From Octopus sinensis (taxonomy: Eukaryota), in the NCBI RefSeq assembly GCF_006345805.1, contig NC_043002.1, positions 116,808,001-116,872,000 of the forward strand: a DNA stretch of 64,000 nucleotides, given 5' to 3'. Under the pieces are notes generated by a model. That model had not been told where the DNA came from. It saw nothing but the letters and a program-made list of their open reading frames with translations, and searched no databases. Below, piece after piece: positions 1 through 64,000 of the stretch. Both the position numbers and the translations under genes were made by a program. Each line of letters opens with the position of its first letter. The first letter of the stretch is position 1.

Positions 1-1141
1 ATTTGGGAATAAAAACATGACAGTGGAGACAGAAGAAAACCGAACGTTAGACCAGAACGAGAGGAAAATAGTGAACGCTGAGAGAGACATTTTTTAAGAG
101 AAAAGATAGAAGACAGAGATAGAAACGCATCCACTCTTTTGAACGTCCGTGCAGGAAAAGAAAGACGGTCACGTGAGGAAAAGAAAGATGAATTATGGTT
201 ACGTGTGAGCAACGAGAGATCGTTGCTCACACGTACGGCGTACAAAAGTTTCAAATCGCCTAAACAAACACATTGAAAGCAGTGAAAAGTCCCGCCTGAA
301 AATAAAACTGTTAGAAATTGAAAATTGTCTGCAACTCTCCCATGAAAAAGAAAGAGCAGACAAAGAAGCCTGGGCTATAGACAACATAAAATCTAACCCC
401 AGAGCTTTCTACAGGTATGCCAAAGAAACAGCTACGGTGCACTGTAGGATAGGGCCACTCCTAGAAAAGGATGGCACACTCACAGGAAATCCAATGATAG
501 TAAGTGAAATACTAAATGAGCAATTCAAGAGTATTTTCACTCCACCCCTTGGGCATTTTCAAGTCAGCAATCCAACTGACTTCTTTACCACTGCAGATAT
601 AAAATCAGAGGCAGCGATGATTGATTACATCAATATAAAGGAAGACGATGTAATAAAGGCTATAGATGAAATGAAAACAAACCAGCTACTGGCCCCGATG
701 GATTCCCAGCAATACTTCTAAATGTATGTAAGAGAGTCCTAGCAAGACAACTGCTGTTCCTCTTTCAGAGCTTCCTTGCAGCTGGCAAACTTCCAAGAAA
801 ACTGAAGGAAGGTAAAATATGCCCTATTCATAAAGGAGGTAGCAGAGCGGAGGCCAAGAACTACAGACCTATCTCTCTCACCTCACACATCAGCAAGGTC
901 ATGGAACGAATAGTCAGAAGGAAACTAATCACCTACCTTGAAGAAAATGACTTGCTGCCTGACACCCAACATGGTTTCCGACCGGGAAGAAGCTGCTTAA
1001 CTCAGCTCCTACAACACTATGACTGCGTGCTGAAACGACTGCTCAACCACTCAAATGTGGAAGTGATATATCTCGACTTTGCAAAGGCCTTTGATAAAGT
1101 CGATCATGGAATGATATGTCACAAACTGCGTGATCTTGGCA
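1..1141 (+). mobile_element. CR1/L2-type LINE ORF2 fragment (linker plus N-terminal half of reverse transcriptase), frameshifted and 3'-truncated
   Basis: Translation gives ATGPDGFP...KICPIHKGGSRAEAKNYRPISLTSHISKVMERIV...QHGFRPGRSCLTQLL...VIYLDFAKAFDKVDH; frameshift near 690; ends abruptly at mariner sequence. Confidence 0.9.
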
Positions 1142-1814
1142 AAGTGGTAGTCGGTAGGAGAAAGGTCTGGAGAATAAGCTGGGTGGGGAAGAACTTCGTA
1201 GCCAAGTTCCCTCAACTTCTGGAGTGTCATTAGATCAGATTTAGGGAAGCTTTTCAGTGCATCATTTTGGTCCAACCACTGCGAAGAACGTTTTTCATTA
1301 TTGTACAGAACCCAATTTTCATTGTGAGTTACAATAAAGTCGAGAAATGGATTGGTCGGGTTACGGAGAAGAGACGAGCAAGCTTCATATTTGCACATTT
1401 CCTGATTTATATTCAAATCGTGTCTAGCTTTTCTGATTTTCCAATCGCATGTAAATGGCTTCAGGCAGTTTTCTGGATAACCTGAAGTTCTTTTGCTAGT
1501 TCTCGAGTGGTATTATGTGAATCTTTCTCAATGACGGTCTTTTTATTGACCGCCATCGATGACAGATGGGCGTCCACTATTCTCATGATCTTGAAGGTTC
1601 AGGTCAGCTGCTTTACGTCCTTTCTTAAAGTTGAATAGCAAAATTGCTCGAATAATATGCTTTGACAGTTCCATTTTAGATGATTTTAACAACGGTGAAA
1701 AAATATCAATGTTAATTTATTGATGCATCTGGGCAAATCTATGTCAAAACTCTGCAAAAATCCGGTACAAATTCTTCATGTCTCAAAACGTTGCTTACTT
1801 TTTACTCAACCTGA
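1142..1814 (-). mobile_element. Mariner transposon, internally deleted, 3' end lost
   Basis: Minus-strand ORF has FLDFIVTHNENWVLYNN and EVLPHPAYSPDLSPTDYH; 5' TIR-like TA|TCAGGTTGAGTAAAAAG ends at 1814. Confidence 0.85.
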
Positions 1815-1888
1815 TATATTCTGAATAGAAATATATTCTGATCATAAGTATATGAGATAACACACAAACCACTCGAGCATTTGTTATA

Positions 1889-2290
1889 TTAGGTTGAGGA
1901 AAACGTTCGTGCCCCGTGTTAAAATAATACTTTATATATATATTTTTGGGGTGTGTGTGTGTTCATTCAGTTCATGCTATGTTCAGTGGTGACTGTTCGT
2001 CGAAAACGCGCTTTGTTTCAACATGACAGTGCAAAGTCGCATACCACCGAAAAGACCAGCAACAATATTGAAGAATCGGACGGTGTGGAAGCTCTGCTGC
2101 ATCCAGCCTATAGTCGACACGTTATTCCATTTGACTACGGTCTCTTCCGATCAATACTCACTTTCTGAAAGACCGCCGATTCGATGATGTTGAAGAAGCT
2201 TGTCAAGAATTTTTCGATTCAAAGCCGAAGGATTGGTACTTTGACCAAATCCGAAAGCTTGCAGATTGTTGGCAGAAGGTCGTGGAAAAT
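1889..2290 (+). mobile_element. Mariner transposon remnant (5' TIR plus C-terminal transposase)
   Basis: TA|TTAGGTTGAGGAAAA start; LFQHDSAKSHT...LLHPAYS...FDYGLFRS...FFDSKPKDWYFDQIRKLADCWQKVVENDG across frames. Confidence 0.8.
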
Positions 2291-2400
2291 GATGGTCTTC
2301 CAGCCGTCACCCACTTGAGCCAAGGCAGCACTACTTCCTCCAGGCACTTGATTATTGATAGTATACAAGAATAAAACTTGAAGCGAATTAAGTTCAAGTC
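2291..2400 (-). mobile_element. maT/DD37D-like Tc1-mariner fragment
   Basis: Minus-strand IKCLEEVVLPWLKWVTAGRP resembles the segment just before the second catalytic Asp. Confidence 0.55.
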
Positions 2401-3149
2401 TATGCATTTGAAAGCAATAATTGTCATAAATTAGTTTTATTTGTATCTTCGCAGGCAAATATAGTAGCAATTGTCTTCTGCAAAACTCTATAGTCAGACA
2501 CAACAGGAATGAATTCAGTACCGACATCCCAAGCTGTATATCATAAAAGATCTTCTGTGATTCTATATTGATTGCATACTACTGTAAAATATTATTCTTG
2601 TAACATGTTCAAATAGCACATGAATGTTTTTATATCAGATATTTCTATATCTGAGACACCTCTCTCACCGGATCAAAGTAAAGCAAAAATCGTTGACAAA
2701 CGACCTTTTTATTCTGAATTGTAACACTATAAATATTTCTCCTCTTTATCTTCCACAGTACAACTCTGAACAGAAAACATGCTATATTCGTACTGTCACT
2801 AGAGACTTGAAGTTACATCCTTCATTCTCTTTCGCGATACTTATCAGTAATTTTAATAGGAACAAATATTGATGCTCGGAAGATCTTTTCAATACTCAAC
2901 GGTATATAACAGCCGTATTTTATATCCTGATAATAGGATATAATTTGGATAATATATGTTATTAAAAGCAATATGCCAGGTCGTGTACGCAGAGTATTCT
3001 AATTGGAATACCAAGGAGCAGGAAAGGGTTACTAGACAGTCGATAATTCTATTTTATTAGCTCTAGATATGCACCGCTATTGATTTTAGCCTCCTTTTTT
3101 TTTTCGCATGGTTAGGATGTTATAGAAAGAATCAATGATGGCCGAATAT

Positions 3150-3307
3150 ATAAATGTGTGTGTATATGTGTGTATGTTGGTATGTATGTGTGTGTTTGTG
3201 TGGGTATGTGAGTGTGTATGTGAGTGTGTGTGTGAGTGTGTGTGTGTTTGTATATGCGTACATACCCCATATATATTTATATGCACGTATGCTTATGTAT
3301 GCGCATA

Positions 3308-3382
<75 letters not shown>
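3150..3382. repeat. (TG)n/(TA)n microsatellite
   Basis: Direct reading. Confidence 0.95.
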
Positions 3383-3384
<2 letters not shown>

Positions 3385-3385
<1 letters not shown>

Positions 3386-3760
3386 AAGAAAAGCTAACGA
3401 ATATAGCGCTGATGACGGAATTCAAACTCCCCTGTTTGTGATCCAGAAACACCGTGTTCGCTATTAACGGTAAGTGACTGAATTCGTATATTTGCCACTC
3501 CGGTTTTGTGTATGTGAGCCGCAAGGGCCTTTGTTTTTGGAATCTCCACTTATAGAAATGGAAAAACGGTCTTTGACTGCCATTTCTAATTCCTTCGGTA
3601 TGAGGCGAAACAGCTTGCTGCTAGCCAACTTATTTTTCTTTACTATATACTGAACCTTACAAAGGTCTTGACAATTATTTTGTCGTATTTACATACCGAA
3701 ATTTACCGGTAAATAATTGTTGGTTACATGAAAAACCACAGGAAAATTATTTACCATTTT
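3385..3760 (+). mobile_element. Penelope-like pLTR fragment
   Basis: Carries a hammerhead motif and lies between (TA)n tracts; no protein homology seen. Confidence 0.5.
3403..3464 (+). ncRNA. Type I hammerhead ribozyme motif (variant, GUU triplet)
   Basis: atagcg-CTGATGA-c[gga..caaac/gtttg..tcc]a-GAAA-caccgtGTT-cgctat; 6-bp stem I. Confidence 0.65.
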
Positions 3761-3761
3761 T

Positions 3762-3799
<38 letters not shown>

Positions 3800-3803
<4 letters not shown>

Positions 3804-4625
3804 GCGATGGGTAAATTGTCACCTTTTCATATTTTTAATTTAGTGCATGCACATTGTTTGTATTTGATTTTGTCACTACACAGTATTGTAGGGTCATTTG
3901 GGCACCATCTGTGATAAAAACACCATCATGACGCAATTCGTTTTGCCAGAAATTTAGAAACGACATAATGTACTGCTTGGCATTCGCGCCAGAAACTCCA
4001 ATATGAACATTTCAGAGTGTTTGGGTGTCAAACTGTGGGTAGTGCAGGGTTTTGGAAAGAGTTGGATCAGTCTAATGGTGATTACGAAGGTACGGCAGCT
4101 CGGAAACAAACAACAGAATTTGTTGGTGAGATCCAGGCCATGATTGACAACGTTCCCTCGTCTGTCAGGTCCATAGCGAGACATGGGAATGTCTGAGTAT
4201 CTTATCAGGCAGGTAGTGCCTGAAGACATTCGGTATTCCTCATGCAAGAGGAGAAAGGGCCAATCTTTATCCCAAGCTATCAAGGACAAGAGGCTTTTGA
4301 ACAAACCCAAGTATTCCCTCCAACCGAACATGCTTTGGTATTCCTCAGACGAGAAATTTCTGCCAGGATCAGATGGTGAACACACAGAACAACCATTGGC
4401 TTACCGTGTTCCCAAAACATGTACTGAAATTTATAAAAATAAAAACATCCAATCAATATCATGGTGACTTGAGTGATCACTAGTGATGGCGACGTTGCGT
4501 CTCCATTCATCTTCCCACACGGTTTAAAGCCTACGTAATGACAATAGTCGACGAGAATACATTTAGCTCTTCGCTCCGACATTCGAAACTCCAAGTATTA
4601 TAATGACAACTTACTGTTTTTCTAA
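3800..4625 (+). mobile_element. maT/DD37D-like Tc1-mariner transposon, decayed
   Basis: TIR-like GGGTGCGATGGGTAAATTGTCACC after TA; transposase remnants EFVGEIQAMIDN..SVRSIARDMG, WYSSDEK, ITSDGDVASPFIFPHGLK; degenerate right TIR near 4603-4615. Confidence 0.75.
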
Positions 4626-4694
4626 ATTATAACATATATATGTGTGTGTGTGTGTATGTGTGTGTGTGTGTGTGCATGTATATGTATATAAATT

Positions 4695-5215
4695 TAAAAT
4701 GAGGGTGAGAAATTAGATATTAATTTAATGAACATCGATTTCACACCAGTGGTCTAGCATATAAAAAACTGAAGGTTCAGTAAAATTGTAGTATATGCAT
4801 ATTAGAGGGAAACCACTATGTGGACAACCTCATGCTAGAAATAGATCCGCTATGGTCTTCCCAGGAAGAAATGTTCTCAAGAAAAATTTAGCCAACCAAC
4901 CAAAACGTAATCGAGCAAGACAAAAGAAAAAGCAATAAAAATATGGATTATTCACACACATGTTTCACTATTAACATATTACGTAATTTTACTTACATAA
5001 ATGTCTGTAGATCATCGATGTGACCGTCCAAATGAATATAATTTGCAGGACTGCATACTAGGACGTCCGCACAAAGTCATATTTGTAAACAGTTCTACCC
5101 GTTACACTCGTGGTTACTATTTCAAATGTCCTCGTTTTGGCGCGCTAGATTACCGGAAAAACTGCTGCTGCAGATAATATTTTGGTCAAACTCTGCATAA
5201 GGGGTAGACAACCAC
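4695..5215 (+). mobile_element. Unclassified (PLE-like) repeat in microsatellite
   Basis: Terminus GGGTGAGAAATTAGATATTAATTTAAT...CACCAGTGGTCTAG matches the reverse complement of 51515-51590. Confidence 0.4.
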
Positions 5216-5227
5216 CATATGTATATA

Positions 5228-5287
<60 letters not shown>

Positions 5288-5402
5288 GATATGTATATAT
5301 TCATATATATGTATATATATGAATATGTACATATATATATATATACCTATATATATACATATACATGCATGTATATGTATATATAGATATATACATATAT
5401 AC

Positions 5403-5498
<96 letters not shown>

Positions 5499-5560
5499 GG
5501 ATGTTTTGCGTCCGTGTCCCATTTTGTAGTTGATATATATATATATATATATATATATCA
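5215..5560. repeat. (TA)n microsatellite block
   Basis: Direct reading. Confidence 0.95.
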
Positions 5561-5760
5561 ACTACAAAATGGGACAAGAACGCAAAACATCCAGATAGAC
5601 GATACAAAAAAAAAGGACGGGTCATTCGAAGCTTTCTATCCTCAGCCTATAATATATATCTAACAAAAGGGCACAAGGACATAGAAGTACTGGAAGTTGG
5701 TTAATGGACACAAAGACCATTTAGGATATGATTGAACCTTATTTCTTGTTAGAAAATCTC
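5496..5760 (-). mobile_element. PLE-like terminus with 38-bp foldback and degenerate hammerhead
   Basis: Inverted arms 5496-5533 and 5558-5595; minus strand CTGAGGA-tagaaagcttc-GAA-tgaccc-GTC at about 5615-5646. Confidence 0.45.
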
Positions 5761-5935
5761 ACTGGAAAATAGGTAGTATTCCTTAGTCGTGGAAGGCTGA
5801 CATAACTGCACCGCCCTGCTGCATGTTGAGTGATCCAAGAACACGAAAAGGACGGCTAAAGGTAGATCCTAACATACAAACTGACTATGATCATAAATAT
5901 GGTCAACATCATATGATAGTTCAATCCTGTGCTTA

Positions 5936-6310
5936 TGTGGTAGCGCAATGGACCAGTGGTTAGGGCAGTGGACTCACGGTCATAGGATCGCGGTTTCGAT
6001 TCCCAAACCGTGCGTTGTGAGTGTTTATTGAGCGAAAATACATAGAGCTCCACGAGGCTCTGGCAGGGGTGGTGGTGGGGAACCCTGCTGTACTCTTTCA
6101 CCAAAACATTCTCTCACTCTTTTTTCCTGTTTCTGTTGTTCCTGTATTTCTAAAGGCCAGCCTTGTCACACGCTGAATCTTCCCAAGAACTGCGTTAAGG
6201 GTACACGTATCTGTTGAGTGCTCAGCCACTTGCACGGTAATTTCACGAACAGGCTGTTCCGTTGATCGGATCAACTGGAACCCTCGTCGTCGTATCCGAC
6301 AGAGTGCCAC
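5936..6310 (+). mobile_element. tRNA-derived SINE, family C
   Basis: A box (TGGACCAGTGG) and B box (GGTTTCGATTCCC); colinear with the copy at 14232. Confidence 0.9.
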
Positions 6311-8850
6311 TGTGCTTATGAATTAAACATGATGAGTAACTAGGAACAGAGAACTTAGTTCCATCAAAACAGAGCAAAACATAGGGGATTGTAAAATGAA
6401 TGTTACATTATATAAATAAAGATCCCACAACTGTACAAATATTTCAACACCTAAGTATTTTTATCAATGTTTAAGAAAAAGGTATGTAAAATATTTTCAA
6501 ATAAACAACATAAAATTACCTGCAGAAATTCTCTCATATTGAATTAAGCGGGAAGAATACGTTTAAAATCTGAAAGCAGGCGATGATAAAAATAAGAAAT
6601 ATCGAGAGACCACGAAAAAGAATTCATTTAGTTGATTTTACTAACGTGAATAATGGTCCATAACTAGAAAGAGCAACAGCAGTTTGAGAAGAATCAAATT
6701 CTCCGTTAACTAGTAAAACGTAATGCTCGAAAACTGCTAGCTGTTGAAGTTCTATATGGTATAATATCCAGAACTAATCTCAAATACAGTGTCAGAATTT
6801 GCTGGGTACTTCCTTCGTGAAAGGTCATTTGCAATAAGACCTACACAAGAACCTTATATACATAGAGTTCCAACAGATCCGCCAAACCTCTACTGCATTT
6901 TATGTAGAAAGGTATACTATTCTACTAAGAATGAAAATTTCATTTTAGCCGTGTATATAAGGATGAAGCCGCTGATGGAGAAACACTTGAGAGAATTCTG
7001 TGCTATATCAACACAAAAGAAATTATAAAGTCATGGTGAGGTAATCACACAAGGTTCCATCTCAAAACAGCTATCATAGAAATGGGATCATCCTGAGAAT
7101 GCGGCTTGAAGGATTTAATAGTCAAATCAAGCTTAGTACTTGTTTTCAATCTGGTTCTTACCGTATTAGTGCATTTCACTGAATCTCTTTCAGGGCCATT
7201 AAGAATCCAACCGTGAATATTTGTGAATTGTGAATGTATAAGACTATAAATAGGCGTAAAATAGTGCACACAACTGAAATAAAAGTATATCTAAATTACA
7301 CTTTTTTCTTAATACTTTTTATGCAGAGGTCGAAGGAAGGCTTTCGTTAGGAGTGGTCCAGATAGCCATTCATGATACAGAGGCTGGAGCCTAGTTCAGT
7401 TCGGGAGTGAATCGTCATCGCATGTCACTTAGTCGCAAACATATGTCGTATAGCTGCAATAGAATGCTGTATCAGCAACAATAATGTGATTTCCCTAAGA
7501 CATCACCCAGTAATCTATCAAGTCCATTTACATATTTCTCAAAACATATTACTGTTATGACTTCTCTCCTTCATTTTATGCCTCCATCGTAGATGGGTAG
7601 ATATGTTAGTATGAATAATAGGCTTTCACAAAGTCTTCATGCCTACCAACTTCACTCGACCGGCTCTATAGAAGAAGAGATTTGAATTAAAACCGAATCC
7701 ATGCATAAACCTCTGACTCCCTTCAATCTCACCGTCTCTTCTCAAAAAAAAAAAAAATCCTCCCTCTTCTAATTGTAACCACAATTTTCATAATCTAAAA
7801 TACACAGCTCATTTCTAGTTCATCGGATATGATCCCATATTAATTCCGCATTTGCTCTTTGCATACCAATATAACAACCCTCAACAAATCATTCCTTCCA
7901 CTTCACCGACTCTTTCGGCTGCGCCTCCAAAAGCTTTAAATAGTATTTTCTGAACAGATAGGCCGGATATTAGTCGGCTGATTGACAGAACATCTGGGGG
8001 CTATCCGAATCCCCAATGTCTTCTGCCCCATGCCATTTGTCTTCCATCGTCTGCCCCATGCTATTTATGATCCATGGATCATATTAACCGGAGCCTCTTT
8101 ATTTTTAGTTCTGATTTGAACACTAGAAACACCAGTTCTTGCCTCCGGAGAGGAGACCAAACTGTCTTCTTAGAATTTTTGCATTCCCTTCCACATTTTC
8201 TGTTAAGGAGCGCTTCATTCGAAATATCGCGTATATTCACACACACCATTACATCCGACAGTCATACAAACACATCGACTGTCCACATTTGAAGCAGTTA
8301 CCCGCATATTATATATGTACATTAATCTCATACGCAGACTTAGACACAAGACACGCACACACACATAGACACTAAAGACACACATATCACTTGAACAAAC
8401 ACATTACTCACGCATACACATACCAATAGAGAAACACGTTCGGCTATGCGCGAAACACAGTTCCACATATTCCAAATATACAAATATGAACATGAAATAC
8501 TTACACGCTTACCTGTCTACTTAAACACAAAGTACACACAAGCACACCCGCGCACACACTTTCGAAACGAATTCAACACTGCATATATGAACATATAATA
8601 CAACTGAATTAGACACACATTCAACATTTAAACACACGCAGGCACGCACATGCACACACACACACACTCACTCGCGCGCGCGCTCTTCAGAATACGCAAA
8701 CTTTTACACACAGACATACAGACACTCAAACACACATATACGCACACTCCGAAATAAACAAGCATACATACAGTAGTTTCTCTCACATACAGAGAAGTCA
8801 CGTACACGCATGCACATACACACGCACGTGCATATATCCTTCCAGCTTAC

Positions 8851-9030
8851 TCCTGTTTTTGTAACACTACGGTGAACACCATATTCTTCCATCACTTCTG
8901 TGTCATTTAAAAATGGCGCCTCCATAGCTCGCGCGAGCTTATATCCGGCTCTTTTTTCGGCTTTTGTTCCTCATCCTGCATTTCCCACAATCTGTCTCTT
9001 TTTTTTTGCATTTCTCCTTCCGATAAAGGA
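8851..9030 (-). CDS. Candidate host exon of unknown product (two alternative readings)
   Basis: Acceptor tttctgtctatttag| at 9031 opens PLSEGEMQKKRDRLWEMQDEEQKPKKEPDISSRELWRRHF* (9030-8907); alternatively ATG 8925 MEAPFLNDTEVMEEYGVHRSVTKTG|GTAAGC donor at 8850. No homology recognised. Confidence 0.3.
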
Positions 9031-9699
9031 CTAAATAGACAGAAACTTCACAAAAACACTTCTATCTCTCCCATTTCAAAATACAATTTTTATAGTGTTG
9101 TTCGTTGGTGTTATATTGATTTAAAGTTGCACATATATGCATTTATGTGTGTGCATGTGTGCGTGCTTGTATGCATGCGTGCATATATGCATATGTATGT
9201 CTAAGCATGCAGGCGCATATGAACCTGTGAAGAAGTATGTGCATATATATGCACACACACATACATATATATACAGATATATATATGTATATATATATGT
9301 GTATGTATATGTGTGTGTATATATATATACGCATATACATATACATATACATATACATACATCACCGATTAACAGGAAAAACTGCGAAATATCAATATCT
9401 GTAGTTCTCATGCCCCTCCGGAGCGGTTCGTTCCGCCTGACTTTGAAGTACAGTGTTTTTAACATTCTACGTCTTTGAAGGGCCTACCTAGACGAAGTAT
9501 CGCAGCCGAAAACCGTTTACCGACACACAGACATTAAGTTATGTAACACTGATAATTCAACGCTGCTTCTAGAATAAAATATGAATACATATATATATGT
9601 GTGTGTGTGTGTGTGTGTATGTGTTTGTGTGTGTGTGTGTTTGTGTGTGTACGTGCGTATGTGTGTGTATGTATGTATTAATATGTACTCAACTTACTA

Positions 9700-10830
9700 T
9701 TCGTTAACAAAAATGGTGCTGACTGTGACTTCGAAGTTTCGAACTCATTACCCTCCATCGGAATGCGGTATATTTGAGTTCATCTTGGCATTATATAGTG
9801 TCTGTCAAATTGATTTTCTTTGGGGTAAGAGCAGCCCTCTTAGATGGTGATTGGTTTGAAGAATGAGTTCTGATAGAAAGAGATTATAGAACATTTTATT
9901 CATAAAATTTTGCGTTGTGGTTCTTGTTCAGAGTTCAGTCAAGCATGTAAAACTGAGTAATCAGGTGTGTCTACTGAAGCATGTTACCTTCAGGTCTTGG
10001 GGTTGTATGTAGGTTAGTTGGTCCGTAGTCGTGTGACTAGGTTTGATTATTGCTAATGATATTATATGAATAGTAATAGAAGATTTAACCTCTTAGCTTC
10101 TGGAAATTGAAGTTGTTGGTCAGAGCTCAGTGTAACATGCAGGACATTGTAGTTAGGTATACTTTTTAGGTATGTCAGTCTTAAGTCGTTGAGTTTTTAT
10201 TATAGAAATTTGCATAAACTTGTTCTTTACGTTTGACAAACGGTCAGAAGTAGGTAGAAAGTTTATTTGGTTAGCATATTTCTAACTAGGAATTAATTTT
10301 CCACGGTGCAATTTGGCTACTAGTTAGAAAGGTTTTAAAGATTTTGTAATTGTAGATGAAATCAAATACATGAAGTATTTATAGAAACGTAGTCCTCGAA
10401 CTTTACTTCCTCGGAAAAAAAACAAAGTTTAAATTTCCAAAATAGTAATCACATGATATGAAGGAAAATTAACTCCTAGTTAGAAATACGCAAACCAACT
10501 GAAAATTCCACCTACTTACATCCTTTTGTAATATCTAAAATACAAGATAACCAAATTCCTATACTAAAACTCCACGACCTAAAGTTGACATTCTTAAATA
10601 GATACACTTATTTACCAAGTCTTTCATACTTGACTAAACACTGAACAATTACCTCTACCTTCCCAAAACAAAAGGTTAAATCATCGAAATAGTGATCACA
10701 TTAGGCCAATAAAATGCAAAGAAATCTGCTGATTAACTAACCTTTTCATCTACCTACCTTCTTTTCTAAACCCCCAAGACACCCTTAAAAACAAACCCAA
10801 ACCTGAAGCGCAGTAAGCCCATACATTGTG
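9700..10830. repeat. Degenerate repeat with large internal inverted duplication (possibly PLE-derived)
   Basis: Strand skew flips at about 10.4 kb; 10250-10302 matches the reverse complement of 10463-10515 at 45/53. Confidence 0.55.
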
Positions 10831-11261
10831 ACCCGTCTGTTGCATGGATCAATTCGTCCACTTACTGCGATTCGTTTTAATGGCTGCAGTTGATGTTCTT
10901 GCTGTGTGGCTTTATTTTTCAAAGCTGGTTTCCGTTTCCTATCCATCTGCTCTCATCAAAGTCCTTTCGTCGATCTGAGAGAGAGACAGAGACAGACGGT
11001 GTATGTCATCGTTGAAGTCGCGAATAACGACAAACGAACTTTGACAAACAGACAATTCGTTGATTGTTTAAACAGCACATTAAGCAAACGATTGTTTAGT
11101 TACTTGATTAGATATTTAACCGATTCACTAACAAATCAGAAGTTATATTGAACCAAAGCGTGAGTTTTTTGTTATTATCATTGGTATAATGAACTACTCA
11201 GGACACAAGAAGATATACACAGGCGCATTTGCAAATACAACCCCCACACACGCACACACAC

Positions 11262-11345
<84 letters not shown>

Positions 11346-11346
11346 A

Positions 11347-12588
11347 TTGGTTCATCCCATAAATAATGCAGGTTTTTTGTACTTCTTTTACTTTTCAAAA
11401 TGAAGATCAACAAAGTTCTTTTTTAATCTAAAATATACCCTCCTTTATTATCAACAACGCTCTTCCATCTATCTGATTGACTTGCGATGAAAAATACTCC
11501 TCCAGTACTGTTCCAACCTCGTCTATAGAAATCATAGTTTTTTTTCCGTCCAAATGATTTTGATGACAGTCGAATAAATGATAATCAGCTGGAGCAATAT
11601 CCGGTGATATATGGTGGGTGGGGTGTCGTTTCCCATTCGAACTGCTCCGGCCTTTGGGTTGTCATCTCCGCTGTATATGGCCGAGCATTATCCAGATGGC
11701 AGAACACCTTTTGTCTTGAAACCAAAAATGGTTGTTTTTCTTCTAGCGCTGACTTAAGCCACTCAAGCTGCTTGCAGCTGATCTCCTTTGTTATTGTTTG
11801 GTCTTGGTTTGAAAGGTCAAAGTGGACTAAACCTTTAATATCCCACCAAACAGATAACAACTCCTTACGTGGGTGAAGATCTTCTTTAGCCTGAGATGCC
11901 GGTATTTCCCCCTTCCCTACCCACTCTTCGGCGTTTGATATTTTTATAGAAAACCCATTTCTCATCACCAGTTACTATTCAGTCCCAAAAAGGTTCATTC
12001 ATAAGACGTAACAGCAAAGAAGAGGAAACATTCTTTGCGCGAGATTAGAGTCGGAAAGTTTGTGAGGAACCCATTGACCCAATTTACTGACCTTTTTTAT
12101 GGCAATTAGATATCGATGAATGGTTGAATGACCAAATCCAAGTTTCTCTACTAGTTCCTCAACAGTTATGATGGAATTTTTGTTCCACTAGAGTTTGCAG
12201 GACGTTCTCGTCGAGCTCTACAGATCTTCCAGGACAAGGCTCGTCTTCTAGGCAGTAGTTCCCGGCTCGGAATTTCCGGAACCACCGTTAGCATTGACTT
12301 ACGCTTATTGTCCAGTCCCCTTTTACTGCATTACCATTCCTCACACTTTCCGTTGCGGTGTTGCCTCATAAAGCAAAATATACCGAATATGCTCCTTTGT
12401 CATTTCCATTATAGCTTTGAAAAACTGTTAAAATCAAACTGCACTCTTCAAAACTTGCACGAAGAATAAGCAAAAGGCATAATTAGTACCTGCTTTTATA
12501 GCAAATTGATGTAGAAAATTTATCCTGTCCCCCTCCGACCTTTAGCTCATGCAATTGAAAACACCGCATTATTTATGGGATGACCCAA
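11347..12588 (-). mobile_element. Full-length (1242 bp) decayed mariner transposon
   Basis: TIRs TTGG(T/G)TCATCCCATAAATAATGC with TA at 11345-6 and 12589-90; IVTGDEKW, LHPRKELLSVWWDIKG, HLDNARPY, HPPY motifs with stops and frameshifts. Confidence 0.92.
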
Positions 12589-12612
12589 TATGTATATATA
12601 TACATAAATATA

Positions 12613-12652
<40 letters not shown>

Positions 12653-13009
12653 TATATATATGAGAAAGTGCCCCTCTCAACGTTCATCTTTTCCACAAAA
12701 TTCTGTTAAACTTCTAACATGAGGTCCCGAGAATATTTTTTTGAAATAATTCTCTGTTATAACAAAAGCTAACTAAACCTAAAAACGTAAGAGCGACTTT
12801 ATAGCAGAATCCATTGCGAAACCCTGGTTTTTGGAAACGAAATTTTTAAATGCATATTTCATTTGACAAAATACCTACCCATAATTTTAACAATATGTGT
12901 GTGCGTGTGTGTGTACATGCATATGATTTATATCATATATTTCTATGTCATCTGACATTTGTTGGACGATGCGCACCTTCACTTCTCACTGGATCTCACG
13001 AGCATACAC

Positions 13010-13890
13010 GCACTCACATAAACACTTGCGCTTACATACACAGGTTTAAGTGGAAAGGAGAAATGTTTGGCTTAGACAGTGGAAGGGGTTGGTGGAATGT
13101 GACTGGGTTGGGTGGAATGCTGATAAAAATGTGGAGAAAAGGGGAGAGAGACAAAGCAGGGGGAAAGATATGTAATTCTAAATGAGGCAGTATAGAAAAT
13201 TGAGGGGGTGAATTTAAGCCAAAAGAAGAGTAAACTCTGAGAAATAAGTTAAACTCTTGTTCTCTTAGGAATTGAAAGGTGGAAAATCCGGTCTTGGAAG
13301 CCAAGTTAGAAAACTGGGAAATATTAGTGCGGAAATTTTGAGGGACGAGTAACCTTTTGCCAAGTCGGATTTCTCTGAGGTTTTTCGCGCAACTGTCAGC
13401 TAGCTTGCTCGGTGTGGATCGAAGTGAAGAAAAAAAAAATCCCTACAGCGCGTTTATGTGTTTGGTGGTGGTGCACGAGAAAGAGCGCTTAATATGGAAA
13501 GTTCAGAGTTAGATCCGGTGATGATGTTGATTACGGAAAAGGAAGGGTAGTTATAAACGCGGGATTGAGAACACAGAAGGCATCATGATGAGAACAGAAT
13601 GTGGGGAGGAGAGTACGCGGATAAGGAGGGTGTATACTTTCCAGGTGTTCTTAAAGCTGACAATGTGTGGGAAAGCGAAGAAACGAGGTGTAGGGGCGTC
13701 AAGCCTCAGACATAGCAGAAAAGGTGCGGAGACAAGTGAAGAGAAAGGGTATATGGTGAGTTGGTTATCATACGATGACTGTAAGGGTTGAGGTCCTCTT
13801 ATAGGCACGAGTACAGAAGTTCGATTCTCATCTAGACTTGCAACCGTATACTTGATTGCCACCGAGTCTACAGTGGATATATTTTACGCA
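13010..13890 (-). mobile_element. Penelope-like element fragment (C-terminal GIY-YIG endonuclease remnant)
   Basis: Minus strand ...LREIRLGK...REQEFNLFLRVYSSFGLNSPPQF resembles the PLE endonuclease C-terminus; C/T-rich coding strand. Confidence 0.55.
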
Positions 13891-13916
13891 CACACATATA
13901 TATATACACATATATA

Positions 13917-13983
<67 letters not shown>

Positions 13984-14054
13984 TATATAAATATGTGTGT
14001 GTGTATATATATATATGTATATGTATACAAACACGCACACACATATATATATGC

Positions 14055-14100
<46 letters not shown>

Positions 14101-14154
14101 CATATATATATATACATATATATATATACACACACATATTTATATATATATATA

Positions 14155-14201
<47 letters not shown>

Positions 14202-14225
14202 TATATATGTGTATATATATATATG
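13890..14225. repeat. (TC)n/(TA)n/(AG)n compound microsatellite
   Basis: Direct reading. Confidence 0.95.
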
Positions 14226-14231
14226 TGTGAG

Positions 14232-14617
14232 CGTGGAGGCGCAATGGTCCAGTGGTTAGGGCAGCGGACTCGCGGTTATAGGATCGCGGTTTCAATTCCC
14301 AGACCGGGCGTTGTGAGTGTTTATTGTGCGAAAACACCTAAAGCTCCACGAGGCTCCGGCAGGGGATGGTGGTGATCCCTGCTGTACTCTTTCACCACAA
14401 CTTTCTCTCACTCTTACTTCCTGTTTCTGTTGTACCTGTATTTCAAAGGGCCAGCCTTGTCACTCTCTGTGTCACGCTGAATATCCCCGAGAACTACGTT
14501 AAGGGTACACGTGTCTGTGGAGTGCTTAGCCACTTACACGTTAATTTCACGAGCAGGCTGTTCCGTTGATCGGATCAACCGGAACCCTCGTCGTCGTAAC
14601 CGACGGAGTGCTTCCAC
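14232..14617 (+). mobile_element. tRNA-derived SINE, family C (second copy)
   Basis: GGCGCAATGGTCCAGTGGTTAGGGCAGCGGACTCGCGG...GGTTTCAATTCCC head; colinear with the 5936 copy. Confidence 0.92.
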
Positions 14618-16647
14618 TTCCACTATATGTGTGTATGTATGTGTGAGTGTGTGTGTGTGTAAACGTTTCTCATATTCTTAAATAATTCTGTCTGATGGCA
14701 AGATCCACGTGAATCTTGCCATCTTATTTGATTCACCCATTATTTCCCTCTTACACTAACACACCGTCTCATCTTCTCACACGCTCTATCATACCAACCA
14801 TCTAACCATTACATACACATTGCTCCGCATTTATTCTCACTTCTTGACATGGATACACTCTTATACTTGCATCTACACTGCATCCCCTTTTCCTTTCTTA
14901 AATACGTTCCACAGAACGATATTTCCACCTGGTCTCTAAACCTTCTCTCTCTTTTTTTTAATTTGTTTTTTGAAACTGTCACTAACCAGTTCTCTTTCTC
15001 ACTTTCCGTATGCTTCACCATTTCTTCTGATGAATGACCAACATCCAAAACATGAAAATATTTTTTCTTCCCATTAAAACTTTAAGCCCGTACCTTATTT
15101 GTTAAATTTTGTCCTTTTTTGTCGTCCCTCTTTTATTGTGTTTTGTAGTCACACCGCGCACACATACACACACACATACATACACACTCACTCACTCACA
15201 CACACACGCACACACACACACACACACACACGCGCGCACACATAGAAACAAACACACACACACACACAGTCACTCGCACTGGTGACCAGACGAAGGTAAC
15301 AAACACTCCACAATTGTGATGGGGTTTAGATATGTGTTTTGAAATTTCCACTCAGTTTCATAAATAAATGTTTGACTGGTGTATGAAGCTGGTCACTCAG
15401 ACGCTTTAATGCAAAGAACATACTCGCACACCGCACACATACTCATGCAAATACATTCCCAGGCGCATGCACAAGAGCACGCACCTACGCATATATCATG
15501 TGTATGTGTGTGCCTGTGTGTGTGTGTGTAACTATGTGTAGGTATTCAGTTTGAAATTCTATTGCTCATATTGGTAATATAAGTGTATTCTATTTTCCTC
15601 CTGTTAGATAAGAACATATATTAGAAACCCATTTTGAATTTATGATATAGTGTATAAAAATTGAATTCTATAAATAGGTAGATATATATTCAGTAGTTAT
15701 CAGCTGCGGATGGAGTGAAAAGAATAGTGAAGCCAGTCTACATCTCTTTCGATTTTAAAGAAATCTATTTTATTTTCCATTCAGGCAATCGATCTCAACA
15801 GATATATTTTTGTAAAAATGAAATGTTTTGCTAAAGTTATATATTTGCATTATCCTTTGCAGACAAAGCTTTTCAGAAGAAATTTTCTTCATTCTGAGTT
15901 GCAGTAGTACTAGTAGCAGCAATAGCACCAGTAGCAGCAATAGTGGTGTTGATAGCTGCAACTGAAGCAACCATGTTGGTACTAGTAGTGAAAGCACCAC
16001 CACTATCACACTACAGGAGTTTCAAATATCATTGCAACATTTATCCAATGTTAGAATAGTACTGATCAAGCTATAATAGGAATTTACCAACGCCGTTGTA
16101 CGTTGTCATTCGTTCATAAAATATATGAAGCTTCTTTAGGTAGACATTCTTGTAAAAATAAAATCAATAGGGAAACTAAATACGTAAATGAATTCTCTAC
16201 AGACACCGTTATAGGCATATTATGTTTTTGGGTGAGAATGCACTAAAAATAATGCATCTACGTGGTTCCTAAGAATATTGCAAATACAAAAGAACGAAAT
16301 TATGTCAACTCAGAGTTGAAAATATTTATATTACGACACAAGTCTCTATTACAACACTTACTTAATTTTAACATTGGTTTCTTCTAGAAGTGTAGCTGTC
16401 TGAATGCCATGCCGTTCTGAGTTCAAATTCGACTTGTATCTCAATGACAGATAAACAGTGTACCATTAATATATTATAAGTCGATCCACTTAAACATTCT
16501 GCTCTTATCTCTATGTAAGAACTTAATATTTGTTATATCCACATATCATAAAGAGTCAGACACGTGACCAATAGTATTTTCGAAAAATGACTGAAGCCGC
16601 TCCCGAGTTCCATATATATATATATATTATATATATATATATATATA

Positions 16648-16681
<34 letters not shown>

Positions 16682-16808
16682 CCAGAAGTAAAATTCTGAA
16701 ATGGTTAAGAGGGATATATATCTTGACAAAGAAAGATTAAAATAAAATGTGAAATAAAATCTGCATGTCCAAATCTCTGCTTGCCTGATTTTCATTTTAT
16801 TATTTATA

Positions 16809-17073
16809 GGTGCCGGCGTGGCTGTGTGGCGGGCCGAGCAAAGCCTTCTGAGTGGATTTGTATATATATATATATGCATATATTTGTGTGTGTGTCTGTG
16901 TTTGCCCCCAACCATCATCACTTGAAAAGCGATGCTGGTGTGCTTAGGCAAAAGAAACCGATAGAATAAGTACTCGGCTTACAAAGAATAAGTCCTGGGG
17001 GCGATTTGTTTGAGTAAAATCCTTTAAGGCATTGCTCCAGCATGGCCGCAGTCAAATAACTGATGCAACTAAA
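16809..17073 (+). mobile_element. SINE family A, internally deleted
   Basis: Head TGGCTGTGTGG fused to CGGGCCGA; tail GATAGAATAAGTACT...GCTCCAGCATGGCCGCAGTC. Confidence 0.85.
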
Positions 17074-17527
17074 ATATATATATATGCTGTATGCACTCAT
17101 ACACACATACGCATATATATGTAATGTCTCGGTTAGTTTATTCTCTCTTCATTGTCTAGTTTCTCAGACTCTAGGTTTGGCGGTAGCCACACGGAAAGCC
17201 ATAAACTAAATTCAGGTTGGAGTGCGGCATCTTCTCTGCCGATGCACTTAAATCTGGTGATGTGTAAGCCATAACTCTGCTAACGCTTAATGACGTTATT
17301 TATCTTCTACTATTTTCATTTTATGTTTTGCTTTCTTAATCAAGAATGATAATACTTTTAGAATGGCTTTGTAGAGGCATTGTGTAGTGTTTTTGAGGGT
17401 AATGGATGCTCGTACATGATTGAAGACGTTTGTAGTAAAATCTGTATAATTCGGCATTTGTTTCACTAAAGGACTGTGTCCATCGTAAGTAGGAGTGATA
17501 TGGTTAGTCTTGGAATCGAGTTCTTAT

Positions 17528-18235
17528 CACCATCATCATCATAATTCGTCCAACCTGTGGTTGGTCGGAACTCCATCGACAATCCCTTTCCACACTATGA
17601 GGTCCTGCATTGCTGTGTTTAGATCTCTAATATCCAGCCCGGAGTCCCGAGATACAGTATCTGGAAATGTCAATTTCCTGAAGAAAACACTTCCAGAGGG
17701 ATACCATAGAAGCAGGGATGAGATAACCTCTTTTTCTGCTCGATGACAGTGGCCAGCAAATTGTAGCCGTTTCTACTTTAGCATGAGGAATATTGGTATC
17801 AGATTTCCGTACATGTTACTAAGTGTTGGGTGTGATCTCTAACAGATGTTCTGTATCTTTCTGAGCAGGTTGGTATATATTCCATCTAGTTATTTTTCTA
17901 AGAGAGCCGATAAGGTCCAGGTCCCCGATCCATAGACAAGGACGGCCTCAATTAATGTTCTAAATATTTTAACTTTTCACGTGGGTGGCAGGTTTAAGTG
18001 CTAGATCTTATCAAGTCTATTACATGCATCCCTAGCAAGAGCCTTGCGGATGCGAAAGTCTCTTTGGGAGTCTCCTATGTGTGATCCAAGTTATTTGAAT
18101 TCTTCAACGTTTTTGATTGATTTATCATTGAGCGATTTAAGTTCAGTTAACTTGGAGGAAGTCATGAAAAACTCTGTCTTACTCTCGTTACAGTAAAATC
18201 CTACATGGCTTGTTGCTCTCTCTTGTGCTTGTACG
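17528..18235 (-). mobile_element. RTE-clade LINE, 3' segment with (TGA)n tail
   Basis: Minus strand VGFYCNESKTE...EEFK*LGS...KVKIFRTLIEAVLVYGSGTWTLS...RLQFAGHCHRA, then tgatgatgatggtg tail. Confidence 0.9.
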
Positions 18236-20574
18236 GGGTATGTGGAGGTACACTCCACATAGCATTACGTCCATGCCCTGTATAGCTGGAATGGGTAGAC
18301 AGGACTCCCTCAGCCTAGGTGAAGGTAACCTGCCTAGGTGAAGGAAATCTCTTATAAGAAAAACAATCCGCTGAATTGAAATACCAAGTTGGTGTCTGCG
18401 CGGGATAAATTTACCTCATGGCTAGAGAGAAGTTTTAACCCTTGGACAGCAGTCTCCGTTGAGATGGTGTCTAGTATGTAAAAGTATCAGGATGTAGGAC
18501 TGGCGATCCACTTCTGTATGAGCTACCGAAAGAATAACCCTGACGTCCACTTGCAGCACCAGGGTTCGAGCCCCTGCTTGTTCAGATCCAAAGTCTCCCC
18601 TTGTTTCCCATGAAACGTATGACCAGCTACCTCTAAACTCCTTAGAGCAGGGTAGCTGTGAAGAGGTAGATGTAGAATGCAGAAACAACAAACAAGTTTA
18701 TGAAGTGCAAAAGACCTGTTGCCTACAGCACTTTTTAACTCACAAACTTTATCAAAGACAAGCAGAAAACAAGAACTCCTGCATTGTGTAAAGAACAAAG
18801 TCGATATCTTGAGCATCCAAGAACACAGGCATCACCAATCTGATACAAAACTTGATAGATACCAACTTATTATGACCTCTGCTATTAAAAACTTCCAGGG
18901 CCCCACTATAGGCGGTGTTGGTACTTTCTTGTGTCTAAGGGCCTCAGGGAACTTGCTCTGTGTTGAGAAAATATCTGACCGCATAATTGTTGCATTCATT
19001 GTATGTTACTGCCCAACTAACACATATGATGAGACACTTGCAAACGACTTCTACTCCGATCTGAAGAGTGTAACAGAAAGTGTCTCTTCCCACATATTTT
19101 TTGTTATTGCAGGTGATTTTAATGGCCAATGAGGGAGGGATGATGCTCTTTTCACCTATAACAAGGAGACTAATTGGAACAGGATAAAACTGATTGATTT
19201 TGCTCACGAGTTCCAACTTCAGATTGCAAACACAAGGTCCATGAAACACCCAAGGCGTTTGTGGACATTCCAGCATCCATCTGGATCGTATTCACAAATC
19301 GACTACATACTTGTAAGAAACAAGTGGAAGGACAGTGTCCGAAATGCACAGACATACTCCTCCTTCGCATCTATTGGCTCAGATCATAGAGTTGCTTCCA
19401 TAAACACTGTTCTTACCCTTAGATCATCAAAGCCACCAGTCCCAAACCTTATGAAACAGGTGTACAGGTCCAAGGTATCATCAGATAAAACCTCAGAGCA
19501 CTCATTTGCAGTAGATGCTAAAAACCGTTTTGAAATACTCTCAGAACACACTGACAACATTGAAACACAATATTAGAAACTCGTAAGTTACAGAAGAAAT
19601 TGCCCTTTCAAAACTACCTGAAAAAAAAAGAATAAAGCACAGATCAATTCCTTCATATATCTGTGTGAGAGAAGCAAGGAAGCATCTAGAAAGATCGAAA
19701 CATGAACAGAGGACTACTAAAAATAACTTCAAAGGTGCTTCCAAAGCTCAAGGAACACTAGACGAGGCATATGCCAATGTAGAAACGGGTTATATTCTAG
19801 CTGAGATTAACAAAATTGCATGCTGCAGAATGGATATTAGTAGACACACTAACTGGAAGAAAAATTTAAGCCCTCCATCAGGCTTAAAAAGTTATTCCTC
19901 TGGAAACCGCAAGATCAACTGGTTTGACACCTTTCAGAAACTTCTTGGAGAACCACCACAAACAAAGAATCTTCCACTTCCTCTACACCAAATATCTAAT
20001 GTATTCGACATCAACACCAACCTTTTCACAATGGATGAGCTCAAAGTAGCTCTCAGTTCTCAGTAGTTTGGCTAGCAATAAATCCCCAGGACTCGATAAC
20101 ATACCAACATTACTGTGAAAGATCCAGTATTTCATGAAACATTACTAGATTTCTGCAACGATACATGCACATCATTTGCCTCCATCAGCTTAGTTGAAGG
20201 GTGCAATTATCTCTGTCCCTAAAACAGGTGATCTAACAAGTGCAACAAATTATAGAGGCATTACTCTGATCCCAATTGCATCAAAAGTTTCTAACAAACT
20301 TCTGTTTAATAGGATTGTGTCTATACTCGATCCACTTCTTCGTAGGAATCAGAATGGATTTAGAAGGGGACGATCAACAACTACTCGAATCCTTTCCATC
20401 CGTCGCATACTGGAAGAAATGAAAAAGTTTAACAAGAGCATCACAATCTGTTTTGTCGACTTTCGCAAAGCATTTGATTCGATCAGCAAAGATCTTATGT
20501 TTAAAATCCTTGTACTCTATGGTATTCCTTCAAGGTTTGTTAATGCTATCAGAGCGCTGTACACAAACACCACT
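18236..20574 (+). mobile_element. Same RTE LINE, inverted 5' segment (5'UTR, APE endonuclease, first half of RT)
   Basis: DILSIQEHR, VIAGDFNG, SQIDYILVRNKW, GSDHR, NYRGITL, QNGFRRGRST, FVDFRKAFDS; ends at YTNTT directly against the TSD GAGTTCTTAT. Confidence 0.92.
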
Positions 20575-21258
20575 GAGTTCTTATTATGATGACGCAGTGG
20601 TACAGGCATTGCATTACTGTTACTAACTGTATTCAATAACAATGTTGCATCAGTTGCAATACTCTCAACGAAATAATTAGCAGAAATCAGTACTACCCCC
20701 TTTCAAAGTTGAAACCATTTACATTAATTACATATACGCATACCATAAAGCACAGTAGCGTTGAGAAAAACAAAAGAAATATGAAAGCACTAAATATATC
20801 ATAAACGATCATGGATTATCATCGCAAAATAACCAAGTATTTCTCAGTTTGACAAGCAGAAGAGCCACTTCTATCTCTAAGATTTTCAGGGAGAGTGATA
20901 ATTGCTATTGTCATTGTCTTTCATCTAAACACTACTGGATATATATGTGTCATAAGTGTAATAACAACAGCAATTTACTGCTGGTTGATGCTTCCTCTTC
21001 GCATGGAATACTTCTGATTAAATTAGGTGAGAGTTGACCAGCTTCCATTTGAAAATATGTAACCGATGGAAATCCGCTGATAAATGGTTTCAGAAATACA
21101 CAAGGATACAGTAACGTTAATTTTTGAATAAGAATACTGTTATTTTTCAGTATGCAGAGTTAGACAAGTAGGAGAAAACAAATTCGATATTGTTATAAAT
21201 AGAAAATATATTCAGGACCTCCATATTTATTAATGTAGCTAACATATAAACTCGAAAA

Positions 21259-21470
21259 GGCGGCGAGCTGGTAGAGTCGTTAGCACACCATGCAAGATGC
21301 TTAACGACATTTCGTCCACCTTTCCGTTCTGGGTTCAACTTACGCCGAAGTCGGCTTTGCTTTTTATCCTTTCGGGTTCTATTAAATGAGGTAACTGTTG
21401 AGCACTGGGGTAGATGTAATTGACCTGCCCCCCCCCCCAATTGTTGACTTTGAGCTAAAATTTGAAACCA
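21259..21470 (+). mobile_element. tRNA-derived SINE, family B
   Basis: GGCGGCGAGCTGGTAGAGTCGTTAGCA head; same family as copies at 55.9-56.6, 61.6-61.9 and 63.7 kb. Confidence 0.85.
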
Positions 21471-23242
21471 AAGACAGATTTAGGATTCTCTGATAAAGAA
21501 AGCGTTTGTTTAGTTCGTTTCTTCACCAAAGCTCCAATCCTCGATCAATACAAAACTGTAGGCAACAAGGTAACCCACATTAGTGGGTAAAGTAGAGAAA
21601 CAATAATAGAAATTATTTAAGAAATAAACATAAATATAAATACCTAGAGATACTACTAAAGAAAGGTCTAACAATTACTGTTTTTGACTAAACGCTTCAA
21701 ATTACAAAACACAATAAATAATGTGGATGTGAAGATATAGTTGCTCATATTTCTCCTAGATTTCAGTCTTAATCGAAAAGAATGTATAAGCCCTTGGTAC
21801 TGTTTCAATTTTTATACATTGGAAAATATACTAGTATTAAAGAATACTGAAAGAAAGTGGATGGTACAAATTCACACCATAAATGTCTCAGTAAAAAAAG
21901 GGAACATACCTTGAAGTATACTCGTTTAACACATGAACAGAAATGAGACAAAATGCGCAGACTGTATTGTCAAAAGAAACAAAAAAACATATTTTTTATA
22001 CATATACATATGCAGTCCTATGGACCGAAGTAGACAATTACTATTGCGTCAGACGTTTATGGCTGATGTGACAGACAATTACCTATGTATTACTTGATGA
22101 GATATTCTCCATAATGGAAGTAGATAGCAAAATATCTATATTATAATTATACAGTCATTCAGAAAGAGTCGAAAATATGAGAAAAGGCTAGCAAGAGACG
22201 ATCGATTGAATATCTAATTGTTTCGAATTCGGGTATAAAGTTAAGTTCTTTTGTTTTTTAAGGGAGAGATTCAGTAGATATAATTTTATCGACTCCAAAT
22301 GGATGGAAAACAAATTTGAGCTCGGCGGGAAGAGCCAGAAAAGCACAAGTTATTTTTTTCCGACAATGTGACGATTTTGACAGCATGCTACCTTTAAATA
22401 TGGTTTCTGATTTGGGTACAAAGCCAGTGATTTTGACGGGTAGACTTAATCAATACTGTCCACTCTAGTACATGACCAGCATTTTATTTTATCGAACCTG
22501 GATGTAGGAAAAGCAATGATGATTTGAACACAGAATGTAAAGAAGAGGAAGAAATGCTACAAGGCAAGACAATTTGTCCAAAGATTCAATGATTCAAACA
22601 ACCCGCTACCGTGAATATCTAAAGCTAATGAAAGGGGGAAATAATAAACATAATGAAAATACAAATCATTATTACAGATTAACACAAACCTTACTTTGTG
22701 ATTTTGAAGCACTGGTTTATTTGATATCCAAATTTAACGCATTAGCAAACATGGCAACACAGCGAGAAGAGAAAACAACAAAAAACACGGATTAAGAGTA
22801 AACGATCAGTAGAATTGCGATGTGAAATATGTGAAAGAAAAGCAATTGAACTTCTGTCGTTGTCCTTCGATAAAATTAAAAGAAACGAGAAGAGAAAGAT
22901 AAAAAAAGGAAGAAAAAACTTGAAGCTGTATTCAGAGATTAAGTCGGCTGAAATAGCAGGCCGGAAGTCGAGAGAGTCCATCCTACTATATTCACATCCT
23001 GTTTGCCTTCTGGTATATTACATCTACGAATCCCATGTTATTTTATTCTTAATTTACTTTTCTTTCCTTCAGTCTATCAGGACTAAAAATAATTCCACCT
23101 CTTTTCTTTTACAACATAATTACACGGAATTTTGTACTCTAGTTTTTTCTGGTTGCTTGTTATTTTGGCCCCGGTACATATTTACAACATGCACACAGAC
23201 ACGAACAAACACGCACAAACACAAAATACGCACACATGCACG

Positions 23243-23289
<47 letters not shown>

Positions 23290-23479
23290 TATGCACTGAC
23301 GCAGACGTACTTCAGATTACCGATAATAAATATCGGTTATGTGAAATTATCATATATGAGGAACAATCTTCCCTTGAATTACGAACACGTAATCCAGAGG
23401 AAGATTGCATTCGACCTAGTCGATCTAAGTGAAGACTATATACCATAGATCAGATCGATGAACATGGAGTAAAACCATG

Positions 23480-24922
23480 AAATACAACACAGCAATTATT
23501 CCAGGTGTGTTAGTGTTACAAATATTTGGGTACGCTGCAGGCAATGAGTTAAAATAAAAGATACAAACAAACAAGATCTGTGAAAAGATCAAAGAAACAA
23601 AACTAAATGGAAGGAACATGGTCAAAGGAATTCGCTTGGCTATAACAATATTCAGCAATGCGAAACCTTCCTTCAGTGAACGAAAAATGAACTTAGTGAA
23701 TTTGAGAGATGCATCAGATAGCAACATCCAAAATGAGATACTGGCATGAAATAAAGAATGCGCATACTATGAAAATAGGAAAACAAGAGAATTGCTGAGA
23801 ACAACATATACAGTAGACTTCACAATTACTGAACATGTGAGAACACTTAGAATGGGAAACTGAAGAGTAGTCAGTGCTGAAATATAGAGGGTTTAAATAT
23901 CATTGATGAAGTATAACCAGATGTAGTAATTTTCAGCTCAACGGTTAAATAATCGAAATTGATCATCACGATTTTACGACAAAATAGATAACAACACATT
24001 GGAAGGCGTTTAAGAAATTTTAATACATATTAAATGTAAACGGAAAGGATAGCTTTAGAGAAAAAGACAGTGTAAAAACTGTTCAGATGACACTACAGAT
24101 ATAGTCAGATATTAGAGACAACGATACGAAAATGATGATAGGAGAGGAAGAAAAGCAATATAAGATCCTAGGTACAAGAATCAATGCTATAGGAACAAAA
24201 GAAATATAAACTTCCTTAAATTTGGGCAGAAAATTCGGAAAGTTCCGGATCATGTGCACCTCATGTGATTATTGAGCAAAACATGAATAGACGGAGATAT
24301 ATACGGAACTGATAATAAACTGCTGACAAATGGTATAAACACCATCCTGAAGCTGTGACTGAGGGAGAAAATGTGTCGATTCTATGAGACTTCCCCGTAC
24401 ATACCGACAAAACTATAAAAGTTAATAAACCGGATATTATTATAAAATATCAGGCAAAAAAGATGTGCTTATTAATTGACATGAGTATTCCTTGCGGTCA
24501 CAAAATAGCGGCGAAAGAATTTCACAAGTAAATATAAAGACTTGCTAATAGAAATTGAAAAAAATGTGACATCTCAAGGCGACTACAGTACCAGTGATTG
24601 TAGGATCTCTAGGAATGATTAAAAAAAAAGTACTGAAACCTATTTAAAAATGATACCAGGCTTAACATCCCTACATAATGTGCAAAAAATCGTGTTAACT
24701 GGAACGGCTCATGTACTGAGAAGAGCATTATCGCTGTGAAAACAACATCCAGTCATGACTTTATTTATTCATTAATTTTTTAAATACATATTTTACCTGT
24801 GAATGTGCGTGTGTAATCTGGGAAAACATACAATGAGCGTCTCTGCCCTAGGTGTACGGAAAACACTCGGCGAGAAACGGAAGAAAATTTGAAGAAAGGA
24901 GGAAAAAAAGTAATAATAATAA
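23480..24922 (+). mobile_element. R4/Dong-clade non-LTR retrotransposon, 3' portion with restriction-like endonuclease
   Basis: DKWYKHHPEAVTEGENVSIL*DF..HTDKTIKVNKPDII..LIDMSIP..KYKDL..VPVIVGSLG..TGTAHVLRRAL*; ends in (TAA)n. Confidence 0.85.
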
Positions 24923-24924
24923 AT

Positions 24925-25140
24925 GCCATGATGCAATACCAGGCAGTGGCTCTCATGGCATTTGATCATAACTGATTGGAAGTGTTAACATGTATATTGT
25001 TTTGACTTGGTATAAAAGATGGGCTGCAACAAATATTCTATTCAATACTGATCTGCTTGTCAATTGTTTGACCTTAACTAGTTGAACATGTCCGTTAGTG
25101 GCTGAGGTTATGTGCATCTCTTCACTATAGCTACCAGACA
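24925..25140. repeat. Unclassified interspersed repeat
   Basis: Resembles a short interspersed octopus repeat from memory (…GAGAGCCACTGCCTGGTATTGCATCA on minus); single copy here. Confidence 0.35.
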
Positions 25141-25399
25141 AAAGAAAACGGCTCTGACAGATGTTCTACAGAGCCCTAATATCAGGAATGTTCAGATAAT
25201 GAACAAGTGTATAAAGAATAGTTTTGTTGCTCTCCAGGCATCTTAGACATAACTGGATGACAGCATAGTTCCTCCTGTAGAACTTACTCATAAAACGATA
25301 TCTCTGTCGGTAGCAATGCTACGTCAGAGATTTCTGAAAATTGACGATAGAACATAGACTGAGACACACCGCATAGATTGTTTTTCTCGATGCTGTTAG

Positions 25400-26090
25400 T
25401 CTAACCGAAATTCTCGTCACTTATATCTATCCATTCTTTTAGGGATAGCTTCATCTCTACTTATTTGTGAATGAGATTGACCCCTCTGTCCGTGATCTCG
25501 TTCCACTTTCCACCGGCCTGGAGGTCAAGGCCATTACAATTCCGAAACATCTGTCGGTGTAACAACAGCCACCACTACCCATTACAGATTGTTAGTGTGT
25601 ATGCTCCAGTGACTTTTAGAAGTGTCTGAACTGACAATGTTCCAAATTCCGGATATCTAATATTTCTATACCTTTCATCAAAAACTGCAACTCTGTCACA
25701 AAAAAGTTGGGGCGCTGTAGTTCACAAACAGTAACCAGGTGCTTATCATTTAAGAACCTCTGCAGATAGCAACAATCGCATAATCAACTGTAACATAACG
25801 AGCCCTTCATACAAAGTTTGTTGACAGCAGAAGTGTTGGACTTGAAAAACCTGACGCTTCTAAAATTATTGAAAGCGCCAACCCAGCAATTTGGCCAGAT
25901 GTGACCTAGGGCAAGATATAACTATTAAACTATTTATATAAATTACAGAGAGGTGGCATTCGTCACTTCTGTCCGTTCTTTTAGAGATAGATTCCTCTCA
26001 GTCTATTTCTGAATGAGATTAGCCACTCTGTCCGTGATCTTGTTCCACTTCTCACCGGATGGAGGTCAAGATCATTATAAAACTGTTGTG
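25400..26090 (+). mobile_element. Degenerate LINE endonuclease-like sequence with ~90-bp internal duplication
   Basis: 25448-25540 is similar to 25988-26080; QIVSVYAP-like motif near 25585-25608. Confidence 0.35.
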
Positions 26091-26179
26091 TCACGTCGAC
26101 ACTGTTATGTCCTTTCTTGAACTCACTCTATATGCCACTTTATAACGTGGACTTATAACAAGGTTATAACAATACAAAT

Positions 26180-28075
26180 ATCAATCAGAAACAACACGTA
26201 ACAAACAGTATCTCTTCTCTACGGCTGTCTTCGCAAAGCACCTGCACACACCACATTCTTTTTCTTTATTTGGCACACAGGCCATGACGCAGAAGGGACA
26301 GTACAAAGACAGGCAGAACACCACAGTGGGGACAAAAAACACAAAACGAATGAATGTGAGATGAATAATAATTAAATGAGGATGTAATGGCTGCTTGAAC
26401 CCCACTCTCAAGCAGTACCATTTAACTGTTTTAATAAAAAGTTTTATATCATTTTTTTCTCTTTTTGCTTTTTTAGTATCGTACTCACGCTTTACCATCT
26501 TATATATGGCAACAAGTCCTCGTTATCTCCAACAGGCGGTAGGTCGTCAAACTCTACTTTCACTGCCATTTGGGTCTATTTTGTCTCCAAACCATTTCTT
26601 TAATTTATCTCTCTTTGTCTGTTAATATGGCTTTTGTATTTTCTGGCTAATGTTCCGTTGGTAATTCAACTCTTATCACCGATTTAAATTTGGTGATTTT
26701 CCCTTCTACAGCTGTGCTTTTTGTATATGTTACCGTATGTTACCGTATGTTACCGTATATGTTACCGTATGTTACCGTATGTTACCGTATGTTACCGTAT
26801 ATGTTACCGTTTGCATTTTGCTTTTTCCGGGTCTTGTAACTGTTCGCTCCTGCAGTGAACTCGGTATGTCTGTAATGGTTTCCTTTTCTTTTTCCTTCGT
26901 TGGTGATGCTGGTGAAGGTTCATGCAGTAAAAAATGTGTAAAGTTTGTTTCACTCTCCTTCTTTTTCTTTATTGGAATCTTCGGAGGTGAGTTCACTAGT
27001 TCTTTTCTTTTTCTCTTGGTCACCTCTGTAAATGGTGCTTCCGTGTCTTCCGTGCATTTTTCGTTTGTTAGGTCCACCACTTCGGCACTCTACTCCTGTT
27101 GGCTTTCCTCGTTTTTACTTTCTATCTGGAGGCACTTTATTCTAATGTGTCGTGTTTCCCTGCATTGATCGCAAGTTAGTCGTCTTCCTTCTACCACCAC
27201 ACTCAACCTTATGTCCTCTGGTAGAATCACCTCTTCGGCAATTTTATTTAAATCTTGTTGTCCGACCTGAATGACCATTTCTATGCCGTATCCCAACAAT
27301 CTACCTTCTTTGCCCTTATCAAAGGAGGTCAATTATGGCCTCCTCCTCGGTTTTATGCATTACGGCTGCCACCAACTACGCTTCTTTGATTTCTGGTGGT
27401 ACCTTGCCTATTCTCTCTCTGGCAACCCTTTTGCCGAGGTAGGTAGGTAGCAGTACCCATGTTCTGTCTTTTGCGTCACAGTGGAGTGATTTATTGTCTC
27501 CACTGTGCCGTATTTTCTGCCTCTTGTGTAGAATGCCGTCAGGCTCTTTATTTCCGTCAAACATTCTTCAGTCGCTTCTTCTGTAGCTAACTCTATTTTC
27601 TCGGTGGCTGTAGATAGAGTTCTGTACACCACTGTTCTTTTCTTTGTACTGGTTGTCACTTCCTCTCGGGTCAACTTTAAACTGAATCCCTCTTTCTGGA
27701 TGAGCCTGTAGTACTCCTTCAGCTTTTTCTGTTCAATTTTAATTTCTCGCACCCCTAGCGAATCTGTGGTTGCACCTTTCCCAGCTGCTGAAGCATAACT
27801 CTCGGCATGTGCTGGAACTGGTTTACAATCCATTTCTTTTTCTTTTTACAGTCACTTCGCCCCAAAATGGGGAAGACGACAAACACAAAATTTAACAGAC
27901 CCGCACGCAAAACTGCAGTGGTATTTAACAAATTCAACAAAACATGGCTCATAAGAAAGTTTAATATGACTTATGTCAACCGGAAGGAACAAAGGCATAG
28001 GGCACACTGTTCTTCACTGATAATGCGCATGCGTCTATATACGGTTTAGGACAGCTAACTTGCTATCCCACAGGG
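26180..28075 (-). mobile_element. Tx1/L1-like ORF1-only element, copy 1
   Basis: WVLLPTYLGKRVAR...VVVEGRRLTCDQCRETRHIRIKC (CCHC knuckle); no endonuclease or RT follows. Confidence 0.7.
26727..26810. repeat. (GTTACCGTAT[AT])n minisatellite inside the element
   Basis: Direct reading of 10/12-bp units. Confidence 0.95.
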
Positions 28076-28249
28076 GTGTCAGGATGTCACCACAACAAAA
28101 CCCAAACACTAACTAGCTGTCGGTGCAGCAACAGTCATCACTGCCGATAGTGGCGTGAACATCGCCTCTCCAGGCACAAAACTGCAAGCTCACCAATTCA
28201 TTCTCATTGTGCATATTGCTCTTTCTACCTTATGAGTGACAATCTCTGT

Positions 28250-29430
28250 GAAGAGAAAACTATTTTGATCCTAATGCTAAAATACAGCTAATCCCAAAGA
28301 CTAAAAGCTTTGATGGTAATAAGAAATTATTACAATAGTCACAGTCAACATACTTATTGGCCAGTGTATCAAACTTCATGGGAACGTCATCTATATTTGC
28401 AATCTGTCCCACTTAAAAATTTATTGTTTCTCTGGCATGTAAAATAATTTTGCTTTCATACTCTCCGAGAATTTTTTGTGATATTTTTGCTTTTGTTCGA
28501 ATGGCTAATCTGTTTCGCTTCATAAAGTACCACAAAAATCATTATGTCCTCTTGCAGCTGCCTTTGCTATAGCTTCGTAAATGATTTGTTTAGCCGACAC
28601 TGCAAAACCTTGGCTTCGTTCACTTAACACCCAGGGCTTTATCTAATTTTCAAGTTTCGCTCATTTAGATTTCGGTTACGTGAGTTGTATTTAGGTCTTT
28701 CAGTCTGCTAAAGTTTTGCTTCTTGTTTACGCCAGACACGAGCTATTTTCTCTGCAGGAGATGGCCTAAAATGCATTGCAGCAGCTCGGTTGCCTGACTG
28801 TGTAGGCATGTCTTCCCTTTAACTCCGTTATCGGATTTTGATAATTATAAAATTTGTCTGTGCATGAACGGACATTCGCCGATAATCTGAAACCAACATC
28901 ATAAGTATCAAAACAAGCATCACAAATGGTTAACAACCACTTAAACTTCAAATCCCTTGATTATTTTTTACAATAGCCCCATTTTTTAAAAAAAGTTTCC
29001 GAAGTGGTGATATATATCAAGCAAGTATTCCTGTTATGTACTGTGTTAATTAAAAAATGTTAACGATCAAACAGATAATCACAGCTTTAGTATATTGGGC
29101 CAAAACATACCGACATATTTTTCTTTTGTGTTTCGGCAATACTGATTGCTACTCTCTCATGTAAACAAACAACAGCACACAGTTGCTGGCGGACACAGAT
29201 TTCCTTATAATATACAGAATAAATATATTTGTAACTCATTATATTAATTACACGTCTATAGCTACATTTTATAATTTATAACATTGGGTTGTCAATCGTC
29301 CTAAAGCTAAATGTCGGTTATCCACGTCTATACAAAGCCTGACTTTCATGATATAGAGTGCAGGATGAATTTTAGGGGGAATATTTTGGGGAAAATAAAA
29401 ACACGCCTTATATGTCGGAAAATACAATAT
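28250..29430 (-). mobile_element. pogo/Tigger-type DNA transposon, 5' half, decayed
   Basis: YDVGFRL..., KLENxIKPWVLSERSQGFAVSAKQIIYEA, QIANIDDVPMKFD; TIR-like TATTGTATTTTCCGACATATAAG at the right end. Confidence 0.75.
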
Positions 29431-30210
29431 TTGCATAAAGCAAACACTCATATGATTATAAATTTCTGATGAACAATTCCATAACTTAAGAAGAAAGATA
29501 ATGCATTTGACAATGTATGCCATACATAGCACCTGTAAATGCTAGCTTGAGTAAGAAGGTCAGCAACAATAAGCAGATCCTTTAAGTACGTCACGAGGAA
29601 TTAACAAAGAATTCTGCATAAATAAACAAAAGTTCGATTATTAAAAATATCCATCTCTGTCAAAAGAGGAAAACTTTTTACTCCATTTTTGTTTGGTGTT
29701 AAGAGCTTGTTAAGCCAATCTGAACTAGGATACGATGAAATGCGAGAAAAAATATATTTTATATATATATGGTCCCAAAGTTGTATAGAGCAGCAGAAGT
29801 ATTGCTGTAGGCAATATCCGGGTTTTCAAGACGAATTGCTTTGAAATTCAGGATATAGAAACGCACCAAGAAGATCCAAGAAAAGATGAATATGAATTAA
29901 AACTAAGACTATGGCAGCTAAAAATATGAGAGAATTATATTAAAAAAGATTTTAGAAATGAGTGACATACACAGAGCATAACACACAGATTGAAAATGCA
30001 ACAAAATGTCCCTGGAATATGTTATAATATCCCCATTGAACGCTCAATAATCAAGAATGATTAGACCTAATAACACGAAAATTGACTGAGTTTAGAATAA
30101 ACGATTCTGAGACTGATGTAGGAAGATTATATCTGCAATTAATAGGGGAAGGTAGAGGTTCTCCATCTAGAAAACTATCGTAAAATTACTGCGTTAAGAC
30201 AATATGAATA

Positions 30211-30620
30211 CTCTTTACTCTTTTACTTGTTTCAGTCATTTGACTGCGGCCATGCTGGAGCACCACCTTTAATCGAGCAACTCGACCCCGGGACTTATTC
30301 TTTTGTAAGCCCAGTACTTATTCTATCGGTCTCTTTTGCCGAACCGCTAAGTGACGGGGACATAAACACACCAGCATCGGTTGTCAAGCAATGCTAGGGG
30401 GACAAACACAGACACACAAACACATACACACACATACATATATATACATATATACGACAGGCTTCTTTCAGTTTCCGTCTACCAAATCCACTCACAAGGC
30501 ATTGGTCGGCCCGGGGCTATAGCAGAAGACACTTGCCCAACATGCCACGCAGTGGGACTGAACCCGGAACCATGTGGTTGGTTAGCAAGCTACTTACCAC
30601 ACAGCCACTCCTGCGCCTAT
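30211..30620 (-). mobile_element. SINE family A, complete and well preserved
   Basis: Head GGCGCAGGAGTGGCTGTGTGG...GGTTCAGTCCC, central GGGCAAGTGTCTTC..GGATTTGGTAGACGGAAACTGAAAGAAGCC, internal microsatellite, (AAAGAG)-like tail. Confidence 0.93.
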
Positions 30621-33344
30621 ATATAGCAATGAAAGAGAAGTATGATCAAAACAAAAGAAAAATGTTTCATATTTTCAAGGAAGCCGAGGAAATTGTTACG
30701 AAATAAAGAAAACTGTTCTGAAAATGGAATTTTCAAAGATCGTGCTCAAACGATGGAGAGAAATTCCTCTCATCACCAATAACTTAGAAGTGCAGCGCTC
30801 GGAGCTGACAGCGAAGCAAAGGACTAATGTTCCCTATCAGAAACGTTGAATAGTACTGCGATTAAGAAGTGTATCCTTCAATGTTTGGTAATGGGTACCA
30901 GAAATACAACTAATTCTGCAAAAAGATTAACACATCGTGTATCATATAACCGAATGTGTATGCAGTGTGAGATTGAATTCGAACAAAGGCTTAATGTATA
31001 TTCCTAGCTTACAAATAAACGTTTCTAACTTAAAAATCTAAACTAGGACAATATTTATATCAAGTAATAATATACCTGGTACGTAAATATTCTAATCATT
31101 GCTATATAGATTAGAATATTTGAGCTAAATTATTTCTAAAAACAACTCAAGTCAGAATGATCGATATTTAAAGTAAGAACGCTTCCTTCTAGAACTGTTT
31201 ATTGATAAATATCTGAAATTTACAAATATATAAGAAATTTCAAATATTGACACGTTGTCCAATGATATTTTCTACGTTGTAATAGAATAATTAAATTTTT
31301 TTATACAATTAAAACCCTAGTCAGTGGCATTCGATAAAATATAAAAACAAATTTAATGTCACAATTTAAACACATTGCATCGGATATTTATTGTTTACTA
31401 TATTTTTTTAAAACACTATTTTATATCGGAAAAATTATAGTCATTATAGGATAAATCTCTTGCAAAATATCACAAGATTTCTCCTTAGTTCACAATCACT
31501 AATTGCACCGATGTTTGATTAAGCTTGGATTTACAATGTTAAATGCATTCAAATATACACAAAACATCGTTGGATACGATAAGTAGTTGTTCGCCGTAAG
31601 CCAGGAAACATTTCAAATTGGCGAGAAGTAAACATAAGAGTAATTGATTTGTAAAGAAGAGGTCATAGAAGCAAGTTTTCTCAACAACACTTCTTGACTT
31701 AATGTTATCTGCTGCATTTAAAAGTACCAAAGAAGCCGGTAGCAAGAATAATTAAAGTATAAAGATACAGGAAATGAATTCCATTCATGTATTAGAAAGT
31801 GATAGTTATTTAAACGTGATTATCAGACATGAAAATTATAAATATGGTTATGATTAATTCAAAGAAGTTTTAATGTTTCAAAATCAAATTCGCTGATATA
31901 AAATTAGAATTAAATTAGTAACAAGAAAAGCCGAATGAAATATGCAAGTGTAAATCATGAAATGTTTGAAGCAATTAACCAAACAAGTACACATTTTTGT
32001 TTACAGAAAGTTCCTGTAAACATTTCTCCTGAAACTAAACTTATTTTTACAAAACGAAAAAAATGCGCTTGAAGTCAGTTGTAAAACAATATTAACGAGA
32101 ATAACAAACAACTGACATACCTGCCGGACTAATAAAGAACAATTTATAAATGGCGCTGGAAATGATGTTACAACAATAACGTTTAAGTGTGTTTAAAGAA
32201 AAATTCCATGGAAAGCTCAACCACAGTTGTTATAGAAAAATAACTATAAGAGCCCTAATAAAGAAATCATGCAAAAGGCTCTAAAAAGGAATAACTAAAA
32301 GATTTCGAAAAAAGAATATTTAAAAATGCCCTAATAATGGAGATGACTTAATAATTTAGTGATCAATCACTAATTAAAGAGTTTGTGTATGTAAGCATAT
32401 ATAGAGCAAAAGGTAGTAGAGTATCAATCCCAAAACTACGTATATTTTTTTTATTATTCTATGGTCCTCATCTGATGTCTTTTTTTTTAATGTCACAAGC
32501 ATTGTTTTCACGTCAATATGGTTTAGTCCTATACTATCGTTGATTGAGCAATTCTAAGATCAAATAATTCCAACAAATGGCTCTCCAGTTCTTTAAAGCT
32601 CATGGTGTGTAGAACTACAGGAATCCTTCGCTTTACGAAAGTAACGCATTCCTGAAAATCCGGCCGTAACGTGAAATTCGGCTATACGAAATTAATTTTC
32701 TCAATCTACAGATTTTTTTGAGAGTAAGAATAGCACAAGAAAACTACAGAGGATAAGAAGCACAATCAACTTTATACATGAAAATAATTTCTAAACATAT
32801 ACGGTACAATATAGATACATAAAAGCACAAAAAACATTTAAAAAGAAACAACGTTAAGGAATTATTAAGAATCATAATATCGCAAGAGTACACGTTCTTA
32901 CTACAAAATATATTGAGTACTGTGAGAGGAGTGGCGACGGAATGAACGTTATTAGGAGGATAAGAGACAATATTTACTATCTTATTCGTTATTAACATCA
33001 GCTTGAGAGGTAAATAAGTCATGACGCATCATCGCTTTGTACAGCTCAATACAAGAACTCCTCTTGTAATTTTTATATTATGCTCACGATCAGAATCATT
33101 ACATGTCAGTATATGCATGTATGTATGTATGTAGGAATGAATGTATGTATGTGTGTGTATATGTGTATGTCATGAACTCTCCTGTCAAAAGCCGACGTAT
33201 GAGGGTCCAGTAATTTCTTGCTCAACAACCACACAAATGATTTGCTTATAGTGACCAATTGTTTGTGTCCACATAAGCTTACTCTCACCATCAAATTGAC
33301 CTGTAACACGTCAGATGATGAAATTACCTGTAACATGTCAGATG

Positions 33345-33465
33345 ATGAAATGATCGCAGCGTGAAATGAAATGCTTTTATTAAGAACACAACGCAACGCT
33401 CGATCTGGAAATCGAGACCAATCTCTCGCAATCGTGAATGGAACACCGTAAACACTAAGCCGTGC
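33345..33465 (-). mobile_element. SINE family D, 5' half
   Basis: Head plus GCGTTGTGTTCTT..CATTTCATTTCACGCTGC, shared with the 60705 copy. Confidence 0.7.
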
Positions 33466-33479
33466 GCCGTCATATATAT

Positions 33480-34460
33480 ACCGTCAACTCATTGCCTTCT
33501 CCCTTCTACCCTCTGCAGTCGCTAACCTCATCGTTGACAAACCCTGCACCCCATACCATCTACATTCTTGTTAAGATCCGCAAACCAGAAAGCACAGTCA
33601 TCGCGTTATCTCCGCTTGCAACTGACCCACTGATTGCATCTCCTCCTTCCTTGATAGTCTTTTCAGACTCCTGCTACCTGCTCTCCCACCAAAGCCACAA
33701 TATTAACCAGACTATCCACCTCTTCAATTCCTTTTCCCAACATAGTTATTCCATGCACCTGTTCACTAAGAATATACCGCTATATAATGTCATCCCTCAT
33801 GATGAGAGATTTCGTATCTTCTATCGCTTCCTCTGCTTCAGCACAACTCTTTTCCCAGGAACCTCAGCTTTCACAGTTCACACGAAATCATTCTTAACTT
33901 CATTTCTTCGCCGAGGGTGAATTTTATTAGCAGATAACAGGATCAATGGGCACAAGAATACAGCCCGCCCCCAACCCAAAGCAATATGAGTTGACAATAT
34001 CGGCGGTTTCTCTCTCTCGCATAAAGAGCTAAACTTGTTAATTTATGTCCTCAATTCATCCCATCTCATTTTCCATTTCATCTGCTTCATCTCTGATATT
34101 TCCCTCAATTTCATCGACATCGCCATCTTTGTTGATTAATCCACCATCACTCTTTTCACTTTCATTTTCTTTACTCGCTTCTACCTTGATTTTCCTTCTT
34201 CCCACACCATTCGCACTTAGCCAGGCACTCCATATTCCCATTTCATCCGTATCAGCCGTTTTTGTACCCATGAGTATAATTTGAGACTGAGTTTCAACGG
34301 ATGGCAAGTCTATTGACTCGACATAGTCCTATACTAAAATCTAAAATCACTCAACATCTATCCATATACTCAGGCTCATATACTCATCGAACGTTTCCCT
34401 CTTGCCATAGGTTTCTTCTCAATGAAGAACAATTTCGGCCACCTACCATCGTTCCAGTAA
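33480..34460 (+). mobile_element. Penelope-like element RT/thumb remnant
   Basis: ISSFLDSLFR, HLFNSFS..LFTKNIPLYNVIPHDE, SSHTIRT..PYSHFIRISRFC resemble PLE RT motifs. Confidence 0.7.
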
Positions 34461-34710
34461 GTATTTCTGGCTTTACCTCTCTACACTTTCGCTTCTTACC
34501 TTGTTGGTCAAAAATGTCATCAACATCTGCATATAAGGTCATCATTATTGCGATACTGATTCCCAGCCAAGTGCTTTTTCATGTCGTAGAAAAGATGATA
34601 GTCAGATCCGGCCAAATCAGGTGAATAGGGAGGCCGATTAACCAGTTAAAACTCACAGTCACGCTCAGCAACTATTGATAGCAAATACTTGTGTGCTGGA
34701 GCATTGTCCT

Positions 34711-34962
34711 AGAATATAAAAGGGAAATTTACCTTCGCGAGTTATGCTGACTCATAAGAACCGGTTTTCTGGTTTCATGGCGTATATATTTCATGCCTGG
34801 ACGGAACGCTAGTCCATCGCAGGATTATTCCTTTTTGCCAGCTGAGTGAACTGGAACAACATGAAATGAAATGTTTTGCTCAAGAACATAATGCGTCACC
34901 CGGTCCAGGAATTGAAACCACAATCTTTCGATCATGAGTCCAATACCCTAACCACTTAGCCA
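34711..34962 (-). mobile_element. SINE family D inserted in mariner
   Basis: tRNA head, V-domain-like CCTGCGATGGACTAGCGTTCCGTCCAGG; 9-bp TSD cattgtcct/cattgttct (34702-10 and 34963-71). Confidence 0.88.
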
Positions 34963-35078
34963 CATTGTTCTGATGAAACATGACCACTTTCGTTAATTTT
35001 CTCGAGCGTTTGGTCTTGGTAGCCTTTTCTAACTGCCTCAGCAAGTTGGTATAGTACTTACTCTCTTTTGATAGTCAA

Positions 35079-36853
35079 TCTATACTAAAATGGAGAAAGC
35101 TGCTTATTAATTAGGTATATAACAATTACTAAAAGTACTAAAAGAAAGCAATTATTAAAAGGTTGACCATCTGGAAGTCTTTTTTATAAATTTATGTTCT
35201 AAGAAATGTCCTATAATTATTGAATTTTTAAACTCCAATTTCTTGCAAATTCACTGCAGTGACTGCGTCCAATACTTCACAAATTTAGATATTCATTGCA
35301 TTCACTGCGGAGTATTCCATTTTCATTTCAAAAGTTTCCCACTTTCTGTTTGAGTGTTTTTATTTTAAGTTTTAATTCGCTATTGGAAAAACCGACAGTT
35401 TATTCTATTAATGTATACGTAATATAAAAACATTATTTATTGAATGAAAATGTTTTAAAATAACCATATCATTTTTGCAAAAAAATTTAAGTGATTTTGT
35501 CGTTATGGCTGTTTGGAACGTATGAGTCTTACAATAATAACGATCCGTACTGATTTCGGCCATTTTCTTTTTTAACTTAACATGGGAGGAGCCTTTTCCG
35601 TGAAAAAAAAAAGATATTTTCAGAGGAAAAGGTTAACAATTCAAGGGAGGTTCCGCTGTTGTTTCTAGCACAACCCAAACCACTCTCTCTTTTTACTCAC
35701 ATGTATTGACGTTTTTCTCCCATTAAACATATTTTATGGAATGATGATGCCGAACTAATACACGCATGGTCCATTGGTGGAATATAAGCCACAAAATAAA
35801 TGGTAATCTAAATTTTTACCTACACTTCAATCAAGCGAAGCCGTGTATGTGTAAAAAAAAACATTTTTTAACCGAAAAGTATGCTATTATAATGAATTAT
35901 CGCTTACATAACTCCTTTTTAAAAAAAATCACTCAGGATAAATGCCAGCAATGTCCTTCTCAGGTTCCCCAATATTTTAATTTCCAAACGGAAACAATCG
36001 GGAGCAGGGTGTGGGGTTGTAAAAATTCATATTTTCTCAAATTTCCTTTTTTATAGCATATAAATGTATTTATGGGGGGAAATATTCAAAAGCATCAATA
36101 CATGTGAGAATGATAAAGAAACGAAAAGGGTTGTTTTTGGATGTGCTAGAAACAACAGCCAAATTGCCCTTAAATCACTAATTTGTTTTTTACCGAAAAT
36201 GCTCTTCCCATGGTTTTGAAATGCAAAAACAAATGACCAAAATAGGTCCGGAGTGGGATGATAAGGGAGGAGGGTTGTAAAAAAAGGGTTTTCAAAACTT
36301 TTTTTATACAAACACGCCCTCCCCCTAATCCCATCATTTCGAAGGCTGCGGTTTAAAAAATGGGGAAAATCCTGAAAACATTTTCCCCACAATTTTTTTT
36401 ATAATCGTAATCTACGCCGTTTGAAAGGGATTTGGATAAACTTTAATTAAAAGATACCCATTTTCCTGAAAGTTATGGAGGAAAAAATCAGATTGTGTAA
36501 ATTTTCAGAAATTTTCCTCTCTCCACCCCCTTGGAAAACTTCTTTCCCTTAAGTCCCAATATACTCTGAAGCTACAACGTCTAGGGCCTAGACAAAAGTT
36601 TTTACAAATACCGCCTAGACTCTTGGCGATATTTGTAAGAAAAAATTATTAAAAAGTATCGATTTTTCTGGATGTTATGAGGCCACAAAGTCGGGGGTGT
36701 ATACATCTGTACTAGTGCCCTTTTATTTATACGATTTTTTTATTTATTTCATTCATTTTTTGCAATGTTCTCTCTCCCTCTCTCTCTCTCTTTCTCTCTC
36801 TCTCCCTCTCTCTGTTTCTCTCTCTCTGTTTCTCTCTCTATCTCTCTCTCTCG
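35079..36853 (+). mobile_element. 1.8-kb non-coding insertion, Helitron-like
   Basis: Starts TCTATACTAAAA, inserted between A and T with no TSD; internal CTAG at 36712-15. Confidence 0.55.
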
Positions 36854-39800
36854 TAAACGTAATGCCTTTTGCATCCTCCAAATTAAGGCCATCACATTGC
36901 CTACAGATGAAATGATCTTTGCTCTATTTGGAGCAAGTGAAAAGGAATGTTTCCACTGTATGCATAGTCTCTTTGTCTGTGGCTCAAAATGCTGAACACA
37001 ACACTCGTCCTGGCTTAGAAAACTTTCAAGGAAACCAGTTGGATCTGCCTCAAACAATGTCAAATTTTCCCGTGATGTGATCCCCTTGGTGCGGTTTTGA
37101 TCAGCTCTTATAAAACGTTGCAACCACTGAGGAGAAACCTTCATGCTAAGTTCACTGTGCAGAATGTTCTCAAATCTCTCTCGGGATATGATAATAGAGT
37201 TGGTTATAGTCCGTGTAGACTATAAAACAGTTGCAAGACGCCCAGACCATGGGTCATCTTCGAGACTCTCCCTTCTCTTAAATTCAGCTAGCCACTTTTG
37301 CCCTGTTGATAAAGCTGGAATATCATCTACTAATATGACATCTATGTCAGTATGTCCTTAGGGGCTAAGCTGTTTTTCTGCAGGTACTTGATGATACCAT
37401 GATGCCAAATCTTGTCGATTTTCAAGAGCACTCACTACTAGTTCTTTTAAAGTCTTCTTTGAACGGTCAGATGTCAGTTTATCAGGGAATAAATATGACG
37501 AGTTGAAATTATTTCGCGCAAGATTTCACATCACTCCTTCATGGCCAGCCTATGAACTTCTCAGCCCACCCTCGTAGATACATGTGTGTGTGTGCATGTG
37601 CGTGTGTCTGTGTGTATGCGTGTGTGTATGTATATGTGTGTACGAATGAATGAAAAAGATAAAGAAAAGTCATTAACATACCTTTAATTATAAGTTACAA
37701 ATGTTTCGTACCATCAACGTAATATTTGCGGATTTAAACATTGGAGAGGCATTTCCTCAGACTTGTATCAAAGGTGTGATATTTTGTTAGGAAAATATAC
37801 ATATAATATGTATTTAGGCTCGATAACCTAAATGGTGATGAACACAGCAGGTCGGAATACTCTGGTTAATGTTCAAACTGACCAAGCTACATTGTTAGAA
37901 ATTTCGAGATATTTTCATCAGAACAATTTTATCTTGCGCATTTTCTATCCAAATTCCAGGCTGAATAAATTGCATCTTGAAATCCCCCGGTCTTTGTTTA
38001 TGACAATTCATGGAAGTTCTATTTATACATATCCTTTGAATATTTAGATTTCCCCTTCTTAACTCACACGTTGTGTCAAAAACACTGCATTAGCCTAATG
38101 TTTTTCAAATGCATTTCGTCGAAGAATTGACAAGTATTAGCAATCTGGCTCCATATTTTCTCATAATTTGAAAAAGGAACTAAGTTTGTTCATTGAATCT
38201 TGCACAACTTTATTAATTTCATATTTCAGTATCTATCGGCTGTTCTACTTGTGCTGTCAATTTCTCTTCCCCACCATTTTCTTCCTAGATTTCTTTTTAT
38301 TGCCGTAACATTTGTTCAATCCTATTGCTTCTTTCTTTCTCTTTCTCTCTCCATTCTATTAGTTACTCATATAATCACAAATGTTCTTTTCATTTTCACA
38401 ATCCTCCTTCATAATTATGCACTTTTCATCATGCTATCTTATCAGATTGCATCCATTATTATCATAGTACAGTGACTGCCCTGTTCAATCTCTTGCTGTC
38501 GATTCCGCCTTTCTTCATCTTCCTCTGTCCTCTATTCATATTCTTTTTCTGTTTTGTTCACCGTTTTTACATTTCATTACATTTTTTTATTCTTTCTTTC
38601 TCTATATTATGTGTACATCTGTCGGCAAAATGTATCAGCAAATGATGTAAAACATCGATCAGAAATTGTTAAAACGGGGTTTTTTAAAGAAAATTCTGTT
38701 GTGACATTTGTTCTATCTTAGTTGCACAGACAATTTCTTGTTACTCTTGCCATCATAATTACAGTGAATGAGTAATGGGCCGTTTGAAACTTGTAATCAA
38801 CTTGTAATGATGTATTAAATAAACAACAACCAATATCACATGGCGGATTTCGAGGAATATAAGTTTCTTTTTAATAGAGAAAATGTTTCCGAAATATTTT
38901 CTTTATTATATTTCCATTTAGTCTCTTATCCAATTGGCTTTTATTAGGATCTTGATTCAAGCGAATGTAATCATAGATAAACCACAAAGTATAACCGATT
39001 CCTATTCAATCCAAATTATGTACCTGGAACTTAAGTTATGCAGTTATTTCGTGTCAAATAATATAGAAAAATAGAAAGAAAACTCATCTGAAATAGGAAA
39101 CATTCTTCAGACGGATCTATCATAAATTATTCTCCTCAAAGTGTTTCTTTGTTTCTTATTCTGTATTGTGCACCCCCCCCCCTTCGAAACATAGCATGCA
39201 ACTATAGAGCTACTGGGCCACAGAGTGAGTGAGTCATTATTGAGAAGCATTCTTATATTGGATATTGATGCGATGGTAATAAGTGTCAAAAAGCGATTAT
39301 AGATGGTTGTATTATGATACATTATGCTATAGAGGTTATTTTCATATTTCTACAGTTGTAGACAGACATGTATAATTTTCTTCAAGAACCGCATTATTTC
39401 CTTTGCATCGTCTTTCCCTGTAGTTATTAATATATTTTCAATAAATCATCCTGAAATTGACTTCTACAATTTAACTGTCAATTTTTATTAGGGTTATTGC
39501 TTTCTCAAACTAATCGATTGCAGTAATTGTTATTGCGTCTGAATATAGCGCCTTATAGCTTTCATAAGGTAATGCCCCAGAAGAAGAGGTCAGCCTCATA
39601 TTATGCTGTCATATGCTATAATAGACTACCCCAATAGATATTATGTGTATTTTTCAGAAGTTAGATTATATATTTTTAACATGCATCACTTGTAGCGTAT
39701 CTTAATAAATCTATTAGACTAGATGCTCTTTTTTTATGAATACGACAAGTCCAGATTGATATTTGTTGGTATCTTCTAAGAATAATATTTAGAATGATAT

Positions 39801-40349
39801 TTATGTAATAGATCTTTTAACTTGGTGTCAAGGTACAATCATTTCTAATTTAATTATCTGTATTTTTATAGGTCAAATTATATGTAGACTTTTAAAAGAT
39901 CCTCCAAATTTTATTACCAATTAATAACGGAATAACAATTAGTTTAGAGTTTATTAACAAATCACTTGCCATTTGCTTTCTAAAGGAATATGATAAATTT
40001 TCCCTCGATGATCAAGCTAGCATATATCTGAAGCCAATATCTTAGCAGTACTATTAAAATTCAGTAACAATACATTGTCAACAAGTATATAGGTAAAATC
40101 TATTTATCTAAAACATTATCTTTGTTTTCTTTGGACAACTACTATTACATAGAAGGAAACAATTCAAATGATTTTCGTATACTATACGTCGACAGAAAAT
40201 ATAGATTTCTATTCTTTTATGTCTATTGTATGATATGAAATTTATCTCCAGACGTATAAAAGCTTTGCTATCTTATCCATTGAAGCTATATTTATATATG
40301 TGATGATTGCTTCATCATGATGATTGTTTCATCTTGACAGGTGATAGCC

Positions 40350-44080
<3,731 letters not shown>

Positions 44081-45635
44081 AGAGGGCAAGTCATTGATGA
44101 GAGCAACGAAAGGACTTTCACAAACAACAAATTAAACAGGTATTTAACCGTTTGTCAAACAAGAAGTAAGTGATATTGAACAAGTCTGTATCATTATTAT
44201 TCGTATAATGACCGTCCCAAGACGCAACAAGATTGCTTCAACGCTGGAATTCACATCAAGAATCTTGCAAACGGAATGCAAAACGATATAAGTGAAAGGT
44301 TTAGAACAAAATCAAATTAAAAATGTCTATGATCTTCAGAATCTGTATAACATATAAAGATATCAAAGAAGTTTATTCTCTTAGAAAGCAAGCTTACGAC
44401 CCCTTCGCTACGTTTTTGTGTCCCCATTAGGGCTAATGTTAGCAAACACTAAAGCTTCTAATAATTTCCATCGATAGAAATAATCCCTTCACATGTTCTA
44501 CATGTTATCAAATTTGTCTTTCTAAATTTAATCTCGTTGCCACTAGAGTTTACGTAAGACAAAGTAGGACTATAATAACTCTCACCACGTGAAAAGACAT
44601 GAGTCTGCCAGTTATTTAATAAATCTTGTTTTTCTATCTGTGATCTTAATAAACACTGCTCGCCAAAGAACATCAATTGTGAGAATTCTTTGATGCATTT
44701 AACCGAGAAGGATCGTTTATATGACACTTGTGGTATAAACTTCCTGGGAAATTTTGAAATATAAAGTAAAAAGCATACGACGTACCATCACTGTTAAAGT
44801 AAATAAACGTGGTTCGATTTGACTCGTTTGAAGCTTTGTTAAAAACTCATTAGATATGGTATACGAGTTTTCTGCTCAGAGAAGCTTATGACTATAGAGT
44901 ATACAAATTCTGACTGAACAAATTTGGAAAGCTTCGTTAGCATAATAGTGGAAACGGAGCAGCAAGAATAAATGAATTCTGCACAAAACAGCATTTCGTT
45001 TTTCTTGTCAGAATAGACTCAAATTTAATGTTAATCTTACATATATATACTTTTAGTAAACGACGAATTTTGCTTCGTTATAAAAAAAAAACAGTCAAAG
45101 TACTGAAACCATACATTAATGTGGCAGAAATAAGACGTCCATCTCTCTATTTTCATGGTCTCTTCAGATATCGCTTATTCATTTCTCCCCTCCGAGAAAA
45201 GAGTAGTTTATAGCTGTATATAGTCTATGCAAGCACAGAAGTAGATAAGTAGGCATAACCAATTTTGCATAGCTGCGTAAATGGTGGGAGTGTGAATCAA
45301 TAATTCACTATACCTTAGTAAAAACAAGCATGAGAAAAACTATTTACTTTTCACAGCAAAGCAAAACTGCATGTTCAATAAAATTATACAAATATAGCTT
45401 GTATTTCAGATACACTCAGATGTTTATACAACGCAGACACGCACACACGTACGCTCGAAAATATGTGCATGTATATATGCAAATGTAAGTGTGCGTGAAG
45501 GTCCGTGTATAAATATATATATATATATATATACAAATACACGCGCACACACAGAGGTACACAAACATGAATGTATGTATGTAGGGATGTCAAAAAATCT
45601 ATATTATACCTGACGCAACATGTGTGTGTATATAT

Positions 45636-46690
<1,055 letters not shown>

Positions 46691-46692
46691 TG

Positions 46693-46850
46693 CATTTGAA
46701 CTCAGAACGTAACGGCAGACGAAATACGGCTACGCATTTCGCCCGGCGTGCTAACGTTTCTGCCAGCTCGCCGCCTTTTAAAAAAAAAATGGACGAAATG
46801 CCGTCAAACAATTTGTCCAGTGTGCTAATGATTCTACCAGCTCGCCGCCT
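46693..46850 (-). mobile_element. SINE family B head fragments (two)
   Basis: GGCGGCGAGCTGGCAGAAACGTTAGCACGCC on the minus strand, repeated degenerately at about 46790-46850. Confidence 0.8.
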
Positions 46851-47099
46851 ACCTAATAGTGTAAACATATTTAATGTCACATATTTAGTGTAAGTTGATT
46901 TGTCATTGCTCACAAGGGGCCGACATACAGAGGACAAACAGACATGCTTGAACAATTAACATATGAAAAATGAATAAGATGAAATTATACAATGAAGGTG
47001 AAACGGCCACCCCCGCCCCACTCCAGGATAGTTATGTGATTTCAATTATTTCAAACAATGAGTTTTTAACAGTTCTTTAAAAATAATCTCAGCTTACCA

Positions 47100-48300
47100 G
47101 TTTATGTCACTTTTAATGTCATCATAATTCACCGCTGGGACGCTGGGTTCAATATTCACCTAGGACCCCAGTGGTTTTACATCTGAAGGAAAAGCTTCTT
47201 TCAGAGACCTATATTTTCCTTCCTCCATCAGAATACATCGCATATCCTTATCATATTCCTCTGAAAGATTCACCCTAATAATCCCTTTCATTTTTGCTAT
47301 TTTCCTCTCCAGTTTTTGGGTCGTATGATATGTCACTAAAAAGATTTTGTTTCTGTGAACGTCTTGTGTGTCTGCGTGTTGTGTCTGTGTGTCTGTGCCT
47401 TTAGGTTTCTGTAACCCTGAGTTATTATGTGTCTGTCTGTCTATATTTCTATGTGTCTGTATGTCTATGTGTTTATGTGTCTGTGGGTTTCTATGTTTGT
47501 GTGATTCTAAGTCTGTATGTTTGCTTGCTGTTGCTCTTCTGCTTGTGGCATTTTTCTTCGCTGATCCCAAGGGCGTACTGCTTCTACTTGTCGTTGTTTG
47601 TTGGTCCACTTCTTTCTGTACTTTGTTTCTTCTGTTGTTGCTCCGTTTTTGGTGGTGAACTCCTCCCCTCTCTCTTCCCTGTTTTGGTCTCCATAAACTC
47701 TATGTTCTGTTCCACTTCCCGGGTCCTCCTCTCCACTTCCATTACGCCTATTTCTGTGGTTCCCATTGTTTTTCTTTTATTGGACACTTTCTTCTAATGT
47801 GCCCCTTCTCTCCACATTCGTGACACGTCGGAGGCTTCCCCTCTAACATTACATCTAGTTTGTCCCTCATTGGGCAGCTCCAATGTTTCTGGTATTGCTT
47901 CGCACTCTTTCTGATTCGCTATTAAAATTATTTCTATCTCTACCCCTATGAACTTACATGTTTGGATCCGGTTTATCAGAATTACTTTCACCTCCTCGTT
48001 GTCTCCTTCCTCTCTTGCGATGAAAATTGTAGCTATTATCCATTCTGGATTGATTCTAGTTGGGATCCTGCCCATCCTAATTCTGGTAACTCGTTTACCC
48101 AGGTAAGTGGGGAGGAGTGTCCATTTTTCCCTATGTAGTACCTTAGTGGAGTGTCTTTTTGCCACCTCTTCTGAGACAGAGGTAACCGCCACTGAATCGT
48201 AACTTTTCCATTGGCATAAAACGTTATGCTTCCCTTTAATTTTCCCAGGCATTCGTCCACCTCCTCCTGCGTTGTATTCTCGAGCCTCTTACTTTTCTTT
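47100..48300 (-). mobile_element. Tx1/L1-like ORF1-only element, copy 2
   Basis: WTLLPTYLGKRVTRIRMG...MLEGKPPTCHECGEKGHIRRKC (frameshifted CCHC knuckle); no ORF2. Confidence 0.7.
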
Positions 48301-48967
48301 TGAAAATGTTCTGTAAATTATTTACCATATGTTGATATTTCCGAAGCAGGTCCAAATTACAATGCAGTTCATTCTGTTCCAGCATACCCGGGTCGAAATA
48401 ACCGTAACTTCCCGTTGCTGCCGTGTAGCTCTTCCTTTCGCTATTCCGTCACAGGCCACCAAATAATGATGGCGTCATACAAAATAAAAACTGCTGCAAA
48501 GCAACACAGCATAATCCTCACAAAGCACTTCGCAGCTGCAGTATGTTGTCACGGCAAAAATCCCTTTAAGAGGTCGAGTGTTAAAAAGCACTGTATATCG
48601 CAAAACCAGGAATTGCCGCATAGGTGAGCGATAACGGTGGATATCTATATTTCGCAGTTATTTCAACTCACTTGAGTAACACTCGAAACGATTTCGAATC
48701 GCAGGTTTGAAGCGTAAAATCTATCAGCTGATAGATTTGACTATTCGCGTGAACCTTCGTATTTTTCTTTTCGTACTTTTCTCATGTTTTCTCATAAACC
48801 TGCATTTTGTTTTTCAGATACGTTTAATGGTATGCAATGAGTCAGAGAGATTGTTGGGCGATACATGGCATGTTATAGAAATCTCCCTAATTATTATTTC
48901 TCTACAGCAAGAAATTATAAATAGCTCTATTTTAAATTCGGTGTATGAGTAGATTTGGTAGAGGGAA

Positions 48968-49127
48968 ACGCAGGTGTGGCTGAGTGGTAAGAAGCTCATC
49001 TCCCAACCACATGGTACTGGGTACAGTGCCACTGCGTGGCACTCTGGGCAAATGTCTTCTACTATAGTCTCGGGCCGACCAAACAAAACCGTGTGAGTCG
49101 ATTTGGTAGACGGAAAGAAGGCCGTTG

Positions 49128-49130
<3 letters not shown>
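48968..49130 (+). mobile_element. SINE family A, 5' half
   Basis: TGGCTGAGTGGTAAGAAGC...GGGCAAATGTCTTC...GATTTGGTAGACGGAAAGAAGG, then (TA)n. Confidence 0.85.
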
Positions 49131-49159
<29 letters not shown>

Positions 49160-49166
49160 ATATATA

Positions 49167-49208
<42 letters not shown>

Positions 49209-49210
49209 TA

Positions 49211-49249
<39 letters not shown>

Positions 49250-49287
49250 TATATATATATATGTATATATATATATATTATATATTT

Positions 49288-49327
<40 letters not shown>

Positions 49328-49410
49328 GGTCCCGGGTTGATTCGGGGTTAACCACAGTAAATAAGGTACTCAATACATAGCAGAGTAAAATTAATTTATT
49401 ATATAGAAGG

Positions 49411-49461
49411 AGCTTCTACAGGACTAGAACTGTTTCATTCAAGAGAAATCTTCAGGAAGCT
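49411..49461 (-). ncRNA. Type I hammerhead ribozyme motif
   Basis: agcttc-CTGAAGA-t[ttc-tctt-gaa]t-GAAA-cag-ttctagtc-ctg-TA-gaagct; all core nucleotides present, GUA triplet. Confidence 0.8.
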
Positions 49462-49596
49462 AGTTAACAAGAATTGTATTGGCATTTATACATTTAGGCA
49501 GGTTTAAAGGGGTGTTGGTGGGGGACTTTTTGGGGGTAGGCATAGCGCAAAAAATCATACTTGGGGGAGTGGTCAAGGAGTCAGTGTTAAATTAGA

Positions 49597-49678
49597 TAGG
49601 AGAATAAATAAAAAAAAAAAAATAAAAATAAAAAATAAAAAATAAAAAATAAAAAAAAAAAAATAAAAAATAAAAAAT

Positions 49679-49711
<33 letters not shown>

Positions 49712-49754
49712 ATATATAAAAAAATATATAAAAAAAAAAAAATAAAAAAAAAAA

Positions 49755-49795
<41 letters not shown>
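49597..49795. repeat. (AAAAAT)n-like A/T-only tract plus (TA)n
   Basis: Direct reading. Confidence 0.9.
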
Positions 49796-49798
<3 letters not shown>

Positions 49799-49839
49799 GG
49801 GGGAATAGAGTTTTAGGTAAATAAGGAGATTCTCACTTA

Positions 49840-50576
49840 TACCTCTACACATACACACATATATACACTCACACATACATATACATATCTACACATACAC
49901 ATATATATGTATACATACACACACTCACTTGCATACACGTATACACACATGTATATATACACACACGACCACACATACGTATACACACAGAAAAATATAT
50001 ATATATATACACATACACACATATATATACACCCACACATACACATACATACACATATATATACATACATACACATACACATACATATATATATACATAC
50101 ACATATATATATATATATACACATATATATACATATGTGTACCCATGCATACCTACACATACACACATATATATATATATATATATATACATATACAAAT
50201 ACAGACCCATTCCCTAATTTTAATTTTATTATCTTCGTTTATTACTTTTGTTATCTTTGGCCGCTTGGTCACAAACATCTTGGCTATGACAGCCAGACCA
50301 TTTATCCGTCTACTGGAAAACAATTACTCATTCACTCACGCACACTCATTAGCACGTACACTCACTCATTCGTACACTCATACGCATACACGCACGCACG
50401 CGTTATATTCATACATACGTACATCTACATACATTCACGTATATACACATACGTACGCGTACCTACAGATTCATGTCTACACTCTTAGAAGGCTAGTCTA
50501 TACATATACACCAATAAATATAAATACACACACATACATGTACACCTACATACAAATACATACATGTACATATATA

Positions 50577-50628
<52 letters not shown>

Positions 50629-50759
50629 GCGTACCTACAGATTCATGTCTACACTCTTAGAAGGCTAGTCTATACATATACACCAATAAATATAAATACA
50701 CACACATACATGTACACCTACATACAAATACATACATGTACATATATATATATATACAT

Positions 50760-50805
<46 letters not shown>

Positions 50806-50969
50806 TATATTCATACTAACATGCATACTCAAAAAATAAGTAAATAGTAAATATATATACACGCAGTTATTCATACATGCATACTCAAAAAATAAATATT
50901 AAGTATATGTACGTGCAGTTACCTATTATATAGACGGATACATACATATAATAAACTTACACACATATA

Positions 50970-51001
<32 letters not shown>

Positions 51002-51072
51002 CATATATACACACATATATGTATAAACATAAATATATACATACACACATACACCTACATATACACATACAC

Positions 51073-51113
<41 letters not shown>

Positions 51114-51135
51114 TATATACACACACACACATATA
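49840..51135. repeat. Large (CA)n/(TA)n low-complexity block
   Basis: Direct reading; includes a 172-bp-period duplication. Confidence 0.9.
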
Positions 51136-51410
51136 TTTTCCTGTTTGTATTCTTCTATCTGCGGCTTTGCTCTTTAGTCTTCTACCAATTATTTTAGTCC
51201 TTATAAACTTTTAATTTCCCTGTCAAGATCTTTCAGACATACCCACCCTCTCTCTGATGACGAATACCCAGTGTACGGACATGCTAGCCTAAGACTTCAA
51301 ATTCACCGTACCCTAATTAAATATTCTAAATGACTTGAGATACCTGTATATATTTATATTTATATATGTGTGTGTGTACATATGTATATATATGTGTGTG
51401 TGTGTATATA

Positions 51411-51459
<49 letters not shown>

Positions 51460-51500
51460 GTGTATGTGTATATGTAGGTGTATGTGTGTATGTATATATT

Positions 51501-52535
51501 TATAATAATCCAGGTTTCTCGGAGCACTAGGCCACTTGGTGTAGAATAGATATACTATTAAATTAGTATCTAATTCTCTCACCCTTATTAATTAATTATA
51601 ATTATGCTGCATTTATTTCTAAATGCTGTATTTGTTTTCCGTGAAAATTTGGCGCGCTGTTAGTTGGGGCATTTGAATTATAACGTCGGATGTAATCAAT
51701 TGAACCACACGCGTATTTATCGTTATGGTAAGGTCTGGCGTGTGATTGAGTGGATTTCATCCAGATAGTTTTGGCTGAGGAGCTACAAGTGGATTTTTTT
51801 GTAAGTAATATTACATTTAATTCATTAATAGCGAAACAATTGTCCCAAAATAATCTGTATTTTTGTTATTTTTTATTTGCCCTGTCCGTGTGAGCTAACA
51901 ATCGTTCTGACTTTCATGGGAAACATGTATTTTTGTGGTTGAAACCTTTTGGATTAACTGGTGCTAGAGTGAGCCATATAGTGACCACTCTCTTATATTT
52001 ATTTTGTAAAAATATTATAATATGTTATAAAATATTATAATAATCCAGGTTTCTCGGAGCACTAGGCCACTTGGTGTAGAATAGATATACTATTAAATTA
52101 GTATCTAATTCTCTCACCCTTATTAATTAATTATAATTATGCTGCATTTATTTCTAAATGCTGTATTTGTTTTCCGTGAAAATTTGGCGCGCTGTTAGTT
52201 GGGGCATTTGAATTATAACGTCGGATGTAATCAATTGAACCACACGCGTATTTATCGTTATGGTAAGGTCTGGCGTGTGATTGAGTGGATTTCATCCAGA
52301 TAGTTTTGGCTGAGGAGCTACAGTGGATTTTTTTGTAAGTAATATTACATTTAATTCATTAATAGCGAAACAATTGTCCCAAAATAATCTGTATTTTTGT
52401 TATTTTTTATTTGCCCTGTCCGTGTGAGCTAACAATCGTTCTGACTTTCATGGGAAACATGTATTTTTGTGGTTGAAACCTTTTGGATTAACTGGTGCTA
52501 GAGTGAGCCATATAGTGACCACTCTCTTATATTTA
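51501..52535. repeat. Near-identical tandem duplication of a ~500-bp unit
   Basis: 51501-52001 and 52036-52535; one 1-bp indel noticed (ctacaagt vs ctacagt). Confidence 0.95.
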
Positions 52536-52539
52536 TATA

Positions 52540-52582
<43 letters not shown>

Positions 52583-52594
52583 ATATAGATAGAG

Positions 52595-52671
<77 letters not shown>

Positions 52672-52685
52672 TAGATAGATAGATG

Positions 52686-52952
52686 TGTCACTGATCTCTA
52701 TACATTCCTCTCCATATACTTTCTGCAACATTGCGTAGGCCTCCGAGCAGGTATCGCCATGACAACATTGTCACACGCTACACACGTTCCTTCCAAGCGC
52801 TGCTGTAAACAGCGGAAGTGAGCTAGAACGTTGAAACTTAGTGAGCATACACAGAAGAGTTCAAGGTCAATCTTTGCAAAGTAACTTCACTCTGCGTGCT
52901 TTACCTTCATTACTATGGCAACGGTCCGGTTACTTATTGATCAAACCTCATA
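52686..52952 (-). mobile_element. Mariner 5' fragment
   Basis: TIR-like TATGAGGTTTGATCAATAAGTAACCGGAC; GDTCSEAYAMLQKVYGEEC (HTH start). Confidence 0.75.
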
Positions 52953-52973
52953 TAGATGTATATATATATATAT

Positions 52974-53024
<51 letters not shown>

Positions 53025-53587
53025 AGATTTATGTATGTAGTTATACATATATATATATGTGCGTATGCGTTCTGTATTGTGTATGTCAATTACAATACAT
53101 ATTCTTGGGATGGCCATTAATAAACGTGTGCATTGAATGTATTACATTTTTCATTATCATGAATGAACTAGATAACCAAATAACCAAATAACCATTTAAT
53201 TAATCGATTACTTGATTAATCGTTTTATAAATCTTTGATTTGATTAATCGTTTTATCAATCTTTAATTCAGCTCGTTTGTCAAATTCTTTTCACCACCAT
53301 TCGATATGACAAACTTTTATTAACTAGGTCAGACTCGTTCTGTCACAGCATGCAAAGAGAGTTTGATAACGAAATTTTTCTGACAAAGCAGGCTGTTGAG
53401 TGCTCGAATGATGAATCAAACAAAAGAATAAGTTTGAGGTTTCATGTTTAACTAGGTGACAAAAAATTCCAAATGAAGCAAAATAAGCCGTGTATTTATT
53501 ATTTTTTTAATTAGTAAACAGCCTAACGCTACACAACATCTGCCTCAGCACAGGATTTCATATGAAGATCTGCAATATTTCTATATA

Positions 53588-53811
53588 CAATAATACCTCG
53601 CCATATCGCAGTTCACCTATTGCGATTTATCATTTGAGCTTACATCTATTCCTCTGTGGTGTTGTTTTGCATTTATAATAAAATGAATATATGCAAATTA
53701 TAAAAATAATAAAAAATATATATACTGTACAGTACGGTTTCTACTTCGCGGATTTTCACCTATCGCGAGGGTTTCTAGAACGTAACACCCGCGATAGTCG
53801 AGGGATTACTG
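53588..53811. mobile_element. Tigger-like MITE
   Basis: Imperfect TIRs TA|CAATAATACCTCG..ATCGC and GCGATAGTCGAGGGATTACTG|TA. Confidence 0.75.
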
Positions 53812-53937
53812 TATATGCGTGCGTGTGTGTGTGTGTGTGTGTGTCTCTCTCTCTCTCTCTCACTCTCTCTCTCTCTCACGCTCTCTCTCTCTCTATATAT
53901 ATATATACATACATATGTATAATATATATATATATAT

Positions 53938-54157
53938 TCTTTTATTCTTTTACTATTTTACCTGTTTTACTATTTTACCAGTTTCAGTCTTGTGACAGCG
54001 GCCATGCTCGAGCAGATAAACCTCAGGACTTATTCTTTGTAAGCCTAGTACTTATTCTCTCGGTTTCTTTTGCCGAACTGCTGAGTTACGGTGACGTAAA
54101 CACAGCAACATCGGTTGTAATGCGACAGTGGGAGAACCAACACAAACTAATTCATAC

Positions 54158-54244
<87 letters not shown>

Positions 54245-54419
54245 TGTGTGTATACGACAGGCTTCTTTCAGTTTCCGTCTACCAAACCCACTCAGAAGGT
54301 ATCGGTTGGCCCGAGGCTACAGTAGAAGACACTTCCCTAAGGTGTCACGCAGTGGAACTGAACCTGGAACCATGTGGTTGGGAAGCAAGCTTCTTAACAC
54401 ACAGCCACTCTTGCGCCTT
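53938..54419 (-). mobile_element. SINE family A, complete
   Basis: Colinear with the 30211 copy; internal (GT)n. Confidence 0.9.
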
Positions 54420-54725
54420 TACATACATACACACACTCGTGTGTGTGTAAATATCAGTATACTTACAGTTGCATATAACAAATATACGTTGGTACATATA
54501 CGGGCCAATATTTGGTTAGAAAAAATTAAATGCCAGCTAATCAGATGTCAATGTATAAATAGATGTAAACGTCTCAAACCCATATAATTAGCTCAACATG
54601 ACCGCAATCCATACGATGAAACCAAAGGAAGAAACATTTATGCATGTGTGCTTGTATGTATGCACTTGTATGCACCTGTGCATTTATAGGTATATGTATA
54701 TTTACACCCACACACACCCACACAC

Positions 54726-54760
<35 letters not shown>

Positions 54761-54879
54761 TTAAGCAAAAATTTAGATTCAGATGAATATGGTACTTAAC
54801 ACAACCACTCTTGCGCCTTTACATACATACACACACACGTGTGTGTGTAAGTATCAGTATACTTAGTTGCATATAACAA

Positions 54880-54960
<81 letters not shown>

Positions 54961-55864
54961 GGTGGACACGTGTTTAGTGCAATTCTTTGGTATGTACTAT
55001 TGGAATAGGCATAATACAATTTAGCGAAAAACAGACAACTTTTATTGTGAAATGAATTAAGCGCATGTTTTATCTATGATTACAATAGAGGAGATAAACG
55101 GATTAATGTAGACGAAGATTATTTTCAGAAAAGATCATGCGAAAAGAATTTCTAAATAAATTTTACACCTATTATCATCAATAAATTGAGTGACTATTCG
55201 TAGTTAAAGAATTGTGACAAAACATCTTTCAGATAACATTTTTCAAAACATTTCTACATAAGAAAGGTTAATAGAAAATTGTAAGGCAAATAGCGTAAGT
55301 TGCATGCTGCAACGTTTCTTTCTTTCAGACTAAGACCCTTGACATTTATCTTGATGCATAATGTTGACAAGTTATGGAAGCGATTCAATAGATTACTCAT
55401 CAGCCGAGAATTCTGACAAAAGAACTTTACAATCGATTTTTTTCCTCCTGCAGCCTGCTACGAATTGCATCATAGTACAATCCAGACAAGAAATCTGTGT
55501 ATTCTAAGTTGTGGCTAAGAAAGCAGATTGGTTAGTTAAACTCATGAATAATATAGTGTCAATGAAGTATATAAATGTTAGAATGTATATTGTAAAACAA
55601 GAATATGATAATGCATTTAGATATATTTCAGCTATTTGATTCTTTACACAGTGGATGCGTCCTACCATGTTGTAGCGTTGTTTTTAGTTTTTAATTTATG
55701 CTTATGCAAATACATTAGCAGCGTTGCAGAAATATATCATAGCATAAATGCATCCAAATCCTGTTAAATTGACACGTGTTAGCTTCGCTCATCATTTCCA
55801 GTCGAGCATATAATTACATGCGGTCTGAATGATTACTATTCTGGATAACATCTGGTGTATATAT

Positions 55865-56065
55865 ATATGTTGTTAATATTGGTTTCAAATTTTGGCATAA
55901 GGCCAGAAAGTTCGGGGGAGTGGGTAAGTCGATTACATCGACCCCAGTTCTCAACTGGTACTTGTTTTATCGACCGTGAAAGGATGAAATGCGAAGTCGA
56001 CCTCGGAGAATTTGAACTCAGGACGTAAAGATGAACAAAATGTCGCAAAGCATCTTATCCGCCAC
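55865..56065 (-). mobile_element. SINE family B
   Basis: Reverse complement of the family B body and tail (AAAATTTGAAACC). Confidence 0.8.
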
Positions 56066-56117
56066 CTTATCATTATTATTGATATATTATTAATGTTACT
56101 AATATTAAAACCCTCAA

Positions 56118-56565
56118 TAGTGGCGAGCCGGCAGAGTCGTTAGCACGCCGAACAAAATGCTTAGTGGCATTTCGTCCGTTCTTTCGTTCTAAGTTCAAAT
56201 TCCACCGAGGTCGTCTTTGCCTTTCAACTCTTCATGGTCGAAAACATAAGTATCAGTTGAGCAACGGAGCCGATGTAATTGACTTACCCCCATCCCCGAA
56301 ATTACTGGCCTTGTTCCAAAATCTGAAACCAATATTAGAACCCTAAAAATAGCGGCGAGCTGGCAGAGACGTTAGCAAGGTAGGCTAAATGCTTAGTAGC
56401 ATTTCGTCCGTTCTTACGTTCTAAGTTCAAATTACTCCGAGGTCGGCTTTGCTTTTCATCCTTTCGTGGTTGGTAAAATAAGTACTAGTTGACCAATTGA
56501 ATCGATGAAATCGATTTAAACCTCCCCATATGGCTGGCCTTGTGCCAAAATTTGAAACCAGTATT
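56118..56565 (+). mobile_element. Two tandem SINE family B copies
   Basis: Heads at about 56118 and 56350, both ending in AAAT(C/T)TGAAACC. Confidence 0.88.
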
Positions 56566-56626
56566 AGAATCCTCAATATAGATAAATTAGAGATTAAAAT
56601 CATAGAAAGAGAAACAAAAACAAAAA

Positions 56627-56980
56627 ATAGGCGAAGGCATGGCTGTGAGTGGATTTGGTAGACGGAAACTAAAAGAAGCCCGTCGTGTGTATATATATAT
56701 ATAATATATATATATATATTATATATATATATATACATATATGTATGTATTTATATTTATTTATGTGTGTGTGTGTGTTTCTACCCCACGCTATCGCTTG
56801 ACAACCTGCGCTGGCGTGTTTATGTACCCGTAACTTATCGTTTCAGCAAAAGGGTCCGATAGAATAAGTACTAGGTTTATAAAGAATAAGTCCTGGGATT
56901 GATTTCTTTGAGTAAAATCTTTTAAGGCGGCGCTCCAGCATGGCCGTAGTCATATGACTGAAAGAAGTAAAAGAATAAAA
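56627..56980 (+). mobile_element. SINE family A, internally deleted
   Basis: TGGCTGTG joined to AGTGGATTTGG through TGTG microhomology; full tail. Confidence 0.85.
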
Positions 56981-57470
56981 AAACAAATGAATATATAATT
57001 GACACATGAATATATTTATAAACGAACTAGATTCAAAACTTAATTATGCTTTTGACAATTACCCTAACTGTTAATAAAGTCTCTGAATTTACAGGGGTGA
57101 TTCTATGAATGTACTGGAGATAAACTACTGTTGCATTCCATTTTGTTTGCTTGATGCGAAAAATATTCCAGTTTTGCAGTAGTTGAACAAGTAGAATGGC
57201 ATTCAGTGTTACACAGCATTTGAGCTAAAGAAATTTGAATGTGGATATAATAAAATTTTTATCTGTCACAAGGCTAAATTCATTAATGCAATAAAACGTA
57301 CAAAACATTTGGCAAGAAATAAAAGAAAGAGAAAAACCAAACGAGAATAAAGACGTTGCATGAAGTGCTAAGTCAATTAAAAATGTGAAAGGAACACAAA
57401 CACACTCACACACATACACACGCTTACATATATAAGTGTATATATATATATATGCATATATAAGTGTATA

Positions 57471-57807
57471 TCAAACTAAAATCATTGAACAAACAAATGC
57501 AAGGTCATCCGCATATCATTTCATAATTCGAACATTTAATTATAGAATAAACATATAACCCGCAAGATGGAACAAAATTCATCTGTATAGCACAATAATA
57601 TGGTGCGAGAAAATTTCTTATCATTAAGCAAGAAGGCTCGCCATCTTAGCTTGTTGATGAGTTCCGTAGTTCGGTGGATCAATGATTCCATGTATAAATT
57701 GTTCGAGGGTATGGGAATGTTATATGTTTATTCTATAATTAAATGTTCGAATTATGAAATGATATGCGGATGACCTTGCATTTGTTTGTTCAATAACTTT
57801 AGTTTGA
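57471..57807. mobile_element. 337-bp MITE with 89-bp TIRs and TA TSD
   Basis: 57471-57559 vs the reverse complement of 57719-57807: 87/89; TA at 57469-70 and 57808-09. Confidence 0.9.
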
Positions 57808-57939
57808 TATTTTTGTCTCTTTCAATAGAGCACTTCTATAGCAGTCCTATTAATCTTTTTGTTCCTGACAAGAAACAATTATTGTATTATTAATATCGAT
57901 ATATAAGTGTATATATATATATATATTTAGCATGTAACC

Positions 57940-58250
57940 CAGTACAACATGTTGCATGGTTGGGTCGCCGGCAACTAAACTGGCAACCTCATCAAGGTTG
58001 CTTGCAGAAGAAGGTGATTGTTGGATACCTTGCAGGATGAAAAAGGGACCCGTGAAAGGGTGGAAGAGCTCATGAGCAGTGAACGGCCATGTTTACATGT
58101 GTGTGTGTGTGTATGTATGTATATATGCGCGGGGACGTGAAAATCCCTGGGTTGGGGTCCAGGCACACGGCTGACCCACTGGGAATGTGAGGTCCTTCTT
58201 TTGTTGTCACATCTCTCTAGGAGAGGGACACTCTGAGAAAAATAACTGCA
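57940..58250 (-). mobile_element. Possible LINE 5'UTR fragment
   Basis: GC-richer island with LINE-UTR-like wording (CCTTGATGAGGTTGCCAGTTTAGTTGCCGGCGACCC); no protein evidence. Confidence 0.3.
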
Positions 58251-58399
58251 GCACTGACAATATTCGATTATGTATATCAGTTCTTCTTTTCGAGTTTATA
58301 TTGTTCATGTTCAGAGAGTGGGGTTGGATCTGTTCAAATCCTTTCCCCACTATAAAAAAATCATCATTCATCGCTTGTAAGTAAAGTAAGATATATCAC

Positions 58400-59017
58400 A
58401 TAAATGACAGGTTGAAGCCTTCACATGTGTGGAATTTTCGATCGGGCGATAGCAATACTCAAACTTGAGCTTGCACCCTACCCCTAATGTATTTCCTATA
58501 CTGCAGTGAAACACGTGTAACAAGGAATTACAAATATACTAAATTTTCCAGCATATCTATATATATAATAATTTGAGGAAATATTATTCCAAACTTACAA
58601 GGAAAAAATCAATTTACAAACACTAAATCAAATTTCACAAAATATATACATAAAATTAGAACAAAACACCTTTTATAAATTCAAAATGAAAAATTAAATT
58701 ACACCATCTAGAAAATTACATATAATAGAAATATTAAATATAAGATAAAAAATATGATTAAGTAATGGGCCAAATAATCAATAAAACGTATATATTTTGT
58801 AGAATAACAACACGTGTTTGGGGGCTATATTTAAGAAATGATTGTAGTAAAAATATAAGAAGTAGTTGTAAAATCACTACAATATAAATATAGCCACTCA
58901 TCAGGTTAAAAATAACTACAATAATAAAATAATTAATTAATAAATATACGTAAATAATCTTTTAAAATATAAATATATTCTTTAAAATATGTATGTATGT
59001 ATGTATGTATGTATCTA

Positions 59018-59091
<74 letters not shown>

Positions 59092-60390
59092 ATACAAAAT
59101 ATGCATAAAGTGAAAACTAAATACAACACTACACTATATACATTATTACTTAATATATTTATTTAATAATCATTCAAATACAGTTTAATACCCATTAAGC
59201 AATTAATACTAAAAACCTTCAAATTAATTAATATACACAATGCTAATACAAGCCATAAATACTGGAATAACAAATATGAAATGGTCCAAATATAGACATA
59301 CCCATTATATAAACTAACTATATAATTAATATATATGTAGTATCTATAGATTTAATATATCCCTTAATAATATAGTTGACCAAAATAGCAATTAATATAA
59401 AAACTAATTTACTTAAATGTAATACAACTTGATAAATATACCACCTAATTATTAAATAATAAAATTAATTCCCAAATTAAATTATATGTAATACGTTAAA
59501 TCCCTTTATAAAAATAATAATAAAGCATTCTAAATAAATAAATATCATAATTAATAACTATTATATCTTATAACTATCAATATATATAAACATGATAATA
59601 TTTCAACAACAATAATAATAACAATAATAATCAAACCCAATGTAATTCAAAAGCCAAATAATATTTATAAGCAAAAACTATTACTTAGCTTGTCGATGAA
59701 AATAATATAACTGAATTTTAAACGTAAAATAATATATTGTTTATGAAAATTAAACGCGTGAAGTCTTAGTGTAAAGAAATAGAATAAATTATCAATGAAA
59801 ATGGCGAGAACAATTTACTGATGAAAAGTACGAAAAACATCCAAGCCCCATAAATTAAAGAAAGGTACGAAAATATTAGAACAAATGAACAATACACTAT
59901 GAAGACATTCAACAACAACCGACTGTCCACTACAAATCCAGTCACTAACAATAATAATAATAACATCAATCAAACTCAATATAATACAAAATCCAAATAA
60001 TATTGATAAACAAACTAAGTTACTAAGCTTATCGATTAAATTAATATAACTGGATTTTAAATGTATCAAAATAGGTCTTAGCGTCTCAATTAATATACCC
60101 AATGCTAGTACAAGTCATAAATACTGGAATCAAAAATAGGAAATGGTCCAAATATACACAAACCCATTATATAATCTAACTATATTATTAATATATATAT
60201 AGTATCTATAGATTTAATATTTCACACAATAATAAAGTTGGCCAAAATATTAATTAATATAAAAACTAATTTACTTAAATGTAATACTACTTGATAAATA
60301 TACCACCTAATTGTTAAATAATGTATAGTTTAACAAAACTAATTCTCAAATTAAATAATATGTAATACGTTAAATCCCTTTATAAAAAGC
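58400..60390 (-). mobile_element. AT-rich PLE-like repeat cluster with internal duplications
   Basis: Hammerhead-like motif; 59240-59515 is similar to 60100-60385 and 59610-59725 to 59945-60062. Confidence 0.5.
58805..58908 (-). ncRNA. Hammerhead ribozyme motif with G12C core mutation (probably inactive)
   Basis: taac-CTGATGA-gt[GGCTATATTT...AAATATAGCC]cc-CAAA-c-acgt-GTT-gtta. Confidence 0.6.
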
Positions 60391-60704
60391 AATTTCCCAA
60401 CGTTGAAAATGTAAGTATAACACAATGAAAAAATTAAACTGAAATTTCTTGAGAACAAGAAAACAGATTAAAAATTGTATTTATTCTGACATGTAGAAGT
60501 AGAAGAATGATTTTATCTAACATTTAAATTCCTTCTTACGATTCCATTAGTACAAACTACGATCGTGGGGCTAAGCGAAAGAGAAAAATGACATATAAAT
60601 ACTTAGTTATCTAGTACTATTCTGGAGCGAGAGAGAGAGAGAGCCAGCAAGCCTTCCAACGTTGATGGAAAACGAAAATTGTATGCATATCATCATCATC
60701 GTGT

Positions 60705-60945
60705 AGGTGCGTGGCATAGTGGTTGGGGCGTCAGCATCATGATCGTAAGATTTTGGTTTCGATTCCTGGGCCGGGCGACGCGTTGTGTTCTTGAGCAAAA
60801 CACTTCATTTCACGCTGCTCCAGTCCACTCAGCTGGCAAAAATGAGTAACGCTGCGATGGACTGGCGTCTCGTCCAGCTGGGGAACACATACGCCATTGA
60901 AAGAGGGAAACCAGGTCCATGAGGCTGGCTACGCTCTAAAAAGGG
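60705..60945 (+). mobile_element. SINE family D (tRNA head, V-domain-like core)
   Basis: TGGCATAGTGG...GGTTTCGATTCC; CTGCGATGGACTGGCGTCTCGTCCAG. Confidence 0.88.
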
Positions 60946-61103
60946 GCGGATTTATTTTTCTTTTTTATCATCATCATCATCATCGACGTCGTCGTCGTCA
61001 TCGTTGTTGTTGATGTTGTTACCATCATTAATCTAATAAAATAAAAATAATTATATACATGTAGAGAACATGCTTGGATTAGCACCTCGTTTATACGCTA
61101 TAT

Positions 61104-61190
<87 letters not shown>

Positions 61191-61584
61191 GCATGCAGTT
61201 TTGTGTATGTGCGTGTGCGTGCGTGTGTGTGTGCGTGCATGCGTGTAGGTGTGTGTGTGTGTGTGTGTGTGTTTATGGATATAACACATAATGAATTTCG
61301 AAGAAAAACATCCTCCTGGGTCACATAAGTGCTCTCAGAACTCCGATAGTCATAATTCCATAATTCATCCCTAAGTACAGAATACTGCTTCTGCTAAGAG
61401 TACTTTTGAGGAATTAAGGTATAAGATGAAGCCCTAGAAGGCTCACGTTTGTATTGTGATTCAAGTGCAGTTCTACATAGGGAAGACTAATGCCTCTGTG
61501 CTACATGTCGTTGGAGTACTTTTCTTTGTAATTTTGCAGTTTCTTACTCCTTCATTGTTCTTGTAGACTCCAAAACGTATCCAC

Positions 61585-61950
61585 CAGAAATGCTTAGCGG
61601 TATTTCGTCTGCCGCTACGTTCTGAGTTCAAATTCCGCCGAGGTCGAGTTTGCCTTTCATCCTTTCGGGGTCGATAAATTAAGTACCAGTTACGCACTGG
61701 GGTCGATATAATCGACTTAATCCGTTTTTCTGTCCTTGTTTGTCCTCTCTGTGTTTAGCCCATTGTGGGTAGTAAAGAAATAGGTATTTCGTCTGTCTTT
61801 ACGTTCTGAGTCCAAATTCCGTCGAGATCGACTTTGCCTTTCATTCTTTCTGGGTCGATAAATTAATTATCGGTTGCGTATTGGGGTCGATCTAATCGAC
61901 TGACTCCTCCTGAAAGATTTGGGGCCTTGTGCCCAGAGTAGAAAAGAATA
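61585..61950 (+). mobile_element. Two 5'-truncated SINE family B copies
   Basis: GGTATTTCGTCTG..CGTTCTGAGT(T/C)CAAATTCCG repeated at about 61600 and 61785. Confidence 0.85.
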
Positions 61951-63468
61951 TTTAGAAGTCTAATTATCATCGTGTCATTTCTCAGCGATATTATTCCTTC
62001 TTGACGACTACAGCGGGAAACATTTGCCGTTTTATATTAACAGTAAATAAGCCGGTAGATCATTTTCTCCTAAGATCTAGTCGACTCCAAATTTGTCCAA
62101 TAGAACTGTTATGTCATATCACTTTGAAATAAAGAAACTCACAACCAGAAACTCACAAGTGGTTTGTGTGTGGCAATTGTGTTATAAGATCTCTAATCAA
62201 AATCAAGTAATATTCCAAAAAGCGGAAAACCGATAGAAGTGAAAATCCGTGATTTACTTGGGACGTCATCCTGTAAGAACAAAAAAGATTGCTAAAGCCT
62301 AGAAGTTACTGTCGATGCATTCTATGACGACGTACAAATGAACAGTAACATTTAGACACGTAACGTGTTCAGTTCAGTGCTGCAAGCTGTTCGTTCCAAG
62401 CTTTCTAGCTCCTTTAGATATACTTGCTACTCCCTATGAACACCTTGATATATGAACAAAATTTCAGAAAGCTGCTCATCCCACATGATGGAAATAAATG
62501 AAATTTACATCAATTTTGATGTTGAACTTAACTTTAGACATGGTTTGCTCATTAAAATATCGCAGCTTTGAAGAAATGAAAAAAAAACGAACCTGGTCTT
62601 GCTGTTTAATTGAAGCTGATCTTCAAATCATTTTAAAGCAATTCAGCATGAGTCATATAATAGAGTGCGAGAGGAGCGCTAAAGAAAGCAGCTGCTTTTG
62701 CTCAATAGTAGTAGAAAAGGGATTTAGAGAATAAGAAGTGTGAAACAGCGACACTAGCAGCAGCAGCAGTCAATGTAGAAGCTAACGCAGCAAAAGCACT
62801 CACAAGGAGATATAATTTAACATTAAATCGCAAAAGAATTATCAGCACAACTGGCATCGAATTCCATTTATGTTTATGCCTTTAGGAAATGGCACATGGC
62901 ATTTTTGCAGTATAGTCTAATTTACGTAATCATTTCCTGTAATTGTGACATATCTTTCGCTAGAATAAACTACTAATTTTGTGACATACATGACAAATAT
63001 ATCAAAATTCTAATAATATTTCAGAATAATACGAGAATGATATCTATAAAAACGAGTAGAAAAAAAATTGAAAATTCACTTAACAATACAGAAACCTTAC
63101 ATTACTTTTCTTTCAGTTCTACTTAAAGCAGTTATAAGATTGCGATAAAGCATGTATTTTTAAGATTTTAGTATTCGGGAAGAATATCTTTTTACAACAA
63201 TGGAAAATAATTTTTTTGAGTTATACTGATTTTTCACTGAACAAAAGAGAAAATATTCCAGAGTTATGAATTGCTGTGAATTTCGATCCATAGCTAAAGT
63301 AATTCTAAATTATTGAAATAACTTACAAGTTGCAAATTTTTGAGGCATAAACGCACACACGCACACACACACACATATACACACATAGGGAATAGATAGA
63401 TAGATGGATAAATAGACAGACAAACAGACAGAAGACAAACAGACAAACTGACAAATACATACATAGAC

Positions 63469-63565
<97 letters not shown>

Positions 63566-63689
63566 TGCATACACATACACGCACATATTCAGACACAGGC
63601 AAACAGATGTAGGAGAGACAGACTATAATCTGAATTCGATTCGTTTGTAGTGTAAAATATATAATATACATTATGTAAGTAGTGTTAAA

Positions 63690-63900
63690 TATGAGCTGGC
63701 AGACTGGTTAGAGCGTTGGAAAAATAACTCGTAGTATTTGTTCCGGCTCTTTAAGAATTTTAGTTCATATCTCGCCGAAGTCAACTTTGCATTTCAACTT
63801 TTTGAGACCCATAAAATAAAATATTTGTCAAGCACGGAAGTCGATGATTACCGACATAGCTCTCATTCTCAAAATGTGTTATCCTTCCGCCTAAATTAGA
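63690..63900 (+). mobile_element. SINE family B, diverged
   Basis: GAGCTGGCAGACTGGTTAGAGCG...GCCGAAGTCAACTTTGC. Confidence 0.7.
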
Positions 63901-64000
63901 AATTAAGTACTTAATAAAGGATGTAGGTGATTTTATTGAACTTTGTGGCTCTTTACATTATCTCAACCGTTTGCTCTCAACAGAGATATTTCAGTGAGCA

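What the first reader, a model, noticed from the sequence alone, without database searches (positions are those of the whole stretch)
17518..20584. Twin-priming-type 5' inversion in a near-full-length RTE LINE, bounded by a perfect 10-bp TSD
Seen: the 3' segment (RT end plus (TGA)n tail) lies on minus at 17528-18235. The 5'UTR, endonuclease and first half of RT lie on plus at 18236-20574, head-to-head with it. GAGTTCTTAT flanks the whole insert (17518-27, 20575-84), and one inversion breakpoint abuts the TSD exactly. The RT segment between YTNTT and VQAQE, which should include the catalytic xADD motif, is missing. Known: this is the architecture of twin priming (Ostertag and Kazazian), described mainly for mammalian L1. 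Inference: an invertebrate RTE element can undergo twin priming, and the TSD may have microhomology with the element's internal sequence after TTT (e.g. an R-V-L-T coding stretch).
Basis: partly seen in the sequence, partly recalled or inferred. Interest (0 to 1): 0.85.

Follow-up and report, generated by a model that had tools for sequence, protein, structure and literature searches.

The report
Head-to-head inverted RTE retrotransposon insertion
An old, decayed RTE-type jumping gene in what looks like an octopus genome was inserted with its front 2.3 kb flipped relative to its tail end, the pattern expected from "twin priming", a mechanism known almost only from mammalian L1 elements; it is one clear example, not a new mechanism.

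Summary
A perfect 10-bp direct repeat, GAGTTCTTAT (17518-27 and 20575-84), brackets 3,047 bp made of two pieces of one RTE-like LINE lying head to head. The 3' piece (17528-18233, minus) holds the RT C-terminal part and the (TGA)n tail. The 5' piece (18235-20574, plus) holds the 5' end, the endonuclease and the N-half of RT.

Colinear relatives from Octopus bimaculoides, O. vulgaris and O. sinensis show three things:
- The plus piece starts at the element's canonical 5' terminus (GGGGTATGTGG).
- The two pieces are neighbours in the element, with 87 codons (about 261 nt, including the FADD catalytic motif) missing between them.
- Both pieces are about equally diverged from the family consensus (7.4% and 8.9%).

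An exact 10-mer repeat at the boundaries is unlikely by chance (about 4e-5 at the exact positions, about 9e-4 with ±5 nt slack). Twin priming is the best explanation (about 0.72).

The TSD shares only 1 nt (G) with the element sequence past the breakpoint, and the inversion junction has none.

I could not test an empty site or long reads. This is a new member of a known kind, of moderate interest.

The parts
17518..17527 (.). Left copy of the target-site duplication, GAGTTCTTAT. In the element's sense orientation this is the 3' TSD, ATAAGAACTC.
   Evidence: chance test
17528..17541 (-). Short (TGA)n 3' tail, TGA TGA TGA TGG TG(A). The first TGA (17541-17539) is the ORF stop codon. The final A is shared with the TSD (1-nt ambiguity).
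   Evidence: the same ...GAAGGA(TGA)n ends occur in five octopus copies
17528..18233 (-). Non-inverted 3' piece: the C-terminal part of RT (relative P0001 aa 793-1008, P0028 aa 309-538) plus the tail. In the model this is cDNA 1, primed from the first nick.
18234..18234 (.). Single nucleotide (C on plus) at the inversion junction that matches neither piece. It is either an untemplated or filler base, or a substitution in the last base of the 3' piece.
18235..20574 (+). Inverted 5' piece (2,340 nt). It runs from the canonical 5' terminus GGGGTATGTGG through the 5' UTR, the N-terminal region and endonuclease (about 18552-19585), the linker, and RT motifs up to ...RALYTNTT (19593-20574). In the model this is cDNA 2, primed from the second nick.
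18239..18261 (+). 9-bp hairpin at the 5' end of the element (TATGTGGAG / GTACA / CTCCACATA).
   Evidence: dG -16.2 kcal/mol, z -3.6. It does not fold significantly in the O. bimaculoides copy, so its relevance is uncertain.
20575..20584 (.). Right copy of the target-site duplication, GAGTTCTTAT. Its first G is the only base shared with the element consensus past the breakpoint.

Best explanation
This is a single retrotransposition event of an RTE-like LINE, resolved by twin priming.

Shown:
- One 10-bp TSD pair encloses two head-to-head pieces of one element.
- The tail abuts the left TSD, and an internal RT position abuts the right TSD.
- The inverted piece begins at the element's true 5' end.
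- About 261 nt between the two pieces are missing.

Inferred order of events:
1. The element's endonuclease nicked the window's plus strand between T17527 and the T that is now 20585. The empty site would read ...GGAATC GAGTTCTTAT^TATGATGAC....
2. That 3'-OH primed reverse transcription on the (UGA)n tail and copied 706 nt (cDNA 1).
3. The other strand was cut 10 bp away, before cDNA 1 was finished. This freed the overhang 5'-ATAAGAACTC-3'.
4. That overhang primed a second reverse transcription on the same RNA, inside the RT region (P0001 codon 705/706). At most one base pair (C:G) held it there. This cDNA 2 ran 2,340 nt to the very 5' end of the RNA.
5. The roughly 261 nt of RNA between the internal priming site and the point reached by cDNA 1 were never copied, or were lost.
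6. The two cDNA 3' ends were joined without microhomology, with 0-1 extra nucleotide. Either end-to-end template jumping of the RT onto the 3' end of cDNA 2, or host end joining, would give this.

The copy was dead on arrival because it lacks the FADD active site. It has since picked up about 8% substitutions.
For: - TSD: exact 10/10 at the outer boundaries. Chance is 3.5e-5 at the exact positions and 8.5e-4 with ±5 nt slack.
- Same element: both pieces align to one colinear copy in O. bimaculoides. L001:3080-5251 matches the 5' piece and L001:5509-6214 matches the 3' piece at 79-84% identity, and both also match copies in L002-L006.
- Same age: divergence from the majority consensus of the other copies is 7.4% (32/430) for the end of the 5' piece and 8.9% (62/696) for the 3' piece.
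- Adjacent, not overlapping: P0001 aa 705 lies at 20574 and aa 793 at 18234, leaving a gap of 87 codons. The same gap is 257 bp in L001.
- 5' terminus: the 5' piece and the L001 copy both start at GGGGTATGTGG, with unrelated sequence upstream.
- Right junction: homology stops at ...AACACCACT(G), directly against the TSD.
- Tail: it lies directly against the other TSD and is typical of the family.
- TSD length: 10 bp fits the RTE-clade peak of 10-12 bp. It also lies within the 10-20 bp range of the TSDs seen on 5'-inverted L1 insertions in human cells; the authors suggest that shorter (~5-nt) overhangs may be too short to prime on the RNA (PMC4245944).
Against: - No empty site or orthologous locus could be examined, and no reads, so the single-event history rests on architecture alone.
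- Microhomology at the internal priming site is at most 1 nt. Only 4.6% of 5'-inverted human and chimpanzee L1 insertions lack microhomology there, and about 70% have 2-5 bp (PMC2912911).
- The inversion junction has no microhomology.
- The consensus used rests on only five 7-17% diverged copies from three other octopus assemblies.
- None of the six related copies fetched is inverted, so nothing shows that this is a regular outcome for the family.
Confidence: 0.72

Rival explanations
1. Two-template variant ('dual' priming). The second nick's 3' end primed on a second RNA molecule of the same family, not on the RNA being copied from its tail. Otherwise the pathway is the same.
For: The internal priming site has almost no complementarity to the overhang, so nothing ties the overhang to one particular RNA. 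Dual priming has been proposed for L1 and could not be told apart from twin priming there (PMC2837659).
Against: The two pieces do not overlap and lie in the order expected for one RNA (b at codon 705, c at codon 793). With two independent RNAs, an overlap would be about as likely as a gap. Their divergence is equal.
Confidence: 0.1
2. Inversion after insertion. A normal full-length minus-strand insertion with its TSD later suffered two breaks. The 5' 2.6 kb was re-ligated in reverse, with loss of about 261 bp.
For: This gives the same final order of pieces. The copy is old (about 8% diverged), so there has been time for rearrangement.
Against: One break would have to fall exactly (0-1 nt) at the boundary between the element's 5' terminus and the TSD, which is roughly a 1-in-3,000 coincidence. 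Twin priming predicts that boundary. No other rearrangement scars or duplicated bases are seen at the junctions.
Confidence: 0.07
3. Assembly artefact: a local mis-join or flipped contig piece inside a repeat.
For: Octopus genomes are repeat-rich, and LINEs are known to be hard to assemble there (PMC9115989). No reads were available to me.
Against: A mis-join would not put a perfect 10-bp direct repeat at the two outer boundaries. It would not place one breakpoint exactly at the element's 5' terminus, or remove exactly the stretch between the two arms. There is no second copy of the family in the window to be confused with.
Confidence: 0.05
4. Two independent insertions side by side: a 5'-truncated minus-strand copy, and a plus-strand copy that later lost its 3' end. 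The repeat would be a coincidence.
For: Nested and adjacent TE fragments are common in this window.
Against: This requires all of the following:
- a 3'-truncated LINE, which TPRT does not make;
- zero spacer between the two copies;
- complementary, non-overlapping element coordinates;
- equal age;
- a chance 10/10 repeat at the outer ends (p about 1e-3 or less).
Neither piece has a TSD of its own at the inner junction.
Confidence: 0.03

Closest known systems
Twin-primed (5'-inverted) mammalian L1 insertions (Ostertag and Kazazian 2001; described in PMC2912911, PMC2837659 and PMC4245944)
   Same: One TSD pair encloses two oppositely oriented pieces of one element. The tailed 3' piece is not inverted. 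The inverted piece comes from just upstream in the element, and its internal end lies against the other TSD. Element sequence is deleted between the arms. The TSD is at least 10 bp.
   Different: The element is an RTE-like LINE with a (TGA)n tail rather than poly(A), and the host is apparently an octopus. Microhomology at the internal priming site is at most 1 nt and is 0 at the inversion junction, whereas L1 typically has 2-5 bp. I also note that here the inverted arm reaches the element's exact 5' terminus.
Single 5'-inverted Nimb-2_DR insertion recovered in chicken DT40 cells (PMC4245944)
   Same: It is a non-L1 LINE showing a 5' inversion, and that element gives TSDs of about 12 bp. It is the only non-L1 case reported in that study.
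   Different: That was one experimental de novo event of a zebrafish element in cultured cells. This is an old natural genomic copy of a different clade in a mollusc.
Octopus RTE-clade LINEs (for example RTE-2_OV in O. vulgaris, PMC9115989) and the related copies fetched here (L001-L006)
   Same: The same kind of element and apparently the same host genus. Colinear relatives at 79-86% nucleotide identity occur in O. bimaculoides, O. vulgaris and O. sinensis, with the same (TGA)n ends.
   Different: All six fetched relatives are colinear and only the window copy is inverted. I could not establish identity with RTE-2_OV, because no matching sequence strings were found in that paper's supplements.

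Membership tests
Twin-priming 5'-inverted LINE insertion | Two pieces of the same element in opposite orientation inside a single pair of target-site duplications | tested here: met
   A 10/10 TSD lies at 17518-27 and 20575-84, with chance at or below about 1e-3. Both pieces align to single colinear octopus copies.
Twin-priming 5'-inverted LINE insertion | The non-inverted piece carries the element's 3' end and tail, directly against one TSD | tested here: met
   The ...TTA TGA TGA TGA TGG TG(A) tail abuts the TSD at 17527/17528. The family tail is confirmed in five other copies.
Twin-priming 5'-inverted LINE insertion | The internal (3'-most) end of the inverted piece lies directly against the other TSD | tested here: met
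   Homology to the relatives ends at ...AACACCACT(G), immediately before or at the first base of the TSD.
Twin-priming 5'-inverted LINE insertion | The arms are neighbours in element coordinates, with the inverted arm upstream and only a deletion or small duplication between them | tested here: met
   The arms end at P0001 aa 705 and start at aa 793, leaving a gap of 87 codons. The same gap is 257 bp in L001.
Twin-priming 5'-inverted LINE insertion | Both arms come from the same subfamily and have the same age | tested here: met
   Divergence from the consensus of the other copies is 7.4% and 8.9%. Only 5-6 reference copies were available, so subfamily resolution is coarse.
Twin-priming 5'-inverted LINE insertion | Microhomology between the TSD overhang and the internal priming site (present in about 95% of L1 cases, PMC2912911) | tested here: not met
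   Only 1 nt (G) is shared between GAGTTCTTAT and the consensus GCCACAGTTA. This is a usual feature of L1 cases, not a strictly defining one.
Twin-priming 5'-inverted LINE insertion | The empty site carries a single copy of the TSD | not testable with these tools
   No eukaryotic genome DNA search was available. A metagenome scan for the joined flanks gave 0 hits. The flanks are not part of a repeat, so there is no paralogous empty site.
RTE-clade LINE | A single long ORF with an N-terminal APE-type endonuclease followed by reverse transcriptase, in an element of about 3.2-3.3 kb | tested here: met
   Pfam finds PF03372/PF14529 and RVT_1. Intact relatives of 1006-1035 aa have the same order. 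The length is 3,047 + about 261 = about 3.3 kb.
RTE-clade LINE | A very short 3' UTR ending in a short microsatellite-like repeat | tested here: met
   The stop codon is the first unit of (TGA)n, so the 3' UTR is effectively absent, in the window and in five relatives. That this trait marks RTE is from PMC6007223 and from my own knowledge of Malik and Eickbush 1998.
RTE-clade LINE | TSD length around 10-12 bp | tested here: met
   The TSD is 10 bp. The clade value is from PMC4245944 and PMC6007223.
RTE-clade LINE | The RT domain falls within the RTE clade in a phylogeny with labelled reference LINEs | not tested
   No labelled reference set was available in the tools, and the protein hits carry no clade names.

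The most novel reading that the evidence does not exclude
[quoted passage not shown] They can then carry it to the RNA's 5' end. If so, 5' inversion would be a general, annealing-independent outcome of target-primed reverse transcription for LINEs whose TSDs are about 10 bp or longer, not a peculiarity of L1 in mammalian cells. Octopus RTE families would then contain a measurable fraction of such dead-on-arrival inverted copies.
Probability: 0.3. Interest if true: 0.55.

Novelty: new member of a known kind. Interest (0 to 1): 0.4.

Why it matters
In the literature I could search, twin priming is documented almost only for mammalian L1 and the RNAs it mobilises. The 40 listed of the 106 papers using the term are nearly all about mammalian L1 or L1-mobilised sequences, and none concerns an RTE or an invertebrate LINE. 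An experimental comparison found 5' inversions only for human L1 in human cells, plus one Nimb-2_DR event. That study argued that they depend on both the LINE and the host, and on an overhang long enough to prime (PMC4245944).

A clean natural example in an RTE-like element of a cephalopod, with a 10-bp TSD and almost no microhomology, has three uses:
- It extends the phenomenon to another clade and phylum.
- It fits the overhang-length idea.
- It hints that annealing is not required.

It also matters for annotating octopus genomes. RTE LINEs there are under study for possible activity in the brain (PMC9115989), and inverted copies would be miscounted as two fragments. This is one old copy, so the weight is modest until a genome-wide census is done.

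Tried and rejected
- Other copies in the window: a self-BLAST of the element against the 64 kb found none.
- The missing 257-bp stretch elsewhere in the window: none.
- A paralogous empty site: the joined flanks were searched against the window and six octopus loci. Only an unrelated SINE-like repeat about 450 bp to the left matched, and nothing spans the insertion point.
- Empty site in public data: an exact 23-mer across the joined flanks gave 0 hits in JGI metagenomes. A conserved RT 26-mer, meant to harvest more family copies, also gave 0.
- Longer microhomology through an offset annealing: the consensus has CAGTTATAT 6 nt downstream, which resembles GAGTTCTTAT. Priming there would have kept GCCAC in the insert, and it is absent, so I rejected this.
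- Snap-back copying of cDNA 1: rejected, because the inverted arm is a different part of the element and not a palindromic copy of the 3' arm.
- A link to RTE-2_OV: protein and DNA strings of this family were not found in that paper's supplementary files.
- The Ostertag and Kazazian 2001 and Ichiyanagi and Okada 2008 papers are not held. I cite their content only through papers that are.
- Source species of the window: not established. No protein identical to a window ORF appeared in the protein searches.
- The tail-like TATGATGA in the right flank: I found no mechanism for it and treat it as unexplained.
Full report
**What is there**

The window carries GAGTTCTTAT at 17518-17527 and again at 20575-20584. 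The match does not extend on either side.

Between the two copies lie 3,047 bp made of two pieces.

- The left piece, read on the minus strand from about 18233 down to 17528, encodes the C-terminal third of a LINE reverse transcriptase. It ends ...GAC GAA TTA TGA TGA TGA TGG TG(A). The stop codon is therefore the first unit of a short (TGA)n tail, and that tail lies directly against the left repeat.
- The right piece, read on the plus strand from 18235 to 20574, carries about 300 nt of leader, an APE-type endonuclease (Pfam PF03372 and PF14529) and the first half of the RT domain (RVT_1 model positions 1-106 of 205). It ends ...RALYTNTT directly against the right repeat.

The copy is dead, with about 11 in-frame stops and at least three frameshifts. 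There is no other copy of the family in the window.

**Where it comes from**

Protein searches found intact relatives of 1006-1035 aa with the order endonuclease then RT, at about 50% identity. They also found closer fragments annotated in Octopus bimaculoides, O. vulgaris and O. sinensis.

I fetched six genomic loci around those fragments. Each holds one colinear copy of the family, 79-86% identical to the window pieces.

The window also shares a SINE-like repeat with the O. sinensis loci. It is rich in TA/TG microsatellites and has a mariner-type transposase fragment. It is therefore very probably an octopus genome, but I could not establish the species.

**Tests of the architecture**

1. 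Same element. In the O. bimaculoides copy, L001:3080-5251 matches the plus piece and L001:5509-6214 matches the minus piece, in one orientation.
2. Adjacent, not overlapping. tblastn with the intact relative P0001 puts aa 705 at 20574 and aa 793 at 18234. So 87 codons (about 261 nt; 257 bp in L001) are missing, including ...DLDFADD..., the catalytic motif. That stretch is nowhere else in the window.
3. True 5' end. The plus piece and the L001 copy both begin at GGGGTATGTGG, and the sequence upstream of each is unrelated. The inverted arm therefore reaches the element's terminus.
4. Same age. Against the majority consensus of the other copies, the last 436 bp of the plus piece differ at 7.4% (32/430) and the minus piece at 8.9% (62/696).
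5. The repeat is not chance. In 200,000 random position pairs 3,047 bp apart, an exact 10-mer repeat at the exact boundaries occurred 7 times. With ±5 nt slack it occurred 34 times in 40,000.
6. The family tail. All five relatives that retain a 3' end finish ...GAAGGA(TGA)n.

The four G's are 18235-18238, so the 5' piece starts at 18235. C18234 fits neither piece. Clear homology of the 3' piece ends at 18233.

**Mechanism**

The structure is what twin priming predicts (as described in PMC2912911 and PMC2837659).

1. A first nick on the plus strand after ...GAGTTCTTAT primes cDNA 1 on the tail.
2. A second nick 10 bp away frees the overhang 5'-ATAAGAACTC-3'.
3. That overhang primes cDNA 2 inside the same RNA.
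4. cDNA 2 runs to the RNA 5' end.
5. The RNA between the internal priming site and the stalled cDNA 1 is not represented.
6. The two cDNA ends are joined.

What is shown is the final arrangement. The order of events is inferred.

The key argument against an inversion after insertion is position. One breakpoint coincides, within 0-1 nt, with the boundary between the element's 5' terminus and the TSD. Twin priming requires that, while a random break would hit it about once in 3,000.

Two independent insertions would need several unlikely things together: a 3'-truncated LINE, no spacer, complementary coordinates, equal age and a chance TSD. A misassembly would not create the TSD or remove exactly the inter-arm stretch.

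**Microhomology**

Five relatives give ...AACACCACTG|CCACAGTTATATCT there, and the window reads ...AACACCACT|GAGTTCTTAT. Only the G is shared.

A similar string lies 6 nt downstream (CAGTTATAT). Priming there cannot explain the junction, because it would have kept GCCAC.

At the inversion junction there is no shared base, and there may be one extra nucleotide.

In human and chimpanzee L1, only 4.6% of 5'-inverted insertions lack microhomology at the 5' junction, and about 70% have 2-5 bp (PMC2912911). This copy is therefore atypical in that respect.

That is compatible with the report that animal RTE elements show only 1-2 nt of 3' microhomology with their targets (PMC6007223). It also fits an RT that can start, or jump templates, without annealing. 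That last point is an inference from what is known of R2 and is not tested here.

**Comparison with what is known**

- RTE-clade TSDs peak at 10-12 bp (PMC4245944 and PMC6007223, citing Ichiyanagi and Okada 2008). Here the TSD is 10 bp.
- In sense orientation the TSD starts with A, as reported for many animal RTEs (PMC6007223).
- In retrotransposition assays, 5' inversions were seen only for human L1 in human cells, plus one Nimb-2_DR insert in DT40 cells. The L1 inversions there had TSDs of 10-20 bp. The authors suggested that a ~5-nt overhang, as left by ZfL2-1, may be too short to base-pair stably with the RNA (PMC4245944).
- Of the 106 held papers that use the term 'twin priming', the 40 listed deal almost entirely with mammalian L1 or L1-mobilised sequences, and none concerns an RTE or an invertebrate LINE.

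I therefore file this as a new member of a known kind: a twin-primed insertion of an RTE-like LINE in a mollusc.

Membership in the RTE clade rests on architecture, size, the near-absent 3' UTR with a microsatellite tail, TSD length and the octopus context (PMC9115989). An RT phylogeny was not done.

**Limits**

- No empty site, no orthologous locus and no reads could be examined. Metagenome scans for the joined flanks and for a conserved RT 26-mer returned nothing.
- The consensus rests on five or six diverged copies from other assemblies.
- None of the six relatives is inverted, so the frequency of the event in this family is unknown.

**Verdict**

The twin-priming reading is well supported (0.72, plus 0.10 for a two-RNA variant). 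The microhomology conjecture is not supported. Interest is moderate: a neat, well-bounded example that extends a known mechanism, resting on one old copy.

Noticed in passing
window 20585-20592: Immediately after the right TSD the flank reads TATGATGA. These are the same letters as the element's own 3' end (TTATGATGATGA), but on the strand opposite to the real tail at 17528-17541. I found no mechanism for it. It may be chance (7-8 nt) or a sign of a target-site preference.
   Followed up: partly
window 18239-18261: The element's 5' end folds into a 9-bp hairpin right after GGGG (dG -16.2 kcal/mol, z -3.6). The O. bimaculoides copy (L001:3080-3119) does not fold significantly (z -0.09), so conservation is doubtful.
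   Followed up: partly
window 16944-17085; also 56846-56972, 30221-30343, 45659-45793, 54021-54077; L004:2593-2714 and 3314-3435; L006:9797-9919 and 8185-8295: A SINE-like repeat of about 130 bp has several copies in the window and in O. sinensis loci (72-93% identity). It supports an octopus origin for the window.
   Followed up: no
window 11585-11968 (-) and 901-1233 (+): There is a mariner-type transposase fragment (Pfam Transposase_1, E 2e-19) and an RVT_1 fragment of another retroelement (E 4e-7). An ORF at 1051-1416 (-) looks transposase-like by eye but gave no Pfam hit.
   Followed up: partly
L002:~3990-4050 and 6083-6140 (O. vulgaris): The related copy in O. vulgaris is flanked on both sides by an (AGT)n/(GTA)n microsatellite. 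It apparently inserted into a trinucleotide repeat.
   Followed up: no
window 18285-18310 versus L001:~3125: The 5' leader of the window copy has a 26-bp stretch that is absent from the O. bimaculoides copy. This is an indel of unknown direction.
   Followed up: no
whole window: TA, TG and TC microsatellites are very dense: 90 tandem-repeat rows in 64 kb. Many long 'ORFs' are just translated repeats.
   Followed up: no
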